DNA of 64,000 nt, taken from Isurus oxyrinchus. Its lineage: Eukaryota. The notes below the pieces were generated by a model. The model worked only from the letters and a program-made list of their open reading frames with translations, had not been told where the DNA came from and made no database searches. The position numbers and the translations under genes are program-made. This document shows, in pieces, positions 1-64,000 of the stretch; position 1 is the stretch's first letter, and each line of letters opens with the position of its first letter. The stretch is from contig JANJGN010000210.1 of assembly GCA_026770705.1 (NCBI GenBank), positions 186,001 to 250,000 of the forward strand, given 5' to 3'.

Positions 1-280
1 TTTAGTAAACTAGGAAAGTCACAGGCCTGAGTTTTGGATAATCTCAAAATGTATATTTTTATCTCTGCGTTTTTCTCCCTGACATGTGGGGTGAAATTGG
101 TCTTGCACAACCGTGCAAAACGGCTCTAAACAACCTGCCACCAGTTTGCATCCTGCTTCACTGACGTGTCAAGTGAAGAAAATCGGACTGGATGTAAAAT
201 CCACAGCCAGTTTGTGATCGCCAGGCTTGTGTGACCAGCCCCTCCAATCATGTCCCGCCCTCCTTTAGAGGTTTCTCCTT

Positions 281-700
281 AAGAACATAAGAAATGGGAA
301 TAGGGAGGGCCAAGCAATTCCTCCAGCCTGCACTTCATTTAATACAATCGTGACCGAACTTCTATATCAAAGCCACGATTCTGCTCTGTCCCTTTATCCA
401 CTAACTCCCTTAGTGCCCCAAAATCCATCAGCTTCAAACTTGAATATGCTCAGTAATTGAATGCCTACAGTCCGCTAGCATGGAGAGTCCAAAAATTGGT
501 AACTCTTAAATTTCTCATCATCCAAGACCCACATTCCTTATCCTGAAACTATGACCCTTAGTTACCCACTATCTAGATGAAGAAACATCTTCTCAGTGTC
601 TGCTTGTCGAGTTCCCAAAGAAATTGAAACATTTCGATGAGATCACTTCTCATGCTCCGAAACTCTGAGACTAGAGGCCCATTCTACTCAATCTTCACCC
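281..700 (-). mobile_element. CR1-type LINE 3' end fragment, degenerate
   Basis: AAGAACATAAGAA tail followed by typical CR1 3' UTR/RT C-terminal sequence on the reverse strand. Confidence 0.6.
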
Positions 701-984
701 TGTCTCTCTGGCGCAAAACAGATCTGTCCCAGTTCCTTCCTCTGGATACCGAAGGATAGCGTAAAGTGACCTGGTGGATTTGCAAGTCAGTAAAGGTCAC
801 AGTTGAACACCTGAAATTGCAATGCATTACTTGGTGATGCACATTTACATGGGCCATTAAGGTATTTCAAACAAATGTGCTAACAGCTGTAAGGAATCAT
901 TTACACACCAATGTTAAACATTCAAGAAGAAAATTCACCATCGGCAGATCTGTCTTCCTGTGTATATTCCAAGTTCTCTTTACG

Positions 985-1970
985 GGAACATATTTGCCCT
1001 GTATTCCGGCTATTCCCCCATTGGATTCCCAATGCTCTGACACAGTTTTCCCTGCTCAAAGCTGCTTCCAGTCCACTTGGGCGAAATCATATCTCATCTT
1101 AGTAAAGTCAGCCTTTCTCCAGTTTAGAACTTTTATTCCTGGCCCAACCTTATACTTTTCCATATATATCCTAAATCTAACTGAGCAATGGTCACTATCC
1201 CCAAAATGCTCCCCTACTGATACGCTTTCCACCTGCCTGGGCTCACTTCCGAACATTAGGTCCAGAACTGCCCCTTTCCTTGTTAGGTTTTTTACATACT
1301 GCCTAAAAAATGTTCTCCTGGATGCAACTTAAGAATTTTGCTCCCTCCCTAACTTGCAGACCAAAACTCTCCCAGTTAAAATTTGGGTAGTAAAAATCTT
1401 CTACTATTGCTGTCTTACTATTTTTACACAGCTCTGAAATTTGATTAAATATTTGATCCTCTATGTCTCCCTAACTATTTGGGGGCCTATAGTACACACC
1501 CAACAGCGTGTTTGCCCCTTTTGTGTTTTTTCAGTTTTACCCATTTGGCCTCATTTGATGATCCTTCAAGGATATTATCTCTCTTCATTGTTATAATTCA
1601 TTTCTTGATCATTATTGCGGCCCGCCATTCTCTTCTACCCCCCTCTTGATCTCGTCTGAATACCCTATAACCAGGAATGTTGAGCTGCCAATCCTCCACT
1701 TCTTTTAGTCAAGTGTCGGTCATAATTATGATATCATATTGCCAGGTGTCTGTCTATGCCCTCAGCTCGTCTGTCTTATTCCTCAGGCTCCCTGCATTAA
1801 AATATATTCAATTTAGCCTGGCTAAACTCTCTTCTATCTTATCTAGCCTATGATCTTCGCTGCCTTCCAGACTCACTTACTAGCGTTTTAACTTCTAATT
1901 CCATCTCAGCTTCTCTCCCCGTTGAACTACATTTCAGGATCTCATCACCCTGCCAATTTAGTTCAAATCC
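985..1970 (-). mobile_element. CR1 LINE ORF2 endonuclease-region fragment
   Basis: ORF 1056-1256 reads VGEHFGDSDHCSVRF...KVLNWRKADF, the SDH motif of LINE APE domains. Confidence 0.8.
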
Positions 1971-2264
1971 AATTCAATTTAAATGAATTCATCGCTACAT
2001 TGAGAGTCACAGAGCCATTCCTGAAAGATCACAACAAAACACTACACTCAACAACAAGAGGTTAGGAACGTTGCCAGAATTATATTATTTGATTTCAATT
2101 TGCACTTATAATATAACCAACCATTATAAGTTTATTTACTTCAATTTACATAATGTATTTTACTGCAGTTTCTGAGCCTGACTGTAATATTGAGCAACCC
2201 TTCCCCACAGCCCTTGTCAGTGTCCTACATACTTTGGCTGCAGCCTGTTCACGGACTTCATTTA

Positions 2265-3010
2265 GAACCATAGAACCATAGGAAAGTTACAACAGAGGAG
2301 CACATTCGGCCCCTCTTGTCCATGCCAGCCCGAGGACACCCAGGTGCCCTTTCTAATCCCATCTTCCTGCACCAGACCCATACCGCTGCAGCTTGCAGCA
2401 CTAAAGGTGCAGATCCAGGTACTTTTAAAAAGAGTTTAGAGTTTCTGCCTCTATCACCAACTTGGGCAGCGAATTCCAGACACCCACTACCATCTGCCTA
2501 AAAAAGTTCTTCCTCATGCCCCCCTACATCCTCTGCCACTTATCTTGAATCTATGTTCCCTGGTTCTAGAATTCTCCACCAAGGGAAACAATTTTATCCT
2601 GTCCACTCTATCTATTCCCCTCATAATTTTGTACATCTCAATGAAGTCACCTCTCAGCCTTCTTTGTTCTAAGGAAAATAACCCCAAACTATCCAATCTC
2701 TCCTCGTACATACACTTTTTCAACCATGGCAACATTCTTGTAAACCTCCTCTGCACTGTCTCCAGATCTATTACGTCCTTTCTGTAATGTGGTAACCAAA
2801 ACTGCACACAATACTCCAGTTGTGGCCTCACCAGTGTTTTATACAATTCCAACATTATATCCTTACCTTTATATTCTATACCTCTGCAAATGAACGAGAG
2901 CATTCCATATGCCTTCTTTACAACCTTGTCTGCTTGAATGCTGCCTTCAGAGACCTGTGTACTTGTACGCCAATATCTCTCACTTCATCTACCCCTCTCA
3001 GTATATTCCC
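2265..3010 (-). mobile_element. 5'-truncated CR1 LINE (RT C-terminus + 3' tail)
   Basis: ORF 2514-2903 LYKTLVRPQLEYCVQFW...LGLFSLEQRRLRGD; tail (AGAACCAT)n; absent at the paralogous site near 28800. Confidence 0.9.
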
Positions 3011-3671
3011 ATTTAAGCAGGGCGTGTTGCTGAGTTAGAGAGTATTTATACAAAATGAACAGATTTCACAAGGTAGTGCCTGTGATCTTTAAAGCAAACC
3101 CCAGATATAGATGAGCTTTAGAATATTTCCTTAACGCTGGAATGTTTTCTGTCACCATTAACAATCCAGAGTTTGCTGGCGACAACGAACAGACGAGGAT
3201 TACTCCACCCTCCCCACGCCCTCCCCCCCAGCCCCATCTCCACAAGTGCAGCCATTCCCCTGTTAGAGCACTGACTGTAATCCAGCTCGCGGTGTTTCCA
3301 GTCAGTGTCAGTCACCTCACGACCGATGGATCGCCCAGGCCCGCGGAGACACAAAGTGAAGAGAGAGCATCCTGAGACACGAAAGCAAATTATTGGGGGT
3401 GGGGATTAGAACGCGCGTCTTCGAATCTGATTCTCTGATGGTCTCTAGGTCGAATCGGATTCTACAGTTTGTGTTCCGGCCGTTCCTGGAAATAGTTGAT
3501 GACAGTTTGATCCGAAGTTAATTTGGTTCCCTCTCGGTGTGTGCTTGAGCTGCTGACAGCGTGGGTGCGCCTTGCAGCTGCGATTCTACACAAGCCCCAA
3601 CAGACTGGAACTCCTTTTCACAGCGAAAAGGCAGTTTTTGTACAGGGGTGAGACTGTTTTCCATCACCGTG

Positions 3672-4137
3672 AGTCTATGGGCGCAGTAATACACGGCAGC
3701 GTTAGTCAGCCGCAGACCCTTGATGATCAAGCTGGTGAATTTGCTCGCGGTTTGGAGCTTGACTGAGAAACGGCTTTTGGCAAAATCAGCTTTATCTTCA
3801 GCACCGGCCGAATGTTTCCACCATATAAACTCGGGCTGCGAATCTGGGTGTTTCCGGTGCCAGTATAAATAATAGCCGCTCATTGTAGTGTCATAGGTAC
3901 AGCTTAAAGTCACCGCATCTCCTTCTGTCTTTACACCTGAGGACAGCAGCTGAGTGACAGAATCTCCATGACTCAGATCTGAAAAACATGTTCAAGCTGA
4001 AAAAGATCAGGTCGAGGACTGGTTAAAATTCACGTTTAAATAATTCTTGAAAAATGAGAGAAAACATAAAATACGTGTGGTCCACAATTATCTGTCAGAA
4101 ATGGTCCCCAAACAACCCAGATGCGGAGTAGCCGCAT
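3672..4137 (-). pseudogene. TCR alpha/delta V segment (family A), open V exon but mutated leader splice donor
   Basis: Leader 4092-4137 MRLLRIWVVWGPFLT with donor GT->AT; V exon 3672-3978 DSVTQ..VTLSCTYD..LYWHRK..AAVYYCAHRL; RSS CACGGTG-23-ACAAAAACT at 3633-3671. Confidence 0.85.
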
Positions 4138-5556
4138 TGTCGCTGTCCGCTCTGTGAAAGGGGAGTTGGTTATTTGAAGATACCCGTTCTAAACCCCAGC
4201 CTTAATAATCTGCTGTCCTGTCTCAGGATGTTCTCATCTCAGTACCTGTGCCCCCAGTGGTGATGTCTGGACGCCAGTTGGTGAGCTGGCTCCCAATGCA
4301 TTGAAACATCCCGAACTGGGCTACAGTCAGTGTTCTTATAGGCGAAATGGTTTCGCAGTTAGACACGTGAGGCAGGAGACTGAAACCCTTGTTTAGTTAC
4401 TGTAACCGGGAACATAAGGTTGCTGATAGTGTTTGTTATTCTGGCGTGAATTCTTCAGCTCCAGTTCCAGTAGTCTTACCAACAGGACACAGGTAACCGT
4501 GACTCCAGTGAGGTTTCCCTCCTCAATCAATAAAATAGTGAACTAACAATCATTTCGCATTTTTCCAGAGTGGTTTTTAGATCCGTGATGTTGAAAGGAT
4601 GATATCTGCTGTTACTGAATATACAACTGAGTAAAATAAATAATAAACTCTGGCTGTAATTTAATCAATGTTACCAGAACTGCCCTCTTTTTTAAAGTTT
4701 GCATTTAAAATTCTGTTTCAGTTTGTTCTATTGAATTCTGACATCAGTTGTGTCCGTGATGATTAATCTAAGCATCCATAATCTACAAAATTAGAGGATT
4801 AAAATTTGTGACGAGAGAGAATTTGGGGTCCGCCGCATCTGTGTTTTTTTTTGCAATTTGCCTCTCATCAGTTTAAAGTATTTGGGAACAGAGCGCAGCG
4901 AGCGGGTTCAAAGCCTCCAGAGTGAAGTGTCGAGCGGGTTTTCATGAACAGGAACACAACACCAGCAGGACTGTTTTTACAACTTTAGCAGGGTTAGAAA
5001 AAAGCAGTGGAGCTGAAAAAGAAATAAACCACATAAGTTTTTAGTTTGTCTTGCGTTCCTTTAACACCCATTTCCACCATTGGTGCAGTTAGAATTATTG
5101 CGATCGGACGCCCTCTTTTGGGCGCTCTCAGAAATTTTCGGGCGCCGTTCATCAGGTTACAAGAGATTCTGTGTTTCAGCACTGACCTGATGTGACAATT
5201 CATTTTCGTAGATTGTTCGTTTGAGCGGTCCCGACTTAATATTCTGAGCAGAAGCAAAGGTTTTATATAATTAAACTAAAGGCTACAACAAGGATGGAGG
5301 AAGTGTTCTGAGTAAAAAGTGAAGACAAGTCATGAAAGGCAAGGGAAAGGCAAAATACATTAAAAGGCAAAAGGCCAGTTCAGGTTCGACAGGTGTATCT
5401 GTAAATTTTATTTTTATTATAGGTGTGAGCTTTTGAAATAATTTTACAAGTGGAACTCGCCTGCTCTTGTTCAGTGTTGTGCTTCATTTCAGTTTTTAAA
5501 AATCCCTGTGAATCTCACGTGGTGACTGATTTAGTGCATTCGTTTTATCTGTGCGG

Positions 5557-5573
5557 CAGCGCCCTCTAGTGAC
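5557..5573 (-). promoter_or_regulatory. CTCF-like motif about 22 bp beyond the RSS nonamer
   Basis: GTCACTAGAGGGCGCTG matches the vertebrate CTCF core consensus CCA(C/G)(C/T)AG(A/G)(G/T)GGC(A/G). Confidence 0.6.
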
Positions 5574-5635
5574 TCTAACCGGAACTCCCAGTGTGGGTTT
5601 TTGTACAGTATCCGCTGTACCTCTGCAGCACTGTG

Positions 5636-6092
5636 GGGCTCATGGCACAGAAATACATGGCGGTGTCGGAGAACAGGGCATTGCGAGTCGTTAACTCAGT
5701 AGCTTTGGCAGCTTTACTAAACGTAGAAGAGAATTGGTCTGTAAAGTTTGGCTTCCGCTTTGCTATCCCCCCACAGAGGTAAATCACAAACTGTGGGGTC
5801 TGCCCGGCTGCTGACTGTAACACTGGGCGAGGATCACTTGTTTTCAAGATGCAGTTTATGGCGTCATTCCCTTCCACTTTAACTATCATTTCAGGTACCG
5901 CCTGCTCCACTGAATCGTCATGACTCCAGTCTAACATAGACAATGACGATATTTAACGTTGCATCATCAGGACAAGCATTTTGCCATAAATAATGATTGA
6001 GATACGGCAGCGAGGGGGAGAATTAATTTGTACTAGGAAATATACTTTCTGAGAAGTGACATCATAACGAGTGGTCTGAGATAGTCCCACAT
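5636..6092 (-). pseudogene. TCR alpha/delta V pseudogene (family B)
   Basis: Leader 6050-6092 with donor GTAAGT->GAAAGT; V exon 5636-5930 lacks the conserved FR2 Trp (compensated frameshift); ends DTAMYFCAMSP; RSS CACAGTG-24-ACAAAAACC at 5596-5635. Confidence 0.85.
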
Positions 6093-6855
6093 GATGCTCC
6101 CTGCATCTGTTACTCTGTTGTCCATGAATCCTCTGTTAGGGTAGAAATAGAGGTCTCCTCCCCACTGGACTCCTGATCCAACCAATGTCAAACAGGGAAA
6201 AGGGGCAACAATCTCTCCAATAAAACAGGGCAGGCAAGGCAGGTCAGAGCGAGAACAGCAAAAGGAAGCTGTGCGCGGGGCTACTGCAGGCAGTGTTGTC
6301 ACACGTAGGATTTATCTACAAGGAACTGAACTCAATAATAATCACAGCATTGAAAATTATATAACTTTTCCTGTGTGTAAGAACTGTAGCTTAATCTTTA
6401 TTCCATATTGCTGGCCAGCAGGCTCGCAAACGCAGTGCCAGAGTTAGTAAATTATTCAATAGTAAGCGTCATCTTCATCAGCGATGCGGATTGAAACCAG
6501 GGCCTAATACATGAGCAACAGGATTCGGAGTGGTTCTGAATTAATGTATAAGATTGTAGAAAAAGCTTTAAACGTTTATATTGGAGAGGGAAAAAGGAAA
6601 TGTACGCAGTTTTCAGAAAAGACTGAAGAAACGAATGGTAAGAAGCATTTAAGAAGGGAAAGGTGTCGAAAACCAAATAAGGCATCACAGACCGAATTTT
6701 CAACCTCATATCTATTAAAAATACAAGGTGCAATCACAAACCAATATGACTGTGCAAGTGGACCTCACCTGCTGCTGCTATTGAGTCCTGTGTTTTGTTG
6801 CAATTTTCAGAATCGCCCTGACGCTCTCACTGTGGAAACTGAATTACCGGTGTGT

Positions 6856-6873
6856 GCGCGCCCTCTGGTGAAC
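6856..6873 (-). promoter_or_regulatory. CTCF-like motif about 22 bp beyond the RSS nonamer
   Basis: GTTCACCAGAGGGCGCGC. Confidence 0.6.
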
Positions 6874-6895
6874 ACATGCTGGAACTGCCAGTGAG

Positions 6896-6935
6896 GGTTT
6901 TTGTACGGGATCCGCTATATCTCTGCAGCAGTGTG
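6896..6935 (-). other. RSS with 24-nt spacer
   Basis: CACACTG-24 nt-ACAAAAACC. Confidence 0.85.
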
Positions 6936-7440
6936 GGCTCCATGGCACAGAAATACACGGCGCTGTCGGGGGTCAATGTGTTACTGATCGTTAGCTCGGT
7001 AATCTTGTTATTTTTATGAAAAGTAGAAGAAAATCGATCATTGAGGTCGGTGCCCCTTTGCACACTCTGGCCAATAAGACGAAACATGTACATTGGGGGT
7101 TTCCCGGGGCGCTGACTGTACCAGTGCACATAAGGGTTAGAATCACTTGTTTTCAAGGTGCAAATTAGTGTGACATTACTTTCCTCTTCAGCAGTTATTT
7201 CGGAAACCGGCTGCTCCACTGTGTCTTGATGACTCCATTCTAACAGAAATAATAATAAAGACAACAATCAGTATCAGCCCCATTTTAATCAACATAATCA
7301 TCACCAACACCACCATTATTATTTTACCAGCAATAACATCTGGGTTATAGCTGTCAGGAGGAGAATGGAGTTTTACTGGGAAGGAAATACTTACTGAAAA
7401 GTGACATAATGATGAGGATAGGAGCGAGACTGTTCCCCAT
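6936..7440 (-). CDS. TCR alpha/delta V segment (family B), apparently functional
   Basis: Leader 7395-7440 MGNSLAPILIIMSLF with GTAAGT donor; AG acceptor; V exon 6936-7239 with Cys23, HWYSQ and DSAVYFC intact. Confidence 0.92.
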
Positions 7441-8029
7441 GATACTTCCTGAGTCAGTAACTCTGCAGAGCCAGAAGTCCCCTGTCGGAGCAGAAGTACA
7501 GATCCCCGTCCCACTACACTGCTGATCCAGCCAATGACAGGAATGGACCAGCAGTAGCAACCTCTTGAATAGCACAATCAGGTCAGAGCGACAGCAGCAA
7601 ACGGAAGCATTGGGCGGTGATCCGCAGACTTAAAGCCGAGCGAAATGTGCTGTGACTCTCAGCTGCACTCGGAACTGATGGAGCAGAAATGGCGATGGTT
7701 GAGTCTCCAGAAGTTCCTCACCATTCTGCACCTGCTCACTGTAGAAGTGACTGAGAACAAATAGAGTAGGAGGGACAGGAAGAGACTCGAATCATGGAAT
7801 CTGAGAGCAAGCAATGGCTGATGGGAACCTGCTTCCTTGACCGTGGTGGATGTTGTGTGAGTTGGACCTGCTTTCGGCTAGAAAGCTGAAGAAGAGGATT
7901 TACAGAGAACAGTCCCGGTTTCTCTGAGCCCCTCACCCATGGTACGATTCTGATGTATCGCTTTCACACTTTCTCCAAAGGCCTTACATTCTTTTCTAAT
8001 TCATGGTGCTCAGGATTGGACACTGCAAT

Positions 8030-8345
8030 GGGGTGCCCCTGGCAAAGCCAGCATTTGCTGCTCAAGCCTAACTGTCCGCAAACTCCATATTTCGGAGTCA
8101 ACCACATTGCTGTGGGTCTGGAGTCACATGTAGGCCAGATCAGTTAAGGATAACAAATTTCCTTCCCTACATTCCTTACAATAATGGATGATAGTTTCAT
8201 TGTCACCATTACTGAGATTGTTTTATATTCCAGATTAATTAATTGAAATTAAATTCCAGCAGCCGCCATGGTGGGACTTGAACCCATGCTCCCAGAGCAT
8301 TTTCCTAGGCCTCTGAATTGTTAGTCCAGTGATATTATTAATACT
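8030..8345 (-). mobile_element. HE1-type shark SINE
   Basis: GAGTCAACCACATTGCTGTGGGTCTGGAGTCACATGTAGGCCAGA core; related copies at about 15075-15290, 37500-37720, 46360-46580, 55440-55610, 56470-56680. Confidence 0.7.
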
Positions 8346-8734
8346 CCACTATGTCCCCACATTTGTCATCACTTTCTGGCATTAGCATGAGAAACAACAC
8401 TGACTGTTTAATCAGGTCCAAACTAGACTTCTGAGAGACATTATCTGACATTCGCGCTTTAACATGTAAATCAAGAAATCCAATATCTAGTCGATGACCC
8501 CATTCTAAACCGGACTGAACAGAATTCACCAGCAGAGGGCTCCAAGGGCATCGCCAATTCACGTGTCACCAACGGTAAAGTCAATAGTGATGGTTTCCTG
8601 AGTGAGGTCACAATGGGCCTGGCCCCCTGCAGTATGTGTGTGGAACAATGAGCTGAACAGATTGCGGGTGAGGGAACTCATTCTCAACCTCTGACTCATT
8701 CCGTTCACATTCACTGACAGAGATTCAATCAGAC

Positions 8735-9249
8735 ATGTTTCTGATAATATTAGCTGCTCTCGATTATGGTAATCAAGACACGTTAGCAGATTGATGCAAT
8801 TGCAGCTTGTACAGGAATTTAATGCTGTTAGCGGTCCTACATATGCATATTATGGATAGTTGGGAGGTGGGAATTCATACAAATTCACACAGCTAGACAC
8901 AGAATTAGATCAATCCTGTTTAATCTCCTGCTCTTTTGTTCCTCTTTCTATCACAGATGGACAATGTGCAGATCCAGTAACACAATCTCCAGTGGCAATA
9001 AACGTGTCAGAAGGGGTTTGGTGAAGTTATGTTGCCTAGCATCGGCAAAAAAAGCCTCGAAGCTGGATCATTAGCAAAGCAACAACACTAAAGTGATTCA
9101 AAATCTCAGGACGATATCTGGTGGCTGCTGACAAGTCTAAACAGTCCAGTTACCTCAATATAAATGGACTGAGTGTGGTGGGCGGGCCGGTCAATTACTA
9201 TGCAGTGAGGCACGGCGAAAGATAACAGCCAAGATCCCGTACAAAAACC
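8735..9249 (+). pseudogene. TCR V pseudogene (family C, paralog of the 20.2 kb V)
   Basis: Leader ATGTTTCTGATAATA without its donor; V exon 8957-9210 with deletions and stops; RSS CACGGCG-23-ACAAAAACC at 9211-9249. Confidence 0.85.
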
Positions 9250-9799
9250 TGAGTATTCCAGGTTTATTCGGGGCTCTTTGGCTCTTTTACATGCGGGATT
9301 CCTGACCCCAAGCCAACTGAGATCAAATATTGGCTGGTTGGCTTTTCAAGCAGTTTTACTGCTGTTGTTGCCCTTGCTCACATCAAAGGGAACCGGTCTG
9401 GGAAATCTTGAGCCATTTCTCTATGTCCACAGCTCTCTCTCTCTTCGGTAAGTGTCTCCAAGTTCACCCGAAATATTAATATGTGAACAGAGGCAGAGAA
9501 AGCTTTTTGGATGTACAGCAATGAAAGCCTAAAAGTATGAACCTCTCTTCCAGACCTCTAAGTCAGACAAACCCGGGGAGATACTGCGCCACTCGTTCCT
9601 GTAACAAAATACAGAATTTGCCAAAGTCGGGGATTGGATGTAACATGAAATATGCAATGACTATTTGAACATACAGTCGCCATATAACATCCCCAGAAAG
9701 GAACGTGGGGTGTTTCGGGTTTCGATTTTGACAGGAAATAACTGAATTTTAAAGTTTTTTTTGATAGTTTTCTTCTGATGTTAAAGAATAAACATGAAC

Positions 9800-10085
9800 T
9801 AGGGGCAGGCTTCACATATTGGGATGCCGAGGGGGAGTATAATATGTAAGAAAGCTCTCTGATACTGGCACAGGTTACAAACGGTCATATGAATAAACAT
9901 AAGAGGTGCCTTTTTTGCCAGTCGCTTGAAAGTAAAGATCTCGGGGATTCCCCGGATACCGGATGTACCAGAACAATGTTGAATCAGTTTTCGATTAACT
10001 GTGCAGCTCAAAGTAAAGATCTGCCTTTCCTGAAGTATTACTAAAGGCGGATTCCGGGGCACCCATTCAGCCCTGTTTATCTTCA
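9800..10085 (-). pseudogene. Degenerate V relic
   Basis: VILQERQIFTLSCTV followed by frameshifted LFWYIRYPG; related sequence at about 28170-28480 and 34400-34560. Confidence 0.55.
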
Positions 10086-10619
10086 GAATGAGTGAATTGT
10101 CTGGGTAAAAATATAACTATTGAAACGCATACATGCATTGATCATTTGAACATAGACTCTCTGAGCAACACGAAAAATAGTAAGAATAATATGAACGAGA
10201 AGAATGCGAAATAATAATGCAAGCGAATCCTTCAGTAATTTAAGGCATTACTGAATTCCCAGGCAGTTTCCATTTACCTCACAGGGACACGAGAGGGCGC
10301 TGCATCATCGTTTTTGGATGTTGCCTGCAGCAGATCAGTCAAAAGACCACAAGGGCCTAGGGAATGAGGAAGGCCTTTCGTCCCATCTTATTTCGCCTGT
10401 CTAGAAATGCCCCGCACCCCGACAGGTTCCTCTGGTAAATACAAAACTAATTCCTCGATTTTGAATTCTGTTACTCGGGAATGCTCAAGAGGGCAGAATT
10501 GGAATAACACAGAGATCTTGGAGGATTGTGGAGCTCAAGGAGATGATAGAGATCGGGCGGGGCGCGGCCATGGGGAGAGAGATTTGAAATCAATGATGAG
10601 AATTTTAAAATCAGTATGT

Positions 10620-11280
10620 TGCTGGGGTCGGAATTAATGTAGGTCAGGGAGCATAGGGTCTATTAACGAAACAGGACTTGCTGATAGTCAAGTCACTGAC
10701 GGCCGATGTTTTAATGAGACACAGTTTACTGAGAATGGAATGTTGGAGACCAGACAGGAACATCTTGCAGTTGCTGAGTCGAGAGGTAACCAAGTTGTAG
10801 TTGGGGGTTTCACAAGCAGATGGGCTGAGACGGGGCAAAGTGCGGCGCCTAAATGGAGGTGGAAAAAGGCGGTCTCAGAAATGGCACAAAGATGAAGTTG
10901 GAAACTCATCTCAGGATTAAATGTGACAGCAAAGTTGCAAATAAACTGGCTTAATATCACAACGTTGCCATGGAGAAGGATGGCGTCTTTAACTAGGAAA
11001 TGGAGATTGAATCGGGGACTGAAAACAGTGGATTCAGTCTTCCCAACATTTGTTTGGAGAAATTTCTGCTCGTCGGGACTGGAAGTTGGATAAGCATTGT
11101 GATAATTTAACAGCAGGGAAGAGGTCGACAGTGGTGGCGGTGGTGAGGTAGAGTTTCGTGTTGTCAGCGTACATGTAAAAACTGAGGTTGTATTTTCAGA
11201 TGACACCGCCAAGGGGCAGCATGTAGATCCTAAATAGAAGGGTACCAAGCAGAGATCCTTGGGGGGCAACAGATGAGCAG
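10620..11280 (-). mobile_element. L2/CR1-group LINE RT C-terminal fragment
   Basis: ORF 10688-11269 ..TNVGKTESTVF..NFAVTFNPEMSFQLH..ETAFFHL. Confidence 0.7.
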
Positions 11281-11499
11281 GAGAAAAAAAACATTACAAG
11301 TGAATCTCTGGCAACTGTTTGAGTGACGATCCATCTCTTGATCTTAGATCTAAACTTACATTTTACTGGATTGAATCTGTATCAACTTGCAATATATTTC
11401 AAGGGAAACTCTTGCCAGATGACGTGCTGTTTTAACTCCCTATGTTACTGATTTAATTCCCTTTCCTGGTATTCATGCTTTCATTTTAATCACTGTCTT

Positions 11500-11910
11500 C
11501 CGCATTGTCTCTTCCTCTGTTTCTCCCACTGACTCTTCATTCGTTTCTTTACATTTATCAGATTCTATGTGTTCCTCCCTTCTCGTACCTTCATCTAGTT
11601 CCCTCCTTGCTCTGTCGTTTCTCTCAATATCTCTCCCTCTTTGTAACTCGTTGTCTCTCCCACATTTTCAATCTTCCTTCATTTCTCTTTTATTCTTTCT
11701 CTGTCTCTGCCTCGGCCTATCTCCCTGTACTTCCCTCTTTCCTGCATGTCCCTCTTTACTTGTTGTTCTCTCTGTTTTTCTCAATTTCTCTCCTTCATTT
11801 CCTCCTCTTATCTCTGTTTCCCTTTCTGCCTCTCCCTCAGTCTTTCTCCTAGTATCTCTTTCTGTATTGCTGTCTCCATCTCTCCATCAGTCATTTCCCC
11901 TATGTCGCTC
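11500..11910. repeat. CT-rich low-complexity tract
   Basis: Pyrimidine-rich degenerate (CT)n. Confidence 0.8.
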
Positions 11911-11929
11911 CCTGTTTCGTGAGCAATGG

Positions 11930-12280
11930 ATCTCTCAAAGTGCTTTACAGCCACTGAAGCAGTTTTGAACTGTAGCTGCTGTTGCCGTATAAGAAACTTT
12001 GTAGCCAGAATGCGCACAGCAAGATTCCACCAGCAGTAATGTGATAATGACCAGCTAATTTCTAATTATGGTGTTGAGTGAGGAATAAACATTGTCCAGG
12101 ACATTGGGGATAATTTCCCTTCTTCAGAATGCTGCCAGGAGTTCAATTACATCCACCAGAAATGACAGCTGGGACCTCTATTTGAAGCTTCGCCCGAAAG
12201 ATGGCATCTCAGATAGTGAAGGAATCTCTCAGTAATATACAGGATTTGCAGCCTTGACTTTGTATTCAAGTCCTGCAGTG
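11930..12280 (-). mobile_element. Deu-domain SINE (SacSINE1/AmnSINE-like)
   Basis: CAAAGTGCTTTACAGCCACTGAAG...GCACAGCAAGATTCCACCAGCAGTAATGTGATAATGACCAG. Confidence 0.65.
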
Positions 12281-13019
12281 ACCATGGCTTCCTTTAAAAA
12301 CAAGTATTAACCCGTTTGGTGCGTCGGTGGCTTGTGTTGCGTTGAAAATATTTCCATTGCATATCATTGCCGGGAGATTAAACTGGATTGGGTGACCGTT
12401 CATTATGTGCCTTTGTAGCCACTGCAATCTGTGCCACACGGGTGCAGGGCTCTACTACAACAACAAGCCCCAAAACCACAGTGTAAAAGTTAAAACAGTC
12501 TGCACCCAAGGCCATATACTCGATTCATTGCTTCAATTTGAATGCAGGAACATACCAGTTAGCAGAACTGATGTGCTCATTCCCCATCAGAAAATATATG
12601 CCCCTAATTTGTGTCTCCATTGGGTTTTGAATCAAATCGGGGTGAAAGGCCATTGTCTGTGCCGTTGACCTAACCGGTTCCCATCAAAGGTCACTATTGC
12701 ATTCAGTCTAGGGTGAATTTCACTCCAGGCCCAATATTGTCAAAGGAGAAGCGTCTGACTCACCATGTCAAAATGTTCTGCTTGTTCTCAGAGGGCACCG
12801 TTGATTGGTGTCAAGTAATGAGAAACAAGGCCCCCAGAGGGCGTGTCAGGGAAAATCTCATCGTTGGATGGTTCCCCTTCCCTCGGTGAGTATATAAGAG
12901 GCACTTGCCTTCATACCAAGCAGGAAATAATATAATCGATTGCATATCAGAATCATTCCAAATTAAATTGATTTTCCTGTAATATTCCAATTCCCCCGCC
13001 CAAAATCCAGGAAAACACA

Positions 13020-13424
13020 ATGAGTGACATAGTGACTTTCAATTTATTGATTTTAGGTGAGTGTTTTGTGCTGAAAATCGGTGTTACAACTTTTTTTTTG
13101 CTATTTCTTTGTTTCACTTTTCCCTGTCCTTCATTCTCAACAGTGATCGCCGGAGAGGCTGCGATTCACCAACGACAGCAGATGTTTGCAGAAGAGGGAC
13201 AATCGATTGAAATCCGGTGCAACGCAACGACAAGAGGTACGGAGAGCACCCACTGGTACAGAGAACTGGAAGGCCGTGGCCCGAAATTTATTCTATCTGC
13301 TATCAGCAGCAACTCCAGTGACGGACGGTTCACTCTCTTTATTGACCCAACAAGAAGTTATAACATTCTCAGTATTGGCAGCACCGTGGTGTCAGACGCT
13401 GGAGTGTATCACTGTGCAACGAAG
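13020..13424 (+). CDS. TCR alpha/delta V segment (family D), apparently functional
   Basis: Leader 13020-13056 with GTGAG donor; V exon 13144-13424 EIRCN..HWYRE..DGRFT..DAGVYHCATK; RSS CACTGTG-23-ACAATATCT at 13425-13463. Confidence 0.88.
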
Positions 13425-14047
13425 CACTGTGAGACAAAGACTGAGCGCTTCAATACAATATCTACTGCAGGCTCTTATTAGACAATCTCAACGCGTCTAC
13501 CTGCTCTCCGAAATGTTTTGACTCACATATTGTTGCACATCTATCCTCAACAGGTTGTTCAGACTGTCCTGAATATGCATACTCTTTTATGGCATGTGGT
13601 TGTACATCTCAATTCATCCTAGAACAAAGCGGTTATTCAGGCTGAGCTGAGTATTTTTACTCCTCTGCGTGGTAGAGTTAAACATGCTCCACCTATTCTG
13701 TTGGAAATAATTTTTACTGTATTCGAACTTACGGCACCAGAAAAGTCCATTTCGATGGTCACCATCCCAAAGAAATTCTGTTCCCCTCACGACCCTCCAC
13801 AAGTATAAGAGGCACGTGCTGATCTTTAGACAACTAACCGCGGGTGAAGGAAGCAGACAATCAACAATATTACGTCGTGAGTGAAGAATGCCCATTTCCA
13901 ACCAATCCAAAAGCAGAAAGCCCACCTGACTGAAAATTTAACAGGGTGGCTCTGATATTAATTAGACTATTCAATGTGTTTCCCTCAGTTCTTGTTCTCC
14001 TGATGTGAGTTGTGTGTCGTTTTCCTATTGCTATCTGAACTGCAAGG

Positions 14048-14491
14048 ATGTAGTGACTGTACCACTCGTCATTCTGGTGCTGCTAACTTGTAGATGCGAG
14101 ATCTGTACTCAATAACTCACAGTGTTTATTTTCTGCAATCACCTTGCTCCCGTGTCTCATTGTTTGGATGTTTGTACAGGTCGATGTCTCTCGAATGAGT
14201 GCTGCAGTCTCCTGCTTCGCGAATAGTCCTCGGGGGGATTCGGTGCAGATAAACTGCAGCTATGATGTGTCCAATATTTACGCTCCTGCATTGGTACAAG
14301 CGGAAATCCGGCCTCAGACTGGACTGGTAATAAAGCAAGCATTCGCTGGCAGGGAGAAAAGCGACGATGTGAATTGGGCCTTTCCACTGCGGAGAAACGG
14401 GGTGATTGAGAGCATGGAGAGCGCGGATACCTCTCTGTATTACTGTGCGTTAGATCCCCACACTGAGAGGAAAGGTCACTGTACAAAAACC
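14048..14491 (+). pseudogene. V pseudogene (family E)
   Basis: Leader begins ATG TAG; V exon from 14180 is frameshifted but ends SADTSLYYCALDP; RSS CACACTG-17-ACAAAAACC (spacer shortened). Confidence 0.85.
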
Positions 14492-17400
14492 TGCTCCTGT
14501 TTGCAGTTACGGAACAGCTGCAGCAATGTCTCCAATAGCACAGGGCAGGCAAGATGGTACAGAACGGGAGCAACAAAGAGAAGCAGTGAGGGTGGCTGCC
14601 GTGGGCAATGATAGCTCAAAGTTTGTATCTAACTCCCAGTTGAATACTGTTTTGATCAAGAATCTTGGTCACATCATAAAGTATCGGACTGAGAAGGCAG
14701 TCACTCAGTGAGTGTAGTCTTTCGTGTGAGGAAAGCTTTCCCATTACATTAATGTGGGGTTATATTGAACGGTGACTTTAATGGGTGTTGGTCTATTTCA
14801 AGGCGATGTTTGGAAACTCATTGAAAGCGTCAACATAATCCTATTAATACGAAAGTATTCACACTGCGCTACAGTTACACTCTGCACCTGAAACAAAGAA
14901 GAAAAACTGTCTGAAAGAATGACATTGTGATAACGCTAGAACAACTTTTGGGTTTTACCCAGAGAGGCGAAAGGGAACATTCCCCTTGTTTATCGCAGCG
15001 TATGGTTAATGAAACTCCACCCTGTGTTAATCATCTCAGTCTGTTGAGTTATAGTGATTGAAACGTTTCTAGAGTCACATGTAAGCCAGACCAGATAAGG
15101 ACGCCATATTTCCTTTCCTCAAGGGCTTTAATGAAACAGGTAGGTTTTTACAGCAATTGGTGATAGTGGTCGTGGTCGGCATTACTGATTTATAACCCAG
15201 AGTTGCTCTTTGAACGCGTGTCCCCAGAGCATTTCCCTGGGCCCCTGGATTTCCAGTCCAGTGATACCAATTTGCCACCGTCACTCCAAACATGGATCAC
15301 CTACATTCAATGCTACATTTTGTCAGCTTTGATATCATCTCTTACGAGTAACATTCAAATCGGTGGGTAATTCCTCGGAGGGGGATTACAGCCCCTTCTC
15401 CAAATATCTGTGAAATTAGAGCCGGATGCCCATGTTCATTGTTTGTACAGGGCTCCAGTCTGTCATTGTGTTTTCCTCTCATATTCCCCTATTTCAAGTG
15501 ATTCCTTTCTCAGCCTCAGTGAAGACTAATCCCGGGTGACGGAACTCCTTCTTTCAGAGGGAGCAATGACCGAGGCTCCGAGAGGCCGCTGCCCCCCTGC
15601 CTGACACTCATCAGCTTCATCACCTCTATAAAAGATTTTCACTGACCTACACACTATATATTCATTGTCAAAAGTGTACAGATATCTTAGAATTCCCACC
15701 CCAACAGCCAAGGTTCATGACATCCCGGAAAAAGAGAATGCTTTTTTAGTGCCCAGATTGAAATACTGGTAATTATGTTCAGGTCCTGAATTTGAGGTGG
15801 AATCCACAATCTACTGATTCTGAAATCAGAGTCAAGTTGCTTCAGCTACTAAACTGCTGCAAGGTTTAAGATAGTCCATTGTGACTACAATTGTGCCATA
15901 GCATTCGTTAACGCAGTTGCTGTTAAGCTTTCCTTTGCTAATTTCACGAATAAAAACGTCAAAAGCATAATTATAGAACGTTTGATTAATAAAAAATCAG
16001 TTCAAATAATTATGAAATGTCACAGCAAAGATGGAAAATATTCTTCTCACCAGAACCATGTCCTCACTCTGAATAAAACTATCCAATTAGCTCCCCTCTC
16101 CACTTTCTCCAAAGGCCCACACATCTTTCACTTTCATGTATAAGTACAATTTCCTTTTGAAAGTGAAGCTGATTATGCTTCCTTCTCCATACCGGGAAAG
16201 GTACTTCAGCTCATTACAACTCGCTGCATAAAAAAATCTAATTTACCTCTTTAGTATTTACGAATTGTCTGAACTCCGAGTGCTCTACCTATTATTCCTT
16301 CTGCCAGAAATATCAATATCTCACTAACAACTCTGTTAAAAGCCTTCATAAATTTAAACACGTCCATTACATCATTCCTTCCCATTCTCTACTCTAGGCA
16401 AACCAGTCGCAGTTTCTCTAATCTCTTAACATAACCGAGGCCCCTCATCCATGGTATAATTCTCGTAAACCTATTCTCGACCCACTCCAAGGCTAGGACA
16501 TGCTTCTGAAAGTGTGGATTCAAATAAACTCAATCATTCTTCTCCTTCAGATAATTTCGAATGATAAATGTTCTCTTAGAATTAAGCTGAGCAGTAATCT
16601 ATGTAATACCAATATTGGTAACAATGTGATGTTGCTTTCTCCAAAGTGCTCAACAAAATTGGTTTCTCTATCATTCAGGTGTCAGTAGATCACTGTCGCC
16701 ACCTGCTGACGAACAGCTTCTTCTATAGGCCCCGGAGTTTCTCGGAAATGGTTCAGAATTCTTTCCGCAACCACGTCCTCTTATTGATTGATGTTCATGC
16801 ACAGGAGTTTCTTTGAGCAAATCACGAGGGGCAAGAGATCAAGAGGAATTATATGCAGACGGACCAAAATCGTTATCATAAATTATGAGAAATATTCCAA
16901 AGGAAAGTGAGCAGAAATGGAAAATGATAAACTGACACAGTCCTGAATTTGGTTTCTTTTCCCGCATCACATCCTTTGCTCATTTGTGTTAAAGCTGCGA
17001 GGGCAGACTTTCATGCCCAGCTTTCGTTCACTTCCTGTTATCTATAGCCCACCCTATCCCTCGCCCTAGGGGGGGTTTGAACCAGCTCCACGGTCAAAGC
17101 TCCCAGGAACTGTGCGCAGCTGTATGATGAATTACCGAAAAGCGCCAATGCGTTTCTCCTTCAATTCTGTCCCGACACAAATTCAAAAATCTTACAGTTA
17201 TGGTAATTTGAATATACAATTCCAGCACGAGAACTGATATGATAGGATTTCATTCCTTAAGACAATCTTTGTCCAGAGTTTCAAATGTTTGCAAAAGCCC
17301 GGGAGCCACGTTTGTCCCTTTGGAGAATCAGTGCCGCAGAGTTATTGCGTTCCGCTCACTTCCCACCACAAGGAGTAAAGGAAATTCCTGGCGTTTCGAC

Positions 17401-17632
17401 AATTGACATGACGCGATGGGAACCGATGGCGAAAGGAGCAGGGGATCAAAAACAACATCCTTACGTCACGATAACAAAGTCTATTTCCCACCTACCCAAG
17501 CGCAGCAAAACCACGTGACTGGAACATTATCTCTGGCTGTTAAATTAACCGGCTATTGACCCCGTTCAGGCGCTCTGTGCTCTGCTGATGTGAGCTCTGC
17601 TTCCTTTTCTTACTGATACTTGAATTGCAAGG

Positions 17633-18067
17633 ATGCATTACCCGGTACAAATGAATCTACTCCCTGTCATTTTATTGCTGCTAACTTGTAAGTATAGGGG
17701 ATATGTCTGTAACCTGTAGAGAGTGTCTATTTATACTCACGTTGCTCCAATGTCTCATTGTCTGAATGTTTTTACAGGTCGATGTCGGTCGGAACAAAAT
17801 TCCCAGTTTCCCACTGCGAGAACAGTCCAGAGCGGGGATTCGGTGCAAATAAACTGCAGCTATGACATGTCCAGCACTTACGGAATGCACTGGTACAAAC
17901 AGAGACCCGGTCAGGGACTGGAGTGGATAATGAAGCGAATATTGGATGGCGAAGAGAGAAAAGACCGATTCGATATGGAACTTTCCATTGCAGACAAACG
18001 GGGCCAGTTGGTTATTGAGAAGACGGAGAGCGCGGATACTGCTGTGTATTACTGTGCCATAGAGCCC
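17633..18067 (+). CDS. V segment (family E) with IgH-like FR2, apparently functional
   Basis: Leader 17633-17687 with GTAAGT donor; V exon 17778-18067 VQINCSY..GMHWYKQRPGQGLEWI..ADTAVYYCAIEP; RSS CACACCG-23-ACAAAAACC at 18068-18106. Confidence 0.92.
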
Positions 18068-18495
18068 CACACCGAGAGGAGAGGCGGCAGTTACTGAACA
18101 AAAACCTCCCTCCTGTTTACAGCCCCGGAACAGCTGCAGCGATCTCTCCAATCACAGGCAAGGCGGGTCGGAACGAGAGAAGCAAAAGGGAGGCTTTGAG
18201 CAGGGCTGCGGTGGGCTTCATAATATCCTTCAGATAGCGGCTTTGATGAGAGATTGCTCCAGTCACAGCATAAAGGATCCGAAAGCAGAAACAGTCACTC
18301 ACTGTACGCGGTCTCGTTGTGAGAAAATCTTCAGCATTGCTTAATTGTAGGATTATAATCAGTTGAGTCGATTCGGACATTTTACTAAATATGTGTGCAT
18401 GTGATTTTGCTGTGTGACGGCTGATCCGAAATTTTAACAGTGATAATTCTTGACTCTGTCGCTCTTCAGTTTGGGAAATTATCTGTCAGGTCATA

Positions 18496-18770
18496 CAAGC
18501 ATAAGAACAAATAGCAGGAGTAGGCCATTCAGCCCCTCAAGCCTGCTCCGCCATTTAATAAGATCATGGATGATCTAATTTTAACCTGAAATCTGCACCC
18601 CATCTACCCTGATAAACTATCACCCCCTCCCTTACGAAGAATATATCCATATCTGTCTTAACATATTCAAAGTCTCTGCCTCCACCGCTTTTTCCGGAAG
18701 AGAGTTCCAAAGACTCACGATCCTCTGAGTGAAAAAAAAATCCCCCTCATCTCTGTTTCAGATCAGGTCC
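18496..18770 (-). mobile_element. CR1 LINE 3' end
   Basis: CATAAGAACAAATAGCAGGAGTAGGCCATTCAGCCCCTCAAGCCTGCTCCGCC typical CR1 3' UTR. Confidence 0.75.
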
Positions 18771-19834
18771 CTGGTTCACTGTACTGCTGATCTATCCAAT
18801 GGCAAGAACAGACCAACGGAAGCAATACCCCAACAGCAAAATCAGGTCAGAGGACAGGTACAAACGGAAGCTGTGGCCGGGGATGCCGCAGATTGAAAAC
18901 TGAAAAAAGTGCGCGACGGTGATCAGCTGAAGCCGGAACTGATGGAGCGGAAATAGCGACGGTTGAATTTCCAGGAGACTGTGAGCATCCTGCACCTGTT
19001 CACACATCAGGTGACTGAGAACAAATAATGCGGGAGGGGCAGGTGGGGGCCAGAATCAGAGGAAGATACAGGGCAGAATAAAGACTCCGCTTATCGTATC
19101 TGCGTCTATTCGAAAGAGCCATACCAATCGTCTTTCGCAAGCCACATTTTCTACGTTCTTTTCCTTTTTCTACTAATAAACAACTCCATATTGAAATTTA
19201 CATTTGGATCCTCTTCCCGCATCATTTCAGGCACCGTATTCCAGACGGTAAAACACACAATGTAATAAATAAAACAGATCTTTCCCTCAGTTTTTTCATG
19301 AAATCGAAATGATTTGGTTATTCAATCTTCTGATAATGGGAACAATTGCGATCTAATATGTCAAAAGGGCATAATTTTTAGCACATCAATTGAGTCTCTC
19401 TTCTACCTTCTTTGCTACGAGGACAAGAAACCAAATTTCCGTATCCTGTTCGCATAAACTTCCTTCGTCTCTGGTACCATTCTGATGTGCAGCGTCCGCA
19501 CTTGATCCAAAATCTAGACATTCCTTCTACTTATTCACACCCATGATTTGGGCAGAGAACTCCAGCAACGATTTCTCAAGATTTAACATCACATTCCCAC
19601 ATGAACATCAGCAGCACAAAAGACTTTGTCTGAACAGCTCCAATTTACAGCTCCAATTTAGAGTTTTGGGATCATTCGTGCCTTGATGTGCATTTCAATA
19701 AACCTTGGGTCCAATCAACGGCCGCACCCGAACACGGATTGAGCCGAATTCACCAGTGGACGGCACCAAATTCAAGAATGGGCGTCACCAAGCCACGTGG
19801 TAGAAACGAAAAAGCCAATAGGGATGATTTCCTG

Positions 19835-19844
19835 AGTGATGTCA
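19835..19844 (+). promoter_or_regulatory. TCR V-type CRE-like decamer
   Basis: AGTGATGTCA about 125 bp upstream of the ATG, preceded by CCAAT; the paralog at 8601 has AGTGAGGTCA. Confidence 0.55.
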
Positions 19845-19968
19845 CAATGAGCCTGGCCACCTGCAGTGTGTGGGTGGAACAATGAGCTGAACAGACTCCG
19901 GGTTCCGTCCCTCCTTCTCAATCTCTGGCTCATTCCATTCACATTCATCAGGAGGGATTCATTCGGAC

Positions 19969-20496
19969 ATGTTTCTGATAATACTGGCGGCACTGTTGGA
20001 CAGTAAGTACTGGATTAAGTTAATCAAGGCAGATTAGTAGATTAATGTACAGCGATTGCGGTAGTATTTAAAACAATTAACGATTAGAAATATCCACATG
20101 ATGGACAGCTGGGTAGATAGTAAGTTCCACAAAGTCACGGAGCTACAAACACTTTAGATCAACACTGTTTAACCGCTTGATATTTCATTCCTCTGCCTCA
20201 CAGACGGATTCTGCGCTGATCCAGTAACTCAGTCCCCAGGCTCAATAACGGTGTCAGAAGGGGTTTCGGTGCAGTTAGACTGTGAATATACAGATCGGAA
20301 TATGTACAACATGCAATGGTATCGGCAGCAGACGGCACAGCCACCAATTTGGATTATTACCAATGCCTTAGCACAGAAGAAAAATGAAATTTCAGGACGA
20401 TATCTGGCGGCTGCTGACAAGTCTCAAAAGAACGGTTACCTCAATATAAGCGAATTGAGTGTGGAGGACGGGGCAGTGTATTACTGTGCAATGAGG
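19969..20496 (+). CDS. TCR alpha/delta V segment (family C), apparently functional
   Basis: Leader 19969-20002 MFLIILAALLD with GTAAGT donor; V exon 20204-20496 DPVTQSP..VQLDCEY..MQWYRQ..DGAVYYCAMR; RSS CACAGCG-23-ACAAAAACC at 20497-20535. Confidence 0.93.
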
Positions 20497-20730
20497 CACA
20501 GCGTTTGATCGCAGCTAGAAGCCCGTACAAAAACCTCAGCGGTTTTTGCTCCCGGGTTCCAGAGAAGGGAAACAGACAGGTCTATTTACCGCAGGTTTAT
20601 TGCCCTGTTTGTCCTTGTCCAAATCCACAGAGAAGCAGTTTTGGGAAATATGTAAACTTATCTCCATGCCACCATTTATAGTGGAAATAGTTCCGAACTT
20701 ATCCTGAAAGTGGGTTTTCCAACAGAGGTA

Positions 20731-21150
20731 ATGATGGGTGGATTGATCATCTTATTCTACTTATTTAGACAAGCACTTAATTTAATTTACATTGTATATA
20801 TCATTATGTTAACTTTATTCTTGCTTTGGAAGCTGTTTCTTTTCGCTGGGAAAAAAATCAGAAATTGGTTTCTCGAGAACGCAAGAACAACGATTTTGCG
20901 TCAACATAACTCTACTTTCTCTGCACATGAACTTATATTCTTGAACCGGCAACTCTCCAGTAGAGCTCCCGAGTATTTCTTCCTCATATTCAGTGATGAA
21001 AGAGTTGACGGAAGATTTGAAGTATCTGCGGACCGTGGGAAAGGCTCTGCTACTCTCACTATTCACTCAGTTCAGTTCTCCGATGCTGCCGTTTAGTACA
21101 GTTCGGTGAAGCAGGGGGAGACAAAGGGTTGAGGAAACTGTACCAGAACT
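20731..21150 (+). pseudogene. Degenerate V pseudogene
   Basis: RAPEYF..DGRFEVSADRGKGSATLTIHSVQFSDAAV*; both Cys lost; decayed RSS CAGGGGG-23-ACCAGAACT at 21112-21150. Confidence 0.75.
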
Positions 21151-21499
21151 ACTCGACATGGGGACTGGGGACACAGTCAGGACATGGGCTTTAAAAACGA
21201 GATCGATACAATTCAATTCTGCAAAGAAAAAGCAGCTCATCATCCGAGTGATTTAATGGAATGAAAATATTTTTATTTGTAATAACATAACATACAGATT
21301 ATCTCTTTGTACAAAATAAATCTCACATGGAAAGGATCTTTCCTCTTGTAGGCGAATCTAGAACTTGGGGTCACTTAAAATAATGGGTCGCCCATTTAAG
21401 ACAGAGATGAGAAGATTTTTATCTGTCAAAAAAGTAGTGAGTCTTTGGAACTCTCTTCCTCAAAGGGCAGGGGTAGCAGTGGCTTTGATTGCTTTCAAG

Positions 21500-24400
21500 G
21501 CAGAGGTAGATCAGTTTTTGATAAACAAGGGAGTGGAAGGTAACCGGGGTTAGGTGGGAGGTTACAGTCAGATCAGCCTTCACATTATTTAATAGCGGAG
21601 TAGGCTCTAAGGGCAAACTACTCCTGCTCCTATTTCCTATGTTTGCAGATGCTTGCCATCCTGAAATTTGATTGATTTTCTACTTTGATGATTAAGGTGC
21701 TCGCAAGCCTTATATTCTTCCACAATGAACAATCACAACCTCATCAGTTGCGGATTTAAGAATTCATGAACCAGAATTTCATCTACTTATGCAAATGAAC
21801 ACGTACTTTCTTAATGACGTAGGCAAGTCAGAAAACGGAGGTAAATAATCTCGGGCTGAATATTAAATAGTAAAAGTAGCAGAAGCAAAAAAATGGAAAT
21901 AGAGAAGTAATAATAAAATCAGAGCCATAAAAAACCATAATAACGTGGCAGAATAATCATGCAGCAATATTCGAGAATAAATTGAGAGTCGTTGTTTTAC
22001 AGGCAAGTTTCCACGAGTTGGCACTCCAAGATCTTATCTTTGGAGAAAACTTAGCAAGCCGTCAGTTCACTACTCTGACAGGTGACAGCTGGGGATTACA
22101 GGAAATATTTAGGTGCCGTGACACGTTACTGTAAACAATAGTGCATATAGGGCAAGAATCAATAGATTAAGTCCCGACTTAGAGTTGGAGCCGTATAAAT
22201 CATTATATTTCATGGTCAATTTCACTGCACAGTCCGAAATAAAATGTTACCAAAATGAGAGACAGAGAGAGACAGAGAGAGAGAGAGAGAGAAAGAGATA
22301 GACCGAAAGAGAGAGAGATCAGTCCATTTTTCCGTGACCGAATATTTTGGTCACTATTGGCCACAGCTTCAAAGTATCTGGAAAATACTTGGACACTCAA
22401 ATCCCTTCAGTCCACTACAAAGGTCAGAGAGTTAAACATTCCCACTGCCCTCTGTGTAAACAATATTACTAACATCACAACAGCGACTAGACTGGAAAGG
22501 TACTTCCTTAGGTTGGAAAGTGGTTACTGACACCCTGAGTCTGTGAAAGGCGATTTCTCTTTTCGAGTGATGTTTGATTCCAGGTGTAAAAATTTAATGC
22601 CCTCAATGTTTCCATGGTGTCCAGTAAAGTTTAATTTTCCGAATTCCCTTCTCTTTAATTCAATCCTTTTCCCTGGATTGTGTTGATGAAGGGTCAAGAC
22701 GTCCTGGGATTATCAGGATTCTGTCTCCGGTATTTTCACAGATTCTGTCCACTCGACGGGACACTGTTAATGTGTCGGAAACGACAATCCGGGAATTTAG
22801 TAAGGAGCCCCTGACGGAAACTGGCTTCCTGTTCAGAGAGCCCCAGTGATCGAGGCGCCTAGAGGCCACTGCGACCCGTATGTCAATCAACAACCTGATC
22901 ACCACTATGAAAGTCTTATACTCATGTACCTGATCGTGTATATATAAATTATGCATTCACTTTCAGGAAGCTGCACATGCATAACAACACAAAGGCCATT
23001 CTGCAAACACTACATCTCAGCCGCAGATTCAGATATTCGCCCTATCGCCTCTGAACAAGACGTTTCAGGCTTCCGTCCATTTCTCGAGGCAGAGTCTATA
23101 TTGATACTTCAGTTCAGTCCTCAGGGAATGGTACACCGTTAGAGGGGCCGGCTTTCGGATGAAATGTTAAATCGAGGACACCGTCTATCCTTTCAGGTGG
23201 ACATAATTGATCACATGAGCGCTATTTTGGAGGAAGAAAGGGAAATTGGCCCGGACAATATTTCTCCAACAATCACCGTAACCGAAATGGTTGTAGTTGT
23301 TGAATGTCAGCCATCTCAGCTCCAGGACAAGCAGTGGTAGATCGATTTTTGATAAGCAAGAGAGTGGAAGGTAACAGGGGATAGCTGGGACGTTACAGTC
23401 AAATCAGCCATGAACTTATTGAATGGCGGAGCAGGCCTGAAGGGCCGACAGGCCTACTCCTTCTCCTATTTCCCATGTTCGTATATATTTGGCATCCTGA
23501 ATTTTGGATGATACGGGTACTCTCAAGCCTTACTTTCTTCCGAACTGAACAATCATAACCTCATCAGTTGCGGATTTAAGAATTCATGAACAAGAAATTT
23601 ATCTATGCAAGTGAACACGGACTGTCTTAATGACGTAGGCACGTCGGAAAATTGAGGTAATTAATCGAGGACTGAAAATTAAATAGTAAAAGTAGCAGAA
23701 GCAAAAGAATGGAAAGGCAGAAGCTACAGTGATAATACAACTAAAGCCATAAAAAATAATGTGGCAGAATAATCATGCAGCAATTTTCGAGAATAAATTA
23801 AGAGCCGTTCTTTTACAGACAGATTTCCACTAGATGGCGCTCCGTAACCTTATCTTCGGAGAAAACTTACCAAGCGCTCAGTTCACCGCTCTGACAGGTG
23901 ACAGCTGGGGATTATAGGAAACATTTTGGCGTCGTGACACGTTACTGTAAACAATAGTGTAAATAGGGCTAGAATCAATAAATTAGTTACACAAGATACT
24001 GAGAGATGGAGCCCTATATATCATTGTATTTCATGGTCCAAATTCACTGCGTAGTCCGAAGTAAAAGGCTACTACAATGCGAGAGAGACAGAGAGAGAGA
24101 GAGAGACAGAGACATAGAGAGAGACAGAGAGAGAGACAGAGAGACAGAGAGAGATCAGTCCATCTTTTCCTGACCGAATATTTTGGTTACTATTGGCCAC
24201 AGCTTCAAAGTATCCGGAAAACACCTGGACACTCAAATCCCTTCACTCCACTACAAGGGCCAGAGTGACTTTCTGGCAGAGAATTAAACATTCCCACTGC
24301 CGTCTGTGTGAACAAAATTTCTCACATCACAGCAGCGACTACACTGAAAAGGTACCTCATTGGGTTGGAAAGTGCTTACCGACACCATGAGTCCATGAAA

Positions 24401-25150
24401 GGCGATTTCTCTTTCTGAGTGATCTTTGATTCCAGGGGTAAAATTTAATGGCCACCTGCTAACAGGGGGACCAGTAAAGTTTATTTATTTACATTTCCTT
24501 CTCTTTATTTCGATCTTTTTTCCTAACTTGTGTTATTGAGGGATCACCACGTCATGGGATTACCAGGATACTGTTTCCTTTCTGTTCACAGACTCTCCGC
24601 TCAACGGGACATCCTACTCTGTCGGAAGCAACAGTCTGGCAATTTACTGAGGAGCCCCTGATGGAAACTGGCTTCCTGTTCTCGGAAGGCCAGTGATTGA
24701 GGCACCGAGAGGCGACTGCACCCCGTATGGAAGATTTGTACTCATTTACCTGACCGTGTATATATAAACTATATATTCATTTGCAGGAAGGTGCAATTGC
24801 ATAACAATACAAAGGCAATTCTGCAAACACTAATGTCAGCCGGGGCTCAGTTATTCACCCTATCGCCTCGAAACAAGGCGTTTCAGGATCCTGTCCCTCT
24901 CCGGAAACTTGACCCCCAGGATCTATGCCGATATTTCAGTCCTCTGGGAAATAGGCATCGCCAGAGAGACTGGCTTTCAGATGAGATGTTAAATCGAGGG
25001 CACCGCCTAACCTCCCAGGTGGACATGATAGATCACATGAGCATTATTTTGAAGAAGAGAATGGGAATTGTCCTGAACAATATTTCTCCTCCAATGATCG
25101 TCACTGGATCTATTGTGGTTGTTGAAGGTCAATCACCTCAGCTCCAGGAT
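21500..25150. repeat. About 1.83-kb direct tandem duplication (units about 21500-23330 and 23331-25150)
   Basis: Co-linear matches throughout, e.g. GGTAGATC..GATAA at 21505/23336, (GA)n at 22256/24080, CTCAGCTCCAGGA at 23316/25137. Confidence 0.9.
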
Positions 25151-25700
25151 ATCACTGCAGGAGTTCCTCAGAATAATGTCCTCGGCCCAACCACCTTCAG
25201 CTGCTTCATATCCACCTTCCTTCCATCATAAGATCAGAAGTGGGGATATTTTGTGGATAATTGCACAATGTTCAACACATTTCGCGACTCCTCAGATACT
25301 AAAGCAGTTCATGCCCATATGCAGCAAGATCTGGACAACATCAGGCTTGAGCTGACAAGGGGCAGATAGCATTCAAGCCGCACAAGTGCCAGGCAATGAA
25401 CATCTCCAACAAAACAGAATCTAACCATCGTCCCTTGACATTCAATGGCATTACCATCACTGAATCCCAAACTGTCACCACACTCGGGGTTATCATTGAC
25501 AAGAAACTGAACTGGCCTAGGCATATAAATACTGTGGCTACAAGATCAGTTTGGAGGTTAGGAATCCTGTGGCGAGCAACTCACCTCCTCACTTCCCAAA
25601 GCCTGTCCACCGTCTACAAGGCACAAGTCAGGGGTTTGATGGAATATTCTCCACTTTCCCGGATGAGTGCAGTTCTCACGGCACTCAAGAAGCTTGACAC
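25110..25700 (+). mobile_element. HER1/CR1-group LINE RT fragment
   Basis: DITAGVPQNNVLGPTTF...LGVIIDKKLNW...YKAQVRGLMEYSP. Confidence 0.85.
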
Positions 25701-28159
25701 ACACCGACGTCCACGAGACCGCCCCCACACCTCGCCTGCACCAAAGTGGGTCCGCCCCGCACTTTATCCTGAATGTTTAAAACATGAACAATATTCCAGT
25801 GAGAATGCATGAAATTCCATCCTTCCAGCGCCGCCTCCACCATTACCGTCGTACATCGGCTCAGTACCTGTTTGGCCTCAATGGTTAAAAACCTGAGATA
25901 TTTCCCTGTGAAGATCAACGAAAGAGGCCCCCATGCCGTCTTCTCTCACTAGTTAAAGATTTCTACCATTGAGCTGTGACAGGCGAATAGCACCTGGTCT
26001 ATGGAGTAGCTCTGTGTCTGTCTGCATGCTTTGAGACACGTACAGAATGTGGAACATGAAACTGAGACTAGGAACGATGGGTGATGCAGAGGGAGTTTGA
26101 ATAAAATGAGACCCAGTACGGTGCATGTGCAGAGAAACAACAACAGAGGGACATAGGTGAAGGTGAGATTGAACACATTGAGTGGTAAGGAGACACATCA
26201 ACAGAGAGAGATGCAAAATGCTGAGGTGAGGACAGTTAGTGATATAAAGAGCGAACAGCAGAATGATATCGATGTGGAGATGTGTTGATAAATATAAATG
26301 CACAGAAAGTAATTGGTTGATAATTACTGTTCTCCCACATGACCCTTGGTGCCATGAACTGCGGTAAAGCGATCATCACAGCTCTGTGTAATAATAATAG
26401 ATGAAAGAGACAAACACTGACTGAAGTTCTAGGGCACACGCACAATCTGTAGTGACACCAGGAAACATGAGAATTCGTGAAACCTGCTGGTTTTAATAAG
26501 GAAAATAGGAATGACGCTGGAGGAAACAATGGGAAACAAAGGCAAAAAATAACAAACAGCAATGTAGGTGGAGGTTTATTATTCCATATATTATACTGTT
26601 TCAGGCCGTGGCAGAGCAGAGCTCAGCTCTTTAATAGAACCTGACTTGTGAGTGTAACAGCCCATAGCATGAGCGAAACTAGCCAGGGTTTCCTGTCCGC
26701 TCTGCGCTCATTCTGCCTCTGAGGTTTGCCAGAAAAGGACAAAGGTAAAGGGCTCTTTATTCTGATGTGACAATGGATGACGCAATGGCTCCTTCACTGA
26801 GGGGCCTTGAGTTCAAACACAAACGACCCAGGACTGCCAAAGAAACCCTGTCAGGGAAAGGGGAAAAATCATGTTATTGGGAAAATGCAGCGGTGTGGAG
26901 GAGCCTTGGAGAAAATCATTCATCAAAGTCCAAATTAATTCATCATCATTCAACATTTGTTCGCAATTTCACAAAGAATATTTTAGAGTATTTTTCTAAT
27001 AATTGACAGAAAGTGTTTATAACAACTGGACATCACCTTGAGAAAAAAAGTACACGTGAACAGAGAAAAGTGGGGTTTAGTGTAGAGAGAAGAGAACAAT
27101 TGAGTGCAAAACAAGGAACACTTTAATGCTAGACATCTGGAATATTCAAACAACTGTGAAAATCTAAGATATATTTCTATTACAGCCAGAATCACCTCAC
27201 ACACTTCAAATCGCATTTATCTGTTTCCTCTGTTAACTGAAGACATTTTACTTTGAGAATTGTCAAGAGGACATATTTTATATTCATACCATAGTGATCT
27301 TAATAAACGGGTGTGGAAAATCCACGGCGTTGGCCATTCAACGGGTCATATGATAAAGGGCTGAACCAAAGTTTTATGACGTGAGGAATTTATCTAGGCC
27401 TTACTGTCCACGAGACGTTTGTAGATTTTTCCAACCGCTTCAGGCAGATTTAAATGTGAATGGATTGAATCTTCTCACTTTCACCAGAGTGACGGCAGCG
27501 CTGTGGAAAATAGTGAAGAGGAACGGGATGATAAATTTAGAAGCGGTTATTCAGGTGTTGTTGCTCTCTTCTTCGTTGTCTTCAATCCAGATGCAGTCTG
27601 AGAAATCTACGAGAGTGTAGAGGAGAAAAGCTAATCAGATGGGTTAATAACCCGGGCACAATATTAGTGTAGATTCTCTTTTCTCCTCCTGAAGGTACAT
27701 GTTTCTTCTCTACTTTACTTTTCAATGTGCTTCTTGTAGTATGTTAATCACTCTGAACAATTTCTCTGTTTCTATCTCCACTGCTGCTCTTCCTGAATGA
27801 TCCTCTAAGTCACACTGAAATATTGAATTCTGATACTAATCACTGGCAAGGCGCGTGAGTGAAAGGTTTGGGAGATTGTGAAATAGATACAAAACTGTGG
27901 AGGAAAGATGCGCTCCGAGATGGGTGCTGCCAGTTTCGGATCTGGGTTTAATATCCGACTAGAAGGATGAAAATATTTAGAACAATCTGTTATTTCCTGT
28001 CGAATTCTAAACCAGACACTATGAATTCCCCCATGTTCCTTCCTGATGAAACTGGCCTTACTGCCTGGTGAATCTATGTTTAATTAGTGTGTTATCCAGG
28101 CGTTGTATTGACCCTCTGAGTTTGAAGCATTCTGGATTTGTGCTACAGCAACAATTAGC

Positions 28160-28480
28160 GATGATCCAGTGTTCCAGGATCCTTCTGAGTTAATGCTTCG
28201 GGAAAGGCAGACTTTCGGTACTCAACAAACTAACTTGCTCCCACTCTGTTCCAGTATATTCAGTGTCCCGGGGAAGTTCTAAGATATTACTGAAGATATA
28301 TAACTTGGGGAATGAAGCGAGGTCTCCAAACTTACCAAACAAGTTATTTGCTGATTTTCACAATGGAAACAAAACGTTTCCTCTAACTATCGCAAGGGTG
28401 ATTCTCGCCAAGAGCGTGGTGTATTTCTATGCTATGAACCGACATTGTTGCAGAGATATAGCGGATCCCATGCTGAAACC
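28160..28480 (+). pseudogene. Degenerate V relic with decayed 24-spacer RSS
   Basis: ..LLKIY..FADFHNGNKTFPLTIARVILAKSVVYFYAMN then GACATTG-24-GCTGAAACC. Confidence 0.7.
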
Positions 28481-29446
28481 CTCACTGGGAGTTCAACTGT
28501 GATCTCGCATCGATAAAGAGAAACAATAATTCAATCACCGCAAAGAGAGTCAAAGGGACATTCCTGAAAGATCATAACAAAACACAATACTCAACAAGAA
28601 GAGGTCAGGAACACTTGCAGAATTATATTAGATTATTTAAATTCGCATTTGTATTATAACCGACCTTCATATGTTTATTTACTTTAATTTACACAATGTA
28701 TTTTACTGCAGTTTCAGTGCCTGTCTGTAATATTGAACAACCATTTTTTAATCTCCCTTTTCAGTTTCCTGGAGCCTTATAGCTAGAGCTGTTCACAGGG
28801 TTTATTTGATCAGAGTGTGTTGCTGGGTCAGAAAATGTTTATGCACAATGAACAGATTTCACAAGGGTGCGTTCTTTAAAACAAACCCCAAGTACAGATT
28901 GAGCTTCAGAATGTTTCCTTAATGCTGGAATGTTTTCTGTCACCATTAACAATCCCGAGTTTGCTTGTGACAATGAACAGACCGGGATTTCATTCCCCCA
29001 ACCTCCGTCTCTACAAGTGCAGCCATTCCCCTATCAGGGAACTGACTGCAGTCCAGCTCGGGATATTTCCCTTCAATGTCAGACAGCTCACCACCGACGG
29101 ATCTCCCAGGCCAACGGAGACACAAGGAAGTGAAGTGAGAGCATCTTGAGACACGACAGCAAATTATTGAGGGTGGGGTTTAGAATGGATGTCTTCAAAT
29201 CAGATTCTGTGATGGCTCTCTCGGTCGGATAGAGTTCTGCAGTTTATCCTGTCGGTCGCTCCTGGAAACGGTTAGTAACAGTTTGATCCGAGGTTAATGT
29301 AGTTTCCTCTCGGTTTGTGTTTGAGAGGCCGACAAGCTGACACTGCATCTTCCCGAGATTCTCTACAAACCCCAACAGACAGGAGCCCTTATTCACAGTG
29401 CCAAGGCAGTTTTTGCACAGGGGTGACACTGCTTTCCATCACTGTG

Positions 29447-29910
29447 AGTCTGAGAGCGCAGTAATACACGGCAGCGTCAGTCAGCTACAGACCAGAGATG
29501 GTTAAACTGGTGAAGTTATTCGAGGTCTGGAGCTCTGCAGAGAAACGGGTCTTAGAAAAATCTGCTTTATCTTCACCACCGCTCGAGTGTTTTCACAATA
29601 TAAACTCAGGCTGTGAGTTTGGATGGTGCCGGCACCAGAAAAAATAATAGTTGCTCATTGTCTCATAGGTACAGTTTAAAGTCACCGCTTCTCCTTCTGC
29701 CTTTCCCTCTGAGGACAGCGGCTGAATAACATAATCTCCACGACTCAGATCTGTACAACATGTTCAAACAGAAAATGGTCGGACCGAGAACTGTTTAAAA
29801 TTCACGTTTACGGCATTTTTTGACAAATAGGGGAAAATAGTAAATATGTCTGGCTCATATTTACCTGTCAGAAATGCTTCCCACACAACCCAGATGCTGA
29901 GTAGCCGCAT
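29447..29910 (-). pseudogene. V pseudogene (family A)
   Basis: Intact leader 29865-29910; V exon 29447-29750 with in-frame TGA and TAG; RSS CACAGTG-23-GCAAAAACT at 29408-29446. Confidence 0.9.
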
Positions 29911-31352
29911 TGTCGCTGTCTGTTCTGTAAAAAGGGGAGTTGGATATTTGAAGATAGCCGTTCTAAACCCCACCCTGAACAATCTGCTGTCGTGTCTCAT
30001 GATGTTCTCACCTCACTCTCTTCTGTCCCCAGTGGTGATGTGAGGACGTCAGCTGTGAACTGGCTCCCAATGAGTTGAAAAATCCAGAGCTGGGGTACAG
30101 TCAGTGTTCTTATAGGTGAAATGGTTTCGCAGTTAGACTAAAACCCTTACTTAGTTGTTGTAACCGGAAGCATGGGTTTGCTGATTTAGTTTGTTTATTC
30201 TGGCGTCAATTCTTCAGCTGAAGTTCCAGTAGCCTTAACAACAGGATACAGGTAACCGTGACTCCAGTGAGATTTCCCTCCTCAATCAGTGAAGTAGTGA
30301 ACTAACAATAATTTCGCCATTTTGCCAGAGTGTTTTTAGGATCCGTCATATTGAAAGGATGATATTTGCTGAAACTGAACATACACTGAGTAAAAATTAA
30401 TAATAAACTCGCGTGTAATTGAATCAGCGTTGACCTTTTCTGTGATTTGTATTTAAATTTCTGTTTCAATTTGCTCTGTGAATTCTGACATTCTTCGTGT
30501 TTGTGATGATTAATCTAACCATCCATCATATACAGGTTTGGAATTTGTGATGAGAGAGAATTTGGGTTGCGGCGCTTTTTAAGCAACTTGTCTCCTATCG
30601 CTTTAAAGTGGGCGGGAACAGAGAGCCTGAGCGGGTTCAAAGCTTCCAGGATGAGCTGCAGAGCGGGTTTTTATTAACAAGAATTGAGTACCAGCAGACT
30701 GTTTTAATAACCTTAGCTGGGGTTAGAAAATGGCTATGGAGCAGAAAAAGAAGTAAACCAGAGACATTTTTAGTTTGTCTTTCGCTCCTTTGATATCCAT
30801 TTTCACCACCGATGCATTTAGAATTACTGCGACCTCACGCCCTCTAGTGAGTATTCTGAGAAATGTTCAGTCGCCGCTGGTCAGATTGTGAGAGATTCTT
30901 TATTTAATCACTGATTTGATGTGACAGTTCATATTTGTAGGATGTTCAGTTTCAGCGGTCCTGACTTAATATTCTGAGCAAAAAAACAAACGTTTTATAT
31001 TACTGAACTAAAGACTGTAAGAAGAAATAAAAAGGGCGATGATTAAATAATAAAGACAGGCGATGAGAGGAAACAGACTGCGAAAATATAGGGAAAGGCA
31101 GGTCAGTTAAGATTCCACAGGTGTATCTGTAAATTTAATTTTTATATAAATGTGAGTTGTTGGTATGATTTTATAAATGGAGCTCCCCTGTTCTTATTGA
31201 ATGTTGTGTTTCATTGCAATTTTAAAAGTCTATGTAAATCTCATTGTGGTGGCTGAATTATTGCTTCTGTTTTTATTAAATTTATTGAATTATTTCTTTC
31301 CGTTTTATTGTTGCCTCAGTGCCCTCTAGGGACTCAAGTTGGAGCCAGCGTG

Positions 31353-31850
31353 GGTTTTTGTCCGTGATCCTCCATATCTCTGCAGCATTGTGGGGCTCCA
31401 AGGCACAGAAATACACGGCAGAGAGCAGGGTTTTGCTAATCATTACCTCAGCAGTTCAGATAGTCTTGCTAAAGCGTCAAAAGAATTGTTCTGTAAAGTC
31501 TGGGTTCCGCTTTATTATCCCTCTGCAGAGATAAAACACAAACTGTGGAGTCTGCCCAGGCTGCTGACTCTACCGGAACACATTAGGGCTGGGGTGGCTT
31601 GTTTTCAAAGTGCATGGTATGGTGACATTCCCTTCCTCTTTGACAGTCATTTCAGTTACATACTGCTCCACTAAATCCTGATTGCTCTGTTCCGACACAA
31701 ATAATGACAATATTTATCGTTACTTCATCATTACAAGCAATTTGCTATAAATAATATTTGGAATACAGTAGCCAGGGGGGAGAACGTTTTTTTTTACATA
31801 TACTTACTGAGATGCGATATAATAATGAATGGCCTGACATATTTCCACGT
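31353..31850 (-). pseudogene. V pseudogene (family B, paralog of the 5.6 kb V)
   Basis: Ends SAVYFCALEP; RSS CACAATG-24-ACAAAAACC at 31353-31392; splice acceptor and start codon decayed. Confidence 0.85.
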
Positions 31851-32655
31851 TGTCCCCCGAGTCTGTTATTCTGTTGTCCTGGAATCCTCTGTCAGCTTAG
31901 AAATAGAGATTGCCTCCCCACTGCGCTGCTGATCCAACCAATGTCAAAAAAGGCAAAGTGGCGACAATCTCTCCAATAATAAAACAGGACAGACAAGGCA
32001 GGTCAGAGCGACAACAGCAAATGGAAGCTGTGAGCGTGGCTACCGCAGGCAGTGTTAACACACGTAGGATTTATCTACAAGGAACTGAACTGAATAATAA
32101 TCACACCTTCGAAAATTATACAACTTTGCTTCTCTCTCACAATTCAGTTTAAACTTCATTCCATATTCCGAGCCACATAGATAGCAACAGAAGTGTCAGA
32201 GTAAGTATATCATTCAGTAGTAAGCGAAATCTTCTTCAGCGCTGCGGATTGAAATCAGGACCGAATACATGAGCAACTGGATTGGAGTGGTCCTGAATGA
32301 ATGTAAAAGGAAGTCGATAAACCTTAAACGTTTATATTAAACACGGGAAAAGGAAATGTGCGCAATTTTCAGAAAAGTCTGAAGACGAGTGGTCAGGAAA
32401 ACTCAGGAAGGGAAAGGTGTCGAAAACCAAAAAGGAGAAATTAGGCATGGCAGGCCGATTTGTCAGTCTCATATCTATTAGAAATACAAATTGCAATCAC
32501 AATCTAATGAGACAGTACAAGTGGACCTCAACAGTTGCTGTTATCAAGTGTGTTTTGTTGCAATTTTCAGAATCTTTCTGTCACTCTCACAGTGGAAACT
32601 GAATTACCGGTGTGTGCGCGCCCTCTGGTGAGCACTGGCTGGAACTGCCAGTGAG

Positions 32656-33340
32656 GGTTTTTGTACAGAACCCGCTATATCACTGCAGCAGTGTGGGGTC
32701 CATGGTACAGAAGTGCACGGAGGTATCGGGGATCAGTACGTTTGATAAAAATAACAAGATGACTGTGCTAACGATCAACGGATCTTCATCTTATTAGCCG
32801 GAATGTGCAAACGAACACCGACCCCAATGATTGGTTTCCTTCCACGTTTGATAAAAATAACAAGTTTACCGAGCTAACGATCCATTGATTGTTAGCTCGG
32901 TAATCTTGTTATTTTTATCAAACGTGGAAGGAAACCAATCATTGAGGTCGGTGTTCGTTTGCACATTCCGGCTAATAAGACGAAACATGTACATTGGAGG
33001 ATTCCCGGGGCACTGACGGTACCAGTACACATTTGGACTTGAATCACTTGTTTTCTAGGTGCAGGTCACTGTGACATTACTTTCTGCTTTTGACGTTATT
33101 TTAGGAATCCGTTGTTCCACTGTGTGTTGATAGCTCCATTCAAACAGAAATAATAGTAACAGACAATCAGCGCCAGCCTCCTATTGATCAACATAATCAC
33201 CAACACCGCCATCACTATTATTTTAACAACAATAACATCTGGGTTACAGCAGACAGGAGGAGAATGGAGTTTTACTGGGAAAGGAATACTTACTGAGAAG
33301 AGATATAAAGATGAGGAGAGGAGCGAGATGCTTCCCCACA
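32656..33340 (-). pseudogene. V pseudogene (family B, paralog of the 6.9 kb V) disrupted by an inverted duplication
   Basis: RSS CACACTG-24-ACAAAAACC at 32656-32695; start ATG->GTG; acceptor AG lost; FR3 interrupted by a fold-back. Confidence 0.9.
32789..32980. repeat. Near-perfect inverted repeat, 94-bp arms and 4-nt loop
   Basis: 32789-32882 is the reverse complement of 32887-32980 with few mismatches; loop CATT. Confidence 0.9.
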
Positions 33341-33649
33341 ATACTTCCTGAGTCTGTAACTCTGCAGGGCAAGAAATCTTCTGTTGGTGCAGAAATACAG
33401 ACCCCGTCCTACTGCATTGCTGATCCAATCAATGAGAGGAATGGACCAGCGGCAGCAATCCCTCCAATAACACAATCAGGTCAGTGCGGCAGCAGCAAAC
33501 GGAAGCTGTGGGCAGGGAGAAGCAGACTCAATTTTGAGGGAAATGTGCGGTGACTCTCAGCTGCACCTGGAACTGGTGGAGCGGAAATAGCGACGGTTGG
33601 ATCTTCAGAAGTCTCTGACTACCCTCCGCCTGCTCACGGTCCAAGTGTC

Positions 33650-34098
33650 TGAGGTTATGACGAGAAGGAAAAGAGGCTTTTAGTAGGTACCAGGGAAGCA
33701 AATCAGCAGAGGCATTACTGGAGGACAGACAGTGCAGGGTGGAGCTTAAGAAAGTAACTAGGAGAGCAAAGAGGGGATATGAGAAAGCACTGGCTGGTAA
33801 AAGTAGGGAAAATCCCAAGATATTCTGCAAGTGTATCAATGGGAAGAGGATAACCAGGGATAGAGTAGGGCCCATAAGGGACGGAGGTGGCAATCTATGG
33901 GTGGAGCCAGAGGACATCGCTAGAGTGTTGAATGAACACTTCACATCTGTCTTCACCCAAGAGAATGAGGATGAAGGTATGGAACTCAGGGAGAGAGACT
34001 GTGAGGTTCTTAAGCAAATTGATATAGGGAGTGACAAGGTATTGGAGGTGTTGGCGGGCTTAAAAGGGGACAAATCTCTAAGTCCGGATGATTTGTGA
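33650..34098 (+). mobile_element. CR1 LINE ORF2 internal fragment
   Basis: ORF 33739-34098 RRAKRGYEKALA..ENPKIF..LNEHFTSVFTQE..DKSLSPD. Confidence 0.9.
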
Positions 34099-35281
34099 AC
34101 AGAGGTAGAGAAATCTCTCGGATGAACGGTAACTAAAGCTTAATATGATGGACTGTTCTTCCAGACTGTTAACTCAGACACAACGGAGAACTAACTTTGT
34201 CACTCCTGTAACAAAATGCAGAATTTGTCAAATCTGGGACTGGATGTAACATTTGAAGTTTACAACTACTTAAACATAGACTCACCGTATAACAAGACCA
34301 TTGCTACCAGAAAGGAACATGGAAAGTATCTGATTTCGATTTCGACAGAAAATAACTAAACTTAGAAAGTTAGTTGATATTCTTGCTCTGATATTAAAGA
34401 GTAATCACGGATTGGGGCAGGAGTCACTTATTGAGATGCCGTGGGGGAATGTTAATGAAAACCCAGCTCTCTGATAACGGCACAGGCGACAAAATGTCAT
34501 AAGAGGCTCCGCGTTTGCCAGCCGCTGGCAATTTAAAACATAGAAATGTGAACCAATCACTGATCCAGATGGTTTTCCAGACAAACGAACCAGCTGGAAT
34601 TTCAGAACCAATATTCTGAAATATGATGCATCCAATTGGGATATTTACCGTTTTCTTTCCACAGGGCTGTTCTGACTTAAGGAAACTCGGTTGGATAATA
34701 ACGCTTGTTTTGCATGTTTAGCTTGCATTCACTGGGCCCTGTGGTAGGATTGGATATCCCTAAGCGAGCAGGGGAGCAAGAGCTGGTGGAGCCAGAGATT
34801 CAAATCCGGCTACCAGGCACAATGATTGGATTCAGTGGTACTGGAAATTATCACTCTCGACAGCAGAATTTATAATCTCCCTCTATCAGGGCAGAGCAAC
34901 CAAGGAGAGCGGACAGTTTGGCAAGTGGCTTGACAGGAAAAAGGTTATAACACTGTTTGTGGGAAGGAAGTGGTGGCTTCACACACAAGCGTGTATGGCT
35001 GCGGGAGGATACACATTGTAGGAAACGGTTACCGATCCTGTACAACAACTCTCATTCTTCTCAATCGTCGAGTTAATTACTTTCATCCTCACCATCTCGA
35101 TTATCATTTTGGCAGTACAACAAATGAGAATTGTCGTATTGTCTTATAGTGTATCTGCCAAAGATCTGAAACGTTAATGGTTCCGATGCTGTGGGTAGAC
35201 ACATTTGTAGGAGCGCGAAAGGATCTGGGATTACCCAGCAATTGTGATTTCACCCAGATACATCAAATACAATGGGTCAAC

Positions 35282-35447
35282 NNNNNNNNNNNNNNNNNNN
35301 NNNNNNNNNNNNNNNNNNNNNNNNNNNNNNNNNNNNNNNNNNNNNNNNNNNNNNNNNNNNNNNNNNNNNNNNNNNNNNNNNNNNNNNNNNNNNNNNNNNN
35401 NNNNNNNNNNNNNNNNNNNNNNNNNNNNNNNNNNNNNNNNNNNNNNN
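35282..35447. other. Assembly gap (166 N)
   Basis: Run of N. Confidence 1.
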
Positions 35448-36644
35448 ACAGTGTTCAGCAGAAGGTAAATTAATGAAGGTGTGTGGGAAAACCAGGGATG
35501 CATTGTGGATTGATATATTTTTGCTGTTTAGCTGTATACCTCTGGGATTTAGCACCCTTGTTACACAATGGCTGGTGAACCTGATGACTGTTGAAAATAA
35601 CGTGTTAACCAATACCTCTGGAACCAGCTGCTCCTACTGAACAAGTCACCAGTTATCTCCAACGTTAAGTTTAAAGATCAGAAGTGTATGTGAGGAATTT
35701 AATCTCTATTGACAAACTGGTAAGTTTGTATTATTGCAGTGAATGAAGTTAGTTAAAAACAATCCATTGCTGTGCACTTGTTTATGTTTTGTGTGAAATC
35801 ACCAGATACAACATTTCAAATCAAGAATGAAACACAAGTTGATATCTGCAGGGGAAAGTTAGCGGTTTCTGTTTGCCTTTCACTCCATCGATCTCCTCTA
35901 TCAATACACTGAATGGTTACAGAATGGTATCTGCAAGATGCACTGCAGGAACTCACCAAGTCTCCTTTGACAGCACCTTCCAAACCCCCGGCCACTAGCA
36001 TCTAGAAGGACAAGGGCAGTAGATGGATGGGAACACCACCAGCTGGACGTTCCCCTCCAAGTCACTCACTATCCTGACTTGGAAATATACCGCCGTTCCT
36101 TCACTTTCGCTGGGTCAAAATCTTGGATCTCCCTCCCTAACAGCCCTGTGGGTGTACACTGCTGCAATGGAAATTTCAATTTTTGGAATGAGTCTCTAGC
36201 AGCAATATGAGGGAAATTGCGCGCTCAAAATTTCTGAAATTTAACCAAGAAATATCAGCAACATCTTCTGTGACCACCTATTGTGGCTATTTGAATGCAT
36301 ATGTGTGTTTGCGCTTGTGTGTTTATCTGTATGTATACGTGCAGTGCTCCGATGTTCTCCAGCAGATTACTCAATAGCGATCATGTTTCTCAGCTACTGG
36401 AAGGGTTTTTTTTATTTATTCATGGGATGTGGGCGACGCTGGCTGGGCCAGCATTTCTTGCCCATCTTTTATTGCCCTTGAGAAGGTGGTGGTGAGCTGC
36501 CTTCTTAAACAACTGCCGACAGTACTAGTAGGGAGGTGGTTCCAGGATTTTGACCCAGTGACAGTGATGGAACGGCGATATATTTCCAGGTCAGGATGGT
36601 GTGATGCTTGGAGGGTAACTTCTAGAAGGTGTTGTGTGTTTGTG

Positions 36645-36698
36645 TGATTATGACAGTATCCAGCAGAGGGTAGCTTGCTAAAGGTCTGCTTGTGTGGT

Positions 36699-36777
<79 letters not shown>

Positions 36778-36901
36778 TTCTGTATATGTGTATGTGCGTG
36801 ATTATAGCAGTGTTCAGCAGATGGTAGATTGCTGCAGAGGTGTGTGTTTGTGTCTGTGTGTGTGAGGTTATGACGGTGTCCAGCAGAGAGTAAGGTGCCA
36901 A

Positions 36902-36959
<58 letters not shown>

Positions 36960-37105
36960 ATGTGTGATTATGGCAGTGTCCAGCAGAGTGTAGGTTGCTG
37001 AAGGGGTGTCTGTATGTGAATGTGTATGTGAGTGTGGATGTGTCTGTGTGTGTTGTGTGTGCGTGTGTGCGTGTGATACCGAAAGTGTCCAGCAGAGCAG
37101 CAAAC
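36645..37105 (+). repeat. Compound array: about 5 copies of ATTATGACAGTGTCCAGCAGAGGGTAGATTGCTAAAGG separated by (TG)n
   Basis: Units at about 36647, 36801, 36867, 36967 and 37075. Confidence 0.9.
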
Positions 37106-38065
37106 GGCGATGTCAAATTGAAGGGCCGCATCAATATTAAGGGAACCGTTTCGTTTTCTTTGTGTAAAACAGCAGATGCTATAACTGGGACTTAGCGAAC
37201 ATTTACTCCGTCACCGAGCTCCATGACCCAGTGAACACCTCAGAGCTTCCACCGATATTGGAGGTGGCAAAACAGAATTGGCGGAGGTTGCCAAGTAATT
37301 GCAGTGCAGTGATATCCAGGGCAACATACAACCTCTTCATTCTGAAAGAGGTTCCGAACCTGAATCTTCACCATTTCTTCCTGAAAGGCAAAGGCAGAAT
37401 ATTTCAAACGTAAGGGAGTAACCCTGGAAAACAGGCTGACTCTTCAAACCTCGTTTCACTGTGCAATTTGAGTTCTCTAAATAATTTGGAAATAAAAGTC
37501 TAATGATGCCTACGGAACCATTGCCGATTGTCGGTAATAAACACATCTCATTCACTAATGTCCTTTGGGGGCGTAAATCTGCCGTCCTTACCCGTTCTGG
37601 CCTACATGTGACTCCAGGCCCACATGAATGTGATTGACTCTTAAACGCCCTTTAGCAAGGGCAATTGGAGCAGGGCAATAAATGCTGGCCTAAAAGCGAC
37701 ACCCATATCCCATGAATGAATCAAAGCAAATGTTTAGAAGATCCATTTTCTTCCAGTCTCTCGGTGCGAAGATTTTCTACGTGCAGTGCCCGATAAACAG
37801 TAGGCGTTCAAATTGATAAAAGGTAATCACCACAGCTCAGAGACAGGTTAAACATAGCAGTTCAAATCGCTCATGAAACGCTGAGAATCACAAATGCTTA
37901 GAAATAAAAGAACAGAACATTCTGGAAAAAATAAAGTTTAGCCGGAAAAGATGCCTCTCAGTGGAGAGAAAATCTGAACTAAATTTTCTGATCGGGTAAC
38001 TTTTTAACCGAACTGAAAAATCTGGAAGTGAAATAAGTTCTGTTCAATCGTTTGGCAGGACAAGG

Positions 38066-38290
38066 TTTCATTGTACGGGATCCGGTTAATCTCTGTAGCA
38101 GTGTAGGGTTCATGGTGCAAAGGCACACCAGTGGCAGAGGGAAGTTCCCAGCGATATTTAAAAACATCCTTGTGATTTCCTTTAGCAAAGCAACAGATAC
38201 CTTTCCGGAGTCACAGGGACCAGGCAATAGAACGGGTGCCCTCAAATATATGACTGTCCTTTTACAGAGCGGACAGTTCAAATGCGAGCT
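38066..38290 (-). pseudogene. 5'-truncated V relic (family B-related)
   Basis: ..GKVSVALLKEITRMFLNI..LCTMNP with decayed RSS TACACTG-24-ACAATGAAA; paralog at about 57045-57260. Confidence 0.65.
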
Positions 38291-38398
38291 TTGGAATGGG
38301 TGCCTTCACTTGAGTCACGTCATCAAATTGTTGAGGGCGGGGTTTAGAATAGGTGCCTTCAAATATGCGAGTGCCCTTTGAGTGAGCAGGCAGCGACA

Positions 38399-38904
38399 AT
38401 GCAGCTGCTCGGCACCTTGGTTGTGCGGGGGAGTATTTATCACAGGTAATTGTGAACTGAACATCAAGTCATCTTTTCTCCCGTTTCCTAGCCAAGGTTC
38501 AGGGTCATGTTTAATCAGCCACCGTTCATATCTTGCCCACTCTTATTTTGTTTCCAGATCTAAGTGATGGTGATTCAGTGACTCAGCCGCTGTCCACACG
38601 TGTTAAGGCAGAGGGAGAAGGAGTGACACGGAGCTGTAGGTACGATTCTACAGCGAGCAGCTTTAGTCTTATTCTGGTACCGACAACACGCAACACACAG
38701 CCCGAGTATATGGTCAGGAAGGATAGTGACGGTGATGAATTTAAAGCAGATTTTGCTAAACTCGCTTGTCTTCGGGTCTCCAGACCTTCAATAAAGTCAT
38801 CTGTTTATCCATCTCGGGTTTGCAGCGGACTGACGCTGCCGTGTAATACTGCACTTTCACGGACTCACAGTGACGGAATGCAGTCTCACTCCTGTACAAA
38901 ATTG
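38399..38904 (+). pseudogene. V pseudogene (family A)
   Basis: 47-nt (frameshifted) leader 38399-38445; V exon from 38558 with frameshifts and TAA in YYC; RSS CACAGTG-23-ACAAAATTG at 38866-38904. Confidence 0.9.
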
Positions 38905-40349
38905 CGACTGAACTGCGGAGTGGGATTCACTGACTGTTGAGCATTGTGGTGAATCTCAGGCACATTTAGCCTCTCAAAACACACCGGAAGGAAACCAAAT
39001 GAACCTCGGAACAAACTGTCACCCAACAGTTTTCTAAGAGAGGCTGAGAAAATAAACCTTCAGCTTCTCAACGGGCAGAGAGACATAGAAGAGAATCCTA
39101 TTGGAAGGGAGCCGTTCAGATCCCTTCCCTCACTGACCTGCTGCCGTGTGAGAACTGTCGATGCTGAGCTATCTGTGTTTGCGAGTGTGTGTGTGATTCC
39201 GGCAGTGTCCAGCATGTCAGTGAACGGAAACACCCCAAGCTCGGCTACTCTCAATGCCCTGAGCGGAGTAATGGCTTTGCTGTTCGAGATCCGGGTGGAA
39301 GTGGGAACGCCAGGCCCAGTGCTGATCAACAGGAAAGCAAGTTTAATGGAGAAGAAAACTGTTCCAACGTTATGAAGACTTGCTTGTGTTTGTTTTAACG
39401 ACCATAGTCACTAACTTGCAAGATCTTCTGCCTGTGTAAAAAGTACTCTGATCCAGTGTCAGGAATATAAAATAATTTTCGTAATGTTATTAGAAATTAT
39501 TGTTAAGTGGAGTAACAGTGGGGTCTGGGGTCTGTGCGTGAATTAATTCAATTAAAGGCAGATGGTCTGAAGACTTTGATGTATTGGAAGATAAGCTCGG
39601 TTTGAAAAGTGAACGTTTCAGTGGGTGTTTTCGAATGTGTGCGTTTGTGTGTGTGGGAGCTGTGTGTGTGTATCTGTGTGCGTCTATCTGTGTTTGCGAG
39701 TGTGTGTGTGATTCCGGCAGTGTCCACCAGAGGGTAGATTTCAAAAGGTGCGTGTGCGTTTGTGCATGCGCGCAGTCGGCCGCTGAGACACACAAAGTGA
39801 TAGGAAATCAAATTAACCTCGGATCAAACTGTCAGCCAACTGTTTCTCACAGACTGCAGAATCCGATTGGACAGATTGACATGGAAGTGAATCATACCTG
39901 AAGAAATCCTGTCCAATCCACATTGGTTGTTCACCTGTAAATCAGGGTTAATGGGGGAGGGAGACATTCTAGAGTGAGGAACACATCCTCAAACAGAACA
40001 CACATTAGGGGCGCTCTTCCTTCACTGCCCCGTTCCTTCTTTGCCGCTGTCTCAGAATACTGGATCTTTCTCCCTAACAGCGCGGTGGGTGTACACCGCT
40101 GCAATAAAAACAACAAACTCATGAATGAGTCTCTGGTGGCGATTGCGGTAAGTTGCGCTTTCGCAGCTTCTGCAATCAAAGAAAAAAATTAGCAACATCT
40201 CTTTCTGGCCACCGAGCGTGGCTATTTGAATATATATGCATGTGTGCCATTGTGTGTTCCGATGCTATCCAGTGGAGGGCGCTCGCTGATCACTTGACAG
40301 CGATATTTTTGCTCAACTGCAGAAAGAGTTTTTCTCATTGATCTGCCAG

Positions 40350-40850
40350 CTGCGGGCTGCACTGGCTGGGCCAACATTTATTGCCCATCCCTAGTTGCCT
40401 TTGAGGAGATGCTGGTGAGCTGCCTTCTTAAACGCTGCAGCCCATGTGGTGTAAGTGCATCCACAATGCTGTTAGCGAGGGAGTTCCAGGATTTTGACCC
40501 AGTGACAGTAATGCAATGATTATATATTTCCAAATCAGGATTGTGAGGTATTTGGAGGGGAACATCTAGGTGGTGGTGTTCTCATCTATCTGCTGCCCTT
40601 GTCCTTCTAGATGGTAGTGGTCGTGGTTTTGGATGGTCCTGTCGAAGGAACCTTTGCGAATTCCTGCAGTGCATCTTATAGATGGTACTTCCTGCTATTG
40701 CTGTGCGTCGGTGGTGGAGGTAATGAATGTTTGTGGTGTGGTGCCAGTCAAGTGAGCTGCTTTGTCCTTGATGGTGTTGAGCTTCTAGAGTGTTGTGGGA
40801 GCTGTGGGAGCTGTAATCATCCAGGCAAATGGAGAATGTTCCGTCACAAT
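40350..40850 (-). mobile_element. HER1-type LINE 3' fragment
   Basis: GGCTGGGCCAACATTTATTGCCCATCCCTA tail plus TIYKMHCRNS; similar pieces at 35930-36160, 36415-36625 and 49060-49240. Confidence 0.75.
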
Positions 40851-42357
40851 CAAGCGAATATTTGGAGAACGGGCCCATATTCCCAATCGGGATGTTACCA
40901 ACATTGTCAAAGAATTGGCACCTGGGTACCACAAACGGACAAACTGTGTGTTTGAATGATTATAATATCTTCCATTGTCGCAGGAGTATTTGACATAAGC
41001 GCAGAAGGAATGTTAAAAAGAAACCACGGGCCACACTTACTCTGAAGAGCGGACATTATTCACTCTGCTCAATTTCCCCCCTTATTGGCGATGAGAAAGA
41101 TTATTTCTTTTTAGTGTGGTACGTTCAAGCTAGATCAGAATGGTCTATGATAAATGCGCTGCTATGTGCAGTTAACTATAGAACTAAGAGAGATGGATAA
41201 CTGCATCGTTCACTGGTTACAGTGAATCCTCCGGTAAGATTTCCTCTCGCCCCCTCTAAGCTGCCATTAATGTGTTCTTTGTGATAAAATGTTCCAAGAA
41301 AGTAAGGATCTTATATTTTTCCAGGAATTAATGACCTGAAGAACCTTCATTAAACCATTTCAGATGTTGCTACATAGACAGGAATTGGAGCAATCCCTCC
41401 TTTTACCTAATGCTCTGATATTGTCACAAATGGAGAGGCCATGTGCAGAGTCCCTCTCAGCTCTTTATATTTGATGTTCCGCAGGAAGTGACATCGGACC
41501 AATCCCGACTCTTTCCCATAGGAAGGTGACATTAGTGCTTTTTGATTGGATATTGAGCAGCTCCCTGAGACACAGAAAAGACCCTGGGATTCTGAAGCAG
41601 CAGCAATGTGGCTCTCTCTTAACGCTGGGATCTGGGGGCCATTCATTGGCGTTAAGAGGATGAAACATTTTTAGAAAGTAACATTAATTTCAGGATGAAT
41701 CAACGTGAAAAGCAGAGAGTTGGTGTTATCCTTTCAACAGCCCGCTGTTGGACCACATTTGCAGTTTCACCAAAAGCAAATAGAAGATCAGGAGAAATTT
41801 AGGGGGAAAATATTTACCAAGACGAGAACAGAATTGAGAGACAACATCGATGAGGAATAATTGGAGATAGTAGGGTTCTTCTCCACAGTTAAGTCAGGAC
41901 TGAGGGACGAGCTGACAGAGATCCGTAAATAGATGAAAGAGGTTGATAGGATTGAAATGGAAAACTTTCCACATGTCACGGATTATAGAGCTACGGGGCA
42001 CAAACACAAGAGTGCGAAAAAATATCCAATGGAGTTTTCAGGAGAGGTTTTGCACCCAGGGACTGGTTAGAATGTTCACTTTACATTCACAAAGAGGATT
42101 TCGGGTGAACAGCGTCCCTGATATAATTGGACAGGTGATGGGGGAATGAAGAGGAGGATATGATAGTAGAGTTAATGAGGAGTGATGGAAGGTGATGCTG
42201 GCGATTGTAAACACCCGCAGGCACTACTTGCGCCCAATAACCTTTTCTATCGCCCCAATGATATCTCCGTCTAAGTAAAACTCTCTGTGAATTATTGCCG
42301 TCAGTTCAATTGAAGTTTTAATCGCTGATTTCCGCTTTCTTTAACCGTGCGTTCCAG

Positions 42358-42700
42358 ATCCGATCGTTTGGGATTCTGTTTCTTAGCGGGAATCCTCACT
42401 CACACAGACAGAGGGAGAAGGTGTCACTTTAACCTGCACCTATACCGGCGCTGGTTATTATTTATTCTGATACCGTCAGTACCCCGGAAAACAGCCCGAG
42501 ATTGGAGTCCAGATATACACGGAAGGCAGTGCGGAATATAAGGTGAATTTCGCTCAGAGCCAGTTTTCTGATACAGCCCAGCAGTCAGACAAGTTGTACC
42601 GATTGACCATTCCGGAGCTGTGGCTGTCTGACACCGCGGTCTATTACTGTGCACAGAGTCTCACAGTGAAGGGAACGAGTGCAAACCTCGTACAATAAGT
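42358..42700 (+). pseudogene. V pseudogene (family A-related)
   Basis: CAG acceptor, TQTEGEGVTLTCTY, stops and frameshifts, DTAVYYCAQS; RSS CACAGTG-23-ACAATAAGT at 42662-42700. Confidence 0.8.
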
Positions 42701-42784
42701 GCTGCAGCTTTCTGGGTCAAAGCTGCTGTCTGCTGAGTGTTGTTTATCACAGACATGACACGTGAAAGCAATCCTGTGGGCAAA

Positions 42785-43570
42785 AAGAACAAGCACAATC
42801 CACATATACAGCAGCTAAAATCTTTCCGTTTGAATGCTGACCCTCTTCCTGTTGATTGCATTAACGTTGTGGAGGCTGAATTGGCTGCTCGCCAGTTCCC
42901 ATTTGCCAGAACAATCTCCAGCCCCTTTCCTGAAACCAGTTCTACCAGTTTACCGCTGCTTCAGGGACAGCTCGTGGCAAGGGGACAAGGAATCATTGTG
43001 CTAAAAGATTAGTCTGCAGCGTAAACAGAAGTATGCCAAGGGGAGAAGGTCATGATAATTATATGAACCTCATTAAATGTTCCGAAATGTTAAAGACATT
43101 TGAACATATTAATACAAATCATGTACAATATAAGCCGCCCCTGAGGGTTTGCTGCCATCTGGCGGGAGAAATCAGAATTGTTCCTGTCATTGTTTCCTTC
43201 AGTTCAGAGGGCCGGTGTTTCGGAATTATGCTCCGAAGACAATCGAAAGACCACACAGACGCCGGGGGCGGTAAGCATAACCACCATCCAATTACGTTCA
43301 CGTTGAACACTGGCTGTCTCTCTCTCTAATGATTGCATTAAGGCAATGAGGGCAGAATTGGCTGCTCGTCATTCCCGTTAAAAAAAACAAACTCCCAACC
43401 GCTTTCCTGGAACGAGCTCTGTCGGTTTCCGGCTCCTTCAGACAAAGCTGTAATAATTGGTTTTATATACCAGCCTGCAGGGGAAGCAGGAGTCCGCTAG
43501 CTGGAAACGATCGTAATAATTATGAGCCTGATTAAATATCCCGCGTTGTTAAAGACGTTTGACATCATTC
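42785..43570. repeat. Old, roughly 0.48-kb direct duplication
   Basis: GATTGCATTAA..GAATTGGCTGCTCG..CCAG/TAGTCTGCAG..ATAATTAT..ATTAAAT..GTTAAAGAC recurs at about 42854-43100 and 43331-43560. Confidence 0.65.
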
Positions 43571-43589
43571 AATGATTGTATTCTTTTTC

Positions 43590-44730
43590 GATTCATGTAC
43601 GGGATGTGGGCGTCGCTGGCTGGGCCAGCATTTATTGCGCATCCCTAATTTCCCTTGAGAAGGTGATGGTGAGCTGCCTTCTTGAACAGCTGCAGTTCAT
43701 GTCGTGTAGGTAAACCCACAATGCTGTTAGGATGGGAGATCCAGGATTCTGACCCAGCGACAGTGAAGGAACGACGATATATTTCCAAGTCAGGATGGTG
43801 TGTGGTTTGGAGGGAACTTCCAGCCGTTGGTGTTCCCATCTATCTGCTGCCCTTTCTCTTCTAGATGGTACGGGTCGTGGGTTTGGAAAGTGTTGTCAAT
43901 AAGGGCCTTTGTGAATCCCTACAGTGAATTTTGCTGCTGCTGTGCATCGGTGGTGGAGGGAGTGAATGTTTTTGGATAGATTGCCAATCAAGCGGACTGC
44001 TTTGTCCTGGGCGGTTTTAAACATTTTGAGCCTTGTTGGAGCTGTACATATCCAGGCCAGTGGAAAGTATTCCATCACACTTTTGACTTGTGCCTTGTAC
44101 ATGGTGCACAGGCTTTGGGGAGTTAAGAGGTGAACCAATCGTCGCAAGATTCCTACCCTCTGACCTGCTTTCGTAGCTATGGTATTTATATGGCTAGTTC
44201 AGTTCAGTTTCTAGTCAATGGTAACACCCAGGATGTTGATAGTGGGAGATTCAGTGATGGTAATGCAATTGAACATCAAGGGTTGATGCTTCGATTCTCT
44301 CTTGTTGGACATGGTCATTGCCTGGCATTTGTTGGCCGTGAATGCTATTTGTCAGTCCAATCTTAAGTATTGCCCAGGTCTTGCTGCATTTGTACATGGG
44401 CTGCCTCAGTATCTGCACAGTCACAAATGGTTCAGAACATTGTGCAATCATCAACGAACATCCCTACTTCTGGCTTTACGGTAGAAGGGGGGTCATTGAT
44501 GAAACAGGTTATTGATAAGCAAATGTCACATGATAGCAATGTTGGTAACCTCTTTTATTACTTTACTGATGATGGAGAGTAGGCTGATGAGACGGTACTT
44601 GACCGGAGTCAACTTGTCTTGCTTTTCGTGTACAGGACATGCCTGGGCACTTTTCCATATTCCCGGGTAGGTGCTAGTTTTGTGGCTGTACTGGAACAGC
44701 TTGGCTATGGGCGCAGCTAGGTCTGGACCA
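43590..44730 (-). mobile_element. HER1/CR1-group LINE fragment
   Basis: HLLTPQSLCTMYKAQVKSVMEYFPLAW..QDKAVRLIG and the HER1 3' tail; a + strand relative lies at 48390-48750. Confidence 0.85.
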
Positions 44731-47534
44731 CAAATGGCATCACGATGTGAGAAACTCTCAGGGGAGATCCAATCCAGCTGCCCTGGGAGCCAGCAGTGCC
44801 TTTTGCATTGACGGTGATCGTGGTACTTTAACTCTTTGCAACAGGCTTATTCCAGGCAGCCTGTGGAGACCTCAGAGGGATAATGTCGCCTGCTCCATAC
44901 CATTGCATCAAGGCGTTCACAGATGTAATGTTCTGAAGGGTTGGAAATTACATGGACAGTCATGCACCTTTATGAACAGGAAAGATTTACACTTGGTCAA
45001 TGTGCAGCTGGTGTGCCACCATTAGGTGGCGTCCAGTGATCATGAAAGGCACTATATTCGTGCTTATATTTTTGTTATGAATTATAGGCGCAAAATAAAA
45101 AGTGTCGGATTGAGCCAATGAGCCATAGCTTTCCAGACTGACCCTAAATCCAAGCAGTGGACGAAGCCGCTCAGCACCCTGGAATAAAAGAACTATCCAT
45201 TCTTCAAAACCTCCTCTCCCACCCTCACTGCTGCTTCAACATAGCCCTGCATTTTATTTCCATTGGAGACCATGTCTCCATTGATAATGGATTAGACCCT
45301 GTCCAATTGTCCTACTTAGGTTACCCTGGAGCATGACGCCTGTTGCCATGGTTTTCACACCTCAGCACTGTTGTAATTGACGTGAACTGACAGAGCTTCT
45401 GGTCTACAAGGCAGGTGCAGTTTCATGTCAGGGATGTTGCTAAGACTCTCAATGAGTACTTTCGATCAGCACTTTCGGTCAGCTGCACACTCGGGATGGG
45501 CGAAGTGAACAATTTCTCCAAGCTGTGGAACTCTGCAGAAAAACAAACTATCTTCTCTCCAAATCTGTTTGCCTTCATAACCGCAGGTAATTCTAGCAGG
45601 GTAAAATTGGGATGAGTTGTGGCCGATACCAAGGGAAACAATACCTGCTGACGTGAGCATTACTATGGGCGCAAGCTAAAGCCACTCCCGCTCCTTCCAT
45701 CTTAATTTCAGAAGGCAGCGACTATGTGAGCGAATCTCCATGACCCGGATCCCGAAATCAGGCTGAGAACGAGCAGATTAGATGCACACACGTTAAAACA
45801 AATAGATTCAAAAGACTCTGGGAAGGAGGGTGAATAGACAATGAGTTAGACCCACCAACATCAGCACCCGATTACAAACTGTAATATCCACAGTAGTTCA
45901 GACAGTGGGAGAATAGAATTCTATTCGGCAGCAAGACATAGCGAGAAGTGAAATAATAATGAAGACCGGCACTAGAGAGTTCCACAGATTGATTTCTGAC
46001 TCTGTAACTCTCCGGGATGCTCGCGGTCGGAGAAGTGATGTAATTACCCGTCCCACTGGATTTCTCATTCATGACAAACAGGGAACGCCGACAGAAATAT
46101 TCCTGATATCAGAGCGGGCAAGGCGGGATAGGCAGAGAGAGCAAACAACGGAAGCTGTTGCTGGGCCAAGGCGAGACAGATGTAATACATATACAATCTG
46201 AAAGGATTTCTCGCGTCATCCTTGGCTTATATCAAAGCGTTTGGATGCTAATTGAATTGAAAGAATCCAGTCCCAGGAGACAGACTACAGTACTTGTGTC
46301 ATGTAACAGTAGGCTGAACAAAAGACCAGGCGATAGAATAGTGGTAATGCTGCTGATGAGAGTAATACAGAGCATTAATACTCTGGAGATATGAGTTCAA
46401 AGCGAAACAAAGATCATGGAAGTGAGTGTCACATTGTTATAAAACCGCATCTGGTTCACTAACCTGCCTCGGATAAAGAAATCCGTCACTTTTGCCCATG
46501 TGACGGCAAATTCACAGCAATGAGCTTGCTTCATTACTGCGCCCGGAAATTTCCTCGCAGGCCACTCATTTGAATCAAGCCACCACAGAAGAATAGGACT
46601 GTGTGTGCATCTACATCACAGACAAGACGGCACACCATCACCTTCGCAATGACATGTCGCAATGTGCGCTTAATTTTGCCCATGCTGGCTGTGTTCAATT
46701 CTAAAGAACGAATTAAAAATTATTTCAATCACCACCCCATCCGAGTGCCCCAATGTAGCCGTATCAGGCAGTGGCTGTGTGGAAACGTACCCTACAGCAA
46801 TATCCTCAATGGAAGTGTTGAAATAAAACTGGAGAACATTGATAAAACATATAAGAGCTCAAAATGCAATATCGAGATATCTTTCGTACACACAGGGAAT
46901 AACGAATATGTTCTAATTACGTTCAGTGAGAGTTAGGGAGGAGTATCACCTGGACAAGTTTAAGGGAACTCTTGGGGAAGAAGAGAGAGAGGGAGCCCCG
47001 GAGAATTGAGTTAAAACATGAAAAACCGACATGAAATAGATGTCACCATTTCAAAACGAGAAGCAGTGCTTCATTTTCTACATTCTTGTTGTCAAGGAGA
47101 ATAACCTTTTTCTTCGAAATGTGTTCAAGTTTACCATTTTCGTGCATTGACAAACAACCGCCCCTTTGCAGCCTCTCGATAGCTTAATTTCCACCATAGC
47201 TCTGCATAATCGGAAAGCCTGGAAACATTATATCTGTTCCTTCTCCATCTTGATAACGTCCAGTTGGACTCCATCGGATCAGGAAGGATTTCTTCCCCAA
47301 TCCTGCACTGTAAATCCGAATCGATTCCCTCTGTAAGGATAGTGAGTGTAATCCAGGTCAAGGCGCTTCGAGTTACTCTCTGCTCTCTCAAAACCTGGCG
47401 TTCTCGGCTCACCACAGGGGACACAGGAAGTGAGGTGTAAACATCCTGAGACAGAGCAACAGATTATTGAGGGCGGGGATTAGAAAGGGTGTCTTCAAAT
47501 ATCGAGCAGCCGTTTGGCAGGGCGGACAGCGATA

Positions 47535-48002
47535 ATGCGGCTACTCAGCATCTGGGCTGTGTGGACAGCGATTCTGACAGGTAAACGTGAAGGGAATACA
47601 CTTCATCTTTTCTCTCTTTTCTCAGGCATGTTTTCAATCAGATTTCAATAAGCTATCCGTCTTAACTTTACTGTTTTAATACATCTTTTCCAGGCGGGAC
47701 TCATGGAGATTCTGTCACTCAGCCACTCTCATCAGATGTTAAGACCGAAGGCCAAGAGGTGACTTTGAAATGTAACTATGATACTACAAGTGACAGCTAT
47801 ACGTTATACTGGTACCGGCAACACCCAGACACACAGCCCCAGTTTGTACTGTACAAGGATAATTATGACAGTGAGAATATAGCAGAATTTGCGAAAAGTC
47901 GTTTCTCTGTAGAGCTCCAGATCTCCACTAAATTCACCAGTTTAACCATCTCGGGTCTGCAGCTGACTGACGCCGCCGTCTATTACTGCGCTTTCTGGGA
48001 CG
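47535..48002 (+). CDS. TCR alpha/delta V segment (family A), apparently functional
   Basis: Leader 47535-47580 MRLLSIWAVWTAILT with GT donor; V exon 47694-48002 DSVTQP..VTLKCNY..LYWYRQ..DAAVYYCAFWD; RSS CACAGTG-23-ACAAAAACT at 48003-48041. Confidence 0.95.
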
Positions 48003-50729
48003 CACAGTGATGAAAATCAGTCTCACCCCTGTACAAAAACTGCCTATGCACTGTTAGTGGGAACTCCAGTCTGTTGGGGTCTGTGTCGAATCTCGGGTAG
48101 ATGAAGTGACAATGCTCAGCGGCGCTGCCAGCCGCTCAGACACATAGCGACGCGAAACCACATTAACCTCGGATCAAACTGCCGCCCAACTGTTCCCAGG
48201 AGCGGCCCAGAAAATCAAACAAACTGCAGAATCCGATCGGGCAGACAGACATGGAAGGGAATTTGACCTGACGTCCGATCCTCATTCGTTGTTCATTATC
48301 ACCAGTAAATCAAGGTTAATGGAGGATGAGGGAGACATCTGCAAACAGAATGCAAACCGAACGCGATCTATGCTTGGTTCAGTAATCACAGGGCTGGACT
48401 GCACTAGCCATATAAATACTGTGGCTACAAGAGCTGGTCAGTGGCTAGGAATCCTGCGACGAGTAATTCACTCCCCTATTCACTAAAGTCTATCCACCTT
48501 CTGCAAGGTAAAAATCAGGAGTGTGATGGAATACTCCTCACTCGCCTGGATCAGTGCAGCTCCCAAAACACTCCAGAAGCTGGACACCGCTCAGGACAAA
48601 GCAGTCCGTTTAATTGGCACCACATTCACAAACATTCACTCCCTCCACCACCAAAGCACCGTCACAGCAATGTGTACCATATACAAGATGCACGGCAGGA
48701 ATTCACCGAGGATCATTCGACAACACCTTCCGATAGCAGATGGATGGGAATACCAGCAAAAGTAGGACAGCATAAGGTAAAAAAAAGATATAGATGCATT
48801 TCTGAAATTCAATCTTTGGTTTATATTGTGAGTTGAAATAAACTACTCTAAATCCGGTACTGATTGTCACCTGTATTGAAAGGGAAAAATATAGATAAAG
48901 GAGTAGAGACTGGTTTCAAGGGAAGGCATCCCTGAAATTCATCGTGGAGCCTGAATTCTTCCTCCTCCTCATTGGTGTGAAGGAGCCCTCTTATGCGCAC
49001 TGACTGGAATTCTCAGTGTGAGGCTTTCTACGGGCTCCTGGAAGACATGTTCAATTGTTATTCATTCATGGGATATGGGCTTCGCTGGCTGGGCCAGCAT
49101 TTATGACCTATGTGTAATTGCATTAGAAGTTGGTGGTAAGCTATCTTCTTGAACCGCTGAAGTTCATGTGGTGCAGGTTCAGCCACAGTGCTGTTCGGGA
49201 GGGAGTTCCAAGATTTTAACCCAGCGACAGGGAAGGAATTTCATGCAGTGAATAATACATGTGTCACAATTGCATTGGAGCATCTCAGATTGCAACCGTT
49301 GTGTAGATAGTTTAAGTACAGTTGCGCTGGCTCACTGTCTGTAAAGGCCACGTTGACATGTTTATAATATTCATTGACTGCATTGAAGCACTTCATGATC
49401 TATTTGGAAAACTGTAATATGATTTCATTTTTTGTGATGACCACTTTGAAACGCTTTGAACTGTTCTTTCAGATATTTTATGAATAAAGTATATTTTACC
49501 TAAAATAAACTGGATCACAGGAGGCAGACTCACTGATGGGAATGGTATAATTACTGATTGATTTAGTGACTTGGTTCATTTATTACTATCATCTTAGCAA
49601 GATGCGTGGAAGACAATAAGTGATACCATAGGTAAAAGTTAGAAATGGTGGAAAATACTATCTGGAATGTGTAGGGACAAGAATTAAGCGCTGCTCCCAC
49701 TGGGGGCGAGTACTTTCACTGATACTGTATCTATTCTTTTAGCTGGGAGGTCTCATCTACATCTGACCTGTTCACTGCACTTTGTCTTGTGCTACATGCG
49801 ACTGCCTAATTGTCACCACAGCCGTTTCGGGTCAGTGCCCATCTGAGAGGCTTTGAAGAGTAACTCTGGCCCGCTGAATGGAAGGAGAAATTGCCCGGGT
49901 GAAAGTTTGATTTCCTCCACCAGGTGGCAGACGAAGCCTAGATATCGCCCAGCTCTCTGCCTGGAGCAGCCCTCAGCCGCTGACCAGCCTTGGAATTGTC
50001 TATCAATCAATCTGTGCTTATAAATCCCATTTCGCTCCTGAAATCCACTCCAACTCAACGCATGGCATTCACCCGTCTGCTGGGTAACGGGAGTCGCTGT
50101 CCCATTCGCTGGTCCACGGGAAAAGCACTGGAGAGTTCAGTTACTTTTACGGACTTCGCATCCATTCTGTCAATGCTTCCTCAGGCAATTCTAAGGGAGG
50201 TCAATGGCAGAGTAATTAATGCTGCTGAGTCCGCGCAATCACCACCACACATCTGATACAACAACAACCCTCAAACCCCCTCCGCCCCCACCTTCCCTTC
50301 TGAAGCAAATGTGGCTCTTTCTCATTTTGTGGCTCTATTTGAATGGAGACGAATGGCAGCCGGAAAGCACCTGATGTTTTCCTGCTCCATCTCAGAAGAT
50401 GCATCTCGCTCCTTTAGACTTCTGGGTCTCAAGCCAAACGCCACAGGGTGAAAGGTCAGCCTGTGCCCCAATGGCCAACTTAATGGCTTGTCATAGACAA
50501 GAGGCCCTCTGCGAACTCGGCTGAGGCCGAGCGGACTCCGGCTTCGTGAAGATCCTGGAACAAAGATCTGACTCACCCAAATCACAGCTATGTGCAAAGC
50601 AGCAGAAAGCATGAGAGCATTGGGTCCTGAAATGCGATGAAATGCCACCAGAGTGCGTGTCTGCTTCAATTGGGCTTTAACATGGCAGTGTGACCTGAAT
50701 ATTCGGATTAGTGTAAGAGAGACTTGCAT

Positions 50730-53349
50730 TCAGACCCGGCAGAAAATGGCATCAGCGATTGCAATCGGAATTATCCCAACTGATTGAAACTCAATGCAGT
50801 GCAAACACCATCGGTATGGGGGCTACCACTGGTGCAGACAAGTACAAAATCGCGGCCCAGAATTCATAACATTAGTGACCGCAATACTGACGGGGCCGTA
50901 CAGGCTTTATTTGCACCGTAGGAGAACAAAGAACAAACAACAAAGAAAAGTACAGCACAGAAACAGGCCCTTCGGCCTTCCAAGCCTGCGCCGATCATAG
51001 AGCTCGTAACTAAAACATTTTGCACTTCCCGGGTCCGTATCTTTCTATTCCCATCCTATTCATGTATTTGTCAAGCTGCCTCTTAAACATCACTATTGTA
51101 CATGCTTCCACCACCTCCTCTGGCAGCGAATTCCAGACACTCACTACCCTCTGCTTAAAAAAACTTGCCCCGCACATGTCCTCTATAGTTTTCCCCTCTC
51201 ACCTTAAATCTATGTCCCCTATTAGTTGAATCTTCCACCCTGGGAAAAAGCTTCTGACTATCTACTCTGCCCATGCCACTCATAATTTTGTAAACTTCTA
51301 TCAAGTCGCCCCTCAATCTCCGTTGCTCTAGTGAGAACAATCCGAGTTTCTCCAAACTCTCCTCATAGCTAATAACCTCCAGACCAGGCAGCATCCTGCT
51401 AAACCTCCTCTGTACCCTCTCCAACGGCTCTATATCCTTCTATTAATGTGGCGACCAGAATTACACGCAATATTCCAAGTGTGGCCTAACCAAGGTTCTA
51501 TACAGCTGCAGCATGACGTCTCAGTTTTTATACTCAATACTCCTGCCAATGAAGGGAAACATGCCATATACCTTCCTGACTACCTTATCCACCTGCGTTG
51601 CCACTTTCAGTGATCCGTTGACCTTTAGACCCAGATCCGTCTGCCCGTCGATGCACTTAAGAGTTCTGCCATTTGCTGAATAATTCCTGCCTGTATTAGA
51701 CCTTCCAGAATGCATTACCTCGCATTTGTCCGGAATAAACTCCATCTGCCATTTCTTCGCCCGAGTCTCCAACCGATTTATATGCCGTTGTATCATTTGA
51801 CAATCCTTCTTTACTGTCTGCAACTCTCCAACCTTAGCGTCTTCTGTAAATTTACTAATTAGACCAGTTACATTTTCCTCCAAATCAGTTACGTATACAA
51901 CAAACAGCAAAGGTCCCAGCACTGATCCCTGCGGAACTCCACTAGTCACAGCTCTCCATTCTGAAAAGCATCCTGCCAATGCTACCCTCTGTCTTCTATG
52001 ACCAAGCCAATTCTGTATCCACCTTGCCAGCTTACCTTTGATCCCGTGCAACTTTACCTTCTGTATACGTCTGCCATGAGGGACCTTGTCAAAGGCCTTA
52101 CTGAAATCCATGTAGATAACATCCACTGCCCTTCCATCATCGACCATCTTTGTCACTTCCTCGAAAAACTCGATCAAGTTAGTGAGACACGACCTCCCCT
52201 TCACAAAACCATGCTGCCTCTCACTAATACGCCCATTTGCTTCCAAATGTTAGTAAATTTCCTCACAAAGAATCTTCTCCAATAATTTCCCTACCACTGA
52301 TGTAAGGCTCACCAGCCTGTAATTTCCTGGATTATCCCTGCTACCCTTCTTAAACAATGGAACAACATTGGCCATTCTGCAGTCCTCCAAGACCTCTCCC
52401 ATAGCCAGTGAGGATACAAAGATTTCTGTCAAGGCCCCAGAAATCTCCTCCCTTGCCTCCCTCAGTACTCTGGGGTAGATCCCATCTGGTCCTGGGGATT
52501 TATCCACCTTAATATACTTCAAGATGCCTAACACCTCCTCTTTTTTGATCTCCACATGATCCAGGCTATCTACACACTCTTCCCTAGGCAAATCGACCGC
52601 TAAGTCCTTCTCTTTGGTGAATACTGATGAGAAGTATTAATTTAGTATCTCTCCCATTTCTTCTGGCTCCACACACAGATTCTCACCTCTGTCCCTGAGT
52701 GGGCCAACCCTTTCCCTGGCTACCTTCTTGCTTTTTACATATGTATTAAAGGCTTTGGGGATTTTCCTTAATCCTTGCTGCCAGTGACTTTTCATGACAC
52801 CTTTTAGCCCTCCTGACTCCTTGCTTAAGTTTCTTCATACTTTCTTTATATTCTCCATGGGCTTCATCTGTTCCCAGCCTTTTAGCCCTTACGAATGCTT
52901 CCCTTTTCTTTTTGACTAATCTCACAATATCCATCGTTATCCACGGTTCCTGAAACTTGCCATGCTTATCCTTCATCCTATCAGGAACTTGCCGGTCCTG
53001 AACTCTTATCAACTGACATTTGAAAGGCTCCGACATGTCCGTTGTTGATTTGCCCTCAAACATCCGCCTGCAGTCTAGATTCCTCAGCTCCTGCCTAATA
53101 TTGCTCTAATTAGCCTTCCCCCAATTAAGCACCTTAACCCGAGGACTCCTGTTATCCTTAGCCATTAGTACCTTGAAACCTATTGAATTATGGTCAGCTT
53201 TCCCGAAATGCTCCTCTAATGTTATGTACTGACATAACTAGAAGTTATGACATTCTCAGTATTGAGGGCATCGCGGCATCAGACGTTGGAGTGTTGGGTG
53301 TACAATGAGACATGGTGGGGCCGAGACCAAGTGGGCCCATCCAATACCC
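50730..53349 (+). pseudogene. V pseudogene (family D) split by a CR1 insertion
   Basis: 5' part MQCKH..YHWCRQVQNRGPEFI (to about 50920); 3' part TDITRSYDILSIEGIAASDVGV from about 53221; decayed RSS CATGGTG-23-CCAATACCC at 53311-53349. Confidence 0.8.
50922..53220 (-). mobile_element. 2.3-kb 5'-truncated CR1 LINE (ORF2 RT, frameshifted)
   Basis: ORFs with DKSPGPDG, NYRLVSLTS, QHGFVKGRSCLTNL, DFSKAFD, GVPQGSVLGP and LGLFSLEQRRLRGDLIE; tail AGAACAAAGAAC. Confidence 0.95.
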
Positions 53350-53969
53350 TCTGCGGGTTCCCATCAGCCAGCCCCTACACAGGTACTATTATGTGGCCTA
53401 CTTTCCACAGGCTTCACCCATCCTATAAGGAAAGGATAACTAGATTATCCTGAATGTGCTGACTCCCTTGGTAGGTAGAGTATCATCGACCCCGCCCATT
53501 CCCCCGGGAAAGGGATTTAGAGATCATGGTGAGTATTTTACTTGTTTTGTTACAGACAAGTCCACAGGCTCCACACATTCTGTAAGGAAATGGCTCCTTG
53601 GGCTGTCCTGATGACGTTAAATGTTTACTGAGTTACAGCGCCTCGGGAGCTCACTCATTCTGTAAGGGATGGTTTCCACTGGATTTGCACATCCAGTGTC
53701 AGGCCGGTCGCTTGTGAGAATGATTCTCATAAAGAGATGTGCTTCCCCTCACTTCCTTCCTCGCGGAGCAGAAGAAGCTGCTGGTCTTCAGACAACTGTT
53801 AGGTTCAGAGCTGAACCGCGGGGGAAATGAGCAGCGGGCTAACAAACCACCTCCTCATATCCGGTGAACAATATCAATTTCAAGCCAATGAGGAGCGGGA
53901 AAAATAAACACGTGACCGAGACATTGAATATCCATCATTGACTTTAAACAGCCAACATTTTAATCTCTT

Positions 53970-54072
53970 TGAAGTTCTGTCGAAGGGTCATGAGGACTCG
54001 AAACGTCAACTCTTTTCTTCTCCGCCGATGCTGCCAGACCTGCTGAGTTTTTCCAGGTAATTCTGTTTTTAT
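53970..54072 (+). mobile_element. Penelope-like 3' end fragment
   Basis: GAAGGGTCATGAGGACTCGAAACGTCAAC..GATGCTGCCAGACCTGCTGAGTTTTTCCAGGTAATTCTGTTTTT. Confidence 0.6.
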
Positions 54073-54149
54073 TTTAATCTCTTCACCCGATTGACTTTCT
54101 TCTGTTATGAGCTGCCTCCTATTATTGTATTGACATTCTCATAGCAACC

Positions 54150-54625
54150 ATGTGTTGTGTCGCCCCGTTAAAGCTATTATCCGTCATCCTGGCGATCCGA
54201 ACAAGGAGGTACAGGACAGGTACCCAATAACCAAGAGTGAGTTTTTCATTATTCATCTCGTTTTTCCAGTTTTTCATACCCTGAATACTTCTGCAGGTCG
54301 ATGTCTCTCGAACCGTGTTCTTCAATCTCCCGCTTCGAACACAGTCCAGAGCGGGGATTCGCCGCAGATGGACTGCAGCTCCGAGGTGTCCGACTTTTAG
54401 GCGATGCGTTGGTATAGACAGCAATACGGCCAGGGACTGCAGTGGATTATAAGGCGAGCATAGATTGGCAAATAGAGACGCGGGCGATATGAACTGAAAC
54501 TTTCCGAGTCGGAGAAACGCGGCAAACCGCTCATTGAAGGCACTGAGGACGCCAATGTCGCGGTTTATTACTTTGCGGCTGAGCCCCACACTGAGACAAA
54601 ACCGGGCAGTCACTGTCCAAAAACC
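54150..54625 (+). pseudogene. V pseudogene (family E)
   Basis: V exon from 54297 TVQSGDSPQMDCS..TAG..MRWYRQQYGQGLQWI; RSS CACACTG-23-CCAAAAACC at 54587-54625. Confidence 0.88.
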
Positions 54626-55639
54626 TCGCTCCTGGGCGCAGTTCCGGAAGAGAGGCAGCAATCTCTTTGATAACAGAAGGCGGGCCAGGCGGCTCAGAGC
54701 ATGAACAGCTAACGACAGAGACGGGCAGGGGTGCCACTGGTTGCCTAGTAAATCCAGGGCTGCCGCGGATTGTCTAGTAAATCCTACTGGAGAGGATCTT
54801 TCATCAGAGATACTGATGGTCACAGCAGAGAGTGTCGGACTGTGGATGCAGTTAGTCAGTGCGGTCTTTCCTACGTGGGGAGCTCCATTGTCTGATTGTG
54901 TCCCAGGGAACCGAGAGGGATCCTGAGTGTTTAATTTATGCCGTTGTGTGATGATTCTTAAAGAACATTAAGATAATCATACAGTAAAATCCGTGCTGAA
55001 ATTTGTCCCAAATTATGACCAAACAGTTATCTGAAAGAATGTGCTTGCGATTGTCCTGCGGATGATATTTTACCGACCCCCACCCCCCTCTTCTATCTCG
55101 CAGGAAAATATTAACCAAATTCGAAACAAAAACAGAAAATGCTGCAAACACAACCAGAAACAGTATGAAGGCTCCAGTCTGTGACCTTTCACCAGAAATC
55201 AGCAACTCCTCAAACTGAGTTCAGGTGGAATGTCGCGGACGTGAAACCTTATATCTGATTCTCCCTGCAGCAATGTTTTCCGACTTGCTGAGTATGGCAA
55301 GAATTACCTGTTTTTGCCCCAAATGTATTTGAATGGGAGCATAAAGCTGCTGATGACAGAGCCCTACCAAGTGAGAGGCAGCAGCCATCATTAGTCGTAA
55401 CTAGCTGTGGGTCAGAGTCCCACGCACGGCAAGACATTTGTAAGCCAGATGGGTTTTCGTGACAACTGTTTTTTCCTGCAGATAATTAGACAAAGTTATT
55501 AAACTCAAGTTTTACCATTTGTCGTGGTGGGATTCAAACACTGGACATTGTACAATGGTGTTGGATTACTAGCTCATCGATAATTCCCCGACACCACTGT
55601 AGCACACTGCCTTAACGCAAAAGCAGAAAGGTTAAGGAG

Positions 55640-55979
55640 TATGATTCCGCCAGTGTTCAGCAGAGGGTAGATTGCTAAAGTTGTCTGTGTGTGATTATGA
55701 CACTGCGCAGCAAAGGGTAGATTGTTAAAGGTGTGTGTGTGTGTATGTGTTTGTGTATGTGTGTGATTATGACATTGTCCAGCAGAGGGTAGATTGCTTA
55801 AGATGTTTGGTGGGTGTGCGTGTTTGTCATGATCACAGTGCCCAGCAGAGGGTAGATTGCTCAAGGGCTGTCTGTGTGTGCATGTGGTAATGACAGTGTC
55901 CAGCAGAGGGTAGATTTCTAATGTTGTGTGTGCGTGTGTGTGATTCAGGCAGTGTACATCAGAGGGTCGATTGCGAAAG

Positions 55980-56054
<75 letters not shown>

Positions 56055-56080
56055 ATTCTGGCACAGCACAACAGCAAACG
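55640..56080 (+). repeat. Compound array: 6 full and 1 degenerate copy of GACAGTGTCCAGCAGAGGGTAGATTG separated by TG-rich spacers
   Basis: Units at about 55641, 55694, 55766, 55830, 55887, 55943 and 56055. Confidence 0.9.
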
Positions 56081-57044
56081 GCAAAGACGAATTGAAGGGC
56101 CACATCAATACTAAGGGAACGGTTTCATTATCTTTGTGTCAAACAGCAGATGCCATGGCTGGGACATGTGAAAACATAGGCCCTGTCACCGAGCTCCAAT
56201 ACTCAGTGAACATCTCAGAGCTTCCAAGCGATTTTGGAGGTGGTAAAACAGAATTGACGGAGTTGGCGAGTAACCACAGTTCAGAGATATCCAGGAAAAT
56301 TCACAACCCCTTCATTCTGAAAGATGTTCAGAACCTGAATCTTCGCCATTTCTTCCTGAAAGACATAGGTAGAATATTTCGAAAGAAAGGAAGTAACCCT
56401 GGAAAACACGCTGACTCACCAAACCTGGATTCACTGTGCAATATCTATTCTCCTAATAATCTGGATTTGCAAGTCTAATGATGACAACAGAATCATTGCC
56501 AGTTGCAGTGAATAAACCCATATGTTTCACTAATGTGCTTTAGGGAGAGAAATCTGCCGCCTTTACCTGGTCTGGCCTACATCTGACTCCAGGCCCACAT
56601 TTATGTGGTTGGCTCTTAAATGCCCCTGAACAAGGGCAATTAGAGCAGGACAATAAATGCTGGCCAACGTCCTACTAAGGAATAAAACAAATGTTAAAAA
56701 TATCAATTTTTCCCCAGTCTCTCGGTGCGAAGAGTTTCTGCCCGTGCAGTGGCCAACGAACACGAGGCAATGGAATTGATAAAAGCTAATCAGCACAGCT
56801 CAGAGCCAGGTTAAACATAGCAAGGGTTCAATTCCAATCCCACACAATGCAATAATCGAATGCCGAGAACCATAAATGCTGCAAATCTGAAATAAAAGAA
56901 CAGAACATTCTGGAAAAGTAAAGGATAGCTGGTTAGGATGCCTCTCAGTGGAGAGCTAACGTTTCAGATTGATGAAATTTTATCCCAACTGGAAATGCTG
57001 GAAGTGACGTAAGTCTTCTTCAATGATTCGGTGGGATTTTGTGT

Positions 57045-57260
57045 GTTTCATTGTATGGGACCTGGTTAACTTTTGCAGCCAGTGTGGGGTCCATGGCGTA
57101 AGGTGTTGGCGGATGATAGTTCCCATGGATATTTAAAGCAAACCCTGTGATTTCGTTTTGCAAAACATCAGATACCTTGTCTGGGGTCACAAGAACCAGG
57201 TAACATTCTCCGGAATACTGGGGTAAGAGCGGGACAGGGGGATTCTCTCGATGTCCTGGG
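57045..57260 (-). pseudogene. Truncated V relic (paralog of the 38.1 kb relic)
   Basis: ..PDKVSDVLQNEITGFALNI..YAMDP with CACACTG heptamer and ACAATGAAA nonamer (25-nt spacer). Confidence 0.6.
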
Positions 57261-57675
57261 GCCACATTCCACCTTTAACAAACACCACCCAATGCAAACA
57301 CATGCACCGACCTCCCAGTTTATCACTGTGCGGAAAGGAATGCAACAGCACAACTGGCAGAAAGAAAAGCTCCCCTCCCCGACCCCTGTACCCCAGAGTA
57401 TTGTGGGAGGGGCTTTCACATCCTGATCACAATCCAAATGTAGAGTCAGAAAATTGCAGCCTCCTTTTATAAACCTATCTCTTATTCACACAGCACTTCG
57501 CCACCTATCCGGGAACCATGCGGCCCATCAATGATCTCAGCGAAACTGCCCTGTACAAATAAACTCGACCCCCCTAAAATATTTCAGTCCAGCTCTGAGG
57601 TCCGGTTTCCCAGTGCACTCCAGGGCTGCAGTCTCCAGCTCCCCGTCATATAAACCCTCAGTTCCAGGCAGCAGA

Positions 57676-58158
57676 ATGATGGGAATCTTTCTTGCTTTCA
57701 CCCTGTGTGAATGTTTACCCCGTGAGTACCGATCAAACAAACCGACATTGTGTGGATTTAATAGTAAGCTGCCCGAGCCCATCCCAATTACAGACAATGT
57801 CTGGGGTTTAACCCCGTTCTGTGAATCTGCTCTGATGCTCCATTAAACTCTCTCTGTTTAATTTCCAGGCTATTTCAGTCAGTCATTGACACAGACCTCG
57901 GCAGCGGTGACCAGGAAGGAGTGTCATTCTCTCACCATTACCTATGTTTTCTATGGTGGTTTTTACGCTCGACATTTGACGGGCGGGGATTTCTTCAGAA
58001 AAACCCAGACCGGGACAGAGCGGGAGCGGATCTCCAGCGGAGGAAGATTTGTTGAGACGTTGAATAAAGCACAAAAGACATTTTCGCTGGAAATTCGGGA
58101 TGTGAGAGTTGAATACACCGCCACCTATTTCTGTAAATCTCAGTACGAGTACGAAGAA
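57676..58158 (+). pseudogene. NTCRV: NAR-TCR variable segment (IgNAR-like V), open frame but Cys23->Tyr
   Basis: TATAAA at 57649; leader 57676-57721 MMGIFLAFTLCECLP with GTGAG donor; exon 57869-58158 LTQTSAAVTRKECHSLTITYV..ERISSGGRFVETLNKAQKTFSLEIRDVRVEYTATYFCK has the VNAR signature (no CDR2); RSS CACGGCG-22-ATAAAAACT at 58159-58196. Confidence 0.92.
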
Positions 58159-58525
58159 CACGGCGACGGGTCTCGGTTTCCCGCGATATAAAAACTCTCA
58201 CTGCAGATTATTACAGAATCAAATAAAAAAAACGGAGTTAATCTGCAGTTAAACCCCCCACGGTTCCGCCTCACACCGCCTGCCCCACAGTCTAGTGTAT
58301 AATGAGACTGGATTATTGCCGTTAACATCTTGAGTTTTATAAATGTCGAGTGTGTGCGGATGGCGATGTCTTTGCCGGGATTGGTGTCAGTGAATGGGGA
58401 TTGGGAATGACTAATCCCAGTTACAAACCTCTAACACCAGATGTGATCCTGGTCTAACAGCTGGAACTGGGAACCGCAGTCCCCGCTGTTTACCTAGTAT
58501 ACCCACAGCGCACCAAGTACCCAGG

Positions 58526-58598
58526 GGATTTCATGCTGACTTGTAACACTGCGTGTTTGGATGGGGAAGTCACAGTGGAAGAGACTTGAGCAAATATC
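58526..58598 (+). other. NAR-TCR D segment flanked by 12/12 RSS
   Basis: GGATTTCAT-12-CACTGCG, core TGTTTGGATGGGGAAGT (58554-58570), CACAGTG-12-GCAAATATC. Confidence 0.8.
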
Positions 58599-58914
58599 TC
58601 TCCACAATCACAATATAAATTCTCCAGTCCCGGACAGTGAATTGTCGGGTTGATGTTATTGTTGCTATAATCTGGTTACATTTCATTGTAATTTCCACCA
58701 TTCAGTTATCTTTCTTTAATCATTTTTCTCGGTTTATATGAAGAGAACATTTCGTTCCCGGGACCATTTACTCAGAACTCAGGGCCTCACAAAGAACAGT
58801 TTGAACAGACAGAGACTTTAAAATATTGAATATTGTTTACTTATTTATATCCGCTGAATAATTGGGCAGTTTCTACTGTCTGATGATGATTCCCCAGTAG
58901 TTTGAGTTGTCGGT

Positions 58915-59010
58915 GATTGTTGTACCGGGGACACTGAGAGTGGTGTCACTGTGGTGGGTTACTAAGTATTATTCTGTGGATGGACCCAGGACAGCTGGTA
59001 ATAACTCCAA
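58915..59010 (+). pseudogene. NAR-TCR J segment with 23-RSS, decayed
   Basis: GATTGTTGT-23-CACTGTG (58915-58953); coding 58954-59010 reads YYSVDGPRT then frameshifted LVITP; no GT donor after ACTCCAA. Confidence 0.7.
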
Positions 59011-59869
59011 ACCTCGCCGGGTTACCGACTGTCCCTTGTAATGTTCACCGTCAGTTTATTATTGATATCGGTTGGGTTTGGGGGGATGTGGGAGTTGATG
59101 GAATCTGGACCATTATTGGTTTAACGGGCACATTGGGGACAACATCAACATCTCGGACTCTCACACTTTGAATCGCTTTTAATGAGAGCAGATTGTCGGC
59201 AATCCGGACTCCACTCCCGGTGTTAACTGTGACCGAGGGAGCTCTGCCTGTCCCTTAGAGCTGGGGAGCGGGGTGACAGATCTCTCTCCTGGGCAGCAGT
59301 TTGCAGTCCGAGCTGCGCAATGTGAATGAGGAACCGGGTGAATAAACTCAACATAACTGCGGCCAGTTCGGATACCTGACCCGGGAGTAAAACAAGCAAG
59401 TGACACAATGGACTTCAGATATAAGAGGTCCTGATGTGGGTCTACATGGAATTTTATTATTGGATAATCAGTGACTGAAATTAGTGACAATGCCCCCGCC
59501 GTTTGTTTCAATTGTCTTCAGAAAACCAATTACTTTCCTCCCTTTCTGACCTCAGACCGAAATGTGAAAGTTTGGAACTGCAGACACTTTATTATCTTGA
59601 ATGTAGATGTTTGAGAGATGGGATTGCTGTAATTTTTCTGTATCCCTGATTACTGTTAATGGAAACAACAAAATGCAGTGAGATAGTGAGGATAATGCAT
59701 TAATCTTATAAAGGAGAACAAGAACATAGGGAACAATTATAAACTGGGGCCATGTTCATTTAGAACCAGCAAGAAATAGCTCAGCGAAAGGGGGAGAAGG
59801 ATTGTATGACCTCTGGGCGCCTTCCAAAGTACAATCCGACCACGTGGTGGGTGAGCTTTATGGAGGGAA

Positions 59870-60430
59870 GGACTGAAATAGACTGAAATGCTGTGTAAAG
59901 TTTTGGTCTCATTACTGAAGAGAGAACCATCTGCTTTGGAAGGAGTGCAACAAAGGCTCACCAGACTGATTCCTAAGATGAAGAGGTTGTCCATTGTGAA
60001 ATGATTTAGTAGTCTGGGCCTGTATTCCCTAGAGTTTAGGAGAATGAGAGGTGATCTAATGAAAACATATAATATTCTTCAGGGAACTTGACTGGGCAGA
60101 TACTGGGTCGCAGTTTCTCCAGGCTGAGGAGTATAGAACTCAGGGTCACAGCTTCAGAAGAAAGGGTCATCCATTAGAACTGAGAAACGGAAAATAATCT
60201 TGAGAAGAACTATTGGTGCGAACCTGTGGCATTCTGTAACTCAGAGAGCAGTGGGTGTTCAGTATCACCGTGTATGCAAGGCAATATTCGACAGATTTTT
60301 GGATTCTAACAGAATCAGGAGATATTGGGAGAATGCGGGAATGTGATGTAGAGGTGGAAAATCAGCAACCATATTACTGAATGGCTAAGCAGGTTTGAAA
60401 TGTGGTCTGGCGCCTCCTGCTTCTATTCGA
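59870..60430 (+). mobile_element. CR1 LINE 3' fragment in the J-to-supporting-V intron
   Basis: LEGVQQRLTRLIP..LGLYSLEFRRMRGDL. Confidence 0.8.
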
Positions 60431-61846
60431 TTCTCTACTTTGATTTCCTATAGGCCTGAGAAAAGAAATCAGCAGCATTCCACATCTCTCTGGGAAGTTG
60501 AAGCCGGCAGGGCCTGTTTTTTCTGGACAAAAGGGAAACACTGGGAAAATTAATAGAAACCTTTCAAACAATGAGCGGTTTTAGTCTGGTGAAATTGTTT
60601 ATTTGTGGCTGAGTCCAAAGCAATGGACCATCAAAATATTAACAGGACAAAGAAGAATATTAAGACAAATAAATTTTAACAAAGACAAGTCAGAGTATGG
60701 AACTTGCTGTCCCAGGGAGTGCTTGCAGATATTACTGATATATTTACGGAACAGACCGACCCAGGGAGCTGGATGGAAATGGTCAGTTAAGTTTCGGTGG
60801 GGATTAGGTTGGAATTGAGTCTATGCACAGGTTGAATGGCCCATTCCTCTTTTGCGTTCTTTTTCCTCCATAATGTTAAAATTGAGGGAAAACTCCGCCC
60901 AGTGAACCCGGGAAAGAATCAGTTAACGTACGGAAAGAATTGAAATTGTCAGAGAGCCGGAAGAGGCAGTTCCCAGTGAGTAACAGTAAAACCACTGCGG
61001 AAACTGAACAGACTGAACCCAACAGACAACTGAGAGAGTTTGGGGCAAGTTCCCACGATTGCAAAAAGCGCAAACAGCACAAAGTAAATGTGAAAAAAGG
61101 AAATGTGAAATAAAGTAAATAAAATAAAATTAATTGTAAATATTTCAAATGAACTAAACTGCAGAAAATTGGACCCTATTGATAAAACTTAGAGAAATAG
61201 AGCACCAGGCCGAGAGAAATTCCAGAGCACTTATAAGCCGCAAGAAATGATTGACGTTTGGCCACTGATGTTTACTCTCGCTTTGGCCCAATTGGTGCTG
61301 ATGATTCCCATCGGTTTGTGTTGGGTCTTGTGATGCCACACAGCTGTATTTCTCTCTAACAAACATTTTTCTTTTTTGGAAATCGGTTGCCTCATTGGTC
61401 ATAAAATATTCCCTCGGGTTTGTGTCTCACTGGGGATAATACACACAGGGATGTAATTTTATTCATAGAATTATCCGGCCCGTCGTGTATGCGCCGATGC
61501 ATTAGAAGTGCAAACCAATTGTTCCCACGGCCCATTAACTTTCTCCAGCGCTCTATATTTTTATTTACATTTCCAGTACAGATCCATTACCTGCTTCAAA
61601 GTTACAATGGAATCTGTTCCCACCACCAATTCAAACGGTGCATTCTTCATGAGGAGAATTCGCTATGGAAAAAAAAATCACTTCATTCCCTACTTTATCA
61701 TAGTTTAATATCAGTGAATACGGTTCAAACAGGCTTCAAAAAATAAAATTACCACAAAAAGCAGAGCTATTCAAGCGATCGACAATTTCTCCTGGACAAA
61801 CAGTGGATAAACAAAAAGATAATGTTCATTTTTTTTGATTCTCCAG

Positions 61847-62190
61847 ATTCCAGTTCCATGATTTCCCGGGATCTGCCAGTACAAACCTCTGCTGCCTGTG
61901 ACACCGTTACTTTAAACTGTGAATATTCAGGGTTCTGTCCGTACACAGTACACTGGTATCGTCTGTCGCCCGGAAAGGCTCCGGAATATCTGCTTCAGAG
62001 ACACACTTCAGGAGAGGAGAATAAACAAACGCCGTCGAGGGGAGAATTTCTGCTTCTATCGAATCTGTCAAGAAAATCAGCCGGTTAAAGATCTCCAAAC
62101 TACAATGGAGCAACTCCGCTGTGTCTTACTGTGCACTGAGTCGGCGTGCAGCACAGTGATACAGAGAATGGAGAGAGCTGTAGAAAAGCC
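61847..62190 (+). pseudogene. STCRDV: Leaderless supporting TCR delta V of NAR-TCR, frameshifted
   Basis: CAG acceptor; DTVTLNCEYSGFCPYTVHWYR..PEYLLQRHTSGEENK, a 1-nt frameshift, then GRISASIESVKKISRLKISKLQWSNSAVSYCALS; CDR1 Cys; RSS CACAGTG-23-AGAAAAGCC at 62152-62190; no leader exon recognisable upstream. Confidence 0.9.
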
Positions 62191-62929
62191 TGAACATGGT
62201 GGGATTACAGAAGGACCAACAGTAGCTGAATCTCCTTCAACACTCGTGCAATAGCCTACGGGATGGTACCAACTGCTATCAACACACAGCCCCCCTCCCT
62301 CCTCCCCACCCCGTGATGTTAACCTGGGTCCACCCGACATCACCACCCCCACAGCCTCCCGGCCCGGGACCTTTACCCCCTTTCCCATTCTGTCAGTATC
62401 GCCCTGTTTTCTCCTCCTGGATATTCAGGGATTTGTACCCTCCCCAATGCACCCAGCACCACATAATAAAGTCACGTCCTGTGTATTCACCGGCCTGATC
62501 CATCTCCCAGACAAGGGAGCAGCTTTGCCCAGAGATGGGGAGGGGGTGGGTAACATGGATCTTGTGATCAGGTTTAACCGCGTGCAACATACGGAACAAC
62601 GGGACAAGGTTGATTGTGGAAACCAGTAATTCGGTCATTGTGGATCACTCCACATCTTTTATTTATTTAATTTTCATTCTCTTTCCCTCCTCTGAACTGA
62701 CTTAGATGTTAAGCCTCGGAGTTAATTCATGTGTCAGTGATGTAAACGGGATTTGGGGTGAGGAGCTGTCGTTGGGGGTCGGATGGGGGTGGGTGCGAGG
62801 GAGGGGGTGCCGATTGATTGGATCTATCCCAGAAAGTAGATGCCAAACCTTGTGCATCGCGATTCCAATGGTCCCCCCCCACTCCCCCAAGGCTTTAACA
62901 GGCCTTTAATCACCAAGTCAGGCATTATT

Positions 62930-63022
62930 GAATGTGTGTCCATGTATGCGTGTGTGTCTGTGTGCGCGTGTGCGTGTGTGTGTGTGTGTGTGTCTGTCTG
63001 TCTGTCTGTCAGTGTGTGTATG
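62930..63022. repeat. (TG)n/(TCTG)n microsatellite
   Basis: Direct inspection. Confidence 0.85.
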
Positions 63023-63179
63023 CACTAGCGGGGGAAGTTTCACTTGAGCTGGGGGGTTGTGCACTGCACTGGTTAAGGGCTCCAGTCTCGAAATATTCGA
63101 AGCTTCAATGTCCCCAAAGTACAGGGTCGGTCAGGGTTCGGTGTTGGGGTCGTGGGATGGTACAGCCTGGACGGTGGGA

Positions 63180-63480
63180 ACCATTAAGGACATAATAAAT
63201 AGGAGCAGCATTGAGCAGTTCAATAAGATCATGACTGAGATTTGACCTCAATGTCCTCTTGGCCTGTCCCAATATCATTGATCCCTTTAGCGCCACCTCC
63301 CAAAATATCTATCCATCACCAAATGAAAATCCATCAATCACCATTTTGAATATGGGCAACTGCTGAACATCCTGAACCCTCTGGGCTGGAGAATTGCAAA
63401 GGCCCGCAGCCCTCTGAGTGAAGGGATATCTCCTCAACTTAAGCCAAAATGGCCGACTTTTAACCCTGAGACGAGGACCA
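63180..63480 (-). mobile_element. Degenerate CR1 3' end
   Basis: CATAATAAATAGGAGCAG..TTCAATAAGATCATGACTGA..CCCTCTGAGTGAAG. Confidence 0.6.
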
Positions 63481-64000
63481 GAGTATTTAAAGTTCCACTT
63501 GAAGGTGTTAGTTGTTTTGTGTGTGTATGCGTGTGCCTGTGTCTGAATTCTAATGTTAAGGAGACTCCGGGAAATTAGAAGTCATGTTTATGTTGCATTG
63601 TGTAATGTGGCCCAAAACTCTTTGCTCCATTAACCCAGGCAGCCATATATTGCATCAAATATCGCAGTGTCGAGGAACAGTTGCCGATGGTGGGGTGGGT
63701 GATGTACATTGTCTTTGCTTCCAATTCTACTGAAACCCCACTTGCAGCATATTTGTAATGCGTTGAGAATTTCATTTGAAAGTAAAAAAGAGGATTCTCC
63801 CCACCCTCTGCCTCGCTTGGATTTGTCAATTGAGAAATCGCGGCCATGATTTCTTATGGTGCAAAATGGAAGGAGAGCTGCGAATCATCTCCAAGATTGC
63901 AGGGTTTGAGGACTAACTGTTTAACCCAAGCAAACTGCAGAAAATAGCATTATGTGGTGGGACTTAGTGATCTGGCCAGAAGAGTGCCGAATGCCATTTG

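What the first reader, a model, noticed from the sequence alone, without database searches (positions are those of the whole stretch)
5557..6935. CTCF-like motif about 20 bp beyond the RSS in the four full-length family-B V genes
Seen: GTCACTAGAGGGCGCTG (5557-5573), GTTCACCAGAGGGCGCGC (6856-6873), GTCCCTAGAGGGCACTG (31317-31333) and CTCACCAGAGGGCGCGC (about 32616-32633). Each lies 19-22 bp past the nonamer and points in the direction of V transcription. Established: RSS-adjacent CTCF sites promote use of proximal mouse VH genes during loop extrusion. Inference: a similar arrangement exists in a shark TCR V family. The four copies derive from only two independent genes plus their duplicates.
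Basis: partly seen in the sequence, partly recalled or inferred. Interest (0 to 1): 0.7.

Follow-up and report, generated by a model that had tools for sequence, protein, structure and literature searches.

The report
CTCF-site cassette on shark TCR genes
Two families of shark T-cell-receptor gene pieces carry a conserved match to the binding site of the chromosome-looping protein CTCF right behind the signal where DNA is cut during receptor assembly; the site is likely bound and likely helps these pieces get used, as similar sites do in mouse antibody genes.

Summary
The four motifs are real: minus strand, 17-21 nt past the nonamer, 10.8-17.0 bits (CTCF matrix recalled). Three of the four V genes are pseudogenes; only V6935 is intact. 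The feature is much wider than the window. In 1.59 Mb of this shark's TCR alpha/delta region, 52 of 77 V genes of two related families carry it, against 0 of 96 others. It looks selected: 36 of 44 lineages keep at least 10 bits, against 13-19 expected under neutrality, and part of CTCF's upstream motif is present. The site lies in a ~330-bp 3' cassette with an unusual 24-nt-spacer RSS, shared by two families whose exons are only ~55% alike. A horn-shark gene model shows the same register. Against a plain copy of the mouse VH model: carriers are scattered and of both orientations, the copies nearest J are inverted, pseudogenes keep the site as often as intact genes, and one intact lineage lost it. 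Binding and V usage are untested. No earlier scan note on it was found. Verdict: new variant of a known kind.

The parts
6936..7440 (-). Intact TCR alpha/delta V gene V6935 (leader 7395-7440, V exon 6936-7239)
   Evidence: relatives in horn shark and cloudy catshark at 66-73% identity
6896..6935 (-). RSS of V6935: heptamer CACACTG, 24-nt spacer, nonamer ACAAAAACC
6881..6890 (-). Upstream (zinc finger 9-11 type) CTCF motif match, 8 of 10 to CTGCAGTTCC, ending 9 nt before the first base of the 15-bp core
   Evidence: sequence; consensus and spacing from PMC12885311 passages; survey
6856..6874 (-). CTCF core motif, 17.0 bits
6635..6970 (-). Approximate extent of the shared 3' cassette (end of FR3, RSS, CTCF site, ~250 nt flank); limits projected from family consensuses
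5636..6092 (-). V5635 pseudogene: conserved Trp lost, donor GT>GA
5596..5635 (-). RSS of V5635: consensus heptamer and nonamer, 24-nt spacer
5581..5590 (-). Upstream motif match, 7 of 10, ending 8 nt before the first base of the 15-bp core
   Evidence: sequence
5557..5575 (-). CTCF core motif, 17.0 bits
31353..31848 (-). V31392 pseudogene (stops) with 24-nt-spacer RSS 31353-31392
31317..31335 (-). Weaker CTCF core motif, 10.8 bits
32656..33339 (-). V32695 pseudogene (stop; inverted duplication 32785-32984) with 24-nt-spacer RSS 32656-32695
32616..32650 (-). CTCF core motif (32616-32634, 15.9 bits) plus upstream motif match (32641-32650)
28140..28560 (+). Decayed member of the second cassette-bearing family (heptamer at 28441); CTCF core deleted
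8526..8544 (+). Promoter-side CTCF motif (18.4 bits) of another V family; a different design in the same locus
19750..19768 (+). Promoter-side CTCF motif (12.4 bits), about 200 nt before the leader ATG of intact V20497

Best explanation
The four motifs are members of a conserved, family-restricted CTCF-type element placed directly behind a 24-nt-spacer RSS in two shark TCR alpha/delta V families; it is likely bound by CTCF and likely raises recombination of the adjacent V by stalling cohesin and keeping the RSS accessible. Shown: the motif, its fixed position and direction, its restriction to two families, its excess conservation, a partial upstream motif at canonical spacing, and a ~330-bp cassette (FR3 end, RSS, site, flank) shared by two families with saturated exons. 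Also inferred: CTCF binds in thymocytes, and the bound site works as a local, orientation-tolerant impediment or accessibility mark rather than as one half of a fixed convergent loop, because carriers face both ways. Speculative: it offsets the cost of the off-length spacer.
For: 52 of 77 clade genes vs 0 of 96 other V genes, and 21 of 30 vs 0 of 53 lineages, have a forward motif of >=10 bits; 1 of 173 has a reverse one. 36 of 44 ungapped lineages score >=10 bits, against a neutral star simulation mean of 13.4 (max 25 in 5000 runs) or 18.8 (max 30); a tree simulation gave a mean of 2.4 (max 25 in 3000; probably overstates the gap). High-information columns are conserved at 0.91 vs 0.77 in the flank (p=0.001) and 0.81 in the near flank (p=0.011); conservation follows information content (rho 0.55, p=0.014). 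Site rates are 0.72 vs 1.06 (p=0.0005). Variation at position 7 (G24/C18) and 8 (C35/T8) is what the matrix allows. Upstream motif >=7/10 in 28 of 70 RSS-adjacent sites vs 12 of 190 other distinct hits. The two-part motif is shared by lamprey, chicken and human (PMC5504073 passages). A horn-shark read-through gene model matches the translated cassette in register, with all 7 codons over the core identical; its best match in this genome is 63-64%. Six reverse-facing against one forward hit lie between C-delta and the first J-alpha, one of 24.1 bits, as with the mouse TEA site (PMC5859386 passages). In mouse, deleting the VH5-2 RSS site cuts use 50-fold and inverted sites keep substantial activity (PMC10293834 passages).
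Against: No binding or repertoire data were seen. Pseudogenes keep the site as often as intact genes (28 of 39 vs 10 of 13, p=1.0). An intact three-copy lineage (C26:32250984 and copies) has deleted the core, and 8 of 52 lineages have gaps or deletions in it. The whole flank is slow: about 45 of 66 translated positions match horn shark (hand count), and other V families also keep 0.55-0.66 identity in the 40 nt after the nonamer. The consensus has T at high-information position 4, and the 5' half of the upstream motif is degenerate. The tree-based link between information content and rate is weak (p=0.06). The cassette has a single origin, so the co-occurrence of site and 24-nt spacer is one event; a family-B lineage with a 23-nt spacer keeps the site. 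In related organism A the V5635 orthologue carries a change at core position 7. The nearest family copies on C242 point away from J.
Confidence: 0.55

Rival explanations
1. The sites are bound by CTCF but serve locus architecture: they fold or insulate V islands spread over many megabases among other antigen-receptor genes, whether or not the neighbouring V is used. Their place beside the RSS reflects only how the cassette was duplicated.
For: Equal retention in pseudogenes and intact genes; both orientations; V islands scattered over 23.8-40.2 Mb, with 0 of 20 evenly spaced 10-kb samples holding a V; TCR V exons lie between IgH clusters in sharks (PMC12227049 passages); the upstream motif is typical of insulator sites (PMC12885311 passages).
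Against: The distance to the nonamer stays within a few bases in most carriers (mostly 17-22 nt; 13 in one lineage), which architecture alone would not need. Slow shark divergence may leave young pseudogenes too little time to lose the site.
Confidence: 0.27
2. Neutral inheritance: an ancestral V happened to have a CTCF-like sequence, and slow shark divergence plus gene conversion among duplicates has kept it without function.
For: The whole 3' flank is conserved to about +300 and is recognisable in horn shark; there is a single origin; several lineages lost the core; my simulations ignore gene conversion.
Against: The core is conserved above its immediate flanks in a matrix-shaped pattern; 0 of 5000, 0 of 5000 and 0 of 3000 neutral runs reached 36 of 44. 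The core CpG is kept in 37 of 48 lineages, against 28 of 52, 25 of 43 and 36 of 52 at the three other consensus CpGs. The upstream motif sits at canonical spacing.
Confidence: 0.12
3. The conserved block is bound by another factor (the paralogue CTCFL or an unrelated zinc-finger protein), or is an extended part of the RSS needed for a 24-nt spacer, and the CTCF likeness is incidental.
For: The spacer itself is well conserved (0.83); sharks have CTCFL (PMC7471279, search listing only); position 4 departs from the CTCF optimum.
Against: Column variation follows the CTCF matrix, and two separate CTCF sub-motifs occur at the known spacing.
Confidence: 0.06

Closest known systems
RSS-associated CTCF-binding elements of mouse proximal VH genes (VH5-2/VH81X; families 7183, Q52, S107 and others) and human clan 2/3 VH genes
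   Same: Site within 100 bp 3' of the RSS, lost on joining, facing in V-transcription direction, and segregating with V lineage rather than position (PMC4914699, PMC5859386 Table 2, PMC10293834; passages read).
   Different: Here it is on TCR alpha/delta V genes of a cartilaginous fish, behind a 24-nt spacer, in both orientations and over many megabases. The 3 IgH-like V genes I sampled lack it, so it is probably convergent rather than homologous. Binding is not shown.
CTCF sites of the mouse Tcra/Tcrd locus (V promoter sites, TEA site, INT1/2, E-alpha sites)
   Same: Same locus type. A second shark V family has forward promoter-side motifs (14 of 17), and reverse motifs cluster before the first J-alpha.
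   Different: Mouse Tcra/d sites are listed as upstream of promoters or intergenic, not at the RSS; Tcrb has 2 near an RSS (PMC5859386 Table 2). The shark locus appears to use both designs.
Bipartite (core plus upstream motif) high-affinity CTCF sites
   Same: Core plus GTTCC-type upstream motif at 8-9 nt spacing (PMC12885311).
   Different: The upstream match is partial (consensus 7 of 10) and varies among lineages.

Membership tests
RSS-associated CTCF element (VH5-2 type) | CTCF core motif within ~100 bp 3' of the V RSS | tested here: met
   17-21 nt after the nonamer in the window; 52 of 77 clade genes
RSS-associated CTCF element (VH5-2 type) | Fixed direction relative to the V gene | tested here: met
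   52 forward vs 1 reverse among 77 clade genes
RSS-associated CTCF element (VH5-2 type) | Segregates with V lineage | tested here: met
   0 of 96 genes outside the clade; tree
RSS-associated CTCF element (VH5-2 type) | Faces the D/J end, convergent with a downstream anchor, for most carriers | tested here: not met
   16 + and 16 - on C26; the motif-bearing copies on C242 face away from J. The window's contig is not joined to the J-C core, so its own geometry is unknown
RSS-associated CTCF element (VH5-2 type) | Concentrated on D/J-proximal V genes | tested here: not met
   No motif in the V genes sampled between 363 and 585 kb of C242; carriers are spread over 17 Mb of C26
RSS-associated CTCF element (VH5-2 type) | Bound by CTCF and cohesin in recombining lymphocytes | not testable with these tools
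   No run listed was recorded as ChIP; library fields were empty
RSS-associated CTCF element (VH5-2 type) | Loss lowers use of the adjacent V | not testable with these tools
   No repertoire data reached; a natural site-less intact lineage exists for the test
Bipartite CTCF site | Upstream CTGCAGTTCC-like motif at a 5-6 bp linker | tested here: inconclusive
   8 of 10 at V6935 and 7 of 10 at V5635; >=7 in 28 of 70 sites; the 5' half is degenerate
TCR alpha/delta V gene | V exon with 23-type RSS related to annotated shark TRAV and lying in the TRA/D complex | tested here: met
   73% to a catshark protein named TCR alpha chain-like; paralogous V block on the contig with J-delta, C-delta, J-alpha and C-alpha. 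Alpha versus delta use is unknown
Transposon-borne CTCF site | Motif lies in an interspersed repeat found genome-wide | tested here: not met
   All 40 scored matches (of 124 candidates) to the RSS flank lie in the V-bearing regions

The most novel reading that the evidence does not exclude
Sharks evolved, independently of mammalian VH genes, a portable recombination module: a 24-nt-spacer RSS welded to a bipartite CTCF site, in which CTCF rescues an off-length signal. The module was handed from one V family to another by recombination in FR3. Together with promoter-side sites on another family and a reverse-facing cluster before the first J-alpha, this would mean CTCF-guided V choice already shaped antigen-receptor loci in cartilaginous fish.
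Probability: 0.3. Interest if true: 0.78.

Novelty: new variant of a known kind. Interest (0 to 1): 0.55.

Why it matters
CTCF control of V(D)J recombination has been worked out in mouse and human. A selected RSS-adjacent site in shark TCR alpha/delta V genes would push this design back to cartilaginous fish or show that it evolved twice, and in a locus type where mammals put the sites at promoters. The genome offers a ready natural experiment: intact paralogues with and without the site, and with 22-, 23- or 24-nt spacers. The shared cassette also shows how a V family can acquire a new recombination signal and a regulatory site in one step.

Tried and rejected
Transposon origin of the motif: rejected on the scored matches (40 of 124 candidates were scored). 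Alternative RSS register with a 23-nt spacer: it would need four nonamer mismatches (read), so rejected. A conserved heptamer-like element about 125 nt further downstream as a D segment: no upstream 12-RSS seen by eye, not pursued. DAD1 as a locus marker: 26 matches, none on C26. Expression: no RNA holder listed; two guessed-RNA runs gave no cover on family-B genes, which is no evidence either way. DNA runs of coded organisms A and B cover the stretch, but only 40 of 304 difference rows were shown. My first spacer-signature split wrongly took in supporting V-delta genes and was replaced by exon-based families. Supplements of PMC5931798 (4 files) and PMC10322711 (18 of 19 files searched) held no matching sequence; figures and one scanned PDF could not be seen and may bear on whether this family is expressed. 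The genome search for the minisatellite behind C-alpha was not scored. The structure database search gave only generic Ig/TCR V hits. The elephant-shark V in P0010 is only 37% like family B; its apparent 23-nt spacer is a weak hint and was not used.

Full report
OBSERVATION. The four motifs are in the sequence on the minus strand, 17-21 nt (19-mer start) past perfect nonamers, scoring 17.0, 17.0, 10.8 and 15.9 bits; local shuffles reach these scores 0, 0, 7 and 2 times in 2000. The matrix is JASPAR MA0139.1 as I recall it, not fetched. Only V6935 is an intact gene; the other three are pseudogenes. All four RSS have a 24-nt spacer. All 44 open human VH genes keep 23 nt, though 22/24-nt spacers are used in V-lambda and TCR-beta (PMC2212390 passages). 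One-base changes reduce joining, from moderately to drastically according to the studies summarised in PMC7753069 (passages).

CONTEXT. The window is G000:C210:186001-250000 in a 4.98-Gb genome. V6935 has relatives in horn shark (66-70%) and cloudy catshark (73%, named TCR alpha chain-like). A C-delta query found C-delta on C242 and C26, and a C-alpha-like transmembrane exon on C242. C242 holds 7 J-delta, C-delta, 81 called J-alpha (88 J in all) and C-alpha. The C26 copy is a ~91%-identical J-delta/C-delta paralogue, with no J-alpha in the stretches sampled. Family-B matches lie in islands over C26:23.8-40.2 Mb and on several unplaced contigs; 0 of 20 evenly spaced 10-kb samples held a V. The window's contig is not joined to the J-C core.

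SURVEY. I fetched 1.59 Mb, chosen around family-B hits, the core and the 20 even samples, so it is not a random sample and may hold haplotype duplicates. Among 173 V genes with a recognisable RSS, 52 of 77 in the clade (family B plus one related family and a singleton) have a forward motif of >=10 bits, against 0 of 96 others. By lineage it is 21 of 30 vs 0 of 53. The 24-nt spacer occurs in 65 of 77 vs 1 of 96. In a protein tree of 43 intact representatives the two families are sisters with moderate support (92/80).

SELECTION. 118 clade genes (after dropping four lineages that were antisense mis-calls) collapsed to 55 lineages. I dropped 3 with a non-homologous flank and set aside 8 with gaps or deletions in the core. 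Of the remaining 44, 36 score >=10 bits. Neutral star simulations at each lineage's flank divergence give 13.4 (max 25 in 5000 runs) or 18.8 (max 30). A tree simulation gives 2.4 (max 25 in 3000) and probably overstates the gap, because the consensus was set at the midpoint root. High-information columns are conserved at 0.91 vs 0.77 in the flank (p=0.001), and conservation tracks information content (rho 0.55, p=0.014; tree-based -0.44, p=0.06). An upstream motif like CTGCAGTTCC (PMC12885311, abstract and passages) matches at >=7 of 10, at 8-9 nt spacing, in 28 of 70 RSS-adjacent sites vs 12 of 190 other distinct hits; three of those 12 are family-B sites my V caller missed. The two-part motif is common to lamprey, chicken and human (PMC5504073 passages), so shark CTCF should read it (inference). 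None of these tests allows for gene conversion.

THE CASSETTE. Between the two families, exon identity is 0.54-0.55, the same as between unrelated families (0.53), but the RSS is 0.82 and the next 40 nt 0.69 (unrelated 0.62 and 0.49). Family consensuses are 37-67% alike per 30-nt window up to -30, 83-100% from -30 to +120, 67-90% to +300, then background. Single genes show the same break. Some members of the second family have a wholly different flank, mostly with a 23-nt spacer and without the site. The simplest reading is capture of a ~330-bp 3' cassette by the second family; the direction is inferred, and tree support for a single gain is weak (63). A horn-shark gene model that reads through the RSS matches the translated cassette in register: eight codons between heptamer and nonamer, all seven codons over the core identical, about 45 of 66 overall by hand count. 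Its DNA was not seen, so third positions are unknown. Its best match in G000 is 63-64%, so it is an independent lineage. It also shows that the whole flank evolves slowly. Contigs of coded organisms A and B cover the stretch. The listed changes in the cores are one at position 7 of the V5635 site in three organism-A runs, one at position 3 of the V6935 site, and a 2-nt gap in one diverged contig; only 40 of 304 difference rows were shown.

RESULTS AGAINST THE SIMPLE MODEL. Intact and broken lineages keep the site equally (10 of 13 vs 28 of 39, p=1.0). An intact three-copy lineage lost the core by deletion. Motif-bearing genes on C26 are 16 plus and 16 minus. On C242 the nearest family copies (342.8, 344.2 and 360.7 kb) are inverted relative to J-C, and no V sampled between 363 and 585 kb has the motif. 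In mouse, linear RAG scanning favours convergent RSS, and most V-region sites face J (PMC10293834, PMC5859386 passages). The shark arrangement therefore fits a local, orientation-tolerant role better; inverted mouse sites keep substantial activity.

MECHANISM. Most likely (0.55), CTCF binds core and upstream motif just behind the nonamer, stalls cohesin and keeps the RSS accessible, raising use of that V, perhaps offsetting the 24-nt spacer. Binding, stalling and compensation are all inferred. Rivals: architecture independent of the adjacent V (0.27), neutral inheritance (0.12), another factor (0.06). Supporting context: six reverse vs one forward hit of >=13 bits lie in the 40 kb before the first J-alpha, against one hit in the 92-kb J-alpha array, resembling the mouse TEA site. 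A different V family has forward promoter-side motifs in 14 of 17 genes, as mouse TRAV genes do.

KNOWN AND NEW. RSS-adjacent CTCF sites are known for mouse and human clan 2/3 VH genes (PMC4914699 passages) and two mouse V-beta genes, while mouse Tcra/d sites are at promoters or intergenic (PMC5859386 Table 2). The VH81X distance of about 20 bp is recalled. Searches listed no paper on CTCF sites at shark TCR V genes; PMC12227049 on the shark antigen-receptor complex has no occurrence of CTCF. The library lacks most subscription papers. PMC5931798 and PMC10322711 were seen as passages and supplement searches only. The scan's index returned two NAR-TCR notes and none on CTCF. The element works like a VH5-2-type site but fails two of its geometric features, and binding is untested, so I file it as a new variant, probably convergent. 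Interest 0.55.

Noticed in passing
window 8526-8544 and 19750-19768; family-wide 685-747 nt 5' of the heptamer: A different V family carries a forward CTCF motif in its promoter (14 of 17 genes at >=12 bits), the mouse TRAV design.
   Followed up: partly
G000:C242:637008-659305 (L112-L114): Six reverse-facing CTCF-like hits between C-delta and the first J-alpha, the best 24.1 bits at 656332: a candidate TEA-like anchor.
   Followed up: partly
G000:C242:764112-776609 (L125, L184): A 43-bp minisatellite of about 266 units, 12 kb behind C-alpha, most units scoring 14-17 bits as reverse CTCF-like motifs. It could be a 3' anchor array or a common repeat; the genome search was not scored.
   Followed up: partly
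G000:C26:29.84-29.94 Mb (L062, L186-L191, L203-L205): A second J-delta/C-delta copy about 91% identical to the C242 one, with no J-alpha in the sampled DNA, in the middle of the V islands.
   Followed up: partly
G000:C26:23.8-40.2 Mb: TCR V genes occur as dense islands over about 17 Mb, with large recent segmental duplicates; 0 of 20 evenly spaced 10-kb samples held a V.
   Followed up: no
G000:C242:380-550 kb (L170-L181): An array of NAR-TCR-type V (22-nt spacer) and supporting V-delta pairs, all inverted relative to J-C (family labels recalled).
   Followed up: no
G000:C242:558686, 565168, 574916, 581361; C26:29862509: A V family whose best-called RSS has a 25-nt spacer with a poor nonamer; the register was not checked.
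   Followed up: no
window 32785-32984: A 200-bp inverted duplication inside V32695, shared by several paralogues.
   Followed up: no
window 36657, 39721, 40266, 55654-55915: A repeated element gives many 9-16 bit CTCF-like hits; strong isolated hits lie at 23824 (20.7 bits), 49914, 16694, 10284 and 43150.
   Followed up: no

What the first reader, a model, noticed from the sequence alone, without database searches (positions are those of the whole stretch)
55640..56080. Array of same-strand CTCF-like motifs with (TG)n spacers 1.6 kb upstream of the NAR-TCR cassette
Seen: six copies of a conserved unit of about 35 bp containing TGTCCAGCAGAGGGTAG, separated by variable TG-rich spacers. The core aligns to the CTCF consensus TGGCCACCAGGGGGCGC, but has T at the normally conserved C of GGC. 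Established: clustered same-orientation CTCF sites act as loop anchors at mammalian Igh. Inference: a microsatellite-amplified CTCF anchor or insulator array that could confine or stall RAG scanning next to the cassette. It could instead be a neutral shark minisatellite.
Basis: partly seen in the sequence, partly recalled or inferred. Interest (0 to 1): 0.7.

Follow-up and report, generated by a model that had tools for sequence, protein, structure and literature searches.

The report
Shark minisatellite with weak CTCF-like sites
The six repeats upstream of this shark T-cell-receptor cassette belong to a repeat family with well over a thousand copies, mostly away from immune genes; they resemble a docking site for the genome-folding protein CTCF but are likely passengers of gene duplication, not a control element for receptor assembly.

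Summary
The array is real: six co-oriented 39-bp units with (TG)n spacers, 1.6 kb upstream of a NAR-TCR start codon. It is not special to NAR-TCR. The unit is a minisatellite family (1,966 matches within one mismatch; 0 for the reversed control). Its largest arrays (10-30 kb) lie elsewhere, others beside tandem GPCR genes. It avoids the 20 largest contigs (7 of 1,136). Only 12 of 39 sampled NAR-TCR V genes, from one subclade, carry it. It lies outside the shared cassette boundary (57202), and homologous arrays precede ordinary TCR V genes. The CTCF likeness is real (3 of 6 units p<1e-5, recalled matrix; the family fits the upstream-motif register). But the units decay like their flanks, CTCF-read positions are not better conserved (rho -0.11, p 0.65), and 0 of 206 NAR-linked units keep both core and upstream contacts. 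The adjacent cassette looks broken. Better RAG-scanning candidates are single canonical CTCF motifs 17-21 nt behind the RSS of one V family in this window, a layout this scan noted before in other shark genomes. Binding is untested. Verdict: hitchhiking minisatellite, possibly CTCF-derived; low to moderate interest.

The parts
55643..55980 (+). Six-unit minisatellite array (39-bp units, TG-rich spacers of 11-33 bp)
55776..55794 (+). Unit 3 CTCF-like 19-mer, 14.2 bits, p about 4.5e-6 (recalled matrix); lacks the upstream C(-10)
55839..55857 (+). Unit 4 CTCF-like 19-mer, 13.1 bits; upstream motif degraded
55897..55915 (+). Unit 5 CTCF-like 19-mer, 14.2 bits; upstream motif degraded
55654..55672 (+). 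Unit 1 core, 9.4 bits (C1>T) with an intact upstream TTCC; units 2 and 6 score 0.1 and 0.4 bits
55980..56052 (.). (TG)36 microsatellite closing the array, followed by a fragment of a seventh unit
56075..57203 (+). Right flank shared (76% identity) with the block upstream of an ordinary TCR V at 37101-38227; not part of the common NAR-TCR cassette
57202..59020 (+). NAR-TCR cassette: shared 5' boundary at 57202, ATG 57676, V exon from about 57869, RSS 58159, D about 58554-58570, J after 58953. The V lacks the first canonical Cys, which 4 of 8 near-identical copies retain
61845..62190 (+). Supporting TCR V downstream of the cassette, frameshifted relative to the open paralog in L036
54260..54626 (+). 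Upstream TCR V (V17720-type) whose 3' flank carries the array also at loci without NAR-TCR
36646..37075 (+). Paralogous 4-5-unit array upstream of an ordinary TCR V (38321-38866); same block as the finding
39710..39748 (+). Single unit inside a TG tract; best unit in the window (14.9 bits, upstream TTCC intact)
35449..35479 (+). Single degenerate unit

Best explanation
The array is one copy of a dispersed shark minisatellite family, and it was likely carried next to one NAR-TCR subclade as a passenger of segmental duplication, with no dedicated role in V(D)J recombination. Shown: family membership, clustered genomic distribution, at least 15 unrelated flank classes, 1-13 units among paralogous arrays, and a position outside the cassette unit. 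Inferred steps: (1) the ancestral unit was probably a two-part CTCF site, or a chance mimic, embedded in a TG tract; (2) units are gained and lost by slippage or unequal exchange in the TG spacers; (3) arrays seed new sites by ectopic recombination or conversion between TG tracts, mainly on small chromosomes and in tandem gene clusters; (4) one array settled 3' of a TCR V, a NAR-TCR cassette was later joined 1.1 kb downstream at 57202, and the block was duplicated. The best units may bind CTCF weakly (about 40-45%), but this array is decaying.
For: Exact 22-mer: 822 copies; 1,966 with one mismatch; reversed control 0. With a degenerate pattern, 7 of 1,136 matches are on C1-C20 and 13 on C26; in fetched DNA 260 matches lie outside TCR-region contigs and 20 inside. 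Long arrays lie on C34 and C41; arrays flank 7TM GPCR ORFs on C45, C39 and C36. 92 arrays fall into 15 flank classes; 42, including this one, share one class. 12 of 39 NAR-TCR V genes have an array within 3.5 kb, all in one subclade; 15 of 44 in a looser count. Cassette homology starts at 57202 in array-less cassettes. The same left flank plus array precedes ordinary TCR V genes in L122, L124 and L125. Divergence is unrelated to CTCF information content over 461 unique units (rho -0.11, p 0.65; critical versus other positions p 0.15). Orthologous first units are 77-90% identical, left flanks 69-79%, right flanks 84-87%. 0 of 206 NAR-linked units have both a core of at least 12.7 bits and T(-12)+C(-10).
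Against: Arrays are strongly enriched in the TCR region relative to the big chromosomes: 5 flank classes there against 3 arrays on C1-C20. First units are slightly more similar than left flanks (252/312 = 81% versus 75%, non-independent pairs). Critical positions are nominally less variable (6.5% versus 8.3%, not significant), and T12>C is the commonest change at any T tested (38 of 461). The 12.7-bit cut is an edge: 11 of 33 NAR-linked arrays have a best unit at 12.6-12.7. No empty pre-insertion site was found, so the dispersal step is inferred. My NAR-TCR sample was not random. The scoring matrix is recalled.
Confidence: 0.7

Rival explanations
1. The family is a mobile carrier of working CTCF site arrays that insulates repeated gene cassettes in general (TCR V region, GPCR clusters); this array is one, possibly decayed, example.
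For: The family consensus matches the register upstream-10-mer + 5 bp + TGN + core given in PMC12885311 S3. T(-12) and C(-10), the base-specific upstream contacts in PMC10484683, are present in 76-100% of unique units on C21, C41, C45, C72, C166, C14, C6 and C17. 40-62% of units on C21, C41, C45, C72, C166 and C14 pass both tests. On C45, 50% have G8 and 81% have TTCC. A conserved mammalian site (UPK2) has T at position 12, and 5mC is tolerated there. Tandem CTCF copies strengthen insulation. CTCF orientation rules hold in skate.
Against: No CTCF-specific conservation; the linker and 3' tail are as conserved as the core. The C6/C17 subfamily has an extra T that spoils the core (0-2% pass). The C34 arrays lack C(-10) (0-2%). 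T12 stays in 392 of 461 unique units although C would add 3.8 bits.
Confidence: 0.17
2. One reading: a CTCF anchor array that confines or stalls RAG scanning specifically at NAR-TCR cassettes, like the Igh 3'CBEs.
For: Same orientation as the V; distance of 1.8-2.7 kb kept across about 30 cassettes; 3 of 6 units score p<1e-5; clustered CBEs act at mouse Igh.
Against: Absent from 27 of 39 sampled cassettes. The fixed distance and strand follow from one origin. The best unit scores 10.7 bits or less in 11 of 33 NAR-linked arrays. V, D and J lie within about 1.1 kb, so long-range scanning is likely not needed (inference). 10 single motifs in the window outscore every unit. Igh 3'CBEs lie downstream of the locus, convergent with V sites, unlike this.
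Confidence: 0.06
3. The TG-rich, strand-skewed array works through DNA structure or recombination (Z-DNA, a PRDM9-type hotspot, or an AID/switch-like target) and promoted the duplications around it.
For: Arrays sit in heavily duplicated regions; the region is G/T skewed; each consensus unit holds two WGCW words (AID hotspot motif, recalled).
Against: The duplication breakpoint seen (57202) is 1.1 kb away from the array; the array is upstream of the promoter; nothing was tested directly.
Confidence: 0.07

Closest known systems
CTCF-bearing tandem repeats, e.g. mammalian DXZ4/Dxz4 (PMC3491370: abstract and section 10 read)
   Same: Tandem units each with a CTCF-like motif; variable unit number.
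   Different: DXZ4 is one locus with shown binding and conservation confined to the CTCF motif across 25 mammals. This family is dispersed, its binding is untested, and conservation is not confined to the motif.
Two-part CTCF site, core plus upstream motif (PMC12885311 passages and supplement 1 part 1; PMC10484683 passages and section 3 parts 3 and 5)
   Same: Register and many bases agree in the family consensus.
   Different: T12 is nearly fixed; in the finding no unit keeps both halves.
Mouse Igh 3'CBE cluster and VH-CBEs (bioRxiv 10.1101/2020.01.01.891473 passages; PMC10772921 passages)
   Same: Same-orientation CTCF-like sites in an antigen-receptor locus.
   Different: The array is upstream of a promoter within the V region, present at a minority of cassettes and mostly elsewhere in the genome. 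The VH-CBE layout is matched instead by single sites behind the RSS of another V family.
Dispersed minisatellite families with microsatellite-containing units (general knowledge, recalled)
   Same: Short core, variable spacers, unit-number polymorphism, higher-order repeats, clustering on small or terminal chromosome regions.
   Different: This unit was not found described in my searches.

Membership tests
Minisatellite (VNTR) family | Head-to-tail units of 10-100 bp | tested here: met
   Period 50-72 bp here; median 48-103 bp in other arrays, 185 on C21
Minisatellite (VNTR) family | Variable unit number between homologous arrays | tested here: met
   1-13 units among NAR-linked paralogs; about 900-bp higher-order repeat on C34. 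Variation between individuals not tested
Minisatellite (VNTR) family | Related arrays at unrelated loci | tested here: met
   15 flank classes among 92 arrays; junctions
Mobile element (transposon-borne) | Shared termini, target-site duplication or empty site | tested here: inconclusive
   No shared non-repeat flanks; the one array-less counterpart (L123) holds an unrelated segment instead; TSDs not searched systematically
CTCF-binding element | Core motif match | tested here: met
   3 of 6 units at 13.1-14.2 bits, p<1e-5, recalled matrix
CTCF-binding element | Upstream motif in register on the same unit | tested here: not met
   0 of 6 here, 0 of 206 NAR-linked units; met in 40-62% of units on six other contigs
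CTCF-binding element | Conservation concentrated on CTCF-read bases | tested here: not met
   rho -0.11, p 0.65; Mann-Whitney p 0.15; unit versus flank identity
CTCF-binding element | Occupancy by CTCF and cohesin | not testable with these tools
   Needs ChIP/CUT&RUN or EMSA
RAG-scanning anchor (Igh CBE type) | Consistent association with the segments it serves | tested here: not met
   12 of 39 NAR-TCR V, one subclade
RAG-scanning anchor (Igh CBE type) | Directly behind an RSS, or flanking the recombination centre | tested here: not met
   About 2.2 kb upstream of the NAR V RSS and 1 kb past the previous V RSS; 0 of 32 NAR V have a motif behind the RSS. Position relative to D-J-C delta not mapped
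RAG-scanning anchor (Igh CBE type) | Effect on segment usage or loops | not testable with these tools
   Needs repertoire and chromatin-contact data

The most novel reading that the evidence does not exclude
A shark minisatellite born from a two-part CTCF site spreads through TG tracts and seeds CTCF arrays between the repeated cassettes of multigene clusters (TCR V region, GPCR clusters), acting as a self-propagating insulator.
Probability: 0.15. Interest if true: 0.65.

Novelty: new member of a known kind. Interest (0 to 1): 0.27.

Why it matters
As it stands this is an apparently undescribed but ordinary repeat family, useful as a marker of the duplication history of shark NAR-TCR cassettes. 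If the units bind CTCF, it would show a tandem repeat, rather than a SINE or LTR, spreading architectural sites into multigene clusters. Array-linked and array-less cassettes in one genome would then give a built-in test of whether CTCF shapes the shark TCR repertoire. The RSS-side single motifs are the better lead for an ancient CTCF role in V(D)J recombination.

Tried and rejected
tRNA or structured-RNA neighbour: 0 tRNAs in the window and in 40 loci; 0 Rfam hits in 14 loci. The recurring 100-bp neighbour is the end of a Penelope-like element (RT plus GIY-YIG). Origin from a CR1 LINE tail: two window tails inspected by eye; only one 3-mismatch hit inside a CR1; not supported. Telomeric association: 0 telomere hexamers in the last 10 kb of C41. 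Coding role of the flank ORF at 56074-56475: no Pfam hit. Empty-site search in 12 flank homologs: none clean. ChIP data: none was listed for L007:1-4900 with the word ChIP, which is no evidence either way. Metagenome scan for the 22-mer: 0, uninformative for a shark repeat. A printed copy of the CTCF matrix was not found, so the matrix is recalled. A shark genome paper that I recall as having CTCF ChIP-seq is not held. The unit scores printed at the foot were off by one base and were redone. The strict RSS scan (0 of 15) missed the 24-spacer V family and was replaced. One search failed and was rerun. No paper describing this repeat, or CTCF sites at shark TCR V segments, appeared in searches (0 papers), 77 and 88; subscription journals are not covered, and bioRxiv supplements were closed.

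Full report
Observation. The array is present as described: six co-oriented units from 55643 to 55980, spaced 50-72 bp, followed by (TG)36 and a fragment of a seventh unit, 1.62 kb upstream of the NAR-TCR ATG. The 17-mer occurs 13 times in the window with up to 3 mismatches, against 0.14 expected; it is exact in 2 of the 6 units. The window also holds a second array (36646-37075) inside a block 75% identical to the finding's (36766-38227 versus 55731-57203), and two single units.

Setting. The window is G000:C210:186001-250000, part of a shark-type TCR alpha/delta V region (inferred from V-set ORFs with RSSs and a NAR-TCR-like V-D-J cassette). A protein search gave 149 NAR-TCR-V-like matches among 150 candidates scored of 265, on C26 (23-40 Mb) and seven smaller contigs. 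NAR-TCR is described in PMC12227049 (passages), where the word CTCF does not occur.

Genome-wide family. The exact 22-mer has 822 copies and the one-mismatch form 1,966; reversed controls give 0. A degenerate pattern has 1,136 matches: 7 on C1-C20, 4 on C21, 13 on C26, the rest from C34 onward (the first 100 are listed in contig order). Contig sizes fall with number (C6 194 Mb, C17 119 Mb, C21 118 Mb), so C1-C20 likely hold at least 2.4 Gb. Arrays of about 30 kb (C34) and 11 kb (C41) exist. On C45, C39 and C36 arrays flank 7TM GPCR ORFs; 15 of 15 fetched C45 loci, chosen from hits, carry arrays. Near the C6, C14, C17, C21 and C72 arrays only retroelement domains were found; one Ig V-set ORF lies about 10 kb from a C36 unit (only the longest ORFs per locus were scanned). 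In fetched DNA the pattern occurs 260 times outside TCR-region contigs and 20 times inside (520 and 824 kb fetched). Exact patterns undercount the more diverged TCR-region units. Ninety-two arrays with both flanks fall into 15 flank classes, 5 with TCR-region members; 42 arrays, including this one, form one class. The family is therefore neither uniform nor specific to antigen-receptor loci.

Relation to NAR-TCR. Of 39 full-length NAR-TCR V genes with at least 3.5 kb of upstream DNA, 12 have an array, all within one subclade of 18 rows (support 94/86; 4 changes; one origin not ruled out). Partial hits and hits with shorter flanks were dropped, and the sample was enriched for array-bearing regions. 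A looser count gave 15 of 44. Most array-less cassettes share sequence with the window only from about 57202 onward. The 1.1 kb between the array and 57202 is shared with blocks in front of ordinary TCR V genes. The left flank plus a two-unit array also precedes ordinary V genes in L122, L124 and L125, and one NAR-TCR pseudo-cassette (L123) has both flanks with the array replaced. The simplest reading (inferred) is that the array was there first and a NAR-TCR cassette was joined downstream. The window's own V lacks the first canonical cysteine (4 of 8 near-identical copies keep it), and its supporting V is frameshifted relative to the L036 paralog; an assembly indel is possible.

CTCF likeness. 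The family consensus sits in the register of the published two-part consensus, upstream 10-mer + 5 + TGN + core (PMC12885311 supplement 1, part 1 of 2; the columns of its alternative bases were lost in the PDF text). With the recalled JASPAR matrix the six units score 9.4, 0.1, 14.2, 13.1, 14.2 and 0.4 bits; 1 of 4,000 shuffles of one period reaches 14.2. PMC10287918 (passages) reports that upstream specificity depends on core strength. Descent from a real site is thus plausible, although a genome has many repeat families from which such a match could be picked.

Selection. Over 461 unique units from 10 array groups, detected with equal weight on all 39 positions, divergence does not track CTCF information (rho -0.11, p 0.65). 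Seven critical positions differ in 6.5% and twelve other positions in 8.3% (p 0.15); G10, near-invariant in the matrix, differs in 14%. Orthologous first units are 77-90% identical (8 pairs), left flanks 69-79%, right flanks 84-87% (7 pairs). Among 33 NAR-linked arrays (206 units; one row is a probably spurious single hit), 27 units reach 12.7 bits and none also has both upstream contacts. The best unit is at least 14.2 bits in 11 arrays, 12.6-12.7 in 11 and at most 10.7 in 11. Arrays on C21, C41, C45, C72, C166 and C14 are better: 40-62% of unique units pass both tests. If the family binds CTCF anywhere, it is more likely there.

Better candidates in the same window. Ten single motifs outscore every unit. 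Non-array motifs of at least 13 bits occur at 13.5 per 100 kb in TCR-region DNA (71 in 524 kb) against 4.0 in control loci (12 in 300 kb). Among 63 V segments with a called RSS, 10 of 10 of one family have a same-strand motif 17-21 nt behind the nonamer (all at least 10.8 bits, 8 at least 12), against 1 of 53 others, 0 of 32 NAR V, and 1.8% of random windows. These ten are related copies, not independent cases. This matches the mouse proximal VH-CBE layout (bioRxiv 10.1101/2020.01.01.891473, passages). I found it before the look-up; earlier notes of this scan report the same layout in other shark genomes. CTCF orientation rules hold in skate (PMC10115646, passages).

Mechanism and odds. Neutral or near-neutral minisatellite carried by duplication: 0.70. 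General CTCF-array insulator family: 0.17. NAR-TCR-specific RAG anchor: 0.06. Structural or recombination role: 0.07. It works like a VNTR family. It is not filed as a CBE cluster, because conservation and association were tested and not met and occupancy is untested. The closest functional precedent, DXZ4, shows motif-restricted conservation (PMC3491370 section 10) that is missing here. PMC5006368 was seen as a listing only. No description of this repeat appeared in searches.

Noticed in passing
window 5557-5575, 6856-6874, 31317-31335, 32616-32634 (all - strand): Single canonical CTCF motifs, some with an upstream motif, 17-21 nt behind the RSS nonamer of one TCR V family (10 of 10 members versus 1 of 53 other V). 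Resembles mouse VH-CBEs; noted before by this scan in other genomes.
   Followed up: partly
window RSSs at 5635, 6935, 31392, 32695 (-) and 58159 (+): The CTCF-linked V family reads with a 24-nt RSS spacer (9 of 10); NAR-TCR V genes read with 22 nt (29 of 32).
   Followed up: partly
window 57202: Sharp 5' boundary shared by most sampled NAR-TCR cassettes, about 475 bp before the ATG; likely the end of the duplicated cassette unit.
   Followed up: partly
G000 C26:23-40 Mb, C140, C151, C152, C210, C242, C301: Very large NAR-TCR V expansion: 149 matches, including a tandem run of 27 in 180 kb of C242. Some small contigs may be haplotypic duplicates.
   Followed up: partly
L006, L010, L022, L026-L028, L030, L032, L034: Ends of a Penelope-like (RT plus GIY-YIG) element abut the unit at nearly the same position just 3' of the core, on C34 and C45; a possible target preference.
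   Followed up: no
L028:2134-3096, L014:7366-8376, L011:8396-8971: Rhodopsin-family GPCR ORFs in duplicated units next to arrays on C45, C39 and C36.
   Followed up: partly
L082, L088 (C6, C17): Subfamily with an extra T after core position 12 that spoils the CTCF match.
   Followed up: partly
window 23824, 49912-49932, 8526, 16712, 43168: Further strong single CTCF motifs between V genes, including a two-way palindromic site at 49912-49932 that recurs in paralogs.
   Followed up: no
L096:5547-6104 (C36): Ig V-set ORF about 10 kb from a single unit, outside the TCR-region contigs.
   Followed up: no
L008:313-1761 (C34): Retrovirus-like reverse transcriptase ORF about 5 kb past the long C34 array; observed only.
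   Followed up: no
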